In this document: piece by piece, positions 1 to 47,070 of the stretch
How positions within the stretch are numbered: the stretch's first letter is position 1
Layout: each line of letters begins with the position of its first letter
NCBI GenBank assembly: GCA_963820595.1
Contig: CAWGAO010000007.1
Coordinates: 1 to 47,070 of the forward strand
DNA length: 47,070 bases
Direction: 5' to 3'
Origin: Candidatus Tagabacteria bacterium
GTDB taxonomy: Bacteria > Patescibacteriota > Minisyncoccia > GCA-002779875
Notes under the pieces: generated by a model
The model's database searches: none
Told to the model about the DNA's origin: nothing
Seen by the model: the letters and a program-made list of their open reading frames with translations, nothing else
Position numbers and translations under genes: made by a program

Positions 1-645
1 ATTAAATAGATTTCGCCAGTTTGGCTCTATGGTGAGTAAAAATAATACAAAAACATGCTGGATATTGAAATGCGACATCAAAAAGTTTTTTGCGAACATC
101 GACCACCGCATTTTAACGAATATTTTGGCGGAGTACATACTGGACGAAAATATTTTATGGCTGCTGGAGAAATAATAAACAGTTTTTCTTCAAAGCCTGG
201 AGTCGGCTTGCCGCTCGGCAATCTCACTTCGCAGCTTTTGGTGAATATTTATATGAACGAATTTGACCAATTTGCGAAGCACAAATTGAAAGCGAAATAT
301 TATATCCGCTATGCCGATGATTTTGTTATTTTTTCCGAAAATCGGAATTGGTTGAGTGGGCAAATTCCTCAAATTCGGAAATTTCTTCGCGAAAGATTAA
401 ATCTTGAACTGCATTCCAAGAAAATTTTCATCAAAACGCTTGCTTCGGGTGTGGATTTTCTGGGCTGGGTGCACTTTCCCGACTACCGGGTTTTGCGGAC
501 GGCTACTAGAAAGAATGATAAAAAGAATAAAGGTTTAATTCTGTCAGAAACTTTAAATTCATATCTCGGTCTTTTATCGCACGGAAATACGCATAAACTT
601 AAATCTAAAGTTTTGAAAGAATATTTTTTATCCCAATATAATTAG
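1..645 (+). CDS. Reverse transcriptase, DGR-type (5'-truncated by window edge, frameshifted near 165-175)
   Basis: Frame 2 from base 2 reads ...TCWILKCDIKKFFANIDH...; the 55..645 ORF continues with GLPLGNLTSQ, YIRYADD and GVDFLG. The GxxxSQ signature and short C-terminus fit DGR RTs. Confidence 0.85.
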
Positions 646-685
646 GTATTTTCTAATTGCTTTAAATTTGTTAAAATATGTATAT

Positions 686-1239
686 ATGCCTTACGATTTT
701 TCACCAATAAAAAAAGAACTGCCAGAGCTGAAGGAATGGCTTGAGAAAAGAGCTAGCTTTACTGCGGACGGGCAGAGCTTCTCCGAATCTGCTTGACGGT
801 ATCGTGTGTCGATTATTATGGTGTTAAAACGCCTTTAAAACATTTGGGCGCGATTTCTATCGAAGACGCAAGAACTTTGCGCGTCAGGCCGTGGGACGCT
901 TCTTTAATTCATCAGATAGAGCAGGAGATTCGATATTCCAATCTGGGATTGCAGCCTCTTGCCGAAAAAGATTCGCTCCGCGTTATTTTTCCGGAACTTA
1001 CGCAGGAAAGAAGAAAAGCGCTTCTTAAAGTGATGTCCGAAAAATTGGAGCACGCAAAAATTTCATTGCGGCAATTGAGGGATGAGAATTGGCGTGAGAT
1101 TCAGAATCTGGAAAAAGAAGGAAAACTTACGGAGGACGACAAATATACCCATAAAGAAGAACTGCAGAAAATTATTGACGGAATTGTGAAAGAATTGGAA
1201 GAAATGGCTGCGGCAAAAGAAAAAGAAATTCAAAGTTAG
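686..1239 (+). CDS. frr: Ribosome recycling factor (frameshifts in the 5' part)
   Basis: ATG at 686; LRTGRASP-like segment; DYYGVKTPL, PELTQERRK and TEDDK motifs. Confidence 0.9.
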
Positions 1240-1383
1240 GGAAATAAGGAGCGCAGCGATTATATTTTCCTAACGAGCCCCGAGCTCGAAAATTTGACTT
1301 GCTTACGATGTTCGATGGGGGTGACTTCGAATTTACAATGAACAGTTTTATTCGACTAGCGCTTATTCTGTAGTAAATTTGGT

Positions 1384-2688
1384 ATGACATTTATTATTTT
1401 CATTGCAGTGCTCGCAGTGCTCGTTCTTTCCCATGAATTTGGGCATTTTATTTTTGCCAAAAAATCCGGCATGCGGGTTGATGAATTTGGATTCGGTTTT
1501 CCGCCCCGCCTTTTTGGCATTCAACGTAGAACAGAGCAAAAGCTTGAGAAAATAGCCGAAAAAGAAGAAAATACCGAATTTATCACCGACACTTATGACG
1601 TTCAAAGCGGCAGAGAAATTATCCAAGAAGCAAGCGTTCAAGATATAGAGGAAATTGATAAAATTATCTCCGTGAAAAAGTGGCGTTTTATTTGGCCATG
1701 GGGAAAAGGAAATATTCCGGAAAAGGGAAAAAGCGGAATTGAAGGCGGCAATACGATTTATTCGCTGAATCTGATACCTTTGGGCGGGTTCGTAAAAATT
1801 TACGGCGAGGAAGGAGAAGGAACGGGAGATAAACGAAGTTTTGCCGCTCAATCACTTGGTGTTCGCGCTTTGATTCTTATAGCCGGAGTTTTATTTAATC
1901 TGTTTTTGGCATGGCCGGTTTTAACTGCCGGTTTTTTAATTGGAATGCCGGTTAGTGTTGAAGGCAGTAGTATCTTTGGAGGAAGCATAATTGAAAAAGG
2001 CGTCATGATTCTTCAGGTTCAGGAAAATACTCCTGCGCAAATAGCAGGTTTTAAAACAGGAGATTATCTTTTGCGCTTTACTTCAGATGGCGATGTTCTT
2101 GCGGTTTCCGATGTCAAAAGCGTGCAGGATTTTATCGCAAAACACGCGGGGAAAGAAATCAAAATAGATTATTTAAGAGGTAAAGAAAAATTTACGACTA
2201 ACGCTGCTCCGCTTTTAAAATCCGAGGAAGGTAAAGGCAGTCTTGGCATTGCTATGGATCGTGTCGGCGTTATTCGTCTTCCGTTCTTTAGGGCGATTTG
2301 GGAGGGTTTAAACACAACAGTAAAATTAACGGCCGCTACCGCAAAAGCCCTCGTTGGTTTTTTTGCCGACCTTTTCACTAAAAAAGAGGTGTTAAGTCAG
2401 GTTGCCGGTCCGGTCGGAATAGTTGGCATTGTCGAAACCGCAGCCCGTTCCGGCTTTGTCTTTATTCTTCAACTACTTGCTTTGCTTTCCATTAATCTTG
2501 CTTTGATTAATATTGTGCCTTTTCCGGCCTTAGACGGCGGCCGTTTGCTTTTTTTGGGCATCGAATTGGCCAAAGGGAGGCCGATAAGCCAAAAAACCGC
2601 AAATATTGCGAATACTATAGGATTTGTTATTCTTATTTTATTGATGCTGGCTATTACTTATCAGGACATTTTAAGATTAGCGAAATGA
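1384..2688 (+). CDS. rseP: Site-2 protease RseP (M50 family) with PDZ domain
   Basis: HEFGH zinc motif, LIPLGGFV, NIVPFPALDGG. Confidence 0.93.
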   Translation: MTFIIFIAVLAVLVLSHEFGHFIFAKKSGMRVDEFGFGFPPRLFGIQRRTEQKLEKIAEKEENTEFITDTYDVQSGREIIQEASVQDIEEIDKIISVKKWRFIWPWGKGNIPEKGKSGIEGGNTIYSLNLIPLGGFVKIYGEEGEGTGDKRSFAAQSLGVRALILIAGVLFNLFLAWPVLTAGFLIGMPVSVEGSSIFGGSIIEKGVMILQVQENTPAQIAGFKTGDYLLRFTSDGDVLAVSDVKSVQDFIAKHAGKEIKIDYLRGKEKFTTNAAPLLKSEEGKGSLGIAMDRVGVIRLPFFRAIWEGLNTTVKLTAATAKALVGFFADLFTKKEVLSQVAGPVGIVGIVETAARSGFVFILQLLALLSINLALINIVPFPALDGGRLLFLGIELAKGRPISQKTANIANTIGFVILILLMLAITYQDILRLAK

Positions 2689-3964
2689 AGCAATCGCAAC
2701 TATTCACAAAAACTTCAAAAACTGCGCCGAAAGACGAGCCATCCGTTAATGCCCGGCTTTTGATTAAGGGCGGTTTTGTCAAAAAATTGGGAGCGGGAAT
2801 TTATTCTTTTCTGCCGTTGGGTTTTTTGGTTTTGAAAAAAATCGAAAATATAATCCGAGAAGAAATGAACGCCATCGGCGGCCGGGAACTTTTGATGCCG
2901 GCGTTGCACCCAAAAGAAATCTGGGAAGAGACTGGCCGATGGGAAAGCGCCGATTACTTGTATAAATTTAAAGACCGTCAGGATAAATATTTTGCTCTCG
3001 GCGCAACCCATGAGGAAGTTATTACGGATATCGTCAGGAATTACGTTTCCTCCTATAAAGATTTGCCCTCGTATCTTTATCAGATACAGGTGAAATTTCG
3101 CGACGAACTCAGGGCCAAGTCTGGCCTTTTGCGCACCAAGGAATTTGTAATGAAAGATCTTTACAGTTTTCACAGCTAGCGAAGAAGACCGGAAAAAATA
3201 TTATGAGACGGTCAAAAAAGCGTATCTGAAAATCTTTACGCGTTGCGGTTTAAACTGCGCTTGTGGCCGAAGCTTCGGGAGGAATTTTTTCAAAAGAATA
3301 TTCTCATGAGTTTCAGGTGCCTACAACTTCCGGCGAAGACATCATTTATTTTTGCCCAAAAGGAGATTTTGCCCAGAATAAGGAAATAGCCGAGAAGAAA
3401 GAGGGCGAAAAATGCCCCAACTGCGGTGCGGTTTTAAAAGAAGCCAAAACCATCGAAGTCGGCAATATTTTCGCCTTAGGCACCAAGTATTCCGAACCGA
3501 TGAAAGCTTGGTTTGCCGATAAAAACGGCGCAAAAAAGCCTATTATTATGGGTTGCTATGGCATAGGGCTTGGCCGTTTGATGGGTGCCGTGGTTGAGGT
3601 TTTTCATGACGAAAAAGGCATTATTTGGCCGGAGGAGATAGCGCCTTTTAAAGTCCATCTCATTTGTCTTGAGGGTAAGGAAACGGAGAAAAAAATTAAA
3701 GCCACAGCCGATGAAATTTATCAAGATTTACAATCAAAAGGCATTGAAGTATTGTATGATGAACGCGAAATGAAGACGGCCGGCGAGAAATTTTCGGACG
3801 CGGATTTAATAGGGATTCCTTATCGCGCGGTAATAAGCGAAAAGACGGGAACGGATAAAATTGAATTGAAAAAGAGAAATGAAGACCAGTGCAAAATTAG
3901 TGAGCAAAAAAGATTTTGTAAATCATGTTGGATAAATTTTTTGGATTATTTTCACAAGACATAG
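2685..3964 (+). CDS. proS: Prolyl-tRNA synthetase, short form (frameshift near 3175; true stop may be slightly earlier)
   Basis: MKQSQLF start, LGATHEEVIT, QIQVKFRDELR, EVGNIFALGTKYS, MGCYGIG, DADLIGIPYR. Confidence 0.92.
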
Positions 3965-4983
3965 GGATTGATTTGGGTACCGCCAATACCCTTGTTTATG
4001 TTCCCGAAAAAGGGATCGTAATTAACGAACCTTCAGTTGTGGCAGTAAATCAGAAAACCGGACAAATTGTGGCGGTTGGCAATGACGCGAAAAACATGAT
4101 TGGCCGCACGCCGCCTCATATCAGCGTTATCCGGCCTCTCGTCGAAGGCGTTATTTCCGATTTTGAAACAACGGAAGAAATGCTTTCTTATTTTATAAGA
4201 AAAGTTCAAAAAAATTCCGTTAGATTTTTTGCGCGGCCGGCCGTTATTATCGGCATTCCTTCAAACGTTACCGAAGTTGAAACGCGCGCCGTTCGCGACG
4301 CCACAAAAAACGCCGGCGCCCGCAAAGTTTACATAGTGGAGCAGCCGATGGCCGCGGCAATCGGCGTAAAATGTCCGATTCACGAGCCAGTGGGGAATAT
4401 TATTGTTGATATAGGCGGCGGTACAGCCGATGTCGCCGTAATTTCTTTAAAGGGCATAGTGGTTTCAAAAAGTTTGCGCATTGCCGGCGACAGATTGGAT
4501 CAGGATATTATTCAATATATCAGGGACGAATTTAAGCTTCTTATCGGAGAAAAAACCGCGGAAGACGTAAAAATTGCGATAGGTTCGGCAATAGCCGTTA
4601 AAGGGGAAAATGCCGAAGCCGCTGTCCGCGGCCGGGACCTGATAACGGGTCTTCCGCGAGAAATTACAGTAACCGATTCCGATATCCGTGAAGCGATTTC
4701 AAAATCTCTCAGAAATCTGGCGAATGCGGTTAAAGAAGTTATTGAAGAAACTCCTCCGGAGCTTATCTCGGACATTATGCATCGCGGCATTACTTTGGTT
4801 GGCGGCGGTTCTTAATTAAAAGGTCTTCCAGAATATCTTGAAAAAGAAACAAAAATTCCCGTTTTCATTGCCGAAGATCCTTTGACTGTCGTGGCGCGAG
4901 GCATGGGTATTATCCTCGAAAATTTGGAGGATTTTCGAGAAGTACTTATCGAACATGAAGACGATATTCCGCCCCAATATTAG
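3925..4983 (+). CDS. mreB: Rod shape-determining actin MreB (frameshift near 4812)
   Basis: IGIDLGTANT, DIGGGTAD, LVGGGS; the alternate frame continues IKGLPEYLEKETKIPVFIAEDPLTVVARG to TAG at 4983. Confidence 0.95.
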
Positions 4984-5768
4984 CATAAAGAAAAAAAGAA
5001 AGAGGTTTATTTTAAGCGGGGCATTAGTCGCGCTTATTTTAATTGTGATTATTTTCAGCGATTTTTCTTTCCGCATTGTCAATCGGCCGGTGATGTTTAT
5101 TCTTAGCCCCTTTTTAGGATTAAAAACAAGTTTCGGAAAATGGTTGCAAAGTTTTACGTTAGGCTTTATCGAGAAAAAAACTCTCCAAGCCGAAAATGAA
5201 GTGCTTCAGGAAAAAATTATGCAAATGGAAACAAAAATTACCCTTAGCGATGCTTTAGAGAAAGAAAACAGTATGTTGAAAAATGCATTTTCGGCCGAGA
5301 CAAGAAAGAATTTTTTACTTGCTTCGATTATTTCCCGTCCGCCGCAAACTCCTTATGATATGCTAATTATTGATTCCGGCTCCTATATCGGCGTCAAGGA
5401 AGGGATGCAAGTTTCGGCTTTCGGCAGACGTTTTATTAGGTTATATGGCTGATGTTTTTCCGGATATGAGCAAGATAAAACTTATTTCGTCCTTTGGCGA
5501 AGAAACCAATGTTCTTTTGGAATCTTCGGGGATTCCGGCCATTGCAGTCGGCCGCGGAGGAGAAAATTTTGAAATTATGCTTCCTCGAGCGGTTAAAGTT
5601 GACATTGGCGAACGCGTAATCACTTTGGGCAACCAGCCAATGCTTATAGGTATCGTTGAAAAAATCGAGCATCAAACCACCGACCCATTGCAAAAAATTA
5701 TTTTTCGTTTGCCCGTTAATATTCAATATTTGAATCGAGTGTTTCTTTTGAAAGCCAATGAACGGTAG
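4955..5768 (+). CDS. mreC: Rod shape-determining protein MreC (frameshift near 5425)
   Basis: N-terminal TM helix, coiled coil (LQAENEVL), IIDSGSYIGVKEG; lies after mreB. Confidence 0.85.
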
Positions 5769-5777
5769 AGTCATCTT

Positions 5778-6127
5778 ATGATTTTAAGAATTGCGTCATT
5801 TATTTTTTTATTTCTAAGCGCGGTTTTTGCGCCTTGGCCGGTTACCGTCGGCGCGGCGGTAATTTTTGCGGCATTTTTTCGTGATTTTGGGAGATAGTTA
5901 TTATCGGATTTTTACTCGGCGCGGTATACGGTTTTTCAAAAGGGCAATCAGGACTTTTGTTCTCATTTTTTGTTTCGAGCTTTGCAGCCGTTTTTTTCGT
6001 CGAAGAATCAGTCAAACAATTTATTGAAGGAAAAAACATCATTTCTTATGTTCTTATCGCAATTTCGGGAGGAATATCTTCTGTGTTATTGTGGTTAATT
6101 TTTAGGGCAATTATTAATTATGTCTAA
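5778..6127 (+). CDS. MreD-like membrane protein (frameshift near 5885)
   Basis: Hydrophobic reading MILRIASFIFLFLSAVFAPW...; position between mreC and PBP2. Confidence 0.55.
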
Positions 6128-7821
6128 AAGAAAATTAGGCAAATATATACTCAATCCCGATGAAATTTTTGCCGATTCTCAAAATATTCCGGGATTTGAT
6201 AAATATCAATTCGAAGGACGGCTTGAAAAACCAATCACTAAGTCGACATTTGCAGGCATCGGTATTTGTTTTTTTATTTTAGGAGGCCTGATTTTTGCTA
6301 AAATTTTTCACTTGGAAGTTTTCAAAGGGGAAGCATATGCCGCAAGGAGCGAATATAATTATTTACGTGCCGTAAGTATCCCGGCGGCTAGAGGCATTAT
6401 TTATGACAGAAATGGTAAGGAATTAGCCTGGAATGATTCAGTTATTGAAGAAGGTAATTTAAAATTAGTCAGGGCTTATGCCGATATGCCCGGTTTGGCT
6501 CATGTTTTGGGTTACGTCGGAATCGGCGAGGCCAGCAAAATAATCGGCAAAGACGGTATTGAAAAAAAATATGATGATATTTTAGGCGGAACGGCGGGCG
6601 TAGAACTCGTCGAAACCAACTCCAAAAATGAAGTTGTCTCCGAAAGCATCGCTCGGCCGCCGGAAAACGGTAAAAGCATAAAGATTACAATTGACGCGGA
6701 ACTTCAATCCAGCCTTTATAATATTTTAGAAAATGTTGTAAGAGACCGGGGTTTCGGCGGCGGGGCAGGCGTTATTTTGGATGTTCATTCCGGAGAGGTT
6801 CTGGCTCTTACGAGTTATCCCGAATATAATTCTCAGATTCTTTCCCGCGGCAGACCCGAGGACACTATTAAAAGGATATTTCAATAACAAACAAAAACCT
6901 TTTCTTAACCGCGCCATTTCCGGTTTGTATGCGCCCGGTTCCATTATCAAGCCTATGATTGCTCTTGGTGCGCTTTAATGGAAAAAATTATCAGTCCCGA
7001 AAAACAAATTTTCAGCGCCGGCAGTATTTCTTTGCCCAATCCATTTTTCCCGGATAAATTAAAAATATTTATAGACTGGAAGGCTCACGGCTGGGTTGAT
7101 ATGAGAAGATGCGCTAGCGGTTTCTTCAAACGTTTATTTTTATACGATCGGCGGCGGATACGAAGACGTTAAAGGTTTAGGCATCAGTAAAATTGATAAA
7201 TATGCGAATTTGTTCGGTCTCGGGTCAAAGACAAATATAGATCTTAGATAAAGAAGAAGACGGAATAATCCCGAGCCCGGCCTCAAGGCAATTAATAATC
7301 CGGCAGATCCCACATGGAGAATTGGCGACACTTATAACGCCTGGATCGGCCAGGGAGATTTTCAGATTACGCCTCTTCAGGCAGCCGTTTATGCGGCTGC
7401 GATTGCAAATAGCGGCTGGCTTCTCCAGCCGCATCTTGTGGTCAGCGGATTCAAATAGTGAAGAACTTCCCGACGGAGGCAAAACAATAAACATTTCGCC
7501 GGAATATTTCCAAATCGTCAGAGAAGGAATGAGATTGGGTGTTCTTGAAGGTACGGCGTCAAGGGCTTAAGTGGTTTGGGGATAGACATTGCGTCCAAAA
7601 CCGGCACGGCCGAATTGGATTCTGACGCAAGTAAATTCGTCAATTCTTGGCTTATAGGTTTTCTTCCTTATAAAAATCCCAAAATTGCTTTCAGCATTCT
7701 TCTTGAGAAAGGAAGGCCTACCAATCTTATCGGAGGCGTTTATGTCGGTCGGCAGCTTCTTGAGTGGATGCTTATTCACACCCCCGGTTATTTGACGCCG
7801 TTAGAAGTTCAACCCAAATAA
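6120..7821 (+). CDS. mrdA: Penicillin-binding protein 2 (several frameshifts)
   Basis: ARGIIYDRNG, GEVLALTSYP, PGSIIKP (SxxK) and SKTGTAE motifs spread across frames. Confidence 0.85.
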
Positions 7822-7902
7822 ATTTAATTGCTTATAGATATTATTTATTTTAAATTTTTTGAATTACCATTGATATCCACAATTTATAATTTCTAACGGG
7901 GG
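7796..7902. mobile_element. Miniature inverted-repeat element (CCGTTAGAA...TTCTAACGG) flanked by TTGAC on both sides
   Basis: Terminal inverted repeats, AT-rich core, TTGAC at 7792-7796 and 7903-7907. Confidence 0.7.
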
Positions 7903-7931
7903 TTGACGTCAGACAATTAAACTAATAGAAT
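7903..7931 (+). promoter_or_regulatory. Sigma70-type promoter of greA-lysS
   Basis: TTGACG-17 nt-TAGAAT. Confidence 0.65.
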
Positions 7932-7956
7932 GAAAAATCTGTTTAATTGAGTAATT

Positions 7957-8445
7957 ATGCATACACCCGAATCGCCACAATTTAATAATCCCGAATACTT
8001 AAGCCAGGAAGGCATTGAGCATTTCGGGAAAGAACTGGATGAATTGAAAAACCGGCATCGGCAGGAAATTGCCGAGCGCCTTGAATATGCCAAAAGTCTG
8101 GGTGATTTGAGCGAAAATACCGAATATCAAAGCGCCAAAGAAGAGCAATTAATGAATGAATCTCGCATCGCGGAGCTAGAGGATATTTTGAGCAGGGCAG
8201 TTATTATCAAGAAAGAGCATGGTGTCGACGTTCAGCTTGGTTCCACAGTATCCGTTAAAAGAGAGGGTAGCGAGGGAACAGAAAAATATTCTATTGTAGG
8301 GCCGGAGGAAGCCGATTCTTTGGGCGGGAAAATATCCCATGAATCTCCTTTGGGCAGGTCGCTTTTGGGAAAGAAAAAGGGCGAGAATGTAGAGGTTCTT
8401 ACGCCTAACGGTAAAATAAACTATACTATAATTGATGTTGGATAA
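7957..8445 (+). CDS. greA: Transcription elongation factor GreA
   Basis: GDLSENTEYQSAKEEQ, ISHESPLGRSLLG. Confidence 0.95.
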   Translation: MHTPESPQFNNPEYLSQEGIEHFGKELDELKNRHRQEIAERLEYAKSLGDLSENTEYQSAKEEQLMNESRIAELEDILSRAVIIKKEHGVDVQLGSTVSVKREGSEGTEKYSIVGPEEADSLGGKISHESPLGRSLLGKKKGENVEVLTPNGKINYTIIDVG

Positions 8446-9889
8446 TATACGCCAAGAACGAATCAAGAAATTGGAATATTTGGAGAAAATGGGTATTAAC
8501 CCGTTTCCTATTGAAGTTTATTGCGATTTTCCTATTTCGGCCGTAATCCGCGATTTCGCGAAGCTTACTAAGAGAAAGAAGCCGTTGTTTCTCGTCGGCA
8601 GAATTTTGGCTATCCGTTCCCATGGCGGTTCGATATTTTGTGATTTTAATGATGGCTCCGGGACATTTCAGGCATTTTTGAAAAAAGATATTTTGGGCGA
8701 AGCATTCTCCCTGTTCGCCAACACAGTTGATATCGGAGATTTTATTGAATGGAAAGGGACACTTTTCGCGACAAAGAAAAAAGAAAAAACAATCCAGATT
8801 TTATCTTGGCGGATAATTTCAAAAAGTTTGCGGCCTCTGCCGGAAAAGTGGCATGGTTTGCAGGATGTTGAAGAGCGGTTCCGCAAAAGGTATTTGGATA
8901 TTTTAATGAATGCCGATATTAGAAATAAATTTATCGTCCGTTCGAAGTTAATAACGGAAATCAGATCGTTTTTTGACGGCGAGGGATTTATTGAAGTTGA
9001 AACTCCTATTCTTCATCCCTTGCCGGGTGGCGCAACTGCCGAACCGTTTATTACTCACCAAAACTCGCTTGATATAGATCTGTATTTGAGAATCGCACCA
9101 GAGCTTTATCTGAAACGTTTGCTGATAGGAGGAATGAGTAAAATTTACGAACTCGGAAGAAATTTTCGCAATGAAGGAATTGACGCAACTCATAACCCGG
9201 AATTTACAGAACTTGAATTTTACGAGGCCTATCAAGACGCTTCCCATGCTAGAGACATGATTGAAGCTCTGATGCGAAAAGTCGTCAAAAAGCTTATTGG
9301 TAAAGAAACGGTTGGATACCAAGAGCAAAGAATTTCTTTTGAAAAGAAATTCTCCGTGATTTCATTTTATGAAACATTGAAACGTTACGCATTCGTGATG
9401 AATCCCGAAAAAATTTCCCGTGAAGAACTTTTTCTGAAAGCCAGGCAATTTGGAATTGATGTTGAATCAGATGCCTCCCATTGGAAAATATTCGACCATA
9501 TTTTCAAAAAAATATGCCGACCGAAAATAATTCAGCCGACGTTTATCGTAAATTATCCTTTTGAATCGTCGCCTTTGGCCAAGCAATTTCCGGATAAGCC
9601 GATACTCGATCGTTTTCAATTGATTATCGGGGGATTAGAGATTGCGAATGGCTTTTCCGAGCTTAATAATCCTGTCGAGCAGAGAAAAAGGTTTTTGGCT
9701 CAAGAAAAGCTGGCCGCGTCAGGAGATAGAGAAGCAAATCCGAATGATGAAGATTTTCTTGAAGCAATGGAATACGGCATGCCGCCGGCCGCCGGAGTGG
9801 GCATAGGAATCGACCGTTTAATAATGTTTTTAACAGATACTCATAATATTAAAGAAATTATTCTGTTTCCAACGATGCGACCTAAATGA
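8435..9889 (+). CDS. lysS: Lysyl-tRNA synthetase, class II
   Basis: LRPLPEKWHGL, YLRIAPELYLKRL, FRNEGID, YGMPPAAGVGIGIDR. Confidence 0.96.
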   Translation: MLDNIRQERIKKLEYLEKMGINPFPIEVYCDFPISAVIRDFAKLTKRKKPLFLVGRILAIRSHGGSIFCDFNDGSGTFQAFLKKDILGEAFSLFANTVDIGDFIEWKGTLFATKKKEKTIQILSWRIISKSLRPLPEKWHGLQDVEERFRKRYLDILMNADIRNKFIVRSKLITEIRSFFDGEGFIEVETPILHPLPGGATAEPFITHQNSLDIDLYLRIAPELYLKRLLIGGMSKIYELGRNFRNEGIDATHNPEFTELEFYEAYQDASHARDMIEALMRKVVKKLIGKETVGYQEQRISFEKKFSVISFYETLKRYAFVMNPEKISREELFLKARQFGIDVESDASHWKIFDHIFKKICRPKIIQPTFIVNYPFESSPLAKQFPDKPILDRFQLIIGGLEIANGFSELNNPVEQRKRFLAQEKLAASGDREANPNDEDFLEAMEYGMPPAAGVGIGIDRLIMFLTDTHNIKEIILFPTMRPK

Positions 9890-9925
9890 CATTAGCCGTC
9901 TGAACGTTTAAAATAAAGGTATTTA

Positions 9926-9957
9926 ATCCTCTCTTTAGCTGAAAAGAGGGGATTTTT
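9926..9957 (+). terminator. Intrinsic terminator after lysS
   Basis: Imperfect stem aatcctctcttt/aaagagggggatt followed by a T-run. Confidence 0.5.
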
Positions 9958-9960
9958 AAT

Positions 9961-10052
9961 TGTGGATAAATATGTTTGTGGGGAATCATATTGTGGAGTA
10001 AAATGTAAGTAAAGTGGAATGAAGTGGATAATCCTGTGGATAATGTGGATAA
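9961..10052 (+). promoter_or_regulatory. mraZ upstream GTGG repeats (MraZ operator-like) overlapping DnaA-box consensus sites
   Basis: GTGG recurs at roughly 10-nt spacing; TGTGGATAA at 9961, 10035 and 10044. Confidence 0.7.
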
Positions 10053-10061
10053 CTAAAAATT

Positions 10062-10496
10062 ATGTTAATCGGCGAATATACACATAAAATTGACCCCAAA
10101 AAACGGCTAGCTATTCCGGCAAAATTTAGGAAGGAGATAGGGGAAAAAGCCGTGATTACGAAAGGGCTAGACCAATGTCTTGTTCTTTATCCTTTGGCAG
10201 AATGGGAAAAAGTTGCCGAAGCTTTAGCTAAACTGCCTACCGGCAAAAGCGAAAACAGGAATTTTGTCAGGGACATATTTTCGGGAGCAACCGACGTTGA
10301 AATCGATGCCCTTGGCAGGATACTGATTCCCGACTACTTGAAAAATTTCGCGGATTTAAAAGAAAAAGTTGTAATCGTTGGAGTTTATAAGCGGCTGGAA
10401 ATCTGGAACGAGCAAAAATGGAACGAGTACAAAACGCGCGTTGAAAAGCAAACCGATGTATTGGCGGAAAAATTGGGAGAATTGGGTGTTTATTAA
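10062..10496 (+). CDS. mraZ: Transcriptional regulator MraZ
   Basis: IDPKKRLAIP, EIDALGRILIP, RLEIW. Confidence 0.96.
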   Translation: MLIGEYTHKIDPKKRLAIPAKFRKEIGEKAVITKGLDQCLVLYPLAEWEKVAEALAKLPTGKSENRNFVRDIFSGATDVEIDALGRILIPDYLKNFADLKEKVVIVGVYKRLEIWNEQKWNEYKTRVEKQTDVLAEKLGELGVY

Positions 10497-10550
10497 GGAA
10501 TTTGCCCGCGACTTGGAACGAAGCGACAAGTCGCGGTTGCAAAACCTTAA
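10494..10550. repeat. Stop-codon-associated hairpin element, copy 1 (copy 2 at 21522)
   Basis: TAAGGAATTTGCCCGCGACTTG...CAAGTCGCGGTTGCAAAACCTTA starts at the mraZ TAA. Confidence 0.75.
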
Positions 10551-10551
10551 T

Positions 10552-10648
10552 CCCGCCCTCTATGCCTGTTAACGAAATTTTGAAACCCAATAAAATTTTA
10601 AGAATAGTGCATGATTAAGAAACGTAAAAATGAGCTTAGAGGGCGGGG
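10552..10648. mobile_element. Miniature inverted-repeat element CCCGCCCTCTA...TAGAGGGCGGG
   Basis: 11-bp perfect terminal inverted repeat, AT-rich core, followed by TGA. Confidence 0.65.
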
Positions 10649-11582
10649 TGATGATTTTCGAAATCTCGCTCCGCTCGATAAGAAAATCAATCACATTCCT
10701 GTTCTTTTAAATGAGGTAATAAAACTTTTAGATCCAAAACCCGGAGAAAAAATTTTGGATGCAACTGTTGACGGAGGCGGACATGCCATGGCAATCGCCG
10801 AAAAAGTTTCGCCTAACGGGAAAGTGATAGGGATAGACCAAGATGAATTCATTCTGGAAGAGCTCAAGGGAAAAATTGAAAAAGGCGCCAACGCCCAAAA
10901 TTTCATTTTAATAAACGGGAACTTCCGAGACGTTGATAAGCTCCTGCAATCTCTGAAGATTAAATCATTGGACGGGGGATTGTATGATTTGGGCATGAGC
11001 TCGCTTCAGATGGAGGAATCTGGAAGGGGATTTACTTTTTTAAAAGACGAACCGCTTTTAATGAACTACAAATTTCCCATAAATCCGGGAGATCTAACTG
11101 CCGAAGAGATTCTTAATACTTGGTCCGAAAAAGAAATTGCCGATATCATTTTTCGCTACGGAGAAGAGCGATATGCGAGGCGCATTGCGAGGAACATAAT
11201 TGAGAAAAGGCAGAAACATCCCCTAAAAAGCACGTTTGAACTTGTTGATGTCATAAAAAAAAGCGTTTCTCGCCAATCATGGCATCATATCCATCCGGCA
11301 ACAAGAACTTTTCAGGCTTTACGAATCGCAGTTAATGACGAATTAAATGCCGTGCATGAGAGTCTTGAAAAGGTGTGGCAATTTTTTATTCCGGGTTCGC
11401 GTTTGGCGATAATCTCATTTCATTCTTTGGAAGACCGCATCGCTAAAAATTTTTTAAAAAATAAGGAAAAGGAGGGTTCGGCAGAAATCAAAACGAAAAA
11501 GCCCGTTACGGCGTCGCTCGAAGAACTTTCTTTAAACCCTCGCTCGCGTAGCGCGAAGTTACGGGCAGCAATTAAAAAATAA
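10611..11582 (+). CDS. rsmH: 16S rRNA m4C1402 methyltransferase RsmH (true start uncertain)
   Basis: HIPVLLNE, DATVDGGGH, DLGMSSLQ, HPATRTFQALRIAVN, NPRSRSAKLR. Confidence 0.95.
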   Translation: MIKKRKNELRGRGDDFRNLAPLDKKINHIPVLLNEVIKLLDPKPGEKILDATVDGGGHAMAIAEKVSPNGKVIGIDQDEFILEELKGKIEKGANAQNFILINGNFRDVDKLLQSLKIKSLDGGLYDLGMSSLQMEESGRGFTFLKDEPLLMNYKFPINPGDLTAEEILNTWSEKEIADIIFRYGEERYARRIARNIIEKRQKHPLKSTFELVDVIKKSVSRQSWHHIHPATRTFQALRIAVNDELNAVHESLEKVWQFFIPGSRLAIISFHSLEDRIAKNFLKNKEKEGSAEIKTKKPVTASLEELSLNPRSRSAKLRAAIKK

Positions 11583-11597
11583 AAAACGATAATCATT

Positions 11598-11930
11598 ATG
11601 GTAAAATTTATTAAAAACGAAGCAGGACGGTATCAAATGGCGTTATTCGCCGCGCTTATTTCCGCTATACTTTTAATAAGTGTATTTTATATTTATTCCA
11701 TAAGTACTATAGTGATGGAGACGGTGCAACGTAATCAAAATTTTCAAAATCTTCAAGTTGTACAAAGACAATACCAAGAACTCGAAAAAAACTACCTTTC
11801 CCTTATTTCAAAGTTTAGCTTGGACTACGCCTATTCGTTGGGATTTGTTAGCGAAAATAATTCTTTGGCCTATATTTCTCGGCAAAATCCGGTAGCTCAA
11901 AACAATAGCTATGAGGAAAATATCAGATGA
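11598..11930 (+). CDS. FtsL-like cell division protein
   Basis: Single TM helix plus coiled coil, between rsmH and ftsI. Confidence 0.6.
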   Translation: MVKFIKNEAGRYQMALFAALISAILLISVFYIYSISTIVMETVQRNQNFQNLQVVQRQYQELEKNYLSLISKFSLDYAYSLGFVSENNSLAYISRQNPVAQNNSYEENIR

Positions 11931-13611
11931 TTTTACGGGGCATATCCGTATTATCGGCATCCTGTTTTTTTTAGTTGCTGGAGTTATTATTTATCGTTTA
12001 TTTTTTCTTCAAATTCTTTCCGCAGGTTATTATCGCGATATTGCTAATCGTCAATATAATATTTCTCAAAACATATCTCCCATTGCCGACCGAGGCACTA
12101 TCTATTTTCGGGAGAAAAGCGGCCAGCTTGTTTCCGCCGCCGTTATAAAAGAGGGATTTGAGGCCGTTATTAACCCATCAATTCTAAAAAATCCCGAAGA
12201 AGTTTATAAGAAAATTTCTTATATTATTCCGATAGAAAAAGAAGTTTTTCTAAAATCTGCCAAAAAAGAAAATGACGTATTTGAAATAATCGCGCATCAC
12301 TTGGAACCGGATACGGCAGACTTGATACGGAAAATGGCAATTGACGGTCTTGATGTCGTGTCGGAAGATTGGAGGTTTTATCCCGGCGGGAAGCTGGCGT
12401 CTCATGTGCTGGGATTTGTCGGATATAAAGATAATGATTTAGTCGGGCAGTACGGCATTGAAAAATCATACGAAGAATATCTAAAAGGAGCATCAGAATC
12501 TGTTAATAATTCTTTTACTGAGGCTTTCTTGGGCTTAAGTCGCGAACTTTTTTCGCAATCTTTAGAAAATAAGAAAGATGTGATTTTGACAATTGAACCG
12601 AGCATCCAGGGATTTTTGGAAATAATGCTGGAAAAAGTCCTTCGGCAGTATTCTGCCGAGAGCGCGGGCGGCATAATTATGGATCCGAAAACAGGAGAAA
12701 TATTGGCGATGGCGGCAAAACCGGATTTTGATCCGAACTTCTACAATAAAGTGGAAAATCCAGCCCTGTTTTTAAATCCTCTTGTATCAAACATTTTCGA
12801 AGTGGGATCTGTCATGAAGCCGATTACCATTGCCTCCGCGCTTGACATGGGCCGCATTACGGCTACGACAACTTATTATGACAACGGTTATCTGATTATA
12901 AATAATACGCGCATTGAGACTTATGATGCGAAAGTACGGGGGAACGTAGACATGCAGACGGTTCTTAATGAATCCTTGAATACGGGCGCCGTGTTTGCCA
13001 TGCGCCAGATGGGCAAGGAAAATTTCCGGAATTACATTTTAAATTTCGGTTTAGGTGAGAAAACAGGGGTTGACCTTTCCGATGAAGTTAAGGGAAGCGC
13101 GGCAAGCATTATAAGCAGTCCCCGTGAAATTGAGTATGCTACGGCGTCGTTTGGTCAGGGAATCGCAGTGACTCCCATTGGCTTTATTACGGCTTTTGCC
13201 GCCCTTGCCAATGGGGGTTCTCTTGTGCAACCATATATTATTGAAACGGCTGAAAATAAGCCTATAATTAGGCGACAGGTTCTTAAAAAAGAAACCAGTG
13301 AGGAAATAACCAGAATGCTTGTTAAGGTTGTGGATAAGGCGCTTTTGGGCGGTACCGTTAAAATAGAGCACTACAGCATTGCCGCTAAAACCGGAACTGC
13401 TCAAATACCACTTGAAAATCAGAAGGGTTATTCTGAAGATTACCTGCATGCCTTTATCGGTTATGCGCCCGCGTTTGATGCAAAATTTTTAACTTTTCTG
13501 TATATCAAAAGACCTCATGGGGTGAAATATGCTTCTGGTTCCCTAACTTCAGCTTTTATGGAAATTACGAAATTTTTATTAAATTATTACGAAATACCGC
13601 CGGATAGATGA
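11911..13611 (+). CDS. ftsI: Peptidoglycan transpeptidase FtsI/PBP3
   Basis: DRGTIY, EVGSVMKP (SxxK), SLN and AKTGTAQ motifs; dcw position. Confidence 0.88.
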   Translation: MRKISDDFTGHIRIIGILFFLVAGVIIYRLFFLQILSAGYYRDIANRQYNISQNISPIADRGTIYFREKSGQLVSAAVIKEGFEAVINPSILKNPEEVYKKISYIIPIEKEVFLKSAKKENDVFEIIAHHLEPDTADLIRKMAIDGLDVVSEDWRFYPGGKLASHVLGFVGYKDNDLVGQYGIEKSYEEYLKGASESVNNSFTEAFLGLSRELFSQSLENKKDVILTIEPSIQGFLEIMLEKVLRQYSAESAGGIIMDPKTGEILAMAAKPDFDPNFYNKVENPALFLNPLVSNIFEVGSVMKPITIASALDMGRITATTTYYDNGYLIINNTRIETYDAKVRGNVDMQTVLNESLNTGAVFAMRQMGKENFRNYILNFGLGEKTGVDLSDEVKGSAASIISSPREIEYATASFGQGIAVTPIGFITAFAALANGGSLVQPYIIETAENKPIIRRQVLKKETSEEITRMLVKVVDKALLGGTVKIEHYSIAAKTGTAQIPLENQKGYSEDYLHAFIGYAPAFDAKFLTFLYIKRPHGVKYASGSLTSAFMEITKFLLNYYEIPPDR

Positions 13612-13613
13612 TT

Positions 13614-13701
13614 GCGTAACGTGTAACCTGTAACGCGTAACGTAGGTTTATTAATTACGCGTTACGCATTACGCGTTACTCGTTACTCGTTACTCGTTAC
13701 T
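13614..13701. repeat. Inverted pair of 7-mer tandem arrays, (nnGTAAC)x4 and (GTTACnC)x~6
   Basis: Seen directly between ftsI and murF. Confidence 0.85.
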
Positions 13702-13707
13702 ATAATT

Positions 13708-15017
13708 ATGTTCAAATCAATTCTAAAAAAAATAATAGTGACAATTCTGACGATTGAGGCCGGATTAGTTTTGAAAAGGTATAAACCAAAAATCGTTGCC
13801 ATTACGGGAAGCGTCGGAAAAACTTCTGCCAAGGATGCCATTGCCGTGGTTCTTGGGCAAAAGTTTTTTGTCAGAAAAGCACGAAAAGCTATAATAGCGA
13901 ATTGGGCGTGCCGCTTGTCGTTTTGGGTTGCGAAACCGGCTGGCTAAACCCGTTTATCTGGCTGACTAATATTTTTAAAGGTTTCAAACTTTTAGCTGCG
14001 CCAAAAAAAATAAAATATCCCCAATGGCTGGTTTTAGAGATGGGAGTGGAACGGCCGGGAGATATGGAAAGACTTGCTTCTTTAATTAAGCCCGATATCG
14101 TCGTTTTAACAGCTCTTGCGGAAATTCCTCCCCATGTTGAATTTTTTGCCGGTCCCGAAGAATTGATTCGCGAAAAGATGAAAATCATCGCCAGGTGCGG
14201 CGTAAACGATTTCGTGGTATTAAACGGCGACGATAAGACTCTCTGCGAAGCGAAGCAAAAAATCCAAACCAAGATAATTGCTTTTGGCTTTAACGACGAT
14301 AATGATTTAAAAGCTTCTAATTATCACATTACTTATCGTCAGGAAGAATCAAGAGAAGCTCCGGAAGGCGTAACATTCAAGATAGATTATAGAGGATCGA
14401 GCGTCCCGGTCAGAATTTTCGGCGCTTTTGGCCGCCATCATGTCTATGCCGCCCTGGCCGCTCTAGGAGTAGGTCTAGCACAAGATTTTAATCTTATTGA
14501 TATCAGCGAGGCTTTAACGCAATATAAATCGCCTCCGGGGCGCCTACGCTTAGTTGAGGGTAATAAAAATACGTATATTCTGGACGATACGTATAATGCT
14601 TCTCCTAAAGCCGTTCACGCGGCTCTGGACACTCTGGCAGACTTGCCTGCCGCAGGCAGGAAAATCGCAGTGCTGGGCGATATGCTGGAATTAGGAAAAT
14701 ATACGGTTCAGGCGCATAAAGTCGTGGGCGACCGAGCCGGTAAAGTTGCTGATATTATTTTTGTCGTTGGTCCGCGGGCAAAATTTATTGCCGAAGAAGC
14801 AAAAGAACAGGGCTTTGATCCGAAAAATATTTTTGAATTTTCGACTTCGGCAGAAGCCGGCAAGCCGCTTCAAGAGATAATAAAAGAAGGAGATCTGATT
14901 CTCGTGAAAGGTTCGCAATCAATGAGAATGGAAAAAATCGTCGAGGAAATAATGGCTCATCCCGAAGATAAAGAAAAACTGCTTGTGCGGCAAGAAAAAG
15001 AGTGGTCCCGACGTTAA
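13708..15017 (+). CDS. murF: UDP-MurNAc-tripeptide D-Ala-D-Ala ligase (frameshift near 13880)
   Basis: AITGSVGKTS, LEMGVERPGD, DDTYNASP, VLGDMLELG, VKGSQ. Confidence 0.92.
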
Positions 15018-15177
15018 TTTATTAACGTCGAGGATCCTCGATTTTTCAGTCCCGCGAATGCGGAACGAAAAATCGGGAAAAAATAAGTAATTTTATAAAT
15101 AAATGGCCCTATCGTCTAGCGGTCTAGGACACCCCGAAGGAGTCGCCTGTGGCGACCCTACGGGGCAGGCATGGTTC

Positions 15178-15368
15178 CTTGCCCCGCACTGAAATTTTGC
15201 TAAACTAAAATCAATTAATTATCACAACCTTGTAATACTATTTAAGTTTGCCGCTATCGTCTAGTTTGGTCTAGGACATCTGGTTCTCATCCAGAAAACA
15301 TCGGTTCAAATCCGATTAGCGGTACATTGAAAAAGAGTAAATATTTTCGCAAAATTTCTAGTGCGGGG
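15178..15368. mobile_element. Inverted-repeat element CCCCGCACTGAAATTTTGC...GCAAAATTTCTAGTGCGGGG carrying a tRNA gene
   Basis: ~19-bp terminal inverted repeat; ends resemble the 26945-27003 element. Confidence 0.75.
15250..15324 (+). tRNA. tRNA-Glu (anticodon CTC), intact, CCA not encoded
   Basis: Acceptor stem GCCGCTA/TAGCGGT; anticodon arm TCTGG-TTCTCAT-CCAGA; T arm ATCGG-TTCAAAT-CCGAT. Confidence 0.92.
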
Positions 15369-15416
15369 TCATCCATGAAACCCGGGTTCGAATCCCGGTG
15401 GCGCTACAAATTTAAA

Positions 15417-16253
15417 CTAAATACTATTCAAAAACCCAGAAATTATTTCGGCTGTTTCTTGGGGTTTTTCTTCGGGAGGTATGTGGCCGCATTGCGGTAT
15501 AATCGTCAGTTCTGAATTTGGAATGTCTTGCGCAAGCCGTTGGCCGATTGAGAGGGGAATAATTTTGTCATTTTCACCCCAAATTAAAAGCGTGGGGACA
15601 TTAATTTCCGGATATTTTGAAACTATTTCGTTTGCATTTTTCGGCATTATTTTTTTTGCCGTTTCAATTAAAGCATGGTAACTTCCGGCCGAATCGAGGA
15701 AGTCGCCGTAATTTTTAATAATTTCATCCGTAATCTTTGTATCGTCAAAAAAGCATCTCTTTAGCGACATCCTGGTTCTGAAATGCGCTGGAAGGATTGC
15801 AAGAAGCATTTCGTTTAAGACAGGTATCTTTAATATTTTCATAAATTCCGGTAAGCGCTGCTTGTAAGCGGGATTGTCTATCAGGATAAGGCCCTTTACG
15901 GGATTAATTTTTTCCTTCATCAATTTGAGAAACGTAAGTAAAGTTATTGCGCCGCCCATGGAGTGGCCGACTAAAACAAGATTTCGAAGATTGTTTTTTT
16001 TGATAAAGTCAAAAATAATGTCGGCTTGGTCGCTGATTGCGTATTTCTTGTCCAACGGTTTGTCGGATAAACCGAATCCTTTAAGGTCTATCAGGAAAAG
16101 TTTATTTTTAGTTGCGAGAGTTTTTGAAATTGCATTCCATGTGCGCGAGGATGAACCGAAGCCATGGAGAAAAACCATCGGGTCGCCGCTGCCTGTTTCA
16201 TAGTAATTTATTTTTACTCCGTTATAATGGAAAATTTTCGATTCTATCGGCAT
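15417..16253 (-). CDS. Alpha/beta fold hydrolase
   Basis: HGFG oxyanion motif, GHSMGG nucleophile elbow, WGENDKI and CGHIP. Confidence 0.92.
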   Translation of the reverse strand: MPIESKIFHYNGVKINYYETGSGDPMVFLHGFGSSSRTWNAISKTLATKNKLFLIDLKGFGLSDKPLDKKYAISDQADIIFDFIKKNNLRNLVLVGHSMGGAITLLTFLKLMKEKINPVKGLILIDNPAYKQRLPEFMKILKIPVLNEMLLAILPAHFRTRMSLKRCFFDDTKITDEIIKNYGDFLDSAGSYHALIETAKKIMPKNANEIVSKYPEINVPTLLIWGENDKIIPLSIGQRLAQDIPNSELTIIPQCGHIPPEEKPQETAEIISGFLNSI

Positions 16254-16342
16254 GATAATAAGTCTATTATACGTGGTTTTTCAATAATTTGAAGGAGCCG
16301 GTTTAATTGAAACTGCCTTAAAATAAGGTATAATTATGAATA

Positions 16343-19047
16343 ATGAACGGAAAAGAGATTTTTTGGCATGCTTTATCTCTTCCGGAAGTTGAGAAAGAAT
16401 TAAGCGCAAATTTTAAAGAAGGATTAAAAGAAACCGAGGTGAAAGAACGCCATCGGCTTTTTGGTTTGAACGTCCTCAAAGAAGAAAAGTCCCATTCTTC
16501 TTTTCGCCTGTTTTTAAGGCAGTTTGAAAGCCCCTTGATTTACATTTTAGTTATTGCCGGCGTCATCACTTTATTTTTAAAAGATTATACCGACAGCGCC
16601 GTTATCTGGGTTACAGTTTTTTTAAATGTCGTTATCGGGTTTTTCCAGGAGAAAAAAGCGTCAAAGATTTTAAGCGAACTTCAAAAAATCATCAAGGTAA
16701 AGGCCTATGTTATCAGAGAAGGGAATGAAAAAGAAATAGATCAATCCGAAACCGCGCCGGGAGACGTCTTTCTTTTAAGGCCGGGTTATAAAGTTCCCGC
16801 TGACGGAAGATCGATAGAATCTTTCCATTTAAAAATTAATGAGGCGGTTTTGACCGGGGAGTGGATGCCTGCCGAAAAAGAAATCCGCGTTCTTGATGAA
16901 AAAACGCCGCTGGCAGACAGGGATAATATGGTCTATATGGGCTGCATTGTTGAAGAAGGGCAGGGAATGGCAGTGGCGACCGCAACCGCTAAAAAGACCG
17001 AAATCGGAAAAATCTCCGCGCTTGTTGAAAACGCCGAAGAAGAAAAAACGCCTTATCAGATCCGAGTGAAACAATTGAGTAAATTCATTAGCATTCTTAT
17101 CAGCGCTATTTCCATCCTGATTTTTATTTTAGGAGTTTTACGGGGCATAGATTTATTTCAAATGTTTGCTACGGCGGTGGCCGTTGCCGTCGGAGCCATT
17201 CCCGAAGGATTGCCGATAGCGATAACGGTTACTCTGGCTCTTGGCATGCAGAGGATTTTGAAAAAAAGAGGGTTGGTAAGGCAAATAGCTGCGGCCGAAA
17301 CTCTCGGCAGCACCTCAATTATCTGTACGGATAAAACCGGAACCTTGACCGAAGGTAAAATGCAAGTTTCCGGAATTTTTACGGGGCAAAAAGAACTTCT
17401 TTCCGACGGCAAAAAATATTCGGAGGAAATCGACAAAGACGGAATCGAATCCCATATTTCAGTTCTTAAAATCGCCCTTTTCTGCAATGACGCTTTTATC
17501 GAGAATCCGGATGAACCGCTTGAAAAATGGATTATTCGTGGCGGCCGACGGAAAAAGCCCTGCTTTTAGCTGGAATACAAGCGGGTCTTAATAAGAAAGA
17601 ATTGTATGAGGCCGAACCGAAAATTGAAGAAAGATTATTCGATCCCGGCCGTAAATTCGCGGCCAGTCTCCATCGGCTTTCGTCCGAAAAAAACATTCTT
17701 TATCTGGTCGGTGCGCCGGAAGTCGCGCTCAAAATGTCGAAATTTTTGGATGTTGACGGACGCGAAGAGTTTCTTTCCTTGGAAAAAAGGAAAGAACTAA
17801 AAGAAAAAGTAGAACAATTAGCGGGTAAAGGCCAGCGGGTTATGGCGACCGCTTACAGAAAAATAGAAAATTCGGAAATGAACGCGCCGAAATACTGTAT
17901 TGATGATTTTTACAATAATTTGACTTTCACCGGCTTAATTGCTTTTCATGACCCCATTAGAAATGAAGTCAAAGAAGCGATTAAAATTTGCCGATCAGCG
18001 GGAATGAGACCGATTATCGTAACAGGTGACCATAAGATGACGGCTAGGGCAATAGCGTTAGGATTAGGTCTGCCGGCGGAGGAAAAAAATATCATTGAAG
18101 GATTCGAACTTGAAGTTTTAAGCGACGAGGAATTTAAGAAAAAATTAAGCGACATAGAAATTTATAGCCGCGTTGAGCCTAAACAAAAATTAAGAATTAT
18201 TCAGGCTTGGCAGGAAAAAGGCGAGGTAGTAGCAATGACCGGAGACGGCATAAATGACGCTCCGGCGCTCAAAAAAGCGCACATCGGAATCGCGCTGGGT
18301 TCAGGCACTGACGCGGCCAAAGAAGTTTCCGATTTGGTTCTTTTAACCGATAACTTCTCCGTTATTGTTGCCGCCGTCGCCGAAGGAAGAGCCATCATCG
18401 ATAATATCCGGAAGATACTTACGCTGTTAATTTCCGAATCTTTTTCCGAAATAATCCTGGTGGGAACGAGCGTTATCGCCGGTCTGCCCCTTCCTCTTTT
18501 GCCGGCCCAGATTCTATGGGCGAATTTGATTGAAGATACTCCGCAAGGAATCGCCCTAGCTTTCGAGCCGAAGGAAAAGAACATAATGAAGAGAAAACCG
18601 GAGCATTTGAATAGTCCGCTTTTAACCCGTCAGATGAGAATAATCATATTCGGCTTCGGAATCGTTACCAATGTATTCCTTATCGGTTTATTTCTGTGGT
18701 TTCTCCAAAAAGGCGTTGCTATTCGGGAAGTCAGGACGATGGTTTTTGCCGCTTTGGCGGTTGACAGTCTTTTTTACGCTTTTGCCTGCAAGAATTTGAG
18801 AAAAAACATCTGGCAATATAATCCTTTTTCTAATTTTTATTTAGTCGCGTCAATTATTTTTAGCGTGGCAATGCTTTTAACCGCGATTTATTTGCCGATA
18901 TTTCAAGAACTGTTAAAAACTCAAGCGCTCGATTTTTCCAAATGGGTTTTGCTTTTCGGCTTGGCAATGATAAAATTGATATTAATCGAAGCTATCAAGC
19001 GGTATTTTATCGTCAAAGAAAATAATAATAAAAATAAAACGCCATGA
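16343..19047 (+). CDS. Cation-transporting P-type ATPase (P2A, Ca2+-like; frameshift near 17540)
   Basis: IPEGLP, CTDKTGTLT, TGDH, MTGDGINDAPALK, QILWANLIED. Confidence 0.92.
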
Positions 19048-19290
19048 TTTAGGCACACATTATTATTTATAACGGGGTGAACTTATTTAAAATCATTAAA
19101 TAATATATCCTTAACGCGTCTAAAATCAATAATATTGTCTAAATTACTTTAAAACATTTTCGGAAATGTCGCCCTCTATGAATCCTCGTTACGACCTAAT
19201 TCGTGGCTAACAATTATGAGTCTTGAATGACAGGGATACGGATCTTCTTTCTGCAAATACCATGAAAATTTCTGGAACGGAAAAAATGAT

Positions 19291-20331
19291 ATGAACCATC
19301 AAAAATCAGAACTTTATTTTTTACTCATTCTCCTCTCAGGAATTTTTGTCCTTGCCTTTTTTATTTTTAAGCCTTTCCTCTACGCGCTTATCTTGGCAAT
19401 AGTTTTTGCAACCGTTTTTGGACCGGTTCACAAAAGGGCTCTCATGATTACGCGAGAGAGAAAGGGCTTGGCGGCGCTACTTGCCACCGTCTCCGTTCTT
19501 GTCGTCGTTATCGTGCCTCTCGCATTTTTAGGCATACAGATTTTTCAGGAAGCAGTAGGGCTTTACTCCTCTCTTGCACAAAACGGCGGCGCAACTGATT
19601 TTTCTCGCGGCGTGGGTGATACCATACAGAGCCTCACAAAATTTTCTCCTGTGCCGATAGAATTCTCCGTTGATGTTAACCAATACTTGCGGCAGGGATT
19701 AAGCTGGCTGCTCCAGCATCTCGGCCCTCTTTTTGCGAATGTTGCAAAAGCAATAGTGGGCATCTTTATATTTCTTGTCGCTCTGTATTACTTGTTTAAG
19801 GATGGTCACAAACTCAAAAAGGCGGTTGTCGCGTTAAGCCCCTTAGAAGATATTCATAATGAAACAATTCTTAACAAACTCGCATTGGCGATTAATTCAA
19901 TCATCAAGGGGAATCTTGCGGTGGCGCTTGTTCAAGGCATACTAACCGCGGTCGGATTCGCTATTTTCGGAGTTCCCAATGCGGTGCTGTGGGGTAGTGT
20001 TGCGTCCATCGCCGCGTTAATCCCCGGCATTGGAACGGCCTTGGTGCTTATTCCGGCAATTCTCTACCTTTTCTTTAGCGGAGAGACGCTTTTCGCGGCC
20101 GGCCTTCTTCTTTGGGGAGTGACAGCGGTGGGACTCGTTGACAACTTTTTGGGACCGAAACTCGTTGAACGGGGAATGCGGCTTCACCCATTTCTTATTC
20201 TTCTTTCTATCTTGGGCGGTATCGGCTTTTTCGGGCCCCTCGGATTCTTATTGGGGCCGCTCGTCCTTAGCTTACTCTTTGCTCTCCTTGAGATTTATTT
20301 CGCTATTAGTAAAGAACACGAAAGTCAATAA
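19291..20331 (+). CDS. AI-2E family transporter
   Basis: Multi-TM protein with IPGIGTALV, VDNFLGPKL, LHPFLILLSILGG and GFLLGP. Confidence 0.9.
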   Translation: MNHQKSELYFLLILLSGIFVLAFFIFKPFLYALILAIVFATVFGPVHKRALMITRERKGLAALLATVSVLVVVIVPLAFLGIQIFQEAVGLYSSLAQNGGATDFSRGVGDTIQSLTKFSPVPIEFSVDVNQYLRQGLSWLLQHLGPLFANVAKAIVGIFIFLVALYYLFKDGHKLKKAVVALSPLEDIHNETILNKLALAINSIIKGNLAVALVQGILTAVGFAIFGVPNAVLWGSVASIAALIPGIGTALVLIPAILYLFFSGETLFAAGLLLWGVTAVGLVDNFLGPKLVERGMRLHPFLILLSILGGIGFFGPLGFLLGPLVLSLLFALLEIYFAISKEHESQ

Positions 20332-20349
20332 ATTTATCGCAATGTAACC

Positions 20350-20439
20350 ATGTCTGGCAAAGTCAAAAAAATCATCTTTATCATCATTATCGCCTTGCTT
20401 CTCTTTGTTTTTGCTTTGCCTTTAGCGGTTGGTTATTAA
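20350..20439 (+). CDS. Possible 29-aa single-TM small protein
   Basis: MSGKVKKIIFIIIIALLLFVFALPLAVGY*: basic N-terminus then a hydrophobic helix; below the ORF-track cutoff. Confidence 0.35.
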   Translation: MSGKVKKIIFIIIIALLLFVFALPLAVGY

Positions 20440-20562
20440 TAAGCGAAAAAAGCCTGCTTGCCGATAGGCAGGGAGAAATAATCGGCGTAATTTTTTTAAC
20501 CCATCAACGGAATATTGCTATAATAATTCCATTAAAAAAGAATTAAAGAATATAAATAGCGC

Positions 20563-21524
20563 ATGATTTGGACTCACATTTTTGTTTTCGTTATTTCTTG
20601 TATTGTTCTGGCATTATCCGGAAAATGGATGGTTACGGCTTTAGCAAGGATAGCCAAATTTTTAGGATGGCGGGAATTCGTCGCCGCGTTCATTATAATC
20701 GCGTTCGGGACATCTATCCCGAATCTTTTTGTCGGCATCATTTCTGCTCTTAATAAAATTCCAGAGCTTTCTTTCGGCGATATTATCGGCGGCAATGTGA
20801 CTGATTTGACGTTAGTTATCGCTTTGGCGGCTTTTATAGCAGGTGGGATTTCCACGGATAGCAAAACGGTCCGTTCTTCTTCGCTTTTTACCCTTTTCAT
20901 CGCGATACTTCCGTTGATACTGGCTTTTGATGGCGTTATTTCCAGAGTCGACGGTATGATTTTGATAATGGCCTTCTTCGTTTATATCTGGTGGCTTTTT
21001 TCAAAAGAGGAAAGCGTTTCACTAGAATTTATGACCATACGGCCGAAAAGGAATCCGTAAAAAGCCTTAAAGTTTTTTTTAAAGATTTGGGAATATTGCT
21101 TGCTGGTTTAGCTTTACTACTTTTAAGCGCCGAAGTAATTGTCAGGTCTGCTTCTTATCTTTCCACAAGTTTAGGCGTGTCGATAGTTTCAATCGGCCTT
21201 TTGATTGTTGCGTTGGGTAATTGTTTACCCGAAACTTATTTTTCGATAGCTTCCGCAAAAGCCGGCAAAACCTGGATGATACTCGGAACCCAGATGGGCT
21301 CGGTAATAATGTGCGCCACGCTGGTATTAGGCGTTGTGGCCTTGATTTGTCCTATTCGTATTTCAAATTTTTCACCTTTCGCCGCCGCGCGCTTTTTTAT
21401 GATGGTTTCCGCGCTGTTTTTTCTTATTTTTCTCCGTACCGACCGGAAAATTACCCGAAAGGAGGGAATGTTTTTACTTTTACTTTATATCGCTTTCCTT
21501 ATGGTAGAAATTTTATTAAGATAA
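20563..21524 (+). CDS. Sodium/calcium exchanger, CaCA/YrbG-like (frameshift near 21010)
   Basis: Alpha repeats AFGTSIPNL...GDIIGGN and ALGNCLPE. Confidence 0.88.
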
Positions 21525-21577
21525 GGCATTTGCCCACGATTTGGAGTATAGCGACAAATTGTGGTTGCAAAACCTTA
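21522..21577. repeat. Stop-codon-associated hairpin element, copy 2
   Basis: TAAGGCATTTGCCCACGATTTG...CAAATTGTGGTTGCAAAACCTTA starts at the antiporter TAA. Confidence 0.75.
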
Positions 21578-21728
21578 CCCCGCCCTTTTGGGCGCGAGAT
21601 GCTATAATAAAACTATGAATACATTGAGTTTAAAAATTATAAAACGGCAATGCGCTCCAACCATAACAGGGTGCACCTATTCGGCGCCCGCGCATTGCGG
21701 AATTGAGCACAGCGCCAAAAGGGCGGGG
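21578..21728. mobile_element. Miniature inverted-repeat element CCCCGCCCTTTTGG...CCAAAAGGGCGGGG
   Basis: 14-bp perfect terminal inverted repeat directly after the hairpin element. Confidence 0.65.
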
Positions 21729-21796
21729 TGCTCAAATTTACAGCCAATCGGTCGACGTTCATTTATCATTCACTTGCCCTCTTGGGTAAATTTGGC

Positions 21797-22844
21797 ATGT
21801 CACAATTCATTTTGATAATTTTAGCGGTTGTCGTTGGCGTTATCGCTGGCGGGGGCTTATTTTGGTTTCTTAGTCAAAAAAAGAAAACGGAAAAAGAGGA
21901 TTCTGGAGCGATTTTAATGCTTCAGGAACAACTTAAGGAAATTCGCGGCACTCTCGATATGAAATTAGGAGAATCAAACCGGGTTATGCAGGAACAATCC
22001 GGACACACGACAAGACTTATAAAAGAAATTACGCAAGAATTGGTAAAAGTAGGGGAGGGACAAAAACAGGTTATGGGTTTTGCGGATCAGCTTCAAAATC
22101 TTCAGGATATTTTAAAAAATCCGAAGCAACGCGGAGTGCTCGGGGAATATTATCTTGAAACGGTATTAAAAAACGTCCTGCCTCCGAAAAGTTACCAAAT
22201 GCAGTATAAATTCAAAGACGGAGAAATTGTCGACGCGGTTGTTTTCGTTAAAGATAAAATTATTCCCATTGATTCAAAATTTTCTTTGGAAAATTACAAC
22301 AGGATTTTGGGTGAACGAGATCCTATGGAAAAGGAAAAATTGGAGAAAGCATTCAAGATGGACCTCAAAAATCGTATTGACGAAACCTCTAAATATATCA
22401 GGCCTCAGCGAAGATACAATGGATTTCGCTTTTATGTTCATTCCTGCGGAAGCGATTTATTACGATTTGCTCGTTAATCAGGTTGGCGCGATAAAAACCA
22501 ACACGAAAGATTTGATTGAATACGCTTTTAATGAAAGGCATGTGATTATTGTTTCGCCGACTTCATTTTTGGCTTATTTACAGACCGTTTTACAGGGTTT
22601 GCGCGCCTTGAAAATTGAAGAATCGGCAAAAGAAATTCGCAAAAAAGTGGAGGATTTAGGAAGGCATCTTAATTCGTACCAGCAGTTTATAGTAAAAGTA
22701 GGCAGTGGTTTGGGAACAACTGTTAATGCATATAACAGCGCGAATAAAGAGCTCCAAAAAATAGACAAAGATGTTTTGCGTATCACGGACGAAAACTTCG
22801 GCGCAGAGCAGGCGTTGCTAGACAAGCCCGAAGAAATCGAGTAA
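21797..22844 (+). CDS. rmuC: DNA recombination protein RmuC (frameshift near 22400)
   Basis: KNPKQRGVLGE, PIDSKF, TMDFAFMFIPAEAIY, VSPTSF. Confidence 0.9.
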
Positions 22845-22856
22845 CATTCAATTTAT

Positions 22857-23177
22857 ATGAAAACCGATAAATTCGCAGTGATAGAAACAGGAGGCAAGCA
22901 GTATTTGGTAAAACCCGGCGACGTTGTTCGGGTAGAGCGCGTTGAAAAATCTAAACGGGGGGACATTGTTCATTTTGAAAAAGTTCTTCTTTTGGTAAGT
23001 GAAGGTGAAATCAAAGTAGGTAATCCTTATATCAAAGGCGTGAAAATTGACGGTAAATGGCTAAAAGAGGAAAGAGGGAAAAGAATAGTCAATCTAAAAT
23101 ATCATTCAAAAACACGGCAGCAAACAAGAAAAGGCCACCGGCAGATTTATGCCAAAATCGCAATAAGTGAATTCTAA
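22857..23177 (+). CDS. rplU: 50S ribosomal protein L21
   Basis: FAVIETGGKQY, KGHRQ. Confidence 0.95.
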   Translation: MKTDKFAVIETGGKQYLVKPGDVVRVERVEKSKRGDIVHFEKVLLLVSEGEIKVGNPYIKGVKIDGKWLKEERGKRIVNLKYHSKTRQQTRKGHRQIYAKIAISEF

Positions 23178-23214
23178 ATTTAAAACCCCGGCGTACGCCG
23201 GGGTTTTAAATTTA
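23175..23214. terminator. Perfect 40-bp palindrome, likely a bidirectional terminator between convergent rplU and recR
   Basis: TAAATTTAAAACCCCGGCGT|ACGCCGGGGTTTTAAATTTA. Confidence 0.75.
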
Positions 23215-23237
23215 AACTTTCCGCATTATTGAATTGT

Positions 23238-23279
23238 GCTCCGACACAATTTGTCCATATGGACAAATTGTGTCGGAGC
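23238..23279. repeat. Perfect 42-bp palindrome
   Basis: GCTCCGACACAATTTGTCCAT|ATGGACAAATTGTGTCGGAGC. Confidence 0.9.
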
Positions 23280-23312
23280 CAAGGTTTTATTTTACTCTCC
23301 TTGAGCAAAACC

Positions 23313-23933
23313 TCATTTCCTGTTTTCAAGAGCATTTTTCAGGGTATCTCGATCGATGTATTCCAATTCGGTTCCGGTTGAAAGGCCGCGGCCAAAGCGG
23401 CTGATTTTAACCGAGTATTTTTTGGAAAGCGGTTCGAGAATTTTTTCGATATAGCGCGTCGTATTATCTCCTTCGGCCGTAGCGTTAAACGCCAAAATTA
23501 TTTCTTTAAGAAGTTCTTTTTTCGAGTCCTGTTCTGTGCGGGCATATAGTTCTTTAAGATGGATATTTTCCGGGATTGTTTTTCCAAACGGAATGACATC
23601 ACCTAAGATGAAATAACAGCCATTATAAACGCCGGTTTTTTCAATGTTTTCCAAATCCGTATCTTTTTCTACCACCATGAGGCGGGAATCATCTCGATTC
23701 GGATCACTGCAGGGACGGCATAGATTTTCGCTGGTATTGCCGATATAGAAACGAAAGCAACGGCTGCATTGATTTGCGTCTTGTTTTAACTTGAGAAGCG
23801 TTTCGCTTAAGCCTTTTATAAATGCGGGGTCTTCGCCAAGAAGCCAGTAGACAAAACGTTGGGCTTGTCGGGGCCCAATGCCGGGAAAACGCTCAAAATA
23901 TTCTTTCAGTTTTTGGATTGAATTAGAAGACAT
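23313..23933 (-). CDS. recR: Recombination mediator RecR
   Basis: FPGIGPRQAQR, C4 zinc finger, EIILAFNATAEGDNT, GTELEYID. Confidence 0.94.
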   Translation of the reverse strand: MSSNSIQKLKEYFERFPGIGPRQAQRFVYWLLGEDPAFIKGLSETLLKLKQDANQCSRCFRFYIGNTSENLCRPCSDPNRDDSRLMVVEKDTDLENIEKTGVYNGCYFILGDVIPFGKTIPENIHLKELYARTEQDSKKELLKEIILAFNATAEGDNTTRYIEKILEPLSKKYSVKISRFGRGLSTGTELEYIDRDTLKNALENRK

Positions 23934-25311
23934 TATCTTCTTTGATATTTTTTTCTGGGTCGTCAAAACTACTTATCTTGTCTTGAAAATATAATTCAAC
24001 TATTCCTGTCGGTCCGTTTCTATGCTTTTCAACGCGAATCTCGGCAAAATTTTTTCTATCGCTTTTTTCATTATATTTATCTTCTCTATGAATAAACATA
24101 ACAAGATCAGCATCCTGTTCAATTGAGCCTGACTCGCGCAAATCTGAAAGCCTGGGAATGCCTCCAGGGCGTTGTTCAACTGCGCGGCTTAGCTGGGAAA
24201 TCGCCAATACAGGCACATTTAATTCTCTAGCTAGGGATTTAAGGGCGCGGGAAATCTCTGTCATTTGCTGGACTGGATTATTTATTTCATGGCGAGGCGT
24301 GATCAATTGGAGATAGTCTATAATCAAAAGTCCTAATCCGCTTTTGTGCTCGTGGGCGATATCGTTTTGTAGTCGGCGGGCCATGGCGCGTATCTGGAGA
24401 ACGGTAAGCGAAGGCGCATCCTCAAAATAAATAGGAGCTTTGGAAAGTCTGCCTAGGGCATTTTGAAGGCTGGAAAACTCATATTTTTCCGTCAGGCTGC
24501 CGGTTCTTAATTTCCATGAATCAACGCGCGCCTCGGCAGCTAAAAGACGGTCAATCAGCTGCTGGGCAGACATTTCTAAGCTGAAAAAGCCAACCGGAAT
24601 ATTGTAGTCGCAGGCGGCATGGCGGGCGATATCAAGAGCTAAAGAGGTTTTTCCCAAAGACGGCCGGGCAGCTAAAACAACGAAATCGGCTTTTTGCAAA
24701 CCGTCTATAAGATTATCTAGACGCGTGAAACCGGTGGGAACACCGCGCGTTTTACTTTCTCCTTTATGTAGTTTATCTATGCGTTCCCAGGCTTCATCCA
24801 GTGCCGTCTTTAGATTTATAAAATTTTGGCGGAGAGAAATGTTCGCAATGTGATAAATTTTTTGCTCCGCTTCGTCCAAAAGGTAATCCAGGTCCTCATC
24901 CTCTTTATATCCCAATTGATGAATGTGATTTGCAGCCTCTATTAAATGTCTCAATATACTTTTTTTCCGGACGATTTCGGCATAATGTTTGGCGCTGGAG
25001 GCGCTTGGTACGCCGTTTACCAATTCGGTGAGATAAGTGTGGCCGCCTACTTTATCAAGTTGCTTCTTTTCTTTTAAACGGCTTCCGACCGAGCGAATAT
25101 CGAGAGGAGCCTGCTGGCCGAACAAATCGAGCATTGTATTGTAAATCAAATGGTGATCTTCGCGGTAAAAATCCTCGGGATTCAAAACATCCACAATTTG
25201 CAATATTGCGTTTCCGTCAAGCATTAGGGCTCCCAAGACGGCCATTTCCGCCTCAAGATCTTGGGGCGGCATGCGAAGATATGATATTGCGCTTGCTTTT
25301 TGGTCAGCCAT
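23923..25311 (-). CDS. dnaB: Replicative helicase DnaB
   Basis: PPQDLEAE, AARPSLGKT, IIDYLQL, SDLRESGSIEQDAD, KHRNGPTG. Confidence 0.97.
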   Translation of the reverse strand: MADQKASAISYLRMPPQDLEAEMAVLGALMLDGNAILQIVDVLNPEDFYREDHHLIYNTMLDLFGQQAPLDIRSVGSRLKEKKQLDKVGGHTYLTELVNGVPSASSAKHYAEIVRKKSILRHLIEAANHIHQLGYKEDEDLDYLLDEAEQKIYHIANISLRQNFINLKTALDEAWERIDKLHKGESKTRGVPTGFTRLDNLIDGLQKADFVVLAARPSLGKTSLALDIARHAACDYNIPVGFFSLEMSAQQLIDRLLAAEARVDSWKLRTGSLTEKYEFSSLQNALGRLSKAPIYFEDAPSLTVLQIRAMARRLQNDIAHEHKSGLGLLIIDYLQLITPRHEINNPVQQMTEISRALKSLARELNVPVLAISQLSRAVEQRPGGIPRLSDLRESGSIEQDADLVMFIHREDKYNEKSDRKNFAEIRVEKHRNGPTGIVELYFQDKISSFDDPEKNIKEDNVF

Positions 25312-25353
25312 GTGATTGATTTTTAAGGAGTGAAACGACTATAAAAATCATCA

Positions 25354-25462
25354 CCCCCTCTTTTAACCCCGATAACATAAATTGATAATTTAATTGTTCT
25401 AATTTGCGGAATTTTTTAATTTAGTGCCAGTTTTATAAGAATTACGGGTGTAAAAGAGGGGG
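25354..25462. mobile_element. Miniature inverted-repeat element CCCCCTCTTTTA...TAAAAGAGGGGG nested inside an outer CGACTATAA/TTATAGTCG stem
   Basis: 12-bp terminal inverted repeat, AT-rich core, preceded by TCA. Confidence 0.6.
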
Positions 25463-25479
25463 TTAGAAAATTATAGTCG

Positions 25480-26851
25480 CTAACGCTCCTTAATTTTCAT
25501 AATTTCTGTTCCTATATTAGTATCTTTAACTATCCAGCCTTTTTTTTCAAGTTCTTCGCGGATGGCGTCGGCTTCTTCCCACTTTTTTTCTTCGCGAAAT
25601 CGTTTCCGTTTCTCGGCTAGAGTCCTTATTTCGGCAGGAATTGAAAAAGATTCGATTTTCCCCAATCCTAAACCCAGAATCCTGTCGAATTTTAAGATAA
25701 GTTTTTGTTTTTCCATTGTATTAATCGCTGAATGTCTGACGGTTTCCCAAATAATTGATAGCGCTTGAGGCATATTTAGGTCGTCATTCGCAGCTTTTAA
25801 AAATTTTCCTTCCAGTTGGCGCGAGAGCAGGGGATTAGGTTTGGTTTTTTTGTTTTCAATTTTAATATTTGGGATGGCTTGTTTCAGATTATTCAGTGCG
25901 TGCTCCGCCGCTTCCAGCGATTTCCAGGTGAAATTCAATTGCGAACGGTAGTGACTTGTGAGAATAAGATAACGGAAGGCGAGGGGATTGAATCCTCGCT
26001 TTTCGATTTCGTTTAAAGTGTAAAAATTTCCGAGCGATTTCGACATCTTTTTGCCGTCAACCAGAAGATGCTCGCCTTCTATCCAAAAGTTTACGAATTT
26101 TTTTCCTGTGGCGGCTTCCGACTGGGCAATTTCATTTTCGTGGTGAGGAAAAATCAAGTCCACCGCGCCCGCGTGAATGTCAAAACTTTTTCCCAAATAC
26201 TTCATGCTTATTGCCGAGCATTCGATGTGCCAGCCCGGCCGGCCAGGCCCGAAAGGGGAGGGCCAAGACGGTTCATTCGGCTTTGTCGATTTCCACAGCG
26301 CGAAATCAGCTGCTTGCCGTTTGCCGTAACTCGTCAGAACTTATGCGCGCTCCGTTTTTAATCTTACGCTGTTCTAATTGCGAAAGTCGGCCATAATTTT
26401 TGAATTTCGAAATATCGAAATAAATTGAGCCGTCATTTCCTTTATAAGCATACCCTTTTTCTAAAAGCACGTTTATTAATCGGATAATTTCTTTAATTGT
26501 TTCTGTCGCTTTTGGATATGCGGTTGCTTTTTCAACGTTGAGATTTTTTAAATCATGAAAGAAAATTTTAATAAGCGGTTCGGTGATTTCTTTAATGGGT
26601 TTATTTTCCCTTTGCATTTTTTTAATGATTTTATCATCGACATCGGTGATGTTCATTATATGTTTTACTTTGTATCCGTTATAAATCAAAACTCGCTTTA
26701 GAATGTCTTCAAAAATATAGGTGCGCAGATTTCCTATGTGAGCTGTGTCGTAAACGGTCGGGCCGCAGGTGTAAATACCCACTTTTTTATCGTGAAGCGG
26801 TTTGAAAATTTCTTTTTTGCGGGTAAGAGTGTTGTAAATTTTTATTTCCAT
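25480..26851 (-). CDS. cysS: Cysteinyl-tRNA synthetase (frameshift near 26310)
   Basis: CGPTVYDTAHIGN, NITDVDDKI, DLIFPHHENE, KMSKSLGN. Confidence 0.94.
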
Positions 26852-26944
26852 TACACAAACAGTATATCATCATAGAAATCAGCTTTCAAAAATAAATTGG
26901 GTTTAAACGGTGAATATTTTGTTGATTATATTTGATTATATTGA

Positions 26945-27003
26945 CCCCGCACCTTTCGGTAATTAAAACCTTAATTATGTTCTTAATTTAGAAAGGTGCG
27001 GGG
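26945..27003. mobile_element. Miniature inverted-repeat element CCCCGCACCTTTC...GAAAGGTGCGGGG flanked by TTGA(C)
   Basis: 13-bp terminal inverted repeat; TTGAC at 26941 and 27004. Confidence 0.7.
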
Positions 27004-27032
27004 TTGACCCGCTAATTACTTTTTGCGATAAT
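27004..27032 (+). promoter_or_regulatory. Promoter of the S41 peptidase gene, probably leaderless
   Basis: TTGACC-17 nt-GATAAT, with ATG 7 nt downstream. Confidence 0.6.
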
Positions 27033-27039
27033 AGACGAT

Positions 27040-28254
27040 ATGTTATCCAAGTCCGTAAAAAGGGCCATGTTGTTGGGATTAATCGTAGCGCTTATGGCGG
27101 CTGTTTTTGTAGTGGGCGTCTATTTCGGGTATTCCAACCGGCCAGCAATCGACAAGGTAACCGTTTTATTAAATAAGGAGGCCGAAAAGCCTCCCCAGAT
27201 TGATTTTTCGCCTTTCTGGGCCGTCTGGAATGATATTGAATCGAAATATGTGGGCCGTAATGATTTAGACCGTCAAAAAATGGTTTGGGGCGCGGTAGGC
27301 GGCATGGTGAAGTCTCTAAACGATCCTTACACGGTGTTTTTCCCGCCCAAAGAATCAGAACTTTTCGAGAGCACCGTTAAAGGGCAATTTTCCGGAGTAG
27401 GATTTGAAATCGGCATACGCGACAACATACTAACAGTGATTACGCCGCTGAAAGATACGCCTGCATATCGTGCAGGAATCAAGGCGGGCGATAAAATTTT
27501 AAAAATAAACGGCACCTCGACCGTGGACATGGCCGTTGACGAAGCAATTTCTCTTATAAGAGGGGAGATTGGTACGCAAGTTTCTCTTACTATCGGTCGC
27601 GAAGGGGAAAAAGAACCTCTCGAGTTTAAAATTACTCGCGATACAATCAACATTCCTATCGTAGATACCGAAAAAAAAGCAGGAGGGATTTTTGTGATAA
27701 GTCTTTATAATTTTTCGGAAAATTCTCCCGATGCTTTTCGGAATGCTTTGCGTAAAATGATAGATTCGGGAAGTTCCAAACTGATTCTTGATTTGCGGGG
27801 AAATGCCGGCGGGTATCTTGAAGCGAGCGTAGATATTGCCAGCTGGTTTTTGCCGGTCGGCAAAGTGGTTGCAATCGAAGATTTCGGAAATCATGACCAA
27901 AACGATTACAGGAGCAGGGGCTATGATATATTTAAGAATTTACCTTTTGTCGTTTTGGTAGATAAGGGCAGCGCTTCGGCTACGGAAATACTCGCCGGAG
28001 CTCTGCAGGATTACAAACTCGCTACTCTGGTCGGAGAAAAAACTTTTGGCAAAGGTTCGGTTCAGGAATTATTTTCCGTTACGAACGACACCTCCGTTAA
28101 AGTGACCATTGCGCGTTGGCTCACTCCCAATGGCCGTTCCATTTCCGAAAAAGGCCTGACGCCCGATGTGGAGATAAAAGTGACCGATAAAGATATCAAA
28201 GCGGGCAATGATTCCCAAATGGCAAAAGCGATAGAAATATTAAATAGCAAATAA
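27040..28254 (+). CDS. ctpA: Carboxyl-terminal processing protease (S41 family, PDZ)
   Basis: LDLRGNAGG, SASATEILAGAL, KTFGKGSVQ, TIARWLTPNG. Confidence 0.92.
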   Translation: MLSKSVKRAMLLGLIVALMAAVFVVGVYFGYSNRPAIDKVTVLLNKEAEKPPQIDFSPFWAVWNDIESKYVGRNDLDRQKMVWGAVGGMVKSLNDPYTVFFPPKESELFESTVKGQFSGVGFEIGIRDNILTVITPLKDTPAYRAGIKAGDKILKINGTSTVDMAVDEAISLIRGEIGTQVSLTIGREGEKEPLEFKITRDTINIPIVDTEKKAGGIFVISLYNFSENSPDAFRNALRKMIDSGSSKLILDLRGNAGGYLEASVDIASWFLPVGKVVAIEDFGNHDQNDYRSRGYDIFKNLPFVVLVDKGSASATEILAGALQDYKLATLVGEKTFGKGSVQELFSVTNDTSVKVTIARWLTPNGRSISEKGLTPDVEIKVTDKDIKAGNDSQMAKAIEILNSK

Positions 28255-28260
28255 ATGAAT

Positions 28261-28381
28261 CCCGTTAGAGATCCAAACTTTGAAATTCTAACGGAAAATA
28301 AAATAGAAATAATATGATTACAATGAGAAATTATAAATTAAGTTTTACGGGAATGCTAAAGCATTTCCTATCTCTAATGGG
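28261..28381. mobile_element. Miniature inverted-repeat element CCCGTTAGAGA...TCTCTAATGGG
   Basis: Terminal inverted repeat with one mismatch, preceded by ATGAAT; tandem with the next element. Confidence 0.65.
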
Positions 28382-28386
28382 AGAAT

Positions 28387-28506
28387 CCCGTTAGAAGCCG
28401 CGGTCGCGTAGTGTAAATATATATACCATTAATATGAAAGAAAAATGTTTAAATTATCAACGATATAATTATTTGCAGGTGCCGACCGCGACCTGCTTCT
28501 AACGGG
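28387..28506 (+). mobile_element. Miniature inverted-repeat element abutting the rplI start codon
   Basis: CCCGTTAGAAGC...GCTTCTAACGGG|ATG; highly similar to the reverse complement of 44395-44512. Confidence 0.85.
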
Positions 28507-28953
28507 ATGAGGATTATTTTATTACAAGATGTGCCGGGAATCGGCAAAAAATGGGAAACAAAAGAAGCAAAGGGCGGATACGCGCGGAATTTTCTATTAG
28601 CCCGGAAGTTGGCTGTTTTGGCAACTCCGGCATCATTGAAAGACGCCGAATTAAAAAAGGCGCAGGAATTTAAGAAGAGGCTTGTTCAGGAAGATTTATT
28701 CGAGAAATTACTTGAATCGCTGAAGGACGCCGTATTTGTTGTCGAAAGAAAAGTGAACGAAAAAGGACACCTGTTTGACGGATTTGATGTCAAAGAAATC
28801 GCCGGGCTCCTTGAAGAAAAATTGAAGGGCAAAATTCCTCTTGAGTATATCAAGCTTGAAAAACCCATCAAAGAGATAGGCAAACACGAAATAACGGTCC
28901 AAAAAGGAGACCGTAAAGCAACTTTCCAACTTGAGGTTAAGCCTGAAGAATAA
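28507..28953 (+). CDS. rplI: 50S ribosomal protein L9
   Basis: MRIILLQDVPGIG, GYARNFLL, PIKEIG. Confidence 0.95.
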   Translation: MRIILLQDVPGIGKKWETKEAKGGYARNFLLARKLAVLATPASLKDAELKKAQEFKKRLVQEDLFEKLLESLKDAVFVVERKVNEKGHLFDGFDVKEIAGLLEEKLKGKIPLEYIKLEKPIKEIGKHEITVQKGDRKATFQLEVKPEE

Positions 28954-28956
28954 GTT

Positions 28957-29229
28957 TTATTCCACGCTGACTAAGGGCAAAGTTTTCTTTTTTCCGTCAA
29001 AGTTTGTTTTTCGTTTTGTGGAAAATTTAACAATTCCGCTGGCAATAGAATAAAGCGTGTCATCTCTGCCTTGGCAAACGTTTTTACCGGCGAGTATTTT
29101 TGTTCCCCGCTGGCGCACCAGGATGGAGCCGGGTTTCGCCGGTTGGCCCGCGAAAAGCTTCACTCCTAAAAATTTAGGTTGTGAATCCCGAACATTTCTA
29201 GTTGTGCCTCCAGATTTAGTATGTGCCAT
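28957..29229 (-). CDS. rpmA: 50S ribosomal protein L27
   Basis: [26 protein letters not shown]. Confidence 0.96.
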
Positions 29230-29340
29230 AATTTCTAAATTTTAGAATAAAATTTGTGAAATTATGAGCACCCCGCCATCGGCGGGGTAGCCATAAGTTT
29301 CCAAAGATTTGAGCATCCCGCCGAAGGCGGGATAGCCATG
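29225..29340 (-). repeat. Tandem hairpin repeats upstream of and overlapping the rpmA start
   Basis: Two copies of GAGCA(C/T)CCCGCC-N4/N3-GGCGGG(G/A)TAGCCAT, plus a long AT-rich stem that includes the rpmA ATG. Confidence 0.7.
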
Positions 29341-29350
29341 AATTTACAAT

Positions 29351-29779
29351 ATGTCTAATTTATCAGACGAAATTAAAAAAGTCAACCCATTCGACAAGCT
29401 CAGGGTTGTTAAGGCAAAAATAAAGCCTTTTGAGAGCGATTTAGTCATTATAATAGTCATTATTTTGGTTGCCTTAATTAGTTTTGGTTTAGGGCAGGCT
29501 TTCGAGCTTGAGAGAAAATAAAACGCCAATCACTATTGAAAATATCGAAAATAACAGTTTCAGCGTGTCCGAAGCGGGGAATAGTAGCTTCAAGCACTGC
29601 CAAAATAATAGCACAAGGAGAAAAAATGCTCGTGGCCAGTAAGAATGGTGCCAAATATTATTATCCCGTGGTGTTCCGGTGCTTCGCGCATCAAAGAAGA
29701 AAACAAAGTTTGGTTTTCTTCAATCGAAGAAGCTGAAAAAGCCGGCTACACCCCGGCTGCCAACTGCAAAGGCCTGTGA
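29351..29779 (+). CDS. Membrane-anchored protein with C-terminal Ada metal-binding-like domain (frameshifted)
   Basis: TM helix, then VASKNGAKYYYP + WCSGASRIKEENKVWFSSIEEAEKAGYTPAANCKGL across frames. Confidence 0.75.
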
Positions 29780-29819
29780 AATTTTCTTTTCAGCTAAACC
29801 TAGTTTAGGTCAATCGGAG

Positions 29820-29875
29820 TTGACTTTTTTAATCATTCTTGATACAATGTAGCCAAACAAAATTTGGTTATTTTG
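29820..29875 (+). promoter_or_regulatory. Repeated cassette promoter, copy 1
   Basis: TTGACT-17 nt-TACAAT plus conserved GTAGCCAAACAAAATTTGGT. Confidence 0.8.
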
Positions 29876-29922
29876 ACATCAAAAAATCTATTTTTGGAAG
29901 GAGTGGGGAAATGTCAAATTGA

Positions 29923-30129
29923 TTGAAAGCAATTTTTATCACTATCATTTGTGGTCTTTTGGCGCTTGGTGGGGTATGGGTAATTGAGCCGAGTAAAGAT
30001 GCTGTAGTTGTTTGGGCAATTTTCTTTTCGGTATGCATGTTGGGTTATGAAGGTTTGATTCTTCGCCGTTTATACAAAGAAAAGGAAGTCGAGGATATCC
30101 GGAATGGGAACAGACCTATTGAACCTTAA
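29923..30129 (+). CDS. Small two-TM hypothetical protein
   Basis: Two hydrophobic helices; the SD and ATG at 29911 are followed by an in-frame TGA, so the start is uncertain. Confidence 0.5.
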   Translation: MKAIFITIICGLLALGGVWVIEPSKDAVVVWAIFFSVCMLGYEGLILRRLYKEKEVEDIRNGNRPIEP

Positions 30130-30201
30130 TCATTCCAACCATCGGCAACAAAACAGAAATTGGTTGTTTTGAAAATCTCAAAGAGAGGGAGGAGAAAAGA
30201 G

Positions 30202-30519
30202 ATGATAGTTATGACTGTTCAGGGTGTTTCAGATTCGTATGGCAAAAGAAGGTTGTTAAAATTGTGTTCCACGTTGTGCGGATTGGTGCAGGGGGAGTTG
30301 TATATTCGTTGCGGAGTACGCAGGGTTTCGGCTTTCTTTCCCCCCGATCTTCTGCAAGGAGGATTGGGTGAAGAAATCATCGCTACGGTGGAAAATTTCA
30401 CCGGGCGTACGATTTGTCTCGAGCCTTATCTTCGAGAGAGGATTGAGGGGTTAATAAAAGACAAAATCGCATGGTATTTCCCCGATGCAAAGTTCATTGG
30501 CGCCAAAGTGAATTTTTAA
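30202..30519 (+). CDS. Hypothetical protein
   Basis: GGGAGG SD upstream of ATG 30202; VSAFFPPDLLQGGLGEEII. Confidence 0.6.
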   Translation: MIVMTVQGVSDSYGKRRLLKLCSTLCGLVQGELYIRCGVRRVSAFFPPDLLQGGLGEEIIATVENFTGRTICLEPYLRERIEGLIKDKIAWYFPDAKFIGAKVNF

Positions 30520-30584
30520 AATCGCACGAATCCCACGATTAAAAGCGGATCGCGGCCAAAAGCCACATAAAATGTGGCAGGCCA

Positions 30585-30610
30585 ACATCCGCTTTTTTGT
30601 TTTCCTCGGG
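30585..30610. repeat. Direct repeat, copy 1 (ACATCCRCTTTTTTGTTTTCCTCGGG)
   Basis: 25/26 identical to 31115-31140. Confidence 0.9.
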
Positions 30611-30628
30611 CTAGAAAAATCTGCGATA

Positions 30629-30685
30629 TTGACTTTTTTAATCATTCTTAGTATAATGTAATCAGATAAAATTTGGTGGTTTTTT
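30629..30685 (+). promoter_or_regulatory. Repeated cassette promoter, copy 2
   Basis: TTGACT-17 nt-TATAAT with the same spacer and leader as 29820 and 33665. Confidence 0.8.
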
Positions 30686-30715
30686 GACACCAAAATCCGC
30701 AAAAAGGGGGATATT

Positions 30716-31031
30716 ATGAAAAAATTTGTTGCTCTTTTAGTGATTACCAGTTTCCTTTCGTTGACTTTGACGGGATGCGCAGGTGAGACAAATCCTGTGG
30801 ACAAAAACGGGAAACCAAGGTTCGTGCGAATCTCAAAAAGAGGGGGCGATAGGAGGCGTATGTGCGGGAGTCGCTTACTACTTCGGGGTAAACTTGACCA
30901 TCGTGAGGATTGGTTGGGTGGTTGCAGTCTTGTGCGGGGTTGGGATTATATCCTATGTAGTATGTTGGGTTGCAGTGCCCGATGCGACCTATGTTCCTAA
31001 AGATTATCACGAAAGGGCAGGGAGAGAATAA
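30716..31031 (+). CDS. PspC-domain protein with N-terminal lipoprotein-like signal (frameshift near 30838)
   Basis: MKKFVALL...LTGC lipobox, then GAIGGVCAGVAYYFGVNLTIVRI...YVVCWVAVP (PspC signature). Confidence 0.78.
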
Positions 31032-31067
31032 AAGGGTAAATCAAAAAGATAAATTTTTTTGTATATT

Positions 31068-31093
31068 AAGCCACTGGCACTGTCAGTGGCTTT
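31068..31093 (+). terminator. Intrinsic terminator
   Basis: AAGCCACTGGCA-C-TGTCAGTGGCTT followed by a T-rich tail. Confidence 0.7.
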
Positions 31094-31114
31094 CTGTTTT
31101 AAAGCCAAAAACCG

Positions 31115-31140
31115 ACATCCACTTTTTTGTTTTCCTCGGG
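31115..31140. repeat. Direct repeat, copy 2
   Basis: Matches 30585-30610. Confidence 0.9.
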
Positions 31141-31380
31141 AAAGTATGATTTTTAACGGCTCAACCCATTCGACTAGCGCTCAGGGTGAGCCGTTGATTT
31201 TAGGCGTAAAAAATGATTGAAATTACTGTTTTGAGTTTATCCACAGGGAAGTACTTGTAAAGTTTCTCTGTTTTTGTAATATAGTGGATATTGGATAATA
31301 TATAGTCGTATTTTAGCCCATAAAATAAAGCTAAATTAATATAGCGTTATCCAAAAATATTATTAAATTACACACTTTTT

Positions 31381-31611
31381 ATGGTGAATGAAAAAGTACA
31401 ACAGGAGACCAACAGACTGCTTAAAGTAGTAATTGGTCTACTTGTGAGAAATAAGCAAGATAATATTGTTACATTGAGGGATCAGATTAGTGTTCTAAAA
31501 AGTTTAGGGCTAACACCTTCTGATATAGCGGGGATTTTAGGTCGATCGGGTAATTATGTGAATAAAGAATTATCCGAACTTAAGAAAATTAATAAAAACA
31601 AAAAATCGTAA
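31381..31611 (+). CDS. Small HTH protein 1
   Basis: LKSLGLTPSDIAGILGRSGNYVNKELSELK, an HTH pattern. Confidence 0.7.
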   Translation: MVNEKVQQETNRLLKVVIGLLVRNKQDNIVTLRDQISVLKSLGLTPSDIAGILGRSGNYVNKELSELKKINKNKKS

Positions 31612-31615
31612 AATT

Positions 31616-31798
31616 ATGCAAAAAAAATTAAAGCCATCCGATAATTTAGAAGATATTGAAAGAGATAGATTTATTTTAGAACTCGCATTGGCTGGAGTTT
31701 CGCAAGTAAAAATCAGAGAAATAGTAGGCGTGGATATATATCGAGTAAGTCGTATTGTTAAAAACATTAATCCTAATCAACATGGTAAAAATAAGTAA
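31616..31798 (+). CDS. Small HTH protein 2
   Basis: LALAGVSQVKIREIVGVDIYRVSRIVK. Confidence 0.65.
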   Translation: MQKKLKPSDNLEDIERDRFILELALAGVSQVKIREIVGVDIYRVSRIVKNINPNQHGKNK

Positions 31799-31967
31799 TA
31801 AGCATCCTCTTGATAAAAAGTTAGATCGAGCTATTTATTTACTCGAATCTCTTCTTGCCCTAGAATTAAATAAAACTAATCTCGATCGCAATAAGATTCG
31901 CGCACATTTAGGCATTGAAAAGGCCAAAGTTAATAAAATACTCGAAGGTATTAAAAAATCGCATTAA
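31782..31967 (+). CDS. Small HTH protein 3
   Basis: LNKTNLDRNKIRAHLGIEKAKVNKILEGIKK; ATG at 31782. Confidence 0.65.
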   Translation: MVKISNKHPLDKKLDRAIYLLESLLALELNKTNLDRNKIRAHLGIEKAKVNKILEGIKKSH

Positions 31968-31991
31968 AAGTAAAAATAAAAAAATAATTCC

Positions 31992-32225
31992 ATGGCGAAG
32001 AAAAAAGATAATAAACAGTCATCATTAAAAAGAAAAACAAAATTGATTGGCGATGATCGTATTATCGATCTTTTAGAACGTATTGGCGTGTCAAACCTTT
32101 ATTTAAACACCGATCTAGGGCAAAACAGTGTCGCAAAAATACTCGGAATGGATAATAACCGAGCCAATGAAATTTTGAAAGGTATTAAAAAGACGATACA
32201 AAAGAACAACAATGGAAAACGTTGA
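31992..32225 (+). CDS. Small HTH protein 4
   Basis: TDLGQNSVAKILGMDNNRANEILKGIKK. Confidence 0.65.
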   Translation: MAKKKDNKQSSLKRKTKLIGDDRIIDLLERIGVSNLYLNTDLGQNSVAKILGMDNNRANEILKGIKKTIQKNNNGKR

Positions 32226-32994
32226 AATTTTGAAAGAGAATTGCAAAGAGTATGCCAAAACCAAAAAAAGTATTGAGGTATTAAGAAAAGCAAATGGAAA
32301 AAGCCACTATACCGAGATTGCCAAAATAGTAGGGATACACAATACAGCAGTTAGTGGTTTGCTTAAAAAAGCTGAAAAACTGGGATTAGCTAAAAGAGTA
32401 AAGGTCGGAGTCTATAAAAAAATTCCCGGTATTTTAGGCTATATGCCTCCCAAAAGAAAAATCAAAGGTAATTCTTATAAAACTATACAGGATATAATTC
32501 AAAAAATTAGCAAAAACCGTAAAATAAAGAGTAAGCCTCTGCCTTTTTCTGGCCTCGCCATTCCAAACAAAACAGAGGTAAATCTGGGTAAAATGGCGAA
32601 TGCATATCAAGCTTTGTACGCCGTAGAAAATACTTTAAGAGAATTAATTAGGAAAGTGCTAAATCAGAAAGTTGATTGGTGGAAAAATTGTATTCCTAGT
32701 GGCATACAGGTGGAAGTTGAGGATACTATCAAAAAAACCCCCTATCATGCAGTGGAAAGAAATGATGAGCTTGAATACACTCATCTAGGGCAACTTAAAG
32801 AAATCATTATTTATAAGGAAAATTGGAACGATTTTTTGCCATATCTTAATGAGAAGGATAAGAATTCTTTCGCAGCAACGATAAACAAGGCGATTCCATC
32901 TCGCAATGCCATCGGTCATTGTATTCCACTTAAATTAAAAGACTTGAAAGTTGTGGATGTAAGATTTGAGGATATCTTAAGAATGATAAAATAA
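32212..32994 (+). CDS. Winged-HTH fused to a Swt1-like HEPN domain (putative RNase)
   Basis: N-terminal HYTEIAKIVGIHNTAVSGLLKKAEKLGL; C-terminal YAVENTLRELI, DWW, YTHLGQLKEII, NW and RNAIGH (RxxxxH). Confidence 0.75.
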   Translation: MENVEILKENCKEYAKTKKSIEVLRKANGKSHYTEIAKIVGIHNTAVSGLLKKAEKLGLAKRVKVGVYKKIPGILGYMPPKRKIKGNSYKTIQDIIQKISKNRKIKSKPLPFSGLAIPNKTEVNLGKMANAYQALYAVENTLRELIRKVLNQKVDWWKNCIPSGIQVEVEDTIKKTPYHAVERNDELEYTHLGQLKEIIIYKENWNDFLPYLNEKDKNSFAATINKAIPSRNAIGHCIPLKLKDLKVVDVRFEDILRMIK

Positions 32995-33117
32995 GATAAA
33001 AATTCTAATTAAGAAAAATAATAATCACTAATCTAAAATTACTAGTACAAGAGGTGATGTGGCGGAAAGAAAATAATTTATGCCTTGGCCAAACAAAAAA
33101 TTAGGCGCAGTAAATTT

Positions 33118-33521
33118 ATGGATAAAGATTTATTTAAAAAATTGAAAGAATTGAATTTGCCTTGTGGCAAGTATGCGGTTTTTGGGAGCGGGCCGATATG
33201 TGCGAGGGGCTAAGAAAATCCCGGGACTTGGATGTTATTGTTGCAGAAGATGTTTTTGATGATTATAAAGATATGCCCGGGTGGAAGATAAAAGAATTTC
33301 GCGCCGGAGAATTCTATTTAGACAAAAACGATATTGAACTTTGGAAAGATTGGGGTCCGGGCGAATGGGATATCCAAAAATTGATAAATGAAGCCGAAAT
33401 TATTGATGGTTTGCCCTTTGTAAAATTGAAAGAAGTTTTGAAGTGGAAAAAAATGATTGGCAGAGATAAGGACATTAAAGACATTAAAATTATAGAAACC
33501 TATCTAGCCGACAAAAATTAG
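33118..33521 (+). CDS. Small nucleotidyltransferase-fold protein (frameshift in G-run near 33208)
   Basis: YAVFGSGPICARG + LRKSRDLDVIV (GS...DxD motif), GRDKDIKDI. Confidence 0.6.
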
Positions 33522-33527
33522 GCGAAT

Positions 33528-33596
33528 CCTCCTTCGTATAAAAGCTACCCTCCTTCGCCCTATGGGCTACGGGCGGGCACAGCGGACGGGCGCGGG
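33528..33596. repeat. Nested REP-like hairpin elements (CCTCCTTCG...GCTAC)
   Basis: CCTCCTTCG occurs twice, with one unit inside the other; GC-rich. Confidence 0.55.
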
Positions 33597-33641
33597 AAAT
33601 TTATAATAGAACTAAGAGCACTATTTTTAATTGGGAAAATC

Positions 33642-33659
33642 ATCGTCCGTCACAGCGAG
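33642..33659. repeat. att-like repeat, partial copy A (ATCGTCCGTCACAGCGAG)
   Basis: Matches the core of copies B-D. Confidence 0.7.
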
Positions 33660-33664
33660 CCCTA

Positions 33665-33720
33665 TTGACTTTTTAAATCATTCTTGGTATAATGTAGCCA
33701 AATAAAATTTGGTGGTTTTT
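33665..33720 (+). promoter_or_regulatory. Repeated cassette promoter, copy 3
   Basis: TTGACT-17 nt-TATAAT-GTAGCCAAATAAAATTTGGTGGTTTTT. Confidence 0.8.
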
Positions 33721-33762
33721 GTCTATTTTGAACCTTGTAAAATACGGAGAAAGGGAGGATTT

Positions 33763-33987
33763 ATGGCAAAAAGAAAAGCGAGAAAAGATTTGAAAGCAAT
33801 ATTGCCGTGCATTGAGTGCGGCAAAGGATTGGAGATGAACGTTTTTGAAGTTCCTCTGCCGTATCGTAAAAAAATAAGTTCTGGTTACGGCGCAGGTAAG
33901 GATTGGGGGTTAAAGGAAGTTAAATGTGGTTCCTGTGGCACTCGGCAGGAAATAATGCTTCAGGCAATCGCCACGAAAATTTCTTGA
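33763..33987 (+). CDS. Small zinc-ribbon protein
   Basis: CIEC...CGSC; GGGAGG SD before ATG 33763. Confidence 0.7.
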   Translation: MAKRKARKDLKAILPCIECGKGLEMNVFEVPLPYRKKISSGYGAGKDWGLKEVKCGSCGTRQEIMLQAIATKIS

Positions 33988-34006
33988 AAAAGGAGGCGTT
34001 AAGACG

Positions 34007-34360
34007 ATGATACATGATGATCCCCGAATGGTAATTTTTGAAGAAAAGGAATGCTGCGCTCTGCGCTTAGCATTCAAAAAAAACCGCACCGCAATCAATG
34101 ACTTCTTGAAAGATTTTGTACCGACCAGAATAATCGAACTTTGCGGAAATATTTTGAACCGTACGCAAAAACTGGGTTGGGTGCCCGAAGTAGAGGATCA
34201 CAAGATGGTTTATCGGGAAATAGCCGGAATGGAAATTAGGCGCCTGGAAAAAGAGGTTTTGAAAGATCGCAAACTTAACTGTTGTTGCAAGGCAAAGGCG
34301 CACATCGAGGCCTTACAAAAAGTGATTAAAATGACGGGCGGCACCTCCGTAGTAAACTAA
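34007..34360 (+). CDS. Hypothetical Cys-containing helical protein
   Basis: AGGAGG SD; follows the zinc-ribbon gene; terminator at 34361-34394. Confidence 0.65.
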   Translation: MIHDDPRMVIFEEKECCALRLAFKKNRTAINDFLKDFVPTRIIELCGNILNRTQKLGWVPEVEDHKMVYREIAGMEIRRLEKEVLKDRKLNCCCKAKAHIEALQKVIKMTGGTSVVN

Positions 34361-34395
34361 AAAGCCGCTGGGACAACCCAGTGGCTTTCTTTTTG

Positions 34396-34518
34396 TGCAA
34401 AACTAAAGACTTCATTCAATTCTTTTTTGATTGTAACCCAACCTGCCTGCCGGCAGGCAGGTCCAGAGTTCCCTCGGCCGCGGCCTACGGGCAGGTGAAA
34501 ATCGTCCGCTACAGCGAG
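34396..34518. repeat. att-like repeat, copy B (with two hairpin insertions)
   Basis: Aligns with copy C after removing 34442-34461 and 34472-34495. Confidence 0.8.
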
Positions 34519-34519
34519 T

Positions 34520-34548
34520 TTGACAAACAACACGTCTTATGCTATCTT
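34520..34548 (+). promoter_or_regulatory. Promoter of the graspetide cassette
   Basis: TTGACA-17 nt-TATCTT with extended TG. Confidence 0.65.
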
Positions 34549-34597
34549 TGTTTTGGAGTGAAATTTGACAAAAAAGAGAAAAGAAAGGGGGAGAGAA

Positions 34598-34762
34598 ATG
34601 GATAAATGCACAGCGAAAATGCTAGATATAAAAGAAGCATCTAATCAGCAACCTGTTGCTGAATTGCCTTTTATTCTAGGCTTCCTGGAGCATCGTGACG
34701 GCGCCATGGCTGGCACTACCAGCGGCATATGGACCGATATCGATTGCTTCGATTGGACGTAA
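34598..34762 (+). CDS. Graspetide (omega-ester RiPP) precursor peptide, 54 aa
   Basis: Leader motif PFILGFLE resembles microviridin PFFARFL; core TTSGIWTDIDCFDWT; directly upstream of the ATP-grasp ligase. Confidence 0.8.
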   Translation: MDKCTAKMLDIKEASNQQPVAELPFILGFLEHRDGAMAGTTSGIWTDIDCFDWT

Positions 34763-34838
34763 TTGATGACATAGGAAAGATGATATAAATCATCCTTCCT
34801 AATCCTTGCAATTAATAAGAAGAAAGGAGGTGACGCTC

Positions 34839-35801
34839 ATGATATTGGCTATAGGGAATTCTGGTTCTTACGAAGTTTCCGCGTTTAACGTAGTTTTGGC
34901 TGAGTTGAAAAAAGCAGGACAAGATGCCGTTTTATTCAAACAGGATAAATGCCTTGATGGCGAATATCTGGTATTTGAAACAGTTAACGGGGAAATAAAC
35001 TATCGAGTCATCGTCGACGGAATAGATTATGACATTGAAGACTTTTCTGCAATTTGGTATATGAAGCCGCATCTGCCTGTTGAACTGATACAGTTTGAAC
35101 CGGCAGAATATCGGCAATTTATCCAGAGACAATTTGGAGCGATGAGAACGGCTCTATGGTCCGTTTTCCAGCACAAGAAATGGATTGACGATCCTTGGGC
35201 AATTGAGAAGGCGGAGAATAAGATATACCAACTTGCCATGGCTAGAAAAGCGGGTTTGGTATTTCCGGATACGCTGGCAACATCTGATCCCGAGAAAGTT
35301 AAAGCATTTTACAAAAAGCACGGCGGCAATATTATCGTCAAACTGCTCGGCGCCAGTCCTATGATGAATAAAGTCTTATACACAAACATAGTGACCCCTG
35401 AGCATTTGGCAAATATCGACACGGTTAAAATGTCCCCTTCAATATTCCAAGTTCATGTCCCAAAAGCATACGAACTAAGGATCACCATTGTTGGCGAGGA
35501 AATTTTCCCGGCCAGAATCAATTCGCAAGGAGACGAATTAATCAGTTTGGATTGGCGGAGAAAGCCTAAGCTAAATGACTTCGACGTTAAAATGGAGCGG
35601 ACATCCCTTCCTATAAATATTGAGGGAAGCCTGCGACGTTTTATGAAAATGCTTGGCTTGCGCTTCGGATGCATCGACATGATCGTCACCCCTGATGGTG
35701 ATTATGTATTTTTGGAAATTAATCCCAGTGGGCAGTGGTACTTTGTGCAACTTCACACGGAAGCGGAAATTTCCAAAGCTTTGGCTAGACTATTACTCTA
35801 G
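34839..35801 (+). CDS. ATP-grasp peptide maturase (MvdC/MvdD-like)
   Basis: AENKIYQLAMA, FPDTLATSDP, IFQVHVPKAYELRITIVG, DWR, GCIDMIVT, FLEINPSGQW; AAGGAGG SD. Confidence 0.9.
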   Translation: MILAIGNSGSYEVSAFNVVLAELKKAGQDAVLFKQDKCLDGEYLVFETVNGEINYRVIVDGIDYDIEDFSAIWYMKPHLPVELIQFEPAEYRQFIQRQFGAMRTALWSVFQHKKWIDDPWAIEKAENKIYQLAMARKAGLVFPDTLATSDPEKVKAFYKKHGGNIIVKLLGASPMMNKVLYTNIVTPEHLANIDTVKMSPSIFQVHVPKAYELRITIVGEEIFPARINSQGDELISLDWRRKPKLNDFDVKMERTSLPINIEGSLRRFMKMLGLRFGCIDMIVTPDGDYVFLEINPSGQWYFVQLHTEAEISKALARLLL

Positions 35802-35806
35802 CGTCT

Positions 35807-35845
35807 AAAAGAGGGAAAGATCTCAGATCCGTACCTCTTTTTATT
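35807..35845 (+). terminator. Probable intrinsic terminator
   Basis: AAAAGAGG...CCTCTTTT stem followed by a T-run. Confidence 0.55.
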
Positions 35846-35882
35846 TTTATTTTTCTAATTTTTAATGTAATATTATGATTAT

Positions 35883-36455
35883 ATGAAATCGAAATTGAAT
35901 CAAAAATTAATGAAAGAAATCAAGGAAATGTTCGACATCGATCAGGGATTAAGAAATGCATGGGCAAATAAAAAATTAACCGAACCACTTATTAACTGGG
36001 GCGAAGACGGCAAAAAGCGAAAACCCAAGACTAAAATGGAATTAGGACTGATCAATTATTTAGTTTATCTTGTTGACGCCGCGCACAACGCTAGAATTCA
36101 TCGAATTATCAATCAATATGGTTATCCAACCTCAAAACTTATCGGCAAAAAGGGAATTTTTTATTTTTTTCTTTTAGTTCAGCACCAAGATTATGATCTG
36201 GAATTGCAAAAAAATTGTCTCGAACGCTGCGATTTTGCGAAAAAAGAGCAAGCCTATTTGACCGACAGGATTCTTCTTCGCGAAGAGAAGAAGCAACTGT
36301 ACGGCACTCAGTTTCAAAGGGACCTCAAACATAACAGAATTATTTCTCAGCCGATAGAGGATATAAAAAACGTTAATGCGAGGAGAAAAAAAATAGGGCT
36401 TCGGCCGCTTAAAGAAGAGTTAGCGGTGATGAATAAAAAGTTTTACAGCAAATAG
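35883..36455 (+). CDS. DUF6624-like protein
   Basis: DQGLR, YGYP, LLVQH, AYLTDR, QLYGTQF, VNARRKKIGL. Confidence 0.75.
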   Translation: MKSKLNQKLMKEIKEMFDIDQGLRNAWANKKLTEPLINWGEDGKKRKPKTKMELGLINYLVYLVDAAHNARIHRIINQYGYPTSKLIGKKGIFYFFLLVQHQDYDLELQKNCLERCDFAKKEQAYLTDRILLREEKKQLYGTQFQRDLKHNRIISQPIEDIKNVNARRKKIGLRPLKEELAVMNKKFYSK

Positions 36456-36490
36456 ATATATAAAGGAATTTAGCAGGTGTTTCGAAATAA

Positions 36491-36532
36491 AAATATAAAA
36501 GGGCGACCAATTTTAGTCGCCCTTTTATATTT
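36491..36532. terminator. Bidirectional-type terminator
   Basis: AAATATAAAAGGGCGAC...GTCGCCCTTTTATATTT. Confidence 0.75.
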
Positions 36533-36612
36533 CATGCAACCGCCGGAATCATTTCTAATTCTTTCTTTATTGTAATCCAATTCAGGGTTCGAAAATCGTC
36601 CGCCCCAGCGAG
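36532..36612 (-). repeat. att-like repeat, copy C (uninterrupted)
   Basis: Minus strand reads LAGADDFRTLNWITIKKELEMIPAVA*. Confidence 0.8.
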
Positions 36613-36613
36613 T

Positions 36614-36642
36614 TTGACAAATTAACCGAGAGATGATATCTT
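36614..36642 (+). promoter_or_regulatory. Cassette promoter
   Basis: TTGACA-17 nt-TATCTT with extended TG, same layout as 34520. Confidence 0.65.
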
Positions 36643-36732
36643 CAGAAAGTTCGTTGATAACAGAATAATTGGCGCGAAGAAGAGAAGTAAGAGAAGTAAA
36701 CCCACAAACAGTCCAAAAAAAAGGAGGAGAAG

Positions 36733-37464
36733 ATGAAGAGAATGAAAAAGACAGGAATGTTTTTGGCGGTGGTTGTGGTTTTAATGATGTTGGTCGTTAA
36801 TGTTTTGGCTCAAACGGCGGGCCAGCGTGTGTCCGCGATTGAGCGCGATATTAGCGCATTAGAAACCGAAAAAATAGGGATGAGGTCTGAACAGGTGGCC
36901 CTTAATGCCACGAAACAACGGTTGGATTCTATTATTAAGTTCCACAATGAAAATGTGAGGATATTTGACCAGAATGTCGAGCAACTAGAGGCGGATTTCG
37001 CAACATATAAAAGCGAAAATGATCAATTGAATGCCGAGATAAGGCAACACAATTCATGGAAGCCCAATCCGAGAGATAAAGGTGAAGTTGATTCTTATAA
37101 TGCCGAAGCGAGTCAGCAAAATAGCCGGAGAGCAAATTTTTCCGCAACTTATGCCAAGCTTCAAAGGCGACTTGATGATCAAGAGTTTGTGAATAAAAGT
37201 TTAACTAATAGCGAAAAGAAAATTGATGATATGGAGACGGCTTGGGCGACCAAACAGGAAAATTTAAATAATAGAAAGATCGAGTTCAAAGCAAAGTTAG
37301 CCGCCCTAAAAAGGCAATATGTTGATACCTGTCGGGAACTGTTAGAAAATCCAAAGACAAAAATGGAGGCCTTAAGACTTAAATGTGGAAATGTCCAATT
37401 TGACGGGGCAGACCCTAATCTTCCAACCTTAGAAGACCTGGGAATTCATACGCCTTATGATTAG
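36733..37464 (+). CDS. Secreted coiled-coil hypothetical protein
   Basis: Signal peptide ending VLA|Q, long heptad region, two C-terminal Cys; AAGGAGG SD. Confidence 0.75.
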   Translation: MKRMKKTGMFLAVVVVLMMLVVNVLAQTAGQRVSAIERDISALETEKIGMRSEQVALNATKQRLDSIIKFHNENVRIFDQNVEQLEADFATYKSENDQLNAEIRQHNSWKPNPRDKGEVDSYNAEASQQNSRRANFSATYAKLQRRLDDQEFVNKSLTNSEKKIDDMETAWATKQENLNNRKIEFKAKLAALKRQYVDTCRELLENPKTKMEALRLKCGNVQFDGADPNLPTLEDLGIHTPYD

Positions 37465-37517
37465 GCAAAATAATCCTAACTTAGCTCTTAAAGAAAGAAA
37501 GTGATAGAAGAAGCATA

Positions 37518-37549
37518 AGGCCGCATGCGATGTAATACATGCGGCTTTT
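37518..37549 (+). terminator. Intrinsic terminator
   Basis: AGGCCGCATG...CATGCGGCTT followed by TT. Confidence 0.65.
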
Positions 37550-37557
37550 ATTATTTT

Positions 37558-37642
37558 TACGCAAAACCAAAAATCATTCCCAATCAAGAGTTCCCTCGGC
37601 CGCGGGGCCTACGGGCAGGCGAAAATCGTCCACCAAAGCGAG
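37558..37642. repeat. att-like repeat, copy D (with hairpin insertion)
   Basis: CCAATCAAGAGTTC[insert 37594-37619]CGAAAATCGTCCACCAAAGCGAG. Confidence 0.8.
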
Positions 37643-37695
37643 CAAGTTCCGATGTTTATTTCTTATTTTTATTAAATACTTAAATGATGACAAGA

Positions 37696-37902
37696 TTATT
37701 TTCTGATTGCCTTAACTATGACTCCAATTAACCCGACTATCGTTAATATTGCTCCTAACACTGCGACAAATAGCCACATAGCTTGATTGGTTCCGTACAA
37801 AAATGAAACTATTGGCTTGTTATTATTCATTGCCCCGGCTAAAAACCCACAAATTATTCCAATAAGAAGAATAATTATTCCAATCCAAAGAATTTTTTTC
37901 AT
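37696..37902 (-). CDS. Small two-TM membrane protein
   Basis: Two hydrophobic helices. Confidence 0.6.
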   Translation of the reverse strand: MKKILWIGIIILLIGIICGFLAGAMNNNKPIVSFLYGTNQAMWLFVAVLGAILTIVGLIGVIVKAIRK

Positions 37903-37947
37903 TTTTAAAATCTATTTATTTAAGTGTCGACCTTTATCGGAGATTTA

Positions 37948-39042
37948 TTATACTCCGGTTTTTTTCTTTAATTTCGAGGCTTTGAGAGTAGGGAATTGCT
38001 TTTTTGTGGTTACTTCGTCCCATTTGCCCATTTCTTCCAATATTTCCTTGATTTTTTTCATGTCATAAACAAGCCGTTCCTGCAGGGCTTTGGTGAGATA
38101 GCCGTTTTCGCCGAAAACCCTGTCCACGCTTTCCTGTTTCATAAACTGGTATATAAGGGCCTGTATTTCGGCGATGCGTTTGTTGTTTTCCTGGTTTTTA
38201 TTTTTAAGTTCGAAATATTCCCTCACGGCCGAATTTATTTCTTCCTGGCTTTTCGGCTCGGATTTTTTCAAGTAGAAATGCTTGAACATCGGGCACATCG
38301 GCTTATATCCGCACCAGCCGCAGAGGGCGGTAGGGTAGGGGGGAAAGTCTTTTTTCTCGAGCCGGCCTTTGATTTCGCGTATCAACCCTATGACGAAAAT
38401 TTTCGTTTTTTCCAAATCTTCCTGCGAGCGGCTCGTGGTTATTTTCTCCCCGTGTTTCAGAAAATACAAACTTAATTTTATATTTCCTGGTTTGACGTGT
38501 GGCCAGCGTCGGGAAATGCCGAGATGATAAATCGACATCTGGAGATCCTTGTCGAGGTTTTCCTGCGACGGCATCCGTTTCGATGTCTTGTAATCGATTA
38601 TCTCAAAAGTTTCTTTTTCCTGGTTTTTGTCGATGCGGTCGATGATGCCCGCGAGAATGTGCTGTTCGCCGGTTTCCGGGTCGGGAATTAAAACTTCGAA
38701 TCTCGATTCAAGATCGACTACGTCGAAATTCCACGGCTGATTTTTCTTGTAAAATTTTTTCAGGATTTCTATGCCTTCTTCATGATGTGCTTTTTCCTCG
38801 TCCGCTTGGGGCTTAAGGTTGGCAACTTTATTGTCCTGCCATTGATTTTGGAAATGATCTATAACCTGGTCTACGGTGGGGTAGAGAGGACTCCGCTCAA
38901 ACATAAATTTGAGGCAGGAATGGATAATACTGCCGAATATGGCCTCGAAGCCCTTTGGAACCCTTATCCTGTCGATTTCCTGAAATTTAAATCTCAGAGG
39001 GCATTGCTGGTATGTCGTTAAAGCCGAATAAGACGTGCGCAT
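37948..39042 (-). CDS. PD-(D/E)XK nuclease, RecB/AddB C-terminal-like, with four Cys (possible Fe-S cluster)
   Basis: SYSALTTYQQCP, GSIIH, GIIDRID, EIIDYKT, QMSIY, LCGWCGYKPMC. Confidence 0.88.
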   Translation of the reverse strand: MRTSYSALTTYQQCPLRFKFQEIDRIRVPKGFEAIFGSIIHSCLKFMFERSPLYPTVDQVIDHFQNQWQDNKVANLKPQADEEKAHHEEGIEILKKFYKKNQPWNFDVVDLESRFEVLIPDPETGEQHILAGIIDRIDKNQEKETFEIIDYKTSKRMPSQENLDKDLQMSIYHLGISRRWPHVKPGNIKLSLYFLKHGEKITTSRSQEDLEKTKIFVIGLIREIKGRLEKKDFPPYPTALCGWCGYKPMCPMFKHFYLKKSEPKSQEEINSAVREYFELKNKNQENNKRIAEIQALIYQFMKQESVDRVFGENGYLTKALQERLVYDMKKIKEILEEMGKWDEVTTKKQFPTLKASKLKKKTGV

Positions 39043-39134
39043 ATATCGAGATTTTAACTTAGAAAAAATTTTTTATCCACAATATTTATTTTGTCGCCTT
39101 GATATTTTGTGCGACATTTGATATTATAAAAAAT

Positions 39135-39710
39135 ATGACAACGAATAAGTTAGACCAAAATTTGCCTTCCGGAGATTATATTACTGGATTTGTGGATGGA
39201 GAAGGTTGTTTTGCTTTAACTTTCAGAAGAGATATAAGACATGAACGAAAAGGAAAGCCTGTTTATTATAGTTGGAAGGTTTTATTTGCTATAGTATTAC
39301 GGAGAGATGATTATGAATTATTAGAAAAGATATCATTAGTTTTAGATTGTGGTGCTATTAGTTTTACTGAACCAAGAGGGAATTTTGATGGGGGAGTCAG
39401 ATATCAAGTATCAAATATAGACGACCTTAAAGAAAAAATTATCCCCTTTTTTTGTAAATATGAATTACATGGCAAGAAAAAATATGATTTCAATTTATGG
39501 GCTAAAGCAGTAGATATTCTTGGAAAATACAAATCAAAAAGAGGAAAAGTGAATATAGTAAAAGGTAAACGAGGGTTTACGAAGGTTGAATGGGAAGAAA
39601 AAGATTTACAAAAACTTTCAGAAATTAAAAATGAAATGTCCGTCTATAAAAGCAAAAAGCCCGTTCCTAAATGGTTTAATGAGTTATCTAAGGTCGGCAG
39701 GGAACTATAA
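39135..39710 (+). CDS. Single-motif LAGLIDADG homing endonuclease family protein
   Basis: YITGFVDGEGCF, IIPFF, LHGKKKYDFNLW. Confidence 0.9.
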   Translation: MTTNKLDQNLPSGDYITGFVDGEGCFALTFRRDIRHERKGKPVYYSWKVLFAIVLRRDDYELLEKISLVLDCGAISFTEPRGNFDGGVRYQVSNIDDLKEKIIPFFCKYELHGKKKYDFNLWAKAVDILGKYKSKRGKVNIVKGKRGFTKVEWEEKDLQKLSEIKNEMSVYKSKKPVPKWFNELSKVGREL

Positions 39711-39781
39711 ATTTAGCAAGATTTTCCAAGATATAGAGGTTCGCACAATAATGGTTTTGCGACCCTAGGGCTTTATTGGCT

Positions 39782-40105
39782 TTAGGGTGCTGGTGCAGGT
39801 GCTGTTTGGTTCATTTGCGGCTGGCCCTCCAAGATTGTCGGTGTTTTCCCTTCTTTTATCCGGCTGGCATTCTGTACGAATGATTGCCACAGGAGATTAT
39901 AAAAGATATTCCACAAATACTGCGCCGGCCCGGCTAGATATCTATTCCAGACAGTCTGAATTGTCTGCCGTGCGAAGGAAAGGTTGTCCTGAACACCCTG
40001 TTTTTGAAAAACGGACGTAAGACTGATACCAAAAAAACCCAAGACAATAATGGCTATAATTAAAAGGATAACGAATCCTATTAAACCAAGACCTTGATTT
40101 GTCAT
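39782..40105 (-). CDS. Hypothetical membrane protein
   Basis: MTNQGLGLIGFVILLIIAIIVLGFFGISL..., WNRYLAGPA. Confidence 0.65.
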   Translation of the reverse strand: MTNQGLGLIGFVILLIIAIIVLGFFGISLTSVFQKQGVQDNLSFARQTIQTVWNRYLAGPAQYLWNIFYNLLWQSFVQNASRIKEGKTPTILEGQPQMNQTAPAPAP

Positions 40106-40194
40106 ATTACTTATAATTATATCAAATATAGGCAAATTAGGCACTGTTGATAAATCCGGAGTAGCCTTTTCAGATTTTTTAAGCCCTATTTAAG

Positions 40195-41502
40195 CTATAA
40201 ATAAGAAAGCGGATTTAATTTGCCATTCGGCGGCACTATTGGCTGGTGCATTGTTATGCCGCCGCAAGTTGAACTTGTGCTTATGTATTTAAGGCCAGCG
40301 ATGGCCTGCGTGGCAAAAACGCCAAAATGAAGATGAGGGCCGGTGGTATAGCCGGTATTTCCGCTGTATCCGATAAGTTGGCCTGTTTCCACGCTGTCAC
40401 CCGGCGAAACCTTAATTAAAGACAAATGGGCGTAAAAAGTGCTTAAATTATTGTCGTGCTTGATTAAAACCCATTTGCCATAGCCGATTTGATATCCGCG
40501 GCAAAGACTTACGGTATTTCCGATGGCTGTAACAGTGCCTGCTTTGGCGCTTTTTATCGGCGTGCCGATAGATGCCCTTAAATCAATACCATCGTGCCCT
40601 TTTCCGCCGTAAACCTGCGGATTTTGAGTGGCAAAAGGCGTGTTGCCGAAATATTGAGTTATTACAATCGGTGAATCAATGGGCCAGATTAAAACACCAG
40701 TCCCCGCCTTTGGCAAAGAATTCGGGTCGATTTCAATGCGGATTTGCTCTTCATAGGCATTGATTTCATTTTCAAGGGCTTGCTGTTTCGCTAATTGCTC
40801 TGCCAATTGTTTTTTATATAAAGATTCCTTATTTTGTGTTTCTTTCAAAAGGCTGTTTTTTTGACTATTTTGCGATTCGACTAGCGTTTTTTGGTCCGCC
40901 AGACTGGAATTGAGATCTTCCAATTTTTTCTTTTCGGCTTCTTTTTCCGTCTCTTGGTTTTGGAGATCATTTTTCAATTCTTTCAGTTGCTCAAGGTTGA
41001 CATTGATGTTATTCTGAAGATCTTTTATCCTTTCGAGGTCGCCGAAAAAATCGGAAAAAATATTATTGGCCAAAAGAATTTCGATTAGAGACTCTGATTC
41101 CGCTTCATTCATACTCCGAATAAATTCTGCCAACGCCTTCTTACTGCTGTCGATTTCATCTTGCTTCGACTGAATGCCAAAGTTGAGATCCTCTATAATG
41201 AGATTTGCCTGGGTAATTTTTCCTTTTGTGAGTTTGATGTTCGCCTGTAATTTTTTAATTGTTGTTTCCAGTTGAGAGATTTGATTTTTCAGGTTTTTGG
41301 CGTCGCTGCCCGTTTTGTCGAGTTGTTTTTGAAGTTCGTCTATTTCCTTTTGGATTGCCGCAATTTGGGTCTTATTATCGTCAATTTTCGCCTGCAATTC
41401 GTCTACGCGCGAAGCAGAAACAGGAAAAGGCCGCGTTATGAAAACGGGTAAAATTATCAGCATAATCAAGAAACCAATAATTTTGAGATTGATATTCTTC
41501 AT
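40195..41502 (-). CDS. M23 family peptidase with long coiled coil (EnvC-like architecture)
   Basis: Signal peptide, coiled coil, HDGID, YAHLS, TGPHLHF. Confidence 0.92.
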   Translation of the reverse strand: MKNINLKIIGFLIMLIILPVFITRPFPVSASRVDELQAKIDDNKTQIAAIQKEIDELQKQLDKTGSDAKNLKNQISQLETTIKKLQANIKLTKGKITQANLIIEDLNFGIQSKQDEIDSSKKALAEFIRSMNEAESESLIEILLANNIFSDFFGDLERIKDLQNNINVNLEQLKELKNDLQNQETEKEAEKKKLEDLNSSLADQKTLVESQNSQKNSLLKETQNKESLYKKQLAEQLAKQQALENEINAYEEQIRIEIDPNSLPKAGTGVLIWPIDSPIVITQYFGNTPFATQNPQVYGGKGHDGIDLRASIGTPIKSAKAGTVTAIGNTVSLCRGYQIGYGKWVLIKHDNNLSTFYAHLSLIKVSPGDSVETGQLIGYSGNTGYTTGPHLHFGVFATQAIAGLKYISTSSTCGGITMHQPIVPPNGKLNPLSYL

Positions 41503-41512
41503 ATCAATTTGA

Positions 41513-42967
41513 TTATCTTAACAAATCTATCGCGTAACCTAACCTCTCAAGGGTTTTTTCTTTGCCGAGGATTTCCGCTATTTCGAACGGGTCCGGTGAT
41601 TTGCGCTGGCCGGTTAAAGCGACCCGAAAGGGCCACAAGACATTCCCCCGCCCTTTTTCTTCCGCATAAGGCCAAACAGCCGTTTTTATTCGTTCTTTTG
41701 CGAATTCTTTTGTTTTCAAATTCCGAAGTATATTTACTAAATTGTCAAGATGTTCTCTGACAGTTTCAGGTTTTTCTTTATCTTGCCAGAAAAGCATTGA
41801 TTTTGGAAATTTTGGTTCCGAGAAAAAATAATCGGTCCTCTCCCCTATTTCGGAAAGTTTCTGAAGTCTCGGCTGCTCCAGCGCTATAACTTTTCCAATA
41901 TATTCGTTCGCAAATTTATTTTCGGGAATTTTTAAAAACCCTTCTTTTAAAATTATATCCGCCAATTCCTCGGGAGATTTTTTGCGGATATAGATTCCGT
42001 TTAGCCAGTCCAAACGTTCGATATTGAAAACCGCACCGCCTTTTTGCACCCTGCTTAAATCAAACTTTTTAACGAGTTCTTCGAGAGAAAAAATTTCCTG
42101 TTCGGTGCCGGGATTCCAGCCGAGCAAAACGATAAAGTTAGTCAGCGCCTCGGGCAAATAGCCGGCTTTACGGTATTCGTTTACCGAAACTACGTTGTGG
42201 CGCTTGGAAAGCTTTGACCGGTCGGGACCCAAGACAAGAGGCAGATGCGCATATTGCGGCCTTTCGGTAATGCCGAGTGCGTCTTGGATTAAAATTTGTT
42301 TCGGGGTGTTTGAAATATGGTCTTCTCCTCTTATGACGTGGGAAATTTTCATTTCAAAATCGTCAATTACCACCGCAAAATTATAAAGAGGAGTGTTTTC
42401 GTCTTTCGCCAAAGCAATGTCTCCTAAAAGAGATGTGTCAAATTTAATTTTTCCCCGGATTAAATCATCGAACTCCACAATTTTCTCGGGAGTAGCCAGC
42501 CTGATTATCCCGTTTTTATTTTTTTTTATTTTTTTATTCCTGTATTTGCAGACGTGGCGCGGCGCCTCTTTATTTTTCAGTCGCTTTTGCTTTTCTTCGT
42601 CTAATTCTTCCAGAGTATGGGGACACCAAAACGCCTTACCCTCTTCTAAAAGTTTTTCAAGATATTTTTTGTAAATCGGAAGCCGACCCGATTGTTTATA
42701 AAGCTTTTCCGTCCAATTGATATTAAGCCATTTCAGGCCTTCAATAATATCTTTTTCAAAACGAGAATCGGAGCGTTCCAAGTCAGTGTCTTCGATGCGC
42801 AATATAAAATCACCGCCATTTTGTTTGGCGAATAAATAATTAAAAAGAGCGGAACGAGCTGTTCCTATATGCAGAGGGCCGGTCGGGCTTGGCGCAATGC
42901 GTGTTCTGATTCTGGCTTGACTACTTTTCCTTTTTATACTAATCTTCTTCTCAGATTTAGGGCTCAT
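41513..42967 (-). CDS. gltX: Glutamyl-tRNA synthetase
   Basis: RIAPSPTGPLHIG, LRIEDTD, IRGEDHISNT, KLSKR. Confidence 0.96.
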   Translation of the reverse strand: MSPKSEKKISIKRKSSQARIRTRIAPSPTGPLHIGTARSALFNYLFAKQNGGDFILRIEDTDLERSDSRFEKDIIEGLKWLNINWTEKLYKQSGRLPIYKKYLEKLLEEGKAFWCPHTLEELDEEKQKRLKNKEAPRHVCKYRNKKIKKNKNGIIRLATPEKIVEFDDLIRGKIKFDTSLLGDIALAKDENTPLYNFAVVIDDFEMKISHVIRGEDHISNTPKQILIQDALGITERPQYAHLPLVLGPDRSKLSKRHNVVSVNEYRKAGYLPEALTNFIVLLGWNPGTEQEIFSLEELVKKFDLSRVQKGGAVFNIERLDWLNGIYIRKKSPEELADIILKEGFLKIPENKFANEYIGKVIALEQPRLQKLSEIGERTDYFFSEPKFPKSMLFWQDKEKPETVREHLDNLVNILRNLKTKEFAKERIKTAVWPYAEEKGRGNVLWPFRVALTGQRKSPDPFEIAEILGKEKTLERLGYAIDLLR

Positions 42968-43021
42968 TGACTTAATTCTATCAAAAAATCAATAAAATCC
43001 AAAGGAAAAAGGAGGGAAAAA

Positions 43022-43186
43022 ATGTTCGCAATAGTGCTTGCATTAATAGCATCTTTTATGATCGGCCTAGGAACAAAAAATTTTCTCATAGGTGTGGGAG
43101 TATTTTTTGCGATTTTTGCACTGGAAGAGGTTATATCCAATGAGATAGAAAAATTAAAAAAATCACTAATAAATCATAAAGATTAA
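43022..43186 (+). CDS. Small membrane protein, 54 aa
   Basis: AAGGAGG SD; MFAIVLALIASFMIGLG...; terminator-like stem at ~43215-43249. Confidence 0.5.
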   Translation: MFAIVLALIASFMIGLGTKNFLIGVGVFFAIFALEEVISNEIEKLKKSLINHKD

Positions 43187-43266
43187 TAAATCCCAAAGAT
43201 TAAGCCTTTGTAAAAAAGTCTACAGCATAAAACCAGCTGTAGGCTTTTTATTTTGCAGCAAAATTT

Positions 43267-44394
43267 TTATGCGTGTTCCAGCGCCAGACTTAAGAGTTCC
43301 CGGGCGATTTTGCGGGCCGCTTTGGGTTGGGCAAAATTTTTTGTCGCTTCCTTCATGGCCTCCAATCTTTTTTTGCTTTCGAGCAGCCGTTTAATTTCCG
43401 ACAATAACAAATGGGGCGTTAGATTTGCTTCTTCTATCACTTCCGCCGCTCCGGTTCTCGCGTAGCTGTAAGCATTTTCCCGTTGGTGGTCTTGGGCTGA
43501 ATTAATCAAAGGGATTATAATGCTGGGAATTCCCCACGCGGCGATTTCGAAAATCGAACTTGCCCCGGCTCTCGAGACAATAATACTGGCGACGCTTGAA
43601 GCGTTGCGCAACGCGATGTCGTCCATATAGCCAACTGCATGATATCGGGATTTAAATTGGGATTTTTCCAAGGCCACCGATAATCTTGCCTGAACTTCCT
43701 GGATATTATTTTTTCCGCACTGGTGAATGACCTGAACAAATTTTACAAGTTCGGGAGCAATATCAAGAATATTGTCATTTACATTTTTAGAGCCTTGTGA
43801 ACCGGTATAAATAAATAATGTGGGAAGGCCTGTTTCAAGCTGGAAAACTTCTTTTGCTTCTTCGGGCGTAGAGCCGGCAACTTCTCTTCTCACGGGATTA
43901 CCCGTGAGAGCTGTTTTTTCGGCCGGAAAATATTTTACGCTTTCCGGAAATGAGATAGCGATTCTTTTTGCGAATTTAGCAGCCCATTGATTAACTCGGC
44001 CTGGCACGGCATCGGATTCGTGTATCATGACTGGAATTCCTAAAATGCGGGCGGCAAAAAGAGCAGGAAAACTTGCGTAACCACCTTTTCCGAAAACGAC
44101 ATCGGGAAATTCTCGATACATACTCCAAAAAGCTCCCCCGAGCCCGCCTGCGGTTTTGAAGGCATCCAAAATATTTTTTATCGAAAAATAGCGGCGCATC
44201 TTGCCGGTTTTCACCTGAATAAAACGAACATCTTGTTTTAATAGAACGTCAGCGTCGTAAGGAGAATCGGACATAAAAATAAACTCGATGCCGACCAGCC
44301 GCTCTTCTTCAATCAGGACTTCAAGGGCCTCGATAACGGCAATTATCGGATAAAAATGGCCGCCGGTACCTCCTCCAGTAAATAAAATTTTCAT
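43267..44394 (-). CDS. murG: Undecaprenyl-PP-MurNAc-pentapeptide GlcNAc transferase MurG
   Basis: TGGGTGGHFYP, GKGGYASFP, TGNPVR, GSQGS, SRAGA, HQRENA. Confidence 0.96.
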   Translation of the reverse strand: MKILFTGGGTGGHFYPIIAVIEALEVLIEEERLVGIEFIFMSDSPYDADVLLKQDVRFIQVKTGKMRRYFSIKNILDAFKTAGGLGGAFWSMYREFPDVVFGKGGYASFPALFAARILGIPVMIHESDAVPGRVNQWAAKFAKRIAISFPESVKYFPAEKTALTGNPVRREVAGSTPEEAKEVFQLETGLPTLFIYTGSQGSKNVNDNILDIAPELVKFVQVIHQCGKNNIQEVQARLSVALEKSQFKSRYHAVGYMDDIALRNASSVASIIVSRAGASSIFEIAAWGIPSIIIPLINSAQDHQRENAYSYARTGAAEVIEEANLTPHLLLSEIKRLLESKKRLEAMKEATKNFAQPKAARKIARELLSLALEHA

Positions 44395-44512
44395 CCCGTT
44401 AGAAGCAGGTCGCGGTCGGCGCCTGCCAATTATTATGTTGATAATTTAAACCATTATTTTTCATATTAATGATATTATATATTATTCTTATGCGACCGCG
44501 GCTTCTAACGGG
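44395..44512 (-). mobile_element. Miniature inverted-repeat element abutting the murG start codon
   Basis: Minus strand reads ATGAAT-CCCGTTAGAAGC...GCTTCTAACGGG-ATGA; paralog of 28387-28506. Confidence 0.85.
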
Positions 44513-44535
44513 ATTCATGCCAAATTTATATTTTT

Positions 44536-45633
44536 TTAAATCTTCTGATATTTGGATATATTTAATAATACTCCTACTTCAGCCAGGGTCAGCGCAAGCG
44601 CCGAGCCGCCTTGGCTGATAAATAGAAGGGGCAAGCCCGTAAGCGGGAAAATTCCCACCATTGCAGCCATGTTCATAAATGACTGGGCTATAATCAGTAT
44701 AACAATTCCCGAGCCCAAAAGTCTACCGAAATTATCCGGCGCTCTCGAAGAAACCAACAACCCTCTGTATAAAAAGAAAAGAAATAAGCCGATTAAAGCG
44801 CTGGTCCCCAAAAAGCCGAATTCTTCACCAATAATCGCAAAAATAGAATCGCCCGTCGGCTCCGGTAGGTAATTAAACTTCTGGATGCTCATTCCAAAAC
44901 CCTTGCCGAATAGGCCGCCAGAGCCGAACGCGATTTTTGCTTGTTGAGTTTGATAGCCCGAGCCTTGAAGGTCATGGGTCGGATTCATGAAAACCATTAC
45001 GCGTTCTTTTAAGTAAGGTTTTATTTGAATGATAGCGATTAATAATGCAATTGCGATTAAAGCCGTAACCGCGATTTGCTTGAATCGTCCCCCGGCTATA
45101 AAGAAAAGCGAAACAGCGGTAAATCCTATCACAATCAAGGTGCTTATGTTCGGTTCCATTATTAAAAGTATACCTACGAAGGCGATAATTATCAGAAAAG
45201 GGAAAAGCCCGAATCGAAATGAAGAAACCTCTTCTTTCCTTGAGGCAAGCCAAGATGAAAGATAGACGAGGAAGCCAAATTTGAGAAACTCTGACGGTTG
45301 GAAAAAAAGCGGCCCGAGGTTTAACCATCTTCTTGCTCCGCCGCTTTCAAAACCAACGTGCGGCGCGAACACGAGAATGGTCAGGAAAAAAGTCGTCAAA
45401 AAAATCGGAAGAGAGATTTTCCGCCACCACTGATAAGGAATGCGGCTGACGATTAAAAAAGCCAATCCCCCACCCAATAAGCCAATTAAAATTTGGTGGG
45501 ATAAGGCGCTATAGAAAGTGTTGGCTTTTTTCGCCGTCGGGCCGAGGAGCGCCGAAGCCAACATAAAAAAACCGAATAATACTAAAACTGCTACAATTCC
45601 CAAAAGAATTCTATCAGATTTTTTTTTAATCAT
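44536..45633 (-). CDS. ftsW: SEDS family peptidoglycan polymerase FtsW
   Basis: GARRWL, FQPSEFLK, YLPEPTGDSIFAIIGEEFG, LPLLFISQGGS; upstream of murG. Confidence 0.92.
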   Translation of the reverse strand: MIKKKSDRILLGIVAVLVLFGFFMLASALLGPTAKKANTFYSALSHQILIGLLGGGLAFLIVSRIPYQWWRKISLPIFLTTFFLTILVFAPHVGFESGGARRWLNLGPLFFQPSEFLKFGFLVYLSSWLASRKEEVSSFRFGLFPFLIIIAFVGILLIMEPNISTLIVIGFTAVSLFFIAGGRFKQIAVTALIAIALLIAIIQIKPYLKERVMVFMNPTHDLQGSGYQTQQAKIAFGSGGLFGKGFGMSIQKFNYLPEPTGDSIFAIIGEEFGFLGTSALIGLFLFFLYRGLLVSSRAPDNFGRLLGSGIVILIIAQSFMNMAAMVGIFPLTGLPLLFISQGGSALALTLAEVGVLLNISKYQKI

Positions 45634-45657
45634 CGTTCTAATTTTAGAAACGTGCCA

Positions 45658-47070
45658 TTAGGTCTGGTGGCGGAGAATGCGGCCCCGATTTTCGCCCGTC
45701 AAAGAATTTTCTTTAAGCGCAATGACGCCGTTTACCAAAACGTAATCTATTCCTATCGGAAACTGGTAAGGATTTATATAGCTCGTTCGGTCGTTGATTG
45801 TTTCCGGATCAAAAATTACGATATCGGCGTAGGCGCCCTTGGCGATAATTCCTCGGTCGGAAATGCCCAAAATTTTCGCCGGAAAACCGGTCATTTTATA
45901 GACAGCGTTTTCCCAGGTCAAAATCCCCTTGTCTTTAACAAGGATAGAAAATGCGCGCGGGAAGGCGCCAAAAGAACGGGGGTGAGGCAAATCCGTTTTT
46001 ACACGGTAAGTTCCGGAATATCCCACGCCGTCGGAAGCAATCATGCTGTAATCTTTTTTCGCCAAAAGTTCGATATTCTCTTCCGAGATCGCGTCGTTAA
46101 AGATAGCAACTTGAAGATCATTTACTTCCAGTAAATTTAATATAATTTCTTCGGGCGGAATTCCGGCGCTTTGGCTGAGTTCCAAAATGGTTTTTCCTAT
46201 ACCGTCCAAGTCGTGAAGCGTCGAAGCAATCGTAATTCTGTCATAATGCAAAGTAAGTTCTTTCAGGGAATCCAGGAGGTGTTTTCGTTCCTTACCTTTA
46301 ATGAGTTCTAGAATGTGTTTTTTCCCTGATTCCCTCGCCCATTCGGGCAAAAGCATATACAAATTTGAGCCCGTTCGCGTATAAGGGAAAAAATCACAAG
46401 TCATTTGCACATTTTCTTTATGGGCTTCTTCTATCATTTCCAATCCTTGGGGAAAATATGACCAAGCAGTTTTTCCAATTGCTTTAAAATGGTTAATGTG
46501 CGAATGAACCCCGGAATTTCTTGTCATTGAAAGCAGGCGGGAAATGGCGGGAAGGATATTTTTTCCTTCGTCTTCAAGATGATGGGCGGCTATCGTTTTT
46601 GCGGATTTTGCTACTTTTAGAATTTCGACAATCTCTTCATTCGTTGCCGGATGCTGATGAGCCGCTCCTAAATTTGTTGAGATTCCAAAAGCACCCTCTT
46701 TTAATGATTTTTCCGCCAAATATTGCATTTCGGCTATTTCATTATTTTGAGCGGCTCTGGACTGTTCGCCGAGAATGCCGCGGCGAAGCGTGCCATAGCC
46801 GACAAAGGTGCCGAAATTTACGCCGATTTGATGCTGTTCCAGTTCGGAAAGAAATTCCTTGACGCTTTGCCAATTAATATTGATTTTTGAAATGTCCACC
46901 CATTTTTGGATTGTCGCTATGTCTTCAGCTTTTACAAGAGGCGCGAGAGAAGAGCCGCCGTGACCGCCCAAAATAGTCGTAACGCCTTGTCGGATAAAAC
47001 TTTCCTGCGTGATTTGAGAAAAAAGAGTCCAGTGAGTGTCGGAATGCGTTGTCAAATCGATAAATCCGGG
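45658..47070 (-). CDS. N-acyl-D-amino-acid deacylase-like amidohydrolase (5' end outside window)
   Basis: PGFIDLTTHSD, QGVTTI, IASDG, PHPRSFGAFPR, GAYADIVIFD. Confidence 0.88.
   Translation of the reverse strand, partial: PGFIDLTTHSDTHWTLFSQITQESFIRQGVTTILGGHGGSSLAPLVKAEDIATIQKWVDISKININWQSVKEFLSELEQHQIGVNFGTFVGYGTLRRGILGEQSRAAQNNEIAEMQYLAEKSLKEGAFGISTNLGAAHQHPATNEEIVEILKVAKSAKTIAAHHLEDEGKNILPAISRLLSMTRNSGVHSHINHFKAIGKTAWSYFPQGLEMIEEAHKENVQMTCDFFPYTRTGSNLYMLLPEWARESGKKHILELIKGKERKHLLDSLKELTLHYDRITIASTLHDLDGIGKTILELSQSAGIPPEEIILNLLEVNDLQVAIFNDAISEENIELLAKKDYSMIASDGVGYSGTYRVKTDLPHPRSFGAFPRAFSILVKDKGILTWENAVYKMTGFPAKILGISDRGIIAKGAYADIVIFDPETINDRTSYINPYQFPIGIDYVLVNGVIALKENSLTGENRGRILRHQT

What the first reader, a model, noticed from the sequence alone, without database searches (positions are those of the whole stretch)
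15105..15406. Nested tRNA: an inverted-repeat element splits tRNA-Glu(CTC) in its anticodon and carries its own intact tRNA-Glu(CTC)
Seen: a 191-nt insert (15178-15368) with ~19-bp terminal inverted repeats sits in the anticodon of a reconstructable tRNA-Glu(CTC), apparently between C and TC. Inside the insert is a complete, sequence-divergent tRNA-Glu with the same anticodon (15250-15324). A second 38-nt hairpin interrupts the outer tRNA between the D arm and the anticodon arm. Inference: either a miniature element replaces the tRNA it destroys and so becomes hard to lose, or the paired ends form an intron-like stem and one transcript yields two tRNAs. Integrative elements normally restore only a tRNA fragment, so this arrangement is atypical.
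Basis: partly seen in the sequence, partly recalled or inferred. Interest (0 to 1): 0.85.

Follow-up and report, generated by a model that had tools for sequence, protein, structure and literature searches.

The report
Spare-carrying insert splits a tRNA gene
A small inverted-repeat DNA element carrying its own working tRNA-Glu gene has landed inside the resident tRNA-Glu gene, and the same kind of element has replaced many tRNA genes and a 5S rRNA gene in related tiny-genome bacteria.

Summary
A resident tRNA-Glu(CTC) gene (15105-15406) is cut between anticodon nt 34 and 35 by a 191-nt insert (15178-15368). The insert has 19/20-nt inverted ends (cores CCCCGCAC / GTGCGGGG) and holds an intact tRNA-Glu(CTC) (15250-15324). 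A 38-nt hairpin (15132-15169) sits at 26|27.

It is not a one-off. The genome has two more nested loci (Asp, Lys). Among the IR-bounded cassettes I inspected from the same bacterial class, 26 of 27 sit inside a split gene of the same kind, including a 5S rRNA. The 38-nt hairpin is a cargo-less member of the same element family.

Best reading (about 0.6): a non-autonomous, MITE-like DNA cassette that inserts into loops of stable-RNA genes. It is tolerated because it carries a replacement copy, and the outer gene is a decaying relic. Support: relatives have a plain tRNA at the same sites, the element's distribution is patchy, it occurs in both orientations, outer genes show defects, and one near-complete genome has a full intact tRNA set without them.

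An intron-like splicing reading (about 0.2) is weakened but not excluded. There is no BHB motif, EndA was not found, and RtcB does not track the elements. The enzyme and the targeting mechanism are unknown. I found no published description.

The parts
13902..15017 (+). Mur ligase gene (MurF-like). It is the conserved upstream neighbour of the resident tRNA-Glu(CTC).
   Evidence: Pfam Mur_ligase_C and Mur_ligase_M. In 22 of 30 relatives' loci a single tRNA-Glu(CTC) is found beside the homologous gene.
15105..15131 (+). Outer (resident) tRNA-Glu, 5' part: acceptor 5' strand, D arm, nt 26.
   Evidence: It has the short D-loop type seen in most relatives.
15132..15169 (+). Cargo-less mini element: CCCCG...CGGGG hairpin plus 4-nt tail CAGG, inserted at 26|27 of the outer tRNA.
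   Evidence: A near-identical mini sits at the same position in a tRNA-Pro of another genome (L074).
15170..15177 (+). Outer tRNA-Glu: anticodon-stem 5' strand and loop nt 32-34. This is the 8-nt spacer between the mini element and the cassette.
15178..15181 (+). 4-nt tail CTTG of the cassette, the reverse complement of the CAAG tail seen on the other side in other genomes.
15182..15200 (+). Left inverted repeat of the cassette (core CCCCGCAC plus an A/T-rich extension).
15250..15324 (+). Inner, intact tRNA-Glu(CTC), the cargo. It is the only uninterrupted tRNA-Glu(CTC) ARAGORN called in this assembly.
   Evidence: ARAGORN; Rfam 62.2 bits; ARAGORN score 115.1. It has the long D-loop type. Its acceptor strands are identical to those of the tRNA-Glu of G011 (L019), with 82% identity overall.
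15349..15368 (+). Right inverted repeat of the cassette (core GTGCGGGG). It abuts outer nt 35 directly.
15369..15406 (+). Outer tRNA-Glu, 3' part: anticodon nt 35-36, rest of the anticodon arm, variable loop, T arm, acceptor 3' strand, discriminator.
   Evidence: (partial RF00005 hit 15365-15406, 18.8 bits). The flank beyond it matches G001's tRNA-Glu flank at 36 of 39 positions.
26945..27003 (.). Second member of the element family in the window: a 59-nt cargo-less copy, intergenic, flanked by TTGA on both sides.

Best explanation
The window holds one instance of a family of small, non-autonomous, inverted-repeat-bounded DNA elements. The element ends are CCCCGCAC...GTGCGGGG, usually with one 4-nt tail of the form YARR on one side.

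These elements insert into single-stranded-loop positions of stable-RNA genes: the D loop, position 26|27, and the anticodon stem/loop. Some copies carry a complete tRNA gene, or a 5S rRNA gene, as cargo. An insertion into an essential single-copy tRNA gene can be tolerated only if the cargo supplies the same tRNA. Nearly all surviving copies are therefore 'like-into-like'.

In the window, the resident tRNA-Glu(CTC) downstream of the Mur ligase gene was split at 34|35. Its function is now supplied by the co-oriented cargo tRNA-Glu(CTC). I presume the cargo is transcribed from the resident promoter and cut out by RNase P and 3' processing. The outer halves are a young pseudogene that has also taken a cargo-less mini element 8 nt upstream.

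Shown: the anatomy, the recurrence, the plain state in relatives, and the defects in outer genes. Inferred: DNA-level transposition, the selection filter, loop targeting and the expression route. The enzyme is unknown.
For: (1) Ancestral state. A single uninterrupted tRNA-Glu(CTC) is found beside the homologous Mur ligase gene in 22 of 30 relatives' loci. The same-family genome G001 has it, with a downstream flank 36/39 identical to the flank of the outer 3' half.

(2) Recurrence in this genome. There is an Asp-in-Asp nest at C6:75676-75905, again cut at 34|35 with the same right end. There is also a Lys-in-tRNA-like-in-Lys nest at about C8:103290-103700. G001 has plain genes at both sites, and its tRNA-Asp shares the acceptor and D arm of the outer Asp, not the inner.

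(3) Recurrence in the class. The two-end pattern hits 89 of 401 genomes, while the reversed-pattern control is mostly 0-1 per genome. I examined 27 IR-bounded cassettes holding an intact tRNA or 5S. By my reading, 26 lie inside a split gene or fragment of the same kind, always co-oriented. L065 is the exception.

(4) Mobile-element behaviour. The distribution is patchy even within a genus: g56 has 18 hits in G056 and 0-1 in five congeners. Cargo-less copies of 59-166 nt exist, and 4 of about 11 have 4-bp direct repeats. Two copies with identical flanks have opposite internal orientation. The 4-nt tail lies on either side of the cargo, a symmetry that exists only in duplex DNA.

(5) Outer genes look dispensable and decaying. 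G185 (97% complete) has 45 intact tRNA genes, among them the anticodons of its split outer genes. The only gap I noticed is Thr(GGT), present only as an interrupted gene. Defects seen: C4:C69 here; a 1-nt stem indel plus a T-arm hairpin in the outer Asp. Further defects: T54C (L064), T55C (L066), wrong or oversized anticodon loops (L068, L070), and truncated 3' halves (L048, L050). Mini elements were seen only in outer genes, never in the intact inner ones.

(6) RtcB is found in 7 of 20 element-bearing genomes and 11 of 20 element-free genomes. It is absent from G185, G248, G104, G103, G095, G277 and G312, of which all but G312 were checked and hold nested tRNAs.
Against: Many outer genes are strikingly intact once the inserts are removed. 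A cloverleaf across the junction with ARAGORN score 110 or more was recovered in 13 of 25 loci. By my reading, 11 of the 12 outer genes whose acceptor stems I checked are fully paired. L069's outer tRNA-Leu is perfect after removal of three inserts. This needs either very recent insertions or maintenance by selection.

No transposase with matching ends was found. Y1_Tnp-like ORFs (11 of 21 vs 9 of 20) and DDE_Tnp_1 (3 of 41) do not track the elements. Target-site duplications are absent at the tRNA insertions and inconsistent elsewhere.

Random insertion plus selection alone would leave many neutral intergenic tRNA cassettes. Only 1 of 27 looks like that, so an unexplained targeting of stable-RNA genes must be assumed. 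The fixed 8-9-nt spacing between mini and cassette is unexplained.

RtcB lies 1.2 kb from the Lys nest in this genome. There are no RNA or read data.
Confidence: 0.6

Rival explanations
1. Intron-like reading. The cassette and the mini hairpin are removed from one transcript by a protein endonuclease that recognises the conserved CCCCGCAC/GUGCGGGG helix. The outer halves are then ligated (by RtcB or another ligase), so one locus yields two functional tRNA-Glu. This would be a bacterial counterpart of archaeal multi-intron tRNAs and rRNA processing stems.
For: Removal of the inserts restores a high-scoring tRNA here (112.5) and in 13 of 25 loci. Insert positions (D loop, 26|27, 30|31 to 36|37) recall those of archaeal non-canonical introns; that comparison is from recall. 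The same helix bounds the inner 5S rRNA of a split 5S gene and forms an arm of RNase P RNA. RtcB is present in this genome, 1.2 kb from the Lys nest. The whole locus folds as nested cloverleaves.
Against: I found no bulge-helix-bulge geometry at either junction, checked by hand on the sequence. EndA (PF01974) was not found, though the genome is only 56% complete. RtcB is absent from 13 of 20 element-bearing genomes, several of them 97-100% complete.

Tail polarity flips between 3' and 5', which an RNA enzyme would not treat alike. The model gives no reason why the inner gene should be of the same kind as the outer, as seen in 26 of 27 cases. Several outer genes cannot give a correct tRNA by any cut (L068, L070, L048, outer Asp). 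The patchy distribution within genera is unlike a host processing signal.
Confidence: 0.2
2. Site-specific recombination cassette. The inverted arms plus the 8-9-bp spacer are lox-like core sites for a tyrosine or serine recombinase. The tRNA cassettes are circular modules integrated and exchanged at such sites, in an integron-like manner, rather than transposed.
For: Where a mini and a cassette co-occur, two inverted arms (GGGG+YARR and YYTR+CCCC) flank a spacer of 8 nt (5 loci) or 9 nt (3 loci). Target duplications are lacking at the tRNA insertions.
Against: The spacer is not duplicated at the other end of the cassette, as integration by crossover within a core would require. No recombinase gene lies next to the locus; the neighbours are a Mur ligase and an alpha/beta hydrolase. 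Most cassettes have no accompanying mini. No recombinase family was tested for co-occurrence.
Confidence: 0.12
3. Artefact or chance: a mis-assembly that joins two tRNA-Glu loci, or two unrelated tRNA fragments that happen to flank a real gene.
For: The genome is a fragmented, 56%-complete assembly. No reads could be laid. The outer acceptor stem has one mismatch.
Against: The same architecture, with the same end motifs and tails, recurs at three loci here and in more than 20 genomes of other families. The outer halves sit exactly at the conserved position of the resident gene.
Confidence: 0.03

Closest known systems
MITEs and mobile insertion cassettes (non-autonomous elements with IS-like inverted ends, some with passenger genes)
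   Same: Terminal inverted repeats, small size, no transposase inside, many copies, both orientations, patchy distribution, and cargo-less and cargo-bearing forms. I saw the cassette concept only in a search listing and abstract starts (PMC6199540, PMC5444012); the rest is recall.
   Different: The cargo here is a stable-RNA gene of the same kind as the gene that is hit, so the insertion compensates itself. The targets are loops of tRNA and 5S genes. There is a one-sided 4-nt tail instead of a regular target duplication. No cognate autonomous element was found.
Integrative elements (phages, ICEs) that integrate into tRNA genes
   Same: They target a tRNA gene, often the anticodon or T loop, and keep the host viable by bringing tRNA sequence with them (recalled knowledge; no paper read).
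   Different: Those elements bring only the displaced 3' part, leave direct att repeats, are kilobases long and encode an integrase. Here a whole, divergent tRNA gene lies between inverted repeats within 191 nt. No direct repeat of tRNA sequence is left, and no integrase is nearby.
Archaeal non-canonical and multiple tRNA introns, and split or permuted tRNAs (BHB/EndA/RtcB)
   Same: Several insertions in one tRNA gene at D-loop, anticodon-stem and anticodon-loop positions. A conserved helix closes each insert. The same helix also bounds an rRNA. Reviews PMC4090602 and PMC3978253 were seen as abstracts only.
   Different: This is a bacterium: a tmRNA gene is present. There is no BHB motif and no EndA hit. 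RtcB is not correlated with the elements. The insert contains a full tRNA of the same anticodon, and the outer genes show decay.
Group I introns in bacterial tRNA anticodon loops
   Same: An insertion in the anticodon loop of a bacterial tRNA gene. The 34|35 site is the one I recall for the cyanobacterial tRNA-Leu(UAA) intron. Both are insertions made phenotypically neutral (PMC3984707, abstract only).
   Different: There is no group I match in the window at the Rfam gathering threshold. At 191 nt, of which 75 are a tRNA, it is too small for the ribozyme core. Neutrality would come from a spare gene, not from self-splicing.

Membership tests
tRNA (Rfam RF00005), inner gene | Full-length cloverleaf above the family's gathering score | tested here: met
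   62.2 bits against a gathering score of 29, model positions 1-71. ARAGORN calls Glu(CTC) with score 115.1.
tRNA, outer gene after removal of both inserts | Cloverleaf with paired stems and conserved loop nucleotides | tested here: met
   ARAGORN calls tRNA-Glu(CTC) with score 112.5 on the sequence joined by coordinates. There is one C:C mismatch in the acceptor stem. No covariance-model score could be obtained for a joined sequence.
MITE / mobile insertion cassette | Terminal inverted repeats shared by many copies | tested here: met
   The 19/20-nt ends here. The core 8-mer occurs 28 times against 5.2 expected in the genome. It is shared by elements in 89 of 401 class genomes.
MITE / mobile insertion cassette | Target-site duplication of fixed length | tested here: inconclusive
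   4-bp direct repeats (TTGA, TCAA, TTAT) flank 4 of about 11 cargo-less copies. None was seen at the tRNA insertions; a one-sided 4-nt tail is found instead.
MITE / mobile insertion cassette | Empty sites in relatives (presence/absence polymorphism) | tested here: met
   G001 (same family) has plain tRNA-Glu, tRNA-Asp and Arg-Lys loci where this genome has nests.
MITE / mobile insertion cassette | A cognate autonomous element or transposase with the same ends | tested here: not met
   Y1_Tnp is found in 11 of 21 element-bearing and 9 of 20 element-free genomes. DDE_Tnp_1 is found in 3 of 41. The own Y1-like ORF (C7:166374-166649) has no end motif nearby. Other transposase families were not tested.
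Archaeal-type (BHB) tRNA intron | Bulge-helix-bulge: two 3-nt bulges separated by a 4-bp helix at the splice sites | tested here: not met
   Checked by hand on the sequence for both junction pairs, in both registers. The required 4-bp central helix cannot be formed.
Archaeal-type (BHB) tRNA intron | Splicing endonuclease EndA and ligase RtcB encoded | tested here: inconclusive
   PF01974 has no match in the own genome, which is only 56% complete. RtcB is present here but absent from 13 of 20 element-bearing genomes.
Group I intron | Ribozyme core detectable by the covariance model | tested here: not met
   No Intron_gpI match in the window at gathering threshold.
Integrase-type integrative element at a tRNA gene | Direct repeat of the tRNA 3' part (attL/attR) and an adjacent integrase gene | tested here: not met
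   The repeats are inverted, not direct. The only direct repeat is inner against outer 3' half at 73% (D1). The neighbouring ORFs are a Mur ligase and an alpha/beta hydrolase.

The most novel reading that the evidence does not exclude
The cassettes are a homing system for stable-RNA genes. The cargo RNA, or its gene, would itself guide insertion to the homologous resident gene. That would explain why 26 of 27 cassettes are like-into-like, why the same tRNA type is hit at the same D-loop position in distant families, and why mini elements land 8-9 bp from a cassette end. These bacteria would then be undergoing continuous, horizontally driven replacement of their tRNA and 5S genes by selfish spare-carrying modules.
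Probability: 0.15. Interest if true: 0.95.

Novelty: new variant of a known kind. Interest (0 to 1): 0.8.

Why it matters
If the reading holds, small mobile elements have a third way to make insertion into an essential gene harmless. The two known ways are self-splicing (group I and II introns, inteins) and restoring the cut end (integrative elements). The third is to carry a complete spare of the gene being destroyed.

It would explain tRNA-gene turnover and horizontal replacement in Patescibacteria-like genomes, which have single-copy tRNA sets. It would also account for pseudo-tRNA debris that confuses annotation, since tRNA finders report only the inner gene. And it gives a defined DNA end (CCCCGCAC...GTGCGGGG plus YARR) with which to look for a new nuclease or recombinase that targets loops of stable-RNA genes.

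If the rival reading is right, it would be the first protein-dependent tRNA splicing system in bacteria. Either outcome can be tested with tRNA sequencing of one community.

Tried and rejected
**BHB motif.** I worked through both registers by hand at both junctions of the window. No 4-bp central helix can form.

**EndA and RtcB.** PF01974 was not found, and the genome is only 56% complete. RtcB association was tested on 20 element-bearing and 20 element-free genomes, grouped by hits or by a verified nest. There was no positive association (7 vs 11).

**Transposases.** Y1_Tnp and DDE_Tnp_1 show no association. Other families were not tried.

**Sequencing runs.** Only two DNA holders with shares of 0.09 and 0.04 were listed, and no RNA holder.

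**Collection-wide pattern scan.** Of the 80 IR pairs examined, 1 held a tRNA (L181, a Candidatus Jorgensenbacteria MAG, nested Ala). The scan says nothing about spread beyond the class.

**Before/after comparison of G248 with its congener G011.** The flanks were too diverged and only the tRNA parts aligned.

**Rfam E-value scan of ten loci with cargo-less or odd cargo elements.** No family matched the GC-rich cargos. It did reveal the RNase P RNA and 5S cases.

**Brute-force removal of inserts.** crashed on a parsing bug, and crashed after 18 loci; one search finished the remaining 7. ARAGORN scores do not depend on the anticodon, so the exact cut is often ambiguous. Four of the recovered 'outer tRNAs' (L048, L062, L073, L077; scores 100.9-108) are spurious or weak, and L056 is doubtful. 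Eight loci gave none, although outer halves are visible by eye in most of them.

**Similarity between the insert's 5' spacer and the flank downstream of the outer gene.** Repeats D2/D3 looked suggestive, but the local alignment score is only 11-12. I treat it as chance.

**Chimeric-outer idea.** I considered whether the halves derive from donor and recipient through recombination inside the tRNA. By my reading, 11 of the 12 outer genes whose acceptor stems I checked are fully paired, so it is not supported.

**Literature.** Six searches found no description of nested or self-replacing tRNA cassettes in bacteria. Only listings and abstract starts were seen and no paper was opened. Supplements were not consulted.

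Full report
**1. What is in the window**

- A tRNA-Glu-like 5' part (15105-15131) is followed by a 38-nt hairpin (15132-15169).
- Then come 8 nt that supply the anticodon-stem 5' strand and loop nt 32-34 (15170-15177).
- Then comes a 191-nt insert (15178-15368).
- Last is the rest of the tRNA, from anticodon nt 35 to the discriminator (15369-15406).

The insert is CTTG plus a 187-nt element. The element's ends (15182-15200 and 15349-15368) are inverted repeats with one indel. Inside lies an intact tRNA-Glu(CTC) at 15250-15324, called by ARAGORN and by Rfam at 62.2 bits.

I removed both inserts by coordinates in a script. ARAGORN then calls the outer sequence tRNA-Glu(CTC) with score 112.5, against 115.1 for the inner gene. 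Its only stem defect is C4:C69. ARAGORN's score does not depend on the anticodon, so the 34|35 cut rests on the tRNA-Glu body and on synteny.

As RNA, the 303 nt fold into nested cloverleaves closed by a 20-bp stem (-106.2 kcal/mol, z -5.2). The organism is a small-genome bacterium: 570 kb in 10 contigs, 42% G+C, estimated 56% complete, with a tmRNA gene. The one named genome with the same kind of nest found in the public scan is a Candidatus Jorgensenbacteria MAG.

**2. Which tRNA is the resident**

The upstream gene is a Mur ligase.

- In 22 of 30 relatives' loci fetched with that protein, ARAGORN finds one uninterrupted tRNA-Glu(CTC) next to it.
- In the only same-family genome (G001), the 39 nt beyond its tRNA-Glu match the 39 nt beyond the outer 3' half at 36 positions.

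The outer gene is therefore the resident one, at its conserved place.

The inner gene has the long D-loop type. Its acceptor strands are identical to those of the tRNA-Glu of a genome from another family (L019, 82% identity overall). The outer has the short D-loop type and an anticodon stem seen in other relatives (88% to L008). Inner and outer share 58 of 76 aligned positions. The assembly has no other tRNA-Glu(CTC), only a tRNA-Glu(TTC) elsewhere.

**3. It is not a one-off**

With introns allowed, ARAGORN pointed to a second nest, and reading around the end motif showed a third.

- *C6:75676-75905.* An intact tRNA-Asp(GTC) sits in a 111-nt element that cuts an outer tRNA-Asp, again at 34|35. 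The right end and the 4-nt spacer on the left are the same as in the window.
- *About C8:103290-103700.* An intact tRNA-Lys(CTT) lies in a tRNA-like gene. That gene lies in an element bounded by the same 8-mers, inside a third, badly damaged tRNA-Lys-like gene.

G001 has plain genes at both places. Its tRNA-Asp shares the acceptor and D arm of the outer Asp. Its Arg(CCG)-Lys(CTT) pair lacks the 183-nt nested block.

The 8-mer CCCCGCAC and its complement occur 28 times in the genome. In 20 second-order Markov simulations the expectation is 5.2 +/- 2.2.

**4. The family across the class**

The pattern CCGCAC, 90-260 nt, GTGCGGGGT matched 89 of 401 genomes sampled from the class. Some genomes had up to 21 hits, while the reversed-pattern control was mostly 0-1 per genome.

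I read 27 IR-bounded segments that hold an intact stable-RNA gene:

| Source | Number |
|---|---|
| This genome | 3 |
| L047, L048, L050, L052, L056 | 5 |
| L062-L077 | 16 |
| L091 | 1 |
| L181 | 1 |
| 5S rRNA in L036 | 1 |

By my reading, 26 of the 27 lie inside a split gene, or a remnant, of the same kind and in the same orientation. The kinds include Glu, Asp, Lys, Ser, Leu, Pro (three anticodons), Arg (three anticodons), Ala, Val, Ile, Met and 5S. L065 shows no outer gene. Triple nests occur in L068 (Ala) and L071 (Ser), and in this genome (Lys).

A script removed the element plus 0-8 flanking nt and up to two small hairpins. It recovered a cloverleaf across the junction with ARAGORN score 110 or more in 13 of 25 loci. 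One of these, L056, is doubtful. Four lower-scoring recoveries are spurious or weak, and eight loci gave none.

**5. Anatomy of the element**

- Each tRNA insertion equals the IR-bounded element plus four extra nucleotides on one side only.
  - On the right the tail is CAAG, TAAA or TGAA.
  - On the left it is the reverse complement: CTTG (this window), TTTA or CACG.
  - So the element occurs in both orientations relative to its cargo, while the cargo is always co-oriented with the outer gene.
- Cargo-less copies exist.
  - Examples are 59-60 nt in this genome (one in the window at 26945-27003, intergenic) and about 105-166 nt here and elsewhere.
  - Four of about 11 have 4-bp direct repeats.
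  - Two copies in this genome have identical flanks but opposite interiors.
- The window's 38-nt hairpin is a diverged mini copy: CCCCG...CGGGG plus tail CAGG. A near-identical mini sits at the same position of a tRNA-Pro in another family (L074).
- Where a mini and a cassette share an outer tRNA, they lie tail to tail.
  - Between them are 8 nt (window, L064, L066, L069, and L062 mirrored) or 9 nt (L073, L074, L181) of tRNA sequence.
  - I cannot explain this spacing. It recalls the arms and spacer of a recombinase core site, or insertion directed by an existing element end.
- Insert positions are the D loop, 26|27, 30|31 to 36|37, and once the T arm. These are mostly loop positions of the cloverleaf.

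**6. Dead outer gene or spliced intron?**

*Points for a dead outer gene*

- Like-into-like is expected if only self-compensating insertions into single-copy essential genes survive. Splicing gives no reason for it.
- G185 (97% complete) has 45 intact tRNA genes, among them the anticodons of its split outer genes. The only gap I noticed is Thr(GGT), present only as an interrupted gene.
- Outer genes carry defects that live tRNAs almost never show:
  - the C:C mismatch here;
  - a stem indel and a T-arm hairpin in the outer Asp, relative to G001's gene;
  - T54C in L064 and T55C in L066;
  - anticodon loops that do not fit the body in L068 and L070;
  - missing 3' halves in L048 and L050.
- Mini elements were seen only in outer genes.
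- The tail lies 3' of some elements and 5' of others. These are the same thing in duplex DNA but not in RNA.
- The distribution is patchy within genera.
- RtcB is in 7 of 20 element-bearing and 11 of 20 element-free genomes. It is missing from G185, G248, G104, G103, G095 and G277, which hold nests, and from G312, which I did not check for nests.
- No BHB motif can be drawn (by hand), and EndA was not found (incomplete genome).

*Points for splicing*

- Many outer genes are nearly perfect after removal of up to three inserts (L069, L074, L064).
- By my reading, 11 of the 12 outer genes whose acceptor stems I checked are fully paired.
- The same helix bounds the inner 5S rRNA of a split 5S gene and forms the P15-17 arm of an RNase P RNA.
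- RtcB lies 1.2 kb from the Lys nest here.

I put the replacement reading at about 0.6 and splicing at about 0.2.

**7. What remains unknown**

The enzyme is unknown. Y1_Tnp-like ORFs of about 215-285 aa are common in the class but do not track the elements (11 of 21 vs 9 of 20). DDE_Tnp_1 is rare.

Targeting is also unexplained. With random insertion, neutral intergenic tRNA cassettes should outnumber nests, yet only 1 of 27 looks like that. The elements must therefore prefer stable-RNA genes. Candidate explanations are folded single strands at heavily transcribed genes, or homology with the cargo.

Lys cassettes sit at the same D-loop position in two families (this genome and L056), while the sister genus has a plain gene. 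This suggests site preference rather than shared ancestry.

There are no reads, RNA or DNA, for this organism.

**8. Comparison with known systems, and novelty**

The nearest known kinds are MITEs and mobile insertion cassettes, which share the architecture. Next are integrative elements that repair the tRNA gene they enter, which share the logic but restore only a fragment. Then come archaeal multi-intron tRNAs, which share the positions but use another motif and enzyme set. Last are bacterial group I tRNA introns, which share the 34|35 site, from recall, but have no ribozyme here.

Six literature searches (listings and abstract starts only) found no report of inverted-repeat cassettes that carry a tRNA or 5S gene into the homologous gene.

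I rate it a new variant of a known kind, and of high interest. It is a class-wide, testable phenomenon, and its rival reading would be even more surprising.

Noticed in passing
G000:C6:75676-75905 (outside the window): Second nested locus. An intact tRNA-Asp(GTC) in a 111-nt IR element cuts an outer tRNA-Asp at 34|35. The outer gene also has a hairpin inserted in its T arm and a 1-nt indel in the anticodon stem relative to G001's plain tRNA-Asp.
   Followed up: yes
G000:C8:~103290-103700, and RtcB at C8:100824-102110 (-): Triple nest. tRNA-Lys(CTT) lies inside a tRNA-like gene whose anticodon arm is a tetraloop hairpin. That gene lies inside an IR element in a damaged tRNA-Lys-like gene. An RtcB gene (565 bits) lies 1.2 kb upstream, between tRNA-Arg genes.
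   Followed up: partly
G000:C7:61200-61560 (-), locus L129: An intact tRNA-Lys(TTT) is followed by a second copy whose D arm is replaced by a TCCGCC-NNNN-GGCGGA hairpin (Rfam 38 bits), and then by a third 3' fragment. The same hairpin type recurs in D loops of outer genes in other genomes and beside the split 5S gene.
   Followed up: partly
window 26945-27003; twins at G000:C7:132392-132450 and C6:46695-46754: Three 59-60-nt cargo-less elements with the same ends, each flanked by a 4-bp direct repeat (TTGA or TCAA). The two on C7 have opposite internal orientation. The window copy is intergenic, between ORFs ending at 26851 and starting at 27040.
   Followed up: partly
G000:C8:66994-67146 and ~68240-68371; G000:C5:1228-1393: IR elements of about 130-166 nt with a GC-rich, hairpin-rich cargo that is not a tRNA and matched no Rfam family. 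The two on C8 bracket a cupin-like ORF and a superoxide-dismutase-like ORF (judged from the translation alone). This may be a composite unit.
   Followed up: partly
L059 (G034:C1), RNase P RNA at locus 1169-1739: The P15-17 arm of this RNase P RNA (RF00010, 159 bits, 571 nt long) is a 135-nt hairpin whose base is the CCCCGCAC/GTGCGGGG stem with an A/T-rich extension. An element seems to sit in an essential ribozyme gene.
   Followed up: partly
L036 (G162:C13), 5S rRNA at locus 1536-1648 (-): An intact 5S rRNA bounded by the same inverted ends lies inside a split outer 5S gene downstream of the 23S rRNA, together with further mini elements. Like-into-like is therefore not limited to tRNAs.
   Followed up: partly
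L093 (G185:C4, about 7100-7330, - strand): The only tRNA-Thr(GGT) of this 97%-complete genome carries an insert of about 225 nt just after the anticodon loop. The insert lacks the CCCCGCAC ends. Rfam gave no group I match at E up to 0.1. It may be an unrecognised self-splicing intron.
   Followed up: no
(G332:C55:17179-19971; many genomes): One RtcB match is split over a 988-aa open frame, which may be an intein. Y1_Tnp-like ORFs of about 215-285 aa, longer than usual IS200 transposases as I recall them, occur in 20 of 41 genomes, often in several copies.
   Followed up: no
window 15020-15080: Just upstream of the outer tRNA lie a terminator-like palindrome (15027-15042 plus a T run) and a second imperfect palindrome (I4). 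Similar short palindromes recur near other tRNA loci of the genome (C8:~103320-103365, C6:~62450-62500).
   Followed up: no

What the first reader, a model, noticed from the sequence alone, without database searches (positions are those of the whole stretch)
33642..37642. Integron-like cassette array delimited by repeated att-like sites that read LAxxDDFRTLxW on the minus strand
Seen: four diverged direct copies of a site with core ATCGTCCRYNNNAGCGAG, at 33642, ~34501, ~36595 and ~37625. Three unrelated, self-contained units lie between them: a zinc-ribbon gene pair, a graspetide cluster with a DUF6624-like gene, and a secreted coiled-coil gene. Each unit has its -35 box 1-5 nt after GCGAG, a strong SD and a terminator just before the next site. 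On the minus strand, after removing small hairpin insertions, copies B-D read LAVADDFRTLDWVTIKKELNEVFSFA, LAGADDFRTLNWITIKKELEMIPAVA* and LALVDDFRTLDWE. These look like orphan 3' tails of one gene family that have diverged while keeping the peptide motif. No integrase is present in the window. Inference: cassettes were added serially by a trans-acting site-specific recombinase whose att site lies within a gene 3' end, possibly the recombinase's own. The GGTTCGAA in copy C resembles a tRNA T-loop. This would be a gene-capture platform without canonical attC sites.
Basis: partly seen in the sequence, partly recalled or inferred. Interest (0 to 1): 0.88.

Follow-up and report, generated by a model that had tools for sequence, protein, structure and literature searches.

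The report
Recombinase att-site scars bounding gene cassettes
Four diverged repeats in this small bacterial genome are leftover halves of the attachment site, which also encodes the last 26 residues, of a tRNA-targeting serine recombinase, and they mark where small accessory gene cassettes were stacked into a variable island.

Summary
ATCGTCCRYNNNAGCGAG occurs four times on the + strand (33642, 34501, 36595, 37625), against 0.01 expected, and nowhere else in the 570-kb assembly. The copies separate three promoter-gene-terminator units.

The minus-strand peptide is not from an unknown gene. It is the extreme C-terminus (consensus WLPLLDxFRTLDWxxIKKELE) of a family of large serine recombinases (LSRs) common in this class. 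Their reading frame runs across their own attachment site. In 20 of 30 LSR loci the frame runs into an antisense tRNA gene, which is the integrated form. In others it continues as this tail.

The tail is therefore the far arm (P') of attP. Its T-loop-like TTCNGAAC motif sits 5 bp further from the crossover (CTC) than the tRNA T-loop. This matches the published attP/attB half-site rule.

Orphan tails are scars at the far ends of integrated elements. They occur in about 10% of class genomes, and similar LSR-less arrays occur in five other genomes.

Relatives lack the whole 8.2-kb island. The window holds no recombinase and the island no tRNA gene, and three of the four sites are damaged.

The site is indeed the recombinase's own 3' end, but capture in trans is not shown.

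The parts
29778..37952 (.). Accessory island that contains the array. It lies between the stop of the PD-(D/E)XK nuclease gene and the conserved region upstream of rpmA.
   Evidence: the relative L075 (core proteins 59-84% identical) joins the equivalent of window 37953 to 29777. The near relative L078 (92% nt identity) joins 37953 to 30121; synteny is conserved on both sides. GC falls to 0.31-0.34 at 31-33.5 kb.
33627..33659 (-). Copy A. A truncated tail / P' arm that reads LAVTDDDFPN*. It lacks the GAAC motif.
   Evidence: A GC-rich stretch related to the B/D hairpin lies at about 33550-33600.
33665..34388 (+). Unit 1: promoter-like site 33665-33693, a 74-aa Cys-rich gene (33763-33987), a 117-aa gene (34007-34360) and a terminator-like hairpin (34361-34388).
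   Evidence: Neither gene has a Pfam or NCBIfam family above cut-off.
34357..34518 (-). Copy B. A tail interrupted by hairpin 34471-34496, which sits inside the TTC|GAAC motif, and by the 20-nt palindrome 34442-34461.
   Evidence: (D4).
34520..36532 (+). Unit 2: promoter-like site 34520-34548, graspetide-type precursor (34598-34762), ATP-grasp maturase (34839-35801), DUF6624 gene (35883-36455) and hairpin 36491-36532.
   Evidence: ATP-grasp followed by a DUF6624 gene recurs in L080, L081 and L082, with a precursor-like ORF matched only in L081. None of these has a tail nearby.
36532..36612 (-). Copy C. The only intact tail / P' arm: LAGADDFRTLNWITIKKELEMIPAVA plus stop. GAAC starts 22 nt after the C of CTC.
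   Evidence: (51.5 bits).
36614..37545 (+). Unit 3: promoter-like site 36614-36642, a 243-aa gene with an N-terminal hydrophobic segment and coiled-coil-like matches (36733-37464), and a terminator-like hairpin (37520-37545).
37574..37642 (-). Copy D. A tail interrupted by hairpin 37593-37620 at the same spot as in B. It carries a 7-codon deletion after TGG and reads LALVDDFR..TLDWE*.
   Evidence: D4. No promoter-like site follows it.
37696..37902 (-). 68-aa membrane-like gene between copy D and the island's right edge. It belongs to the island but not to a tail-bounded unit.
   Evidence: (no family).

Best explanation
Each repeat is the recombinase-distal arm (P') of the attP site of a large serine recombinase (LSR) family. 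This arm also encodes the enzyme's last ~26 residues.

Shown in relatives:
- The LSR reading frame crosses its own att site.
- In the integrated state it runs into the antisense 3' end of a tRNA gene (Asn, Gln, His, Lys, Leu, Ser).
- In tandem elements it continues as the tail.
- Orphan tails sit at the far end of elements, pointing inwards. Cargo genes converge on them.

Inferred:
- The crossover lies in the CTC that starts every window copy.
- The window's array is a stack of four such far-end scars. They were produced by serial LSR-mediated insertion of small units (tail, terminator, cargo and the cargo's own promoter) at one crossover point. This resembles staphylococcal composite SCC/psiSCC islands.
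- The recombinase gene is no longer present or never travelled with these units.
- The array is now largely fossil. Only copy C keeps an intact P' arm.
For: 1. The tail belongs to LSRs.
- A profile of 22 tails found 237 proteins at E<=1e-3. The best 150 are 28-251 aa, and the match lies in the C-terminal part of all but P0020 and P0144.
- At least 8 of the 21 fetched carry the LSR C-terminal region just upstream of the tail.
- P0046 retrieves 18 full-length LSRs with PF00239+PF07508 (17 also with PF13408). P0151 and P0152 end in the tail. Eight read on as antisense tRNA (..DSNxQP..). Five stop within 4 codons after the conserved L.

2. tRNA targeting. 20 of 30 LSR loci have an antisense tRNA overlapping the end of the frame.

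3. Position of the crossover.
- The related LSRs L061 and L062 are identical through CCCATCTGGCTCC. They then diverge into tRNA-Asn and into the tail respectively.
- All four window copies, and 117 of 146 database orphans, begin their conservation at that L codon.

4. Half-site rule. GAAC starts 17 nt after the C of CTC in all 11 tRNA junctions and 22 nt after it in the tails. This is the 5-bp outward shift of the ZD motif in attP relative to attB (PMC3783163, passages).

5. Tandem elements occur.
- G293: LSR-A with a tail, then 10 kb, then LSR-B abutting tRNA-His.
- G375: the same layout at tRNA-Asn.

6. LSR-less tail arrays holding 1-gene cassettes occur in 5 of 19 other genomes whose tail loci were fetched. 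Their cargo is diverse.

7. Two other orphan tails of this genome lie 1.3 and 2.3 kb upstream of antisense tRNA-His and tRNA-Asn.

8. The island is absent from relatives.

9. B and C differ by 4 synonymous and 3 conservative changes in their first 19 codons. This reading indicates divergence while the sequence was still coding.
Against: - No LSR remnant lies in the window, and no tRNA or tRNA fragment at the island. The empty site in relatives has no att-like feature.
- The only LSR of the assembly (on C6) lacks the tail.
- Canonical serine integrases do not recombine attP with attR or attL (PMC3783163 abstract). Stacking therefore requires relaxed site choice.
- The sequence on the other side of the crossover in the array is a cargo promoter, not an LSR-type P arm.
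- B and D share a near-identical hairpin found nowhere else in the genome. B and C share 79% identity over 52 nt reaching into the promoter. This points to local duplication or gene conversion for part of the pattern.
- Relatives show only whole-island differences.
- Homologous graspetide clusters elsewhere have no tails (0 of 28 loci, apart from one 8.5-bit partial).
Confidence: 0.6

Rival explanations
1. Decay of complete elements. Four full LSR elements, each with backbone and recombinase gene, were integrated in tandem. Ordinary deletions, local duplication and gene conversion later removed the recombinase genes and most of the cargo. Tails and a few genes were left behind. No recombinase-less cassette was ever mobile.
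For: - A graded series of 5'-truncated LSR genes still attached to tails exists: the 111-aa fragment in L074, the 99-aa frame in L037, P0046/P0110/P0104 at 124-140 aa, and P0002 and P0020 with nested tails.
- Intact tandem elements are about 10 kb long, with 1-2 antisense cargo genes next to the tail.
- B/D share a hairpin and B/C share a promoter.
- 3 of 4 copies are damaged.
Against: - All four window copies end at the same nucleotide (|CTCGCT).
- 117 of 146 database orphans begin their conservation at that L codon. By eye only about 15 of 148 show LSR-like sequence upstream.
- Random deletions should not stop at the crossover repeatedly.
- tblastn found no LSR remnant in the window.
Confidence: 0.22
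2. The repeat is kept for a function of its own between cassettes. It could act as a bidirectional terminator/insulator plus an upstream promoter element, or as a binding site of a regulator. On this view its peptide-like reading is only historical.
For: - The tail always lies between a terminator hairpin and the next -35 box.
- In 12 of 23 tail sites in other genomes, both neighbouring genes lie on the opposite strand, with the tail in the intergenic spacer.
Against: - Copies A, B and D are disrupted at different places, yet their units look intact.
- D has no promoter after it.
- Conservation across genomes follows codons: Thr uses all four ACN codons, Arg uses AGA or CGA, and Leu uses six codons.
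- The same sequence forms the in-frame end of full-length LSRs.
Confidence: 0.08
3. A classical integron: an IntI tyrosine recombinase with attC-bounded cassettes.
For: Only the general layout fits: short promoter- or terminator-bounded units separated by a repeated site.
Against: - No tyrosine recombinase was found in the assembly, which is 56% complete.
- The repeat is a coding tail of a serine recombinase, not an imperfect palindrome of attC type.
- Cassettes here carry their own promoters.
Confidence: 0.02

Closest known systems
Staphylococcal SCCmec / psiSCC composite islands moved by the CcrAB/CcrC large serine recombinases
   Same: Large serine recombinase. Integration at the 3' end of a conserved gene. 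Tandem accretion of elements separated by repeated copies of the integration-site sequence. Members without a recombinase gene. The assembly's own LSR scores best against the NCBIfam CcrB model (E 1.6e-36, far below the cut-off).
   Different: The target here is a tRNA 3' end rather than rlmH. The repeated scar is the recombinase's own C-terminal coding sequence. The units are only 0.9-2 kb and carry their own promoter. This array has no recombinase gene or target gene beside it.
SSV-type 'suicidal' tyrosine integrases of archaea (PMC7253208; only the start of the abstract was seen, in the listing)
   Same: The recombination site lies inside the recombinase's own reading frame. Integration into the host genome therefore splits the gene and leaves its fragments at the two ends of the element.
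   Different: Those are tyrosine recombinases of archaeal viruses and plasmids. Here the enzyme is a bacterial serine recombinase, and only its last ~26 residues are exchanged.
Tycheposons and tRNA-linked genomic islands of Prochlorococcus (bioRxiv 10.1101/2020.12.28.424599; passages read)
   Same: Serial integration at the same tRNA pushes older elements further into the island. Degenerate remnants and repeated att fragments are scattered through the islands. A minority of those elements (27 of 937) carry a large serine recombinase.
   Different: Most tycheposons use tyrosine recombinases, and their scars are partial tRNA copies. Here the scar is a recombinase tail, and the island studied is not at a tRNA.
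A118/LI-type serine integrase att-site architecture (PMC3783163; passages read)
   Same: A distal recognition motif lies 5 bp further from the crossover in attP than in attB. Here GAAC starts 22 nt after the C of CTC in tails and 17 nt after it in tRNA junctions.
   Different: No dyad-symmetric partner motif was recognised in the P arm. Binding was not tested. The stacking seen here requires site pairings that canonical integrases avoid.
Integrons (IntI, attI, attC; recalled)
   Same: An array of small, unrelated gene units separated by a repeated recombination site.
   Different: A different recombinase class. No attC structure. The units have their own promoters. No platform gene lies beside the array.

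Membership tests
P' arm of a large-serine-recombinase attP site (far-end scar of an integrated element) | The sequence is continuous, in frame, with the 3' end of LSR genes in other genomes | tested here: met
   P0151, P0152, L062, L071 LSR-A, L073 LSR-A and the L074 fragment.
P' arm of a large-serine-recombinase attP site (far-end scar of an integrated element) | attP-like and attB-derived junctions share a short core, then diverge | tested here: met
   L061 and L062 share ...TGGCTCC. G293 LSR-A and tRNA-His share TGGGGT. The window copies begin at CTC.
P' arm of a large-serine-recombinase attP site (far-end scar of an integrated element) | The distal recognition motif lies 5 bp further out in attP than in attB | tested here: met
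   GAAC starts 22 nt after the C of CTC in tails and 17 nt after it in 11 of 11 tRNA junctions. The rule comes from PMC3783163.
P' arm of a large-serine-recombinase attP site (far-end scar of an integrated element) | The recombinase binds and recombines the site | not testable with these tools
   This needs a recombination assay.
SCC-like composite island | A recombinase gene of the family is in or beside the array, and the target gene lies at one end | tested here: not met
   No LSR in the window. No tRNA at the island.
SCC-like composite island | Units are bounded by repeated integration-site sequence, and some units lack a recombinase | tested here: met
   Other arrays.
Integron | IntI-type tyrosine recombinase | tested here: not met
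   PF00589 gave 0 matches in the assembly, which is 56% complete.
Integron | attC sites (imperfect palindromes with R/L boxes) | not tested
   IntegronFinder was not available. The repeat reads as a coding tail.
SSV-type self-splitting integrase | The att site lies inside the recombinase reading frame | tested here: met
   This was shown for relatives' LSRs, not for a gene in this window.
SSV-type self-splitting integrase | Tyrosine recombinase fold | tested here: not met
   The Pfam domains are PF00239, PF07508 and PF13408.

The most novel reading that the evidence does not exclude
These candidate-phyla-type bacteria carry a serine-recombinase counterpart of an integron.

The LSR would recognise mainly the tail (P') arm and the tRNA (B') arm, and would tolerate almost any sequence on the other side of the crossover. 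Recombinase-less circles made of tail, terminator, gene and promoter could then be captured in trans and stacked one after another.

In addition, exchanging the enzyme's last ~26 residues on integration would act as a built-in switch of its activity or directionality.
Probability: 0.2. Interest if true: 0.85.

Novelty: new variant of a known kind. Interest (0 to 1): 0.62.

Why it matters
- It explains a widespread class of tiny 'hypothetical proteins' as att-site scars: 237 clusters at E<=1e-3 in 1.84 billion representatives.
- It gives a sequence tag for mapping the ends of integrated elements and accessory cassettes in small-genome uncultured bacteria, whose mobile elements are poorly known.
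- It points to a bacterial serine-recombinase family whose reading frame spans its own attachment site and which targets tRNA 3' ends. Natural attP/attB pairs can be read directly from genomes, which is useful for recombinase tool discovery.
- If recombinase-less cassettes prove mobile, this would be a new gene-capture route.

Tried and rejected
Attempts that led nowhere:
- The DNA of 33400-38000 was searched in 40 relatives. Only the 20-nt palindrome and short chance-level pieces matched. No syntenic array was found.
- tRNA scans around 23 tail loci showed no constant tRNA right next to orphan tails.
I used the exhaustive representative search and then P0046 with 'longer'.
- tblastn of 11 LSRs and LSR fragments against the window gave no LSR body remnant. 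Only the tails matched.
- An Rfam E-value search of 28500-40000 found no tRNA fragment. All hits were sub-threshold matches, mostly over the terminator hairpins.
- I looked for a second internal att-like motif in the divergent regions of the intact elements L071 and L073 and found nothing convincing.
- No dyad partner of the TTCNGAAC motif was recognised in P arms, judging by eye.
- ATP-grasp homologues in 28 other loci (96,746 nt) had no tail nearby except one 8.5-bit partial. The cargo-tail link is therefore not conserved.
- Sequencing runs: one run (X1) held 0.05 of the words. Laying it gave two 151-nt contigs identical to 34504-34654 and 34700-34850 and one 35-nt piece at 39593-39627, with no joints. 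This says nothing about circles or variants.
- Literature searches listed no paper describing LSRs of these bacteria or tail scars. This covers only the held library. Supplements were not opened.
- The empty site in relatives shows no att-like sequence.
- Considered and rejected: a DGR template repeat (the copies are too diverged and no RT is present), a MITE burst (the copies are only about 60-80% alike), and a 3' exon of a split gene (there is no upstream exon, and + strand genes occupy the space).


Full report
**Observation**

The pattern ATCGTCCRYNNNAGCGAG occurs four times in the window, all on the + strand, at 33642, 34501, 36595 and 37625. Shuffles gave 0.01 expected, and 0 of 100 reached four. 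The strict motif occurs nowhere else in the 570,527-bp, 10-contig assembly that holds the window as C7:1-47070.

On the minus strand:
- Copy C reads without interruption as LAGADDFRTLNWITIKKELEMIPAVA*.
- Copies B and D give the same reading only after removing GC-rich insertions: B 34471-34496 plus the palindrome 34442-34461, and D 37593-37620.
- Copy A is truncated to LAVTDDDFPN*.

**What the tail is**

A six-frame search of 401 genomes of the class with copy C's 26 residues found matches at E<=1 in 40 genomes. Nearly all lay in open frames of 20-100 aa. The consensus is WLPLLDxFRTLDWxxIKKELE.

Conservation follows codons. Thr uses ACT, ACC, ACA and ACG. Arg uses AGA or CGA. Leu uses six codons. 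The sequence therefore evolved as coding sequence.

A profile of 22 tails was run against 1.84 billion representative proteins. It gave 237 hits at E<=1e-3. The best 150 are 28-251 aa, and the match lies in the C-terminal part of all but P0020 and P0144.

At least 8 of the 21 hits I fetched carry the C-terminal region of large serine recombinases just upstream of the tail (...EIFESSExxEKRQLLNYLLQNxxLxGKKLxFxLxxPF...).

P0046 retrieved 18 full-length LSRs of 487-571 aa, all with PF00239 and PF07508 and 17 also with PF13408. Their C-termini fall into these groups:
- 2 end in the tail (P0151, P0152).
- 2 end in diverged versions of it (P0155, P0167).
- 8 read on as ..(W)LRxxDSNxQP.., the antisense translation of a tRNA 3' half.
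- 5 stop within 4 codons after the conserved L.
- 1 is different.

**The recombinase frame crosses its own att site**

LSRs of this kind occur in 186 of 401 class genomes. In 20 of the 30 best loci an antisense tRNA gene (Asn, Gln, His, Lys, Leu or Ser) overlaps or abuts the end of the LSR frame. One locus (L062) ends in the tail. Two (L053, L055) end in a DxVRT variant by eye. Two run off their contigs.

The related LSRs of L061 and L062 are identical through CCCATCTGGCTCC. One then continues as tRNA-Asn antisense and the other as the tail. In G293, LSR-A (tail-bearing) and tRNA-His share TGGGGT before diverging.

On the other side, the four window copies lose similarity exactly before CTCGCT. 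Among 148 database orphans, conservation starts at that Leu codon: L in 117 of 146 and P at the next position in 114 of 146. The preceding codon is W in 38, M in 33, L in 28 and R in 15.

Together these observations bracket the crossover to the CTC. This is an inference, not an experiment.

**Half-site architecture**

GAAC of the T-loop (antisense GATTCGAACC) starts 17 nt after the C of CTC in all 11 tRNA junctions printed. In the tails, including window copy C, GAAC of TTYNGAAC starts 22 nt after it.

Rutherford et al. 2013 (PMC3783163; passages read) show that the zinc-ribbon-domain motif lies at positions 16-24 of an attP half-site. The same motif lies 5 bp closer to the centre in attB.

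The tail is therefore best read as the P' half-site, with the tRNA acceptor/T-arm as B'. It further explains why the DxFRTLDW stretch is so conserved: it is both a DNA site and a peptide.

**Where orphan tails come from**

In intact tandem elements the order is tail -> , 1-2 converging cargo genes, about 8-10 kb of backbone, then LSR -> | tRNA.
- G293:C4 has LSR-A fused in frame to a tail, then 10 kb, then LSR-B abutting tRNA-His.
- G375:C3 shows the same layout at tRNA-Asn, with a further tail 13 kb upstream.

New elements thus enter at an already occupied tRNA, and the older recombinase acquires the newcomer's tail. Orphan tails are then the far-end junctions.

In this genome two further orphans lie 1.3 kb and 2.3 kb upstream of antisense tRNA-His (C8) and tRNA-Asn (C7). 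In 12 of 23 tail sites in other genomes both neighbouring genes lie on the opposite strand.

A graded series of 5'-truncated LSR genes still attached to tails also exists: 111 aa in L074, 99 aa in L037, and P0002/P0020 with nested tails.

**The array in the window**

In tail orientation the array reads D, coiled-coil-like gene, C, graspetide cluster, B, Cys-rich gene pair, A. A is followed by further + strand accessory genes: a 119-aa gene that looked nucleotidyltransferase-like to me by eye (no family match), HTH-HEPN, and four small paralogous genes that look HTH-like by eye.

Each junction is 'promoter of the previous unit | CTCGCT tail', with no LSR-type sequence on the promoter side. tblastn found no LSR remnant in the window.

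Similar LSR-less arrays of one-gene units occur in 5 of the 19 other genomes whose tail loci I held: G308, G086, G120, G299 and G225. Their cargo includes an ABC ATPase with two ABC_tran domains, and NYN, DUF218 and cyclopropane-fatty-acid-synthase genes.

The ATP-grasp and DUF6624 genes recur together in three other genomes without tails, and a precursor-like ORF precedes them in L081. The cargo is thus a coherent module that here happens to be tail-bounded.

**The array is accessory and mostly dead**

A relative with 59-84% identical core proteins (L075/L076) has the PD-(D/E)XK gene directly beside the rpmA upstream region. Window 29778-37952 is therefore an 8.2-kb insertion. A near relative (L078, 92% nt identity) joins 37953 to 30121.

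No tRNA or tRNA fragment lies at the island, and the empty site shows nothing att-like.

Copies B and D carry a hairpin exactly between TTY and GAAC, inside the presumed recognition motif. Copy A lacks GAAC. Only copy C is intact.

A hairpin beginning ACCTGCCCG sits at the same position in a tail of another genome (L019), and related hairpins are dispersed in this genome.

**Open points against a simple capture model**

- The B and D hairpins are nearly identical and unique to these two copies. B and C share 79% identity over 52 nt running into the promoter. Local duplication or gene conversion has therefore shaped part of the array.
- Canonical serine integrases recombine only attP with attB (PMC3783163). 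The tandem structures seen in G293 and G375 already require relaxed pairing. I recall such relaxed pairing being reported for staphylococcal Ccr recombinases, but did not read this here.
- The only LSR of the assembly (on C6) lacks the tail. The genome is only 56% complete.

**Verdict**

The repeats are att-site and C-terminal scars of a tRNA-targeting LSR family; I put this at about 0.9. They delimit units that were most likely stacked by serial site-specific insertion; I put this at about 0.6, with decay of complete elements as the main rival.

I found no description of this in the held literature. The closest known systems are:
- SCC/psiSCC composite islands (recalled).
- Archaeal SSV-type self-splitting integrases (PMC7253208; start of the abstract seen in the listing).
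- Tycheposon islands (passages).

Noticed in passing
window 34442-34461, and 13 other places in the assembly (C5 x4, C6 x1, C7 x5 more, C8 x3): The 20-nt perfect palindrome CCTGCCTGCCGGCAGGCAGG is a dispersed repeat: 14 loci with up to 3 mismatches. It is often embedded in a longer GC-rich repeat. It also matched in several other genomes of the class.
   Followed up: partly
window 34471-34496 and 37593-37620; L019 around 1465-1505; G000 C2:7101 and C8:63699: Small GC-rich hairpins beginning ACCTGCCCG sit at the same spot (between TTY and GAAC) in three tails from two genomes. Related hairpins are dispersed in this genome. This may be a miniature element with a preference for the TTCGAA-like site.
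   Followed up: partly
window 29820-29874, 30627-30684, 33663-33720; L078 1153-1209: A 55-58-nt promoter plus 5'-leader module (TTGAC..TATAAT..AAAATTTGGTGGTTTTT) is repeated at 88-91% identity in front of different small genes. It also occurs in the near relative's island.
   Followed up: partly
window 39099-39710 (+): A free-standing LAGLIDADG homing-endonuclease gene (PF00961, 76 bits). The syntenic relative L075/L076 has no matching ORF at this position.
   Followed up: partly
window 31381-32994 (+): Four small tandem paralogous genes that look HTH-like by eye (not scanned against any family library). They are followed by a 260-aa protein with weak HTH_28 and Swt1-like HEPN matches, both below Pfam cut-offs. 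GC is only 0.31-0.34 here.
   Followed up: no
window 30716-31031 (+): A lipoprotein-like start and what looks by eye like a PspC-type membrane segment lie in two overlapping frames. This suggests a frameshift or a sequencing error.
   Followed up: no
window 25480-26851 (-): The cysteinyl-tRNA-synthetase-like gene appears as two ORFs (241 and 181 aa) separated by about 100 nt. The relative L075 has one 486-aa ORF.
   Followed up: no
G000 C6:39433-40782 (L039 898-2247): The only LSR of the assembly ends 5 residues after ...KKITL, without a tail or a tRNA. Two converging genes follow it directly. It looks 3'-truncated compared with relatives.
   Followed up: partly
P0002 and P0020 (database proteins): Single called ORFs contain a tail followed in frame by an LSR 3' fragment and a second tail or tail-like end. 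This indicates nested or abutting element remnants.
   Followed up: no
window 30582-30610 and 31112-31140: A 29-nt direct repeat (93% identity) flanks the PspC-like gene.
   Followed up: no

Follow-up and report, generated by a model that had tools for sequence, protein, structure and literature searches.

A self-contained three-gene graspetide cassette in an ultra-small CPR bacterium

Gene content and boundaries of the cassette

Within the window, i.e., the whole 47,070-nt stretch of Candidatus Tagabacteria DNA that was analysed, the region from 34361 to 36532 is a genuine, self-contained three-gene graspetide (omega-ester RiPP) cassette in an ultra-small host of the candidate phyla radiation (CPR), consisting of a precursor gene, an ATP-grasp ligase gene and a DUF6624 gene (Table 1). 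The cassette is intact, measures about 2.1 kb, has all three reading frames open and is flanked by two strong terminators (left, -21 kcal/mol, z -4.96; right, z -5.25), neither of which was equalled by any of 200 shuffled sequences. The ligase gene follows the precursor ORF at a distance of 77 nt, and Shine-Dalgarno sequences precede both the precursor ATG (GGGGGAG) and the ligase start (AGGAGG). An earlier note, made from the letters alone, had proposed that a CPR-like genome carries here a RiPP cassette of the graspetide type, a proposal that ligase family, fold and host all support, and every element that it listed, from the promoter-like site to the DUF6624 gene, lies where it had been placed, including a 54-aa precursor with the leader PFILGFLE and a single core, and an ATP-grasp ligase. 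The same note had seen neither a protease nor an exporter; likewise, we found no protease, leader peptidase or exporter in the cassette, none recurred over 20 related loci, and a search of the organism's own genome (56% complete) gave no C39 peptidase. Over the whole window, Rfam and tRNA searches returned only a tRNA-Glu at 15250-15325, with no match in the cassette. Among the public sequencing runs listed, one DNA run contained 0.11 of the sampled words and none was an RNA run. A low-GC accessory stretch (GC 0.36, 32-34 kb) adjoins the cassette.

Table 1. Features of the cassette and its surroundings (positions in the window)
Feature	Position	Strand	Basis or remark
Intrinsic terminator of upstream gene, left cassette edge	34361..34388	+	12-bp stem, 7 GC pairs, then T-run
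GC-rich perfect palindrome, 20-22 nt, dispersed short genome repeat	34441..34462		Repeat search, own genome
Repeated intergenic block with promoter-like site	34462..34548	+	Partial copies at 36591-36642 and 37584-37642
Sigma-70-type promoter-like site	34520..34548	+	TTGACA, 17 nt, TATCTT, TG before -10; 10/12 consensus matches
Graspetide precursor gene, 54 aa	34598..34762	+	ORF 34565-34762 read from ATG 34598
Stem-loop between precursor and ligase	34772..34801	+	No U-run after it here
ATP-grasp graspetide synthetase (macrocyclase), 320 aa	34839..35801	+	NCBIfam, PDB sequence and fold matches
Weak terminator-like hairpin, ligase/DUF6624 gap	35807..35841	+	Long U/A-rich run after it
DUF6624 protein, 190 aa, no signal peptide	35883..36455	+	Pfam PF20329, E 1.4e-17
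Strong intrinsic terminator, right cassette edge	36491..36532	+	20-nt arms, 95% complementary (inverted repeat I2)
Second promoter-block copy	36591..36642	+	52 nt, 79% identity to 34497-34548; precedes gene 36733-37464

The site ahead of the precursor, present as the earlier note had it, is promoter-like by consensus match; a promoter scan of the region gave eight sites against 5.6 ± 2.4 in shuffles, which is not above chance overall. A 30-nt block containing the -35 element reappears at 36592-36621 (0 of 100 shuffles gave two matches), and TTGACA-17-TATCTT with its TG occurs again at 36614-36642, inside the second block copy, ahead of a gene for a coiled-coil protein with a signal peptide. 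The copies of the intergenic block (families D1, D2 and D9) share 79-95% identity, and in the organism's own genome the longer block occurs only at the three places given in Table 1. The neighbouring palindrome has at least eight other perfect copies, on contigs C5, C6, C7 and C8 of this genome.

Taken singly, neither hairpin inside the cassette is significant. The stem-loop between precursor and ligase (-17.4 kcal/mol for an 84-nt stretch, z -1.8) was matched by 9 of 200 shuffles, and the hairpin after the ligase (-14.3 kcal/mol for a 91-nt stretch, z -1.26) by 27 of 200. The former, which the earlier note had already marked, is modest alone and recurrent among relatives: a stem-loop at the same position reaches z ≤ -2.5 (mononucleotide shuffles) in 14 of 16 intergenic regions, many of them continuing into U-runs. 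What had been described as a terminator behind the ligase proved to be a hairpin with its U-run in place but weak, and absent from the output of a consensus terminator scan.

The ligase and its precursor family

The ligase matches the RiPP maturase models of NCBIfam far better than the housekeeping one, i.e., MvdC at 1.4e-64 (218 bits, cutoff 425), MvdD at 1.5e-59 (202 bits, cutoff 475) and SAV_5884 at 2e-58 (198 bits, cutoff 350), all roughly 150 bits above RimK (4.7e-11, 43 bits). These scores fall far under the curated cutoffs, so the enzyme is no equivalog of a ligase characterised so far; for the Pfam pre-ATP-grasp domain the cutoff is narrowly missed (24.5 vs 27). A sequence search of the PDB placed AMdnB (5e-44) and MdnC (1e-42) on top, and the six best matches are all graspetide macrocyclases (AMdnB, MdnC, MdnB, CdnC, PruB as entry 9bou, and PsnB). 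The predicted model (pLDDT 89.7) agrees: Foldseek gave TM 0.79-0.83 for AMdnB, MdnC and CdnC (MdnC 0.83), graspetide macrocyclases fill ranks 1-32, and RimK and LysX follow from rank 33 on with 15% identity. All 34 sequences compared share K168, R214, D280, E293 and N295, which we take to be the ATP-grasp Lys, the Arg and the Mg-binding D...E-x-N set. The possibility that the enzyme clusters with RimK-like ligases, named in the earlier note as a point to check, is thus contradicted by both sequence (MvdC 1e-64 vs RimK 5e-11) and fold. It is the single graspetide ligase found in its own genome.

In a tree of 92 ligases the enzyme falls in a clade of 20 (SH-aLRT 100), mostly from CPR genomes. 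A homologous small ORF precedes the ligase in 18 of these 20 loci, and besides DUF6624 no neighbouring gene family occurs in more than three of them. Cassettes of this clade do decay, as seen from two loci with 5'-truncated ligases that also lack a precursor (L019 and L020) and one with a frameshifted precursor (L012). A 142-aa ORF directly after the ligase, common to L002 and L003, matched no Pfam family.

The precursor itself has no Pfam or NCBIfam match; a large protein database contains 17 further called homologues, the best at 85% identity; a 54-aa homologue of that identity (P0121) starts at the same Met. The leader motif PFILGFLE occupies residues 24-31, and the predicted core covers approximately residues 38-54 and has TTSGIWTDIDCFDWT as its C-terminal end. 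Conservation was counted over 31 distinct precursors, and the residue numbers, as in the invariant-residue lists of the other two proteins, are those of the window sequences. P24, G43 and D49 are invariant (31/31), L27 (30/31), T40 (29/31) and an aromatic residue at 45 (29/31) nearly so, and position 41 is always Thr or Ser. An acid (D/E) stands at position 47 in 28 precursors, while the three with N47 have D46 instead; the third acid is D52 in 20 precursors, and the 11 with G52 have an Asp at 54. The candidate third donor in most relatives is T44. Thr/Ser 44 is missing, with Ile or Val in its place, in exactly the three precursors that carry T46, the window's among them, which suggests that the third donor has shifted. 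Across the family the leader reads P-[FLI]-[IV]-L, precursor subtypes track ligase subclades, and subtype A has a conserved G-A about four residues ahead of the core. The core had been characterised in the earlier note by Thr/Ser donors, three Asp and the lack of Lys, and as fitting none of the microviridin, plesiocin and thuringinin motifs quoted there; all of this holds, though the core is no lone oddity, the conserved family to which it belongs having at least 31 distinct precursors. The locus unites what we regard as the marks of a graspetide: its ATP-grasp ligase is of the MdnB/MdnC/PsnB type rather than that of RimK, LysX or GshB, a small precursor gene whose leader motif is conserved stands next to it, and the core has conserved hydroxyl donors and carboxylate acceptors. 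We consider it very probable that the cassette is functional and that its ligase cross-links the 54-aa precursor.

The DUF6624 gene and alternative readings

The third gene, called DUF6624-like in the earlier note, belongs to this Pfam family (64.2 bits against a gathering threshold of 27, residues 64-185), and it is a conserved accessory gene of the cassette. It is present in 18 of the 20 clade loci, in 16 of them directly downstream of the ligase on the same strand, and it also adjoins ligases of several other CPR branches in the 92-ligase tree. In a phylum sample of 401 genomes, 12 had the ligase, 19 had DUF6624 and seven had both (adjacent in five), whereas 12 x 19 / 401 = 0.6 genomes with both would be expected; the co-occurrence that had been proposed as a check is thereby borne out. 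At the same time DUF6624 is not specific to graspetides: the phylum sample contains 21 DUF6624 loci, 16 of which lack a ligase inside 1.5 kb, and the family comprises 13,946 cluster representatives at E ≤ 0.001. When the neighbours of 16 stand-alone CPR loci were inspected by eye, no partner recurred; at one such locus (L114) a long ORF lies upstream.

Residues Q21, R24, D65, H101, D128, R129, Q138 and G141 are invariant in 19 aligned CPR DUF6624 proteins, all of which lack a signal peptide. The predicted model (pLDDT 89.4) found no counterpart in the PDB with Foldseek at E ≤ 0.001 (best 0.29, a 14-3-3 protein) and none among 48,161 chains with VIA-align at Z ≥ 8 (best 7.0, generic helical repeats). 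It thus has no look-alike among solved folds, which is no proof that its fold is new, and we assign it neither a fold nor a catalytic class. Among ESM Atlas clusters without PF20329, the best score was 0.82, to clusters of Bacteroidota and of a 'lipoprotein family', which we note as a lead only. A complex prediction for ligase and precursor with DUF6624 as partner, run without controls, scored 0.00 and gave no answer. An intracellular role, on the peptide or together with it, is most likely, given that the protein here is cytoplasmic and accompanies the ligase; possible functions are those of an enzyme for tailoring or processing, or of a binding partner. That it takes part in maturation we regard as an even bet.

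The association could instead be that of a two-gene system, precursor plus ligase, beside which DUF6624 is a general-purpose neighbour, here transcribed separately behind the terminator-like hairpin. The many ligase-free loci with their varied neighbours, the very large size of the family and its fusion to many unrelated domains speak for this, as do the 82-nt gap with hairpin and U-run between the two genes and the lack of a visible Shine-Dalgarno ahead of the DUF6624 ATG. However, we find it unlikely, since DUF6624 is retained in 18 of 20 clade loci (16 directly downstream) while other neighbours change, stands beside ligases of several other CPR branches, and shows the same association in two published surveys (PMC8939145; PMC13097080). 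DUF6624 might, conversely, be the very factor that the cassette seems to miss, i.e., a component of a hydrolase that removes the leader or handles the esters, or a binder inside the cell that protects the producer from its own peptide. The polar residues that never vary in it (Q21, R24, D65, H101, D128, R129 and Q138) may mark a site of catalysis or binding, the 20 clade loci share no other peptidase, the G-A of subtype A lies close ahead of the core, and five of the 19 longer homologues examined are fused to hydrolase-type domains (M19 dipeptidase, S9/alpha-beta hydrolase, PF00756 esterase, Tiki/ChaN and 3-keto-disaccharide hydrolase). Yet each of these fusions is one cluster, a fusion of this kind supports a non-catalytic module equally well, and solved folds offer no match (Foldseek E 0.29, VIA Z 7.0), so that this more specific role strikes us as rather doubtful.

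Two further alternatives concern the cassette as a whole rather than its third gene. The ATP-grasp enzyme could be a RimK-, LysX- or glutathione-synthetase-like housekeeping ligase and the small ORF a chance frame, as the weak matches to RimK (4.7e-11) and other ATP-grasp families, and the JGI label 'glutathione synthase/RimK-type ligase-like' on some homologues, might be taken to say; with RiPP maturase models some 150 bits higher, graspetide macrocyclases alone in fold ranks 1-32 and, in 18 of 20 loci, a conserved small ORF that has invariant residues, this is scarcely credible. Alternatively, the cassette may look intact and yet be silent or in decay after its acquisition, with no product in this organism. 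The truncations and the frameshift in relatives and the adjoining low-GC stretch are in keeping with such a fate, which is nevertheless very unlikely given that the three frames are open, the family-invariant residues of ligase, precursor and DUF6624 are all present, and promoter-like and ribosome-binding sites are in place.

Relation to known graspetides and proposed rings

In the available excerpts of Makarova et al. 2022 (PMC8939145), CPR graspetide loci are described with a leader Phhx(1,2)h and an uncharacterised 'cluster 23' protein, which has conserved His and Arg and in many cases is a secreted lipoprotein. Our locus resembles their Branch 1 and Branch 2 loci in its CPR host, and P-F-I-LG-F satisfies the leader pattern; the conserved His and Arg of cluster 23 fit the invariant H101 and R129 of DUF6624, whereas the 19 CPR DUF6624 proteins aligned here, unlike the lipoproteins, have no signal peptide. 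From these excerpts we infer that cluster 23 is DUF6624. The core signature given there for Branch 1, TxxxTx(6-10)Dx(1-4)D, does not apply to the window precursor, as there is no T-x3-T in AGTTSGIWTDIDCFDWT, but according to the same text some members of Branch 1 lack the signature, and its absence therefore does not exclude this branch. The excerpted text of Carter, Ramesh, Saad, Mubarik and Mitchell 2026 (PMC13097080), where groups are clusters in a synthetase similarity network at an alignment score of 70, names DUF6624 as frequent in graspetide groups 18, 20, 23 and 42 and reports many candidate-phyla examples in groups 27 and 42. Synthetase, precursor and DUF6624 in candidate-phylum genomes are common to those clusters and to our locus and, since only group 42 agrees with both statements, the cassette probably belongs there. 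The same excerpts report no chemical characterisation of the DUF6624-associated groups, and in the papers that our literature search retrieved, neither a CPR graspetide nor any DUF6624 protein had been put to an experimental test; DUF6624 was named only in PMC13097080, and candidate phyla radiation together with graspetide only in PMC8939145. The novelty claimed in the earlier note was therefore overstated, the type having already been described in silico in these two surveys: the cassette is a real, new member of a kind already catalogued by computer and reveals no new kind of system.

Among characterised graspetides, the closest solved enzymes are those of the microviridins (group 1; MdnA with MdnB and MdnC), with about 30% identity to MdnC/AMdnB at TM 0.79-0.83. 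Both systems have a Pro-led hydrophobic leader (PFFARFL there, PFILGFLE here), a TT doublet and the same Thr-to-Asp spacing (T41-D47 here), the main Thr-Asp lactone of microviridins running from i to i+6. Unlike microviridins, which use two ligases, the cassette has one; the core has no Lys, so that a lactam is not expected, and the TxKYPSD motif, a GNAT and an ABC transporter are all missing; neither the Lys-containing core TxKxPSDx(E/D)(E/D) nor MvdC/MvdD-equivalog ligases are present, the cutoffs being missed by ~200-270 bits. The plesiocin core motif (group 2, PsnA/PsnB) is a repeated TTxxxxEE. Both cores have two adjacent Thr donors and two nearby acids, an arrangement compatible with two lactones nested in hairpin fashion, but here the acceptors are D-x-D instead of EE, the spacer has five residues instead of four, and there is a single TT-x5-D-x-D core instead of repeats; the match to PsnB (E 8e-8 by sequence, 20% identity in the fold match) is distant.

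We propose that the promoter-like site drives the precursor gene and that the stem-loop behind it probably lets precursor mRNA exceed ligase mRNA. The single MdnC-like ligase would bind the leader motif P-F/L-I-L (PFILGFLE in the window) and, in keeping with the established chemistry of the graspetide family, phosphorylate core Asp side chains with ATP, upon which Thr/Ser hydroxyls would attack to form side-chain lactones. Judging from conservation, two Thr-to-Asp lactones common to the precursor family, with donors T40 and T41 and acceptors D47 and D49, are somewhat favoured, and they would be nested (T41-D47 inside T40-D49) or crossed. A third, optional ring, possibly T46-D52, is put forward only tentatively, and no lactam is expected as the core contains no Lys. 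The product would presumably lose its leader, be exported and be bioactive, and a role as a protease inhibitor may be suggested by analogy.

In CPR bacteria (Patescibacteria), with their tiny genomes and their dependence on host cells, a retained peptide-making cassette likely matters for the lifestyle. One could go further and envisage DUF6624 as a new, fold-unassigned graspetide maturation factor (an obligatory partner or a tailoring/processing enzyme), the TT-x-G-x-Ar-x-D-x-D family as the source of an all-ester bi- or tricyclic topology unseen in characterised graspetides, made by ultra-small episymbionts possibly for dealings with their hosts, and the promoter block as a coupling of the peptide to the secreted coiled-coil neighbour; taken jointly, this is improbable. 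Owing to its compact, intact ~2.1 kb, its defined precursor family and specific residues that can be mutated, the cassette is a practical target for heterologous expression. Lastly, the 'little secondary metabolism' that the earlier note assumed for such an organism fits this genome poorly, as two SPASM-domain ORFs lie on the window's contig, 12 and 46 kb beyond the window end.

Layout and conservation of the cassette

The window holds a real, intact graspetide cassette, and every element named in the earlier note is present between 34361 and 36532. In shuffle comparisons both flanking terminators exceed chance, and neither the promoter scan nor either internal hairpin, taken singly, does so. 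In the genome (570 kb in 10 contigs, estimated completeness 56%) the neighbours of the cassette are housekeeping genes for ribosomal proteins, GluRS, MurG, and DnaB; directly upstream, small accessory genes occupy a stretch of low GC.

Elements of the graspetide cassette and their positions in the window
Feature	Position	Strand	Basis or detail
Strong terminator of the upstream gene	34361-34388	+	z about -5, 0/200 shuffles equally good
Promoter-like TTGACA-17-TATCTT, extended TG	34520-34548	+	consensus scan
54-aa ORF (precursor)	34598-34762	+	ribosome-binding site GGGGGAG in front
12-bp stem-loop	34772-34801	+	folding vs shuffles
320-aa ATP-grasp gene	34839-35801	+	AGGAGG in front
Weak hairpin and U-run	35807-35841	+	folding vs shuffles
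190-aa DUF6624 gene	35883-36455	+	Pfam PF20329
Strong terminator	36491-36532	+	z about -5, 0/200 shuffles equally good

Scanning one genome per species for relatives of the ligase found 572 coding stretches, the best 80 of which were used. In the tree of 92 ligases (short rows L031 and L056 removed, six loci repeating included places omitted) the window's enzyme belongs to a 20-member clade (SH-aLRT 100) made up mostly of CPR lineages, together with MAGs labelled as Chitinophagaceae (one) or Gammaproteobacteria (four). The organism names among the 120 ligase homologues listed (11 named records) are all CPR/Patescibacteria lineages. When the ORFs of the 20 clade loci were compared all-against-all (protein families of at least 70 aa), the only recurrent families were the ligase (20) and DUF6624 (16, raised to 18 by open-ended frames in loci L004 and L006), no further family occurring in more than 3 of the 20. 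Since only these two recur beside the precursor, the three genes form a unit that sits in varying neighbourhoods, and "cassette", the word chosen in the earlier note, fits. One clade locus (L018, 639-1643, minus strand) has a second, distantly related graspetide-type ligase ca. 2 kb from the first, which the tree assigns to another CPR branch.

A stem-loop lies directly 3' of the precursor gene in most relatives, with differing sequence (14 of 16 regions reach z <= -2.5 against mononucleotide shuffles) and often with a U-run behind it. Partial termination favouring precursor mRNA is known in other RiPP operons, and by analogy this stem-loop may likewise terminate part of the transcripts and yield more precursor mRNA.

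Ligase, precursor family and predicted rings

Judged by sequence and model, the ligase is a RiPP macrocyclase. Its NCBIfam scores (MvdC 1.4e-64, MvdD 1.5e-59, SAV_5884-type maturase 2e-58) stand against 4.7e-11 for RimK; the first three all lie far under the curated cutoffs, which makes the protein an equivalog of none of the three. The six closest solved proteins by sequence are AMdnB, MdnC, MdnB, CdnC, 9bou (PruB), and PsnB, and a fold search with an AlphaFold model (alignment of 34 homologues, pLDDT 89.7) ranks the same graspetide enzymes first, with TM 0.79-0.83 to AMdnB, MdnC, and CdnC; RimK and LysX first appear at rank 33 with ca. 15% identity. Neither comparison thus places the enzyme among RimK-like ligases, the main way in which the earlier note thought its reading could fail. 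Invariant in the 34 homologues are the Lys, Arg, and D...E-x-N residues, which we take to bind ATP and Mg as in ATP-grasp enzymes.

The small ORF in front of the ligase is, on conservation, the precursor: a homologous ORF precedes the ligase in 18 of the 20 clade loci (one, L012, frameshifted), and in the remaining two (L019 and L020) the ligases also miss their first ca. 105 residues. Only 17 called members were present in a large protein database (the best with 85% identity and the same length), which implies that gene callers usually miss these genes. Over 31 distinct sequences, P24 (31) and L27 (30) of the leader are conserved together with T40 (29), T/S41 (31), G43 (31), Thr at 44 (25), an aromatic residue at 45 (29), D/E47 (28, the other three carrying D46), D49 (31), and a third acid (D52 in 20, otherwise D54). 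Two subtypes are seen, a short-linker form including the window's and one with an inserted IVYEGE-like segment that tracks one ligase subclade.

Because there is a single ligase and the core has no Lys, esters alone are expected in the product. The donors T40 and T41 and the acceptors D47 and D49 are common to the whole family, hence two lactones are predicted between them, nested or crossed. T41 and D47 are spaced i+6, as in microviridin's main Thr-Asp lactone. A third ring seems plausible: the window's precursor and homologues P0121 and P0125, the only three of the 31 with I or V at 44, are exactly those with T46, and it looks like the third donor has moved from 44 to 46. Short-linker precursors share a G-A ca. 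four residues ahead of the core that could mark leader removal. No peptidase linked to the cassette locus was found; an S41 peptidase is encoded 7 kb upstream.

The putative partner DUF6624

Co-occurrence of DUF6624 with ligase homologues, a check proposed in the earlier note, is seen in the clade (18 of 20 loci) and in a phylum sample of 401 genomes. Here the ligase family (E <= 1e-30) occurs in 12 genomes and DUF6624 in 19, the window's genome being included in each count, and both occur in 7 against 0.6 expected (12 x 19 / 401), a count to be read as descriptive since related genomes are not independent; the two genes are adjacent in 5 of the 7. That DUF6624 is a bystander of the graspetide cassette we consider unlikely. 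In favour of such a reading, 16 of the 21 DUF6624 loci in the sample lack a ligase within 1.5 kb, and this large family counts 13,946 cluster representatives at E <= 0.001 (9,461 at E <= 1e-10), with frequent tandem duplicates; against it stands the retention of the gene beside the ligase across the clade. Our reading goes no further than that DUF6624 probably acts intracellularly on the peptide or together with it, where it could be a tailoring enzyme, a processing enzyme, or a binding partner.

The 19 aligned CPR proteins have no signal peptide and share invariant Q21, R24, D65, H101, D128, R129, Q138, and G141. The confident model (pLDDT 89.4, pTM 0.83) shows helices packed as a bundle and a small beta-hairpin, and fold searches with it gave no convincing match among solved structures. 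Five of 19 longer homologues are hydrolase-type fusions (M19 dipeptidase, S9/alpha-beta hydrolase, PF00756 esterase, Tiki/ChaN, and 3-keto-disaccharide hydrolase); others carry TPR, DUF4440, AhpC-like, or cytidylyltransferase-like domains, or just extra DUF6624 copies. In another CPR genome (L114, 2075-3370, minus strand), a 431-aa ORF whose N-terminus by eye resembles peptide-modifying radical-SAM enzymes lies directly upstream of a stand-alone DUF6624 gene.

Known systems and neighbouring features

The core fits neither the microviridin nor the plesiocin motif, as the earlier note had stated, nor the Branch 1 signature of Makarova et al. 2022 (PMC8939145). That survey divides CPR graspetide ligases into two branches, with leaders of the form Phhx(1,2)h and an accompanying uncharacterised protein, "cluster 23", in which His and Arg are conserved. 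Among the 43 groups of Carter et al. 2026 (PMC13097080), DUF6624 is frequent in groups 18, 20, 23, and 42, text statements assign candidate-phyla members to groups 27 and 42, and group 42 alone appears in both the DUF6624-frequent and the candidate-phyla statements; the cassette is thus probably a group 42 candidate. The possible new class of the earlier note is therefore not a new type of system, the same kind being catalogued in silico in both surveys; what is new is this individual cassette. Full-text literature searches found no experimental characterisation of any CPR graspetide or DUF6624 protein, and the cassette offers a clean experimental target: its precursor family is defined, there are particular residues to test, and a partner protein awaits explanation.

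Three copies of an intergenic block of ca. 85 nt lie within 3.2 kb (34462-34548, 36591-36642, and 37584-37642), with no others in the genome. Two of them hold the TTGACA-17-TATCTT site, before the precursor and before the next gene, which hints at common regulation or at a promoter module duplicated locally. This next gene (36733-37464), behind the second copy, encodes a 243-aa protein with an N-terminus resembling a signal peptide and a long coiled-coil region; its Pfam matches are only weak coiled-coil ones. Just 5' of the promoter block, 20-22 nt of GC-rich sequence (34441-34462) form a perfect palindrome, of which at least eight other perfect copies lie on four contigs of the genome.

Farther upstream (31381-32994, GC 0.36) four small paralogous ORFs of 60-77 aa stand in tandem, their C-terminal halves resembling a helix-turn-helix; next comes a 260-aa protein whose HTH and Swt1-like HEPN matches are weak. 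Overlapping frames of 42 and 119 aa at 33085-33521, without a Pfam match, by eye jointly resemble a small nucleotidyltransferase (a GSG motif in one, an LDV-type acidic motif in the other), possibly a frameshifted gene forming a HEPN/MNT pair with that neighbour. The window also contains a free-standing LAGLIDADG endonuclease ORF (39099-39710) and a 241-aa ORF (25480-26205) corresponding only to the C-terminal part of cysteinyl-tRNA synthetase. Past the window, the contig encodes SPASM domains (58950-59123 and 92662-92832) in two ORFs of ca. 380 aa; counting these, the genome would have at least three putative RiPP-type loci within ca. 60 kb.
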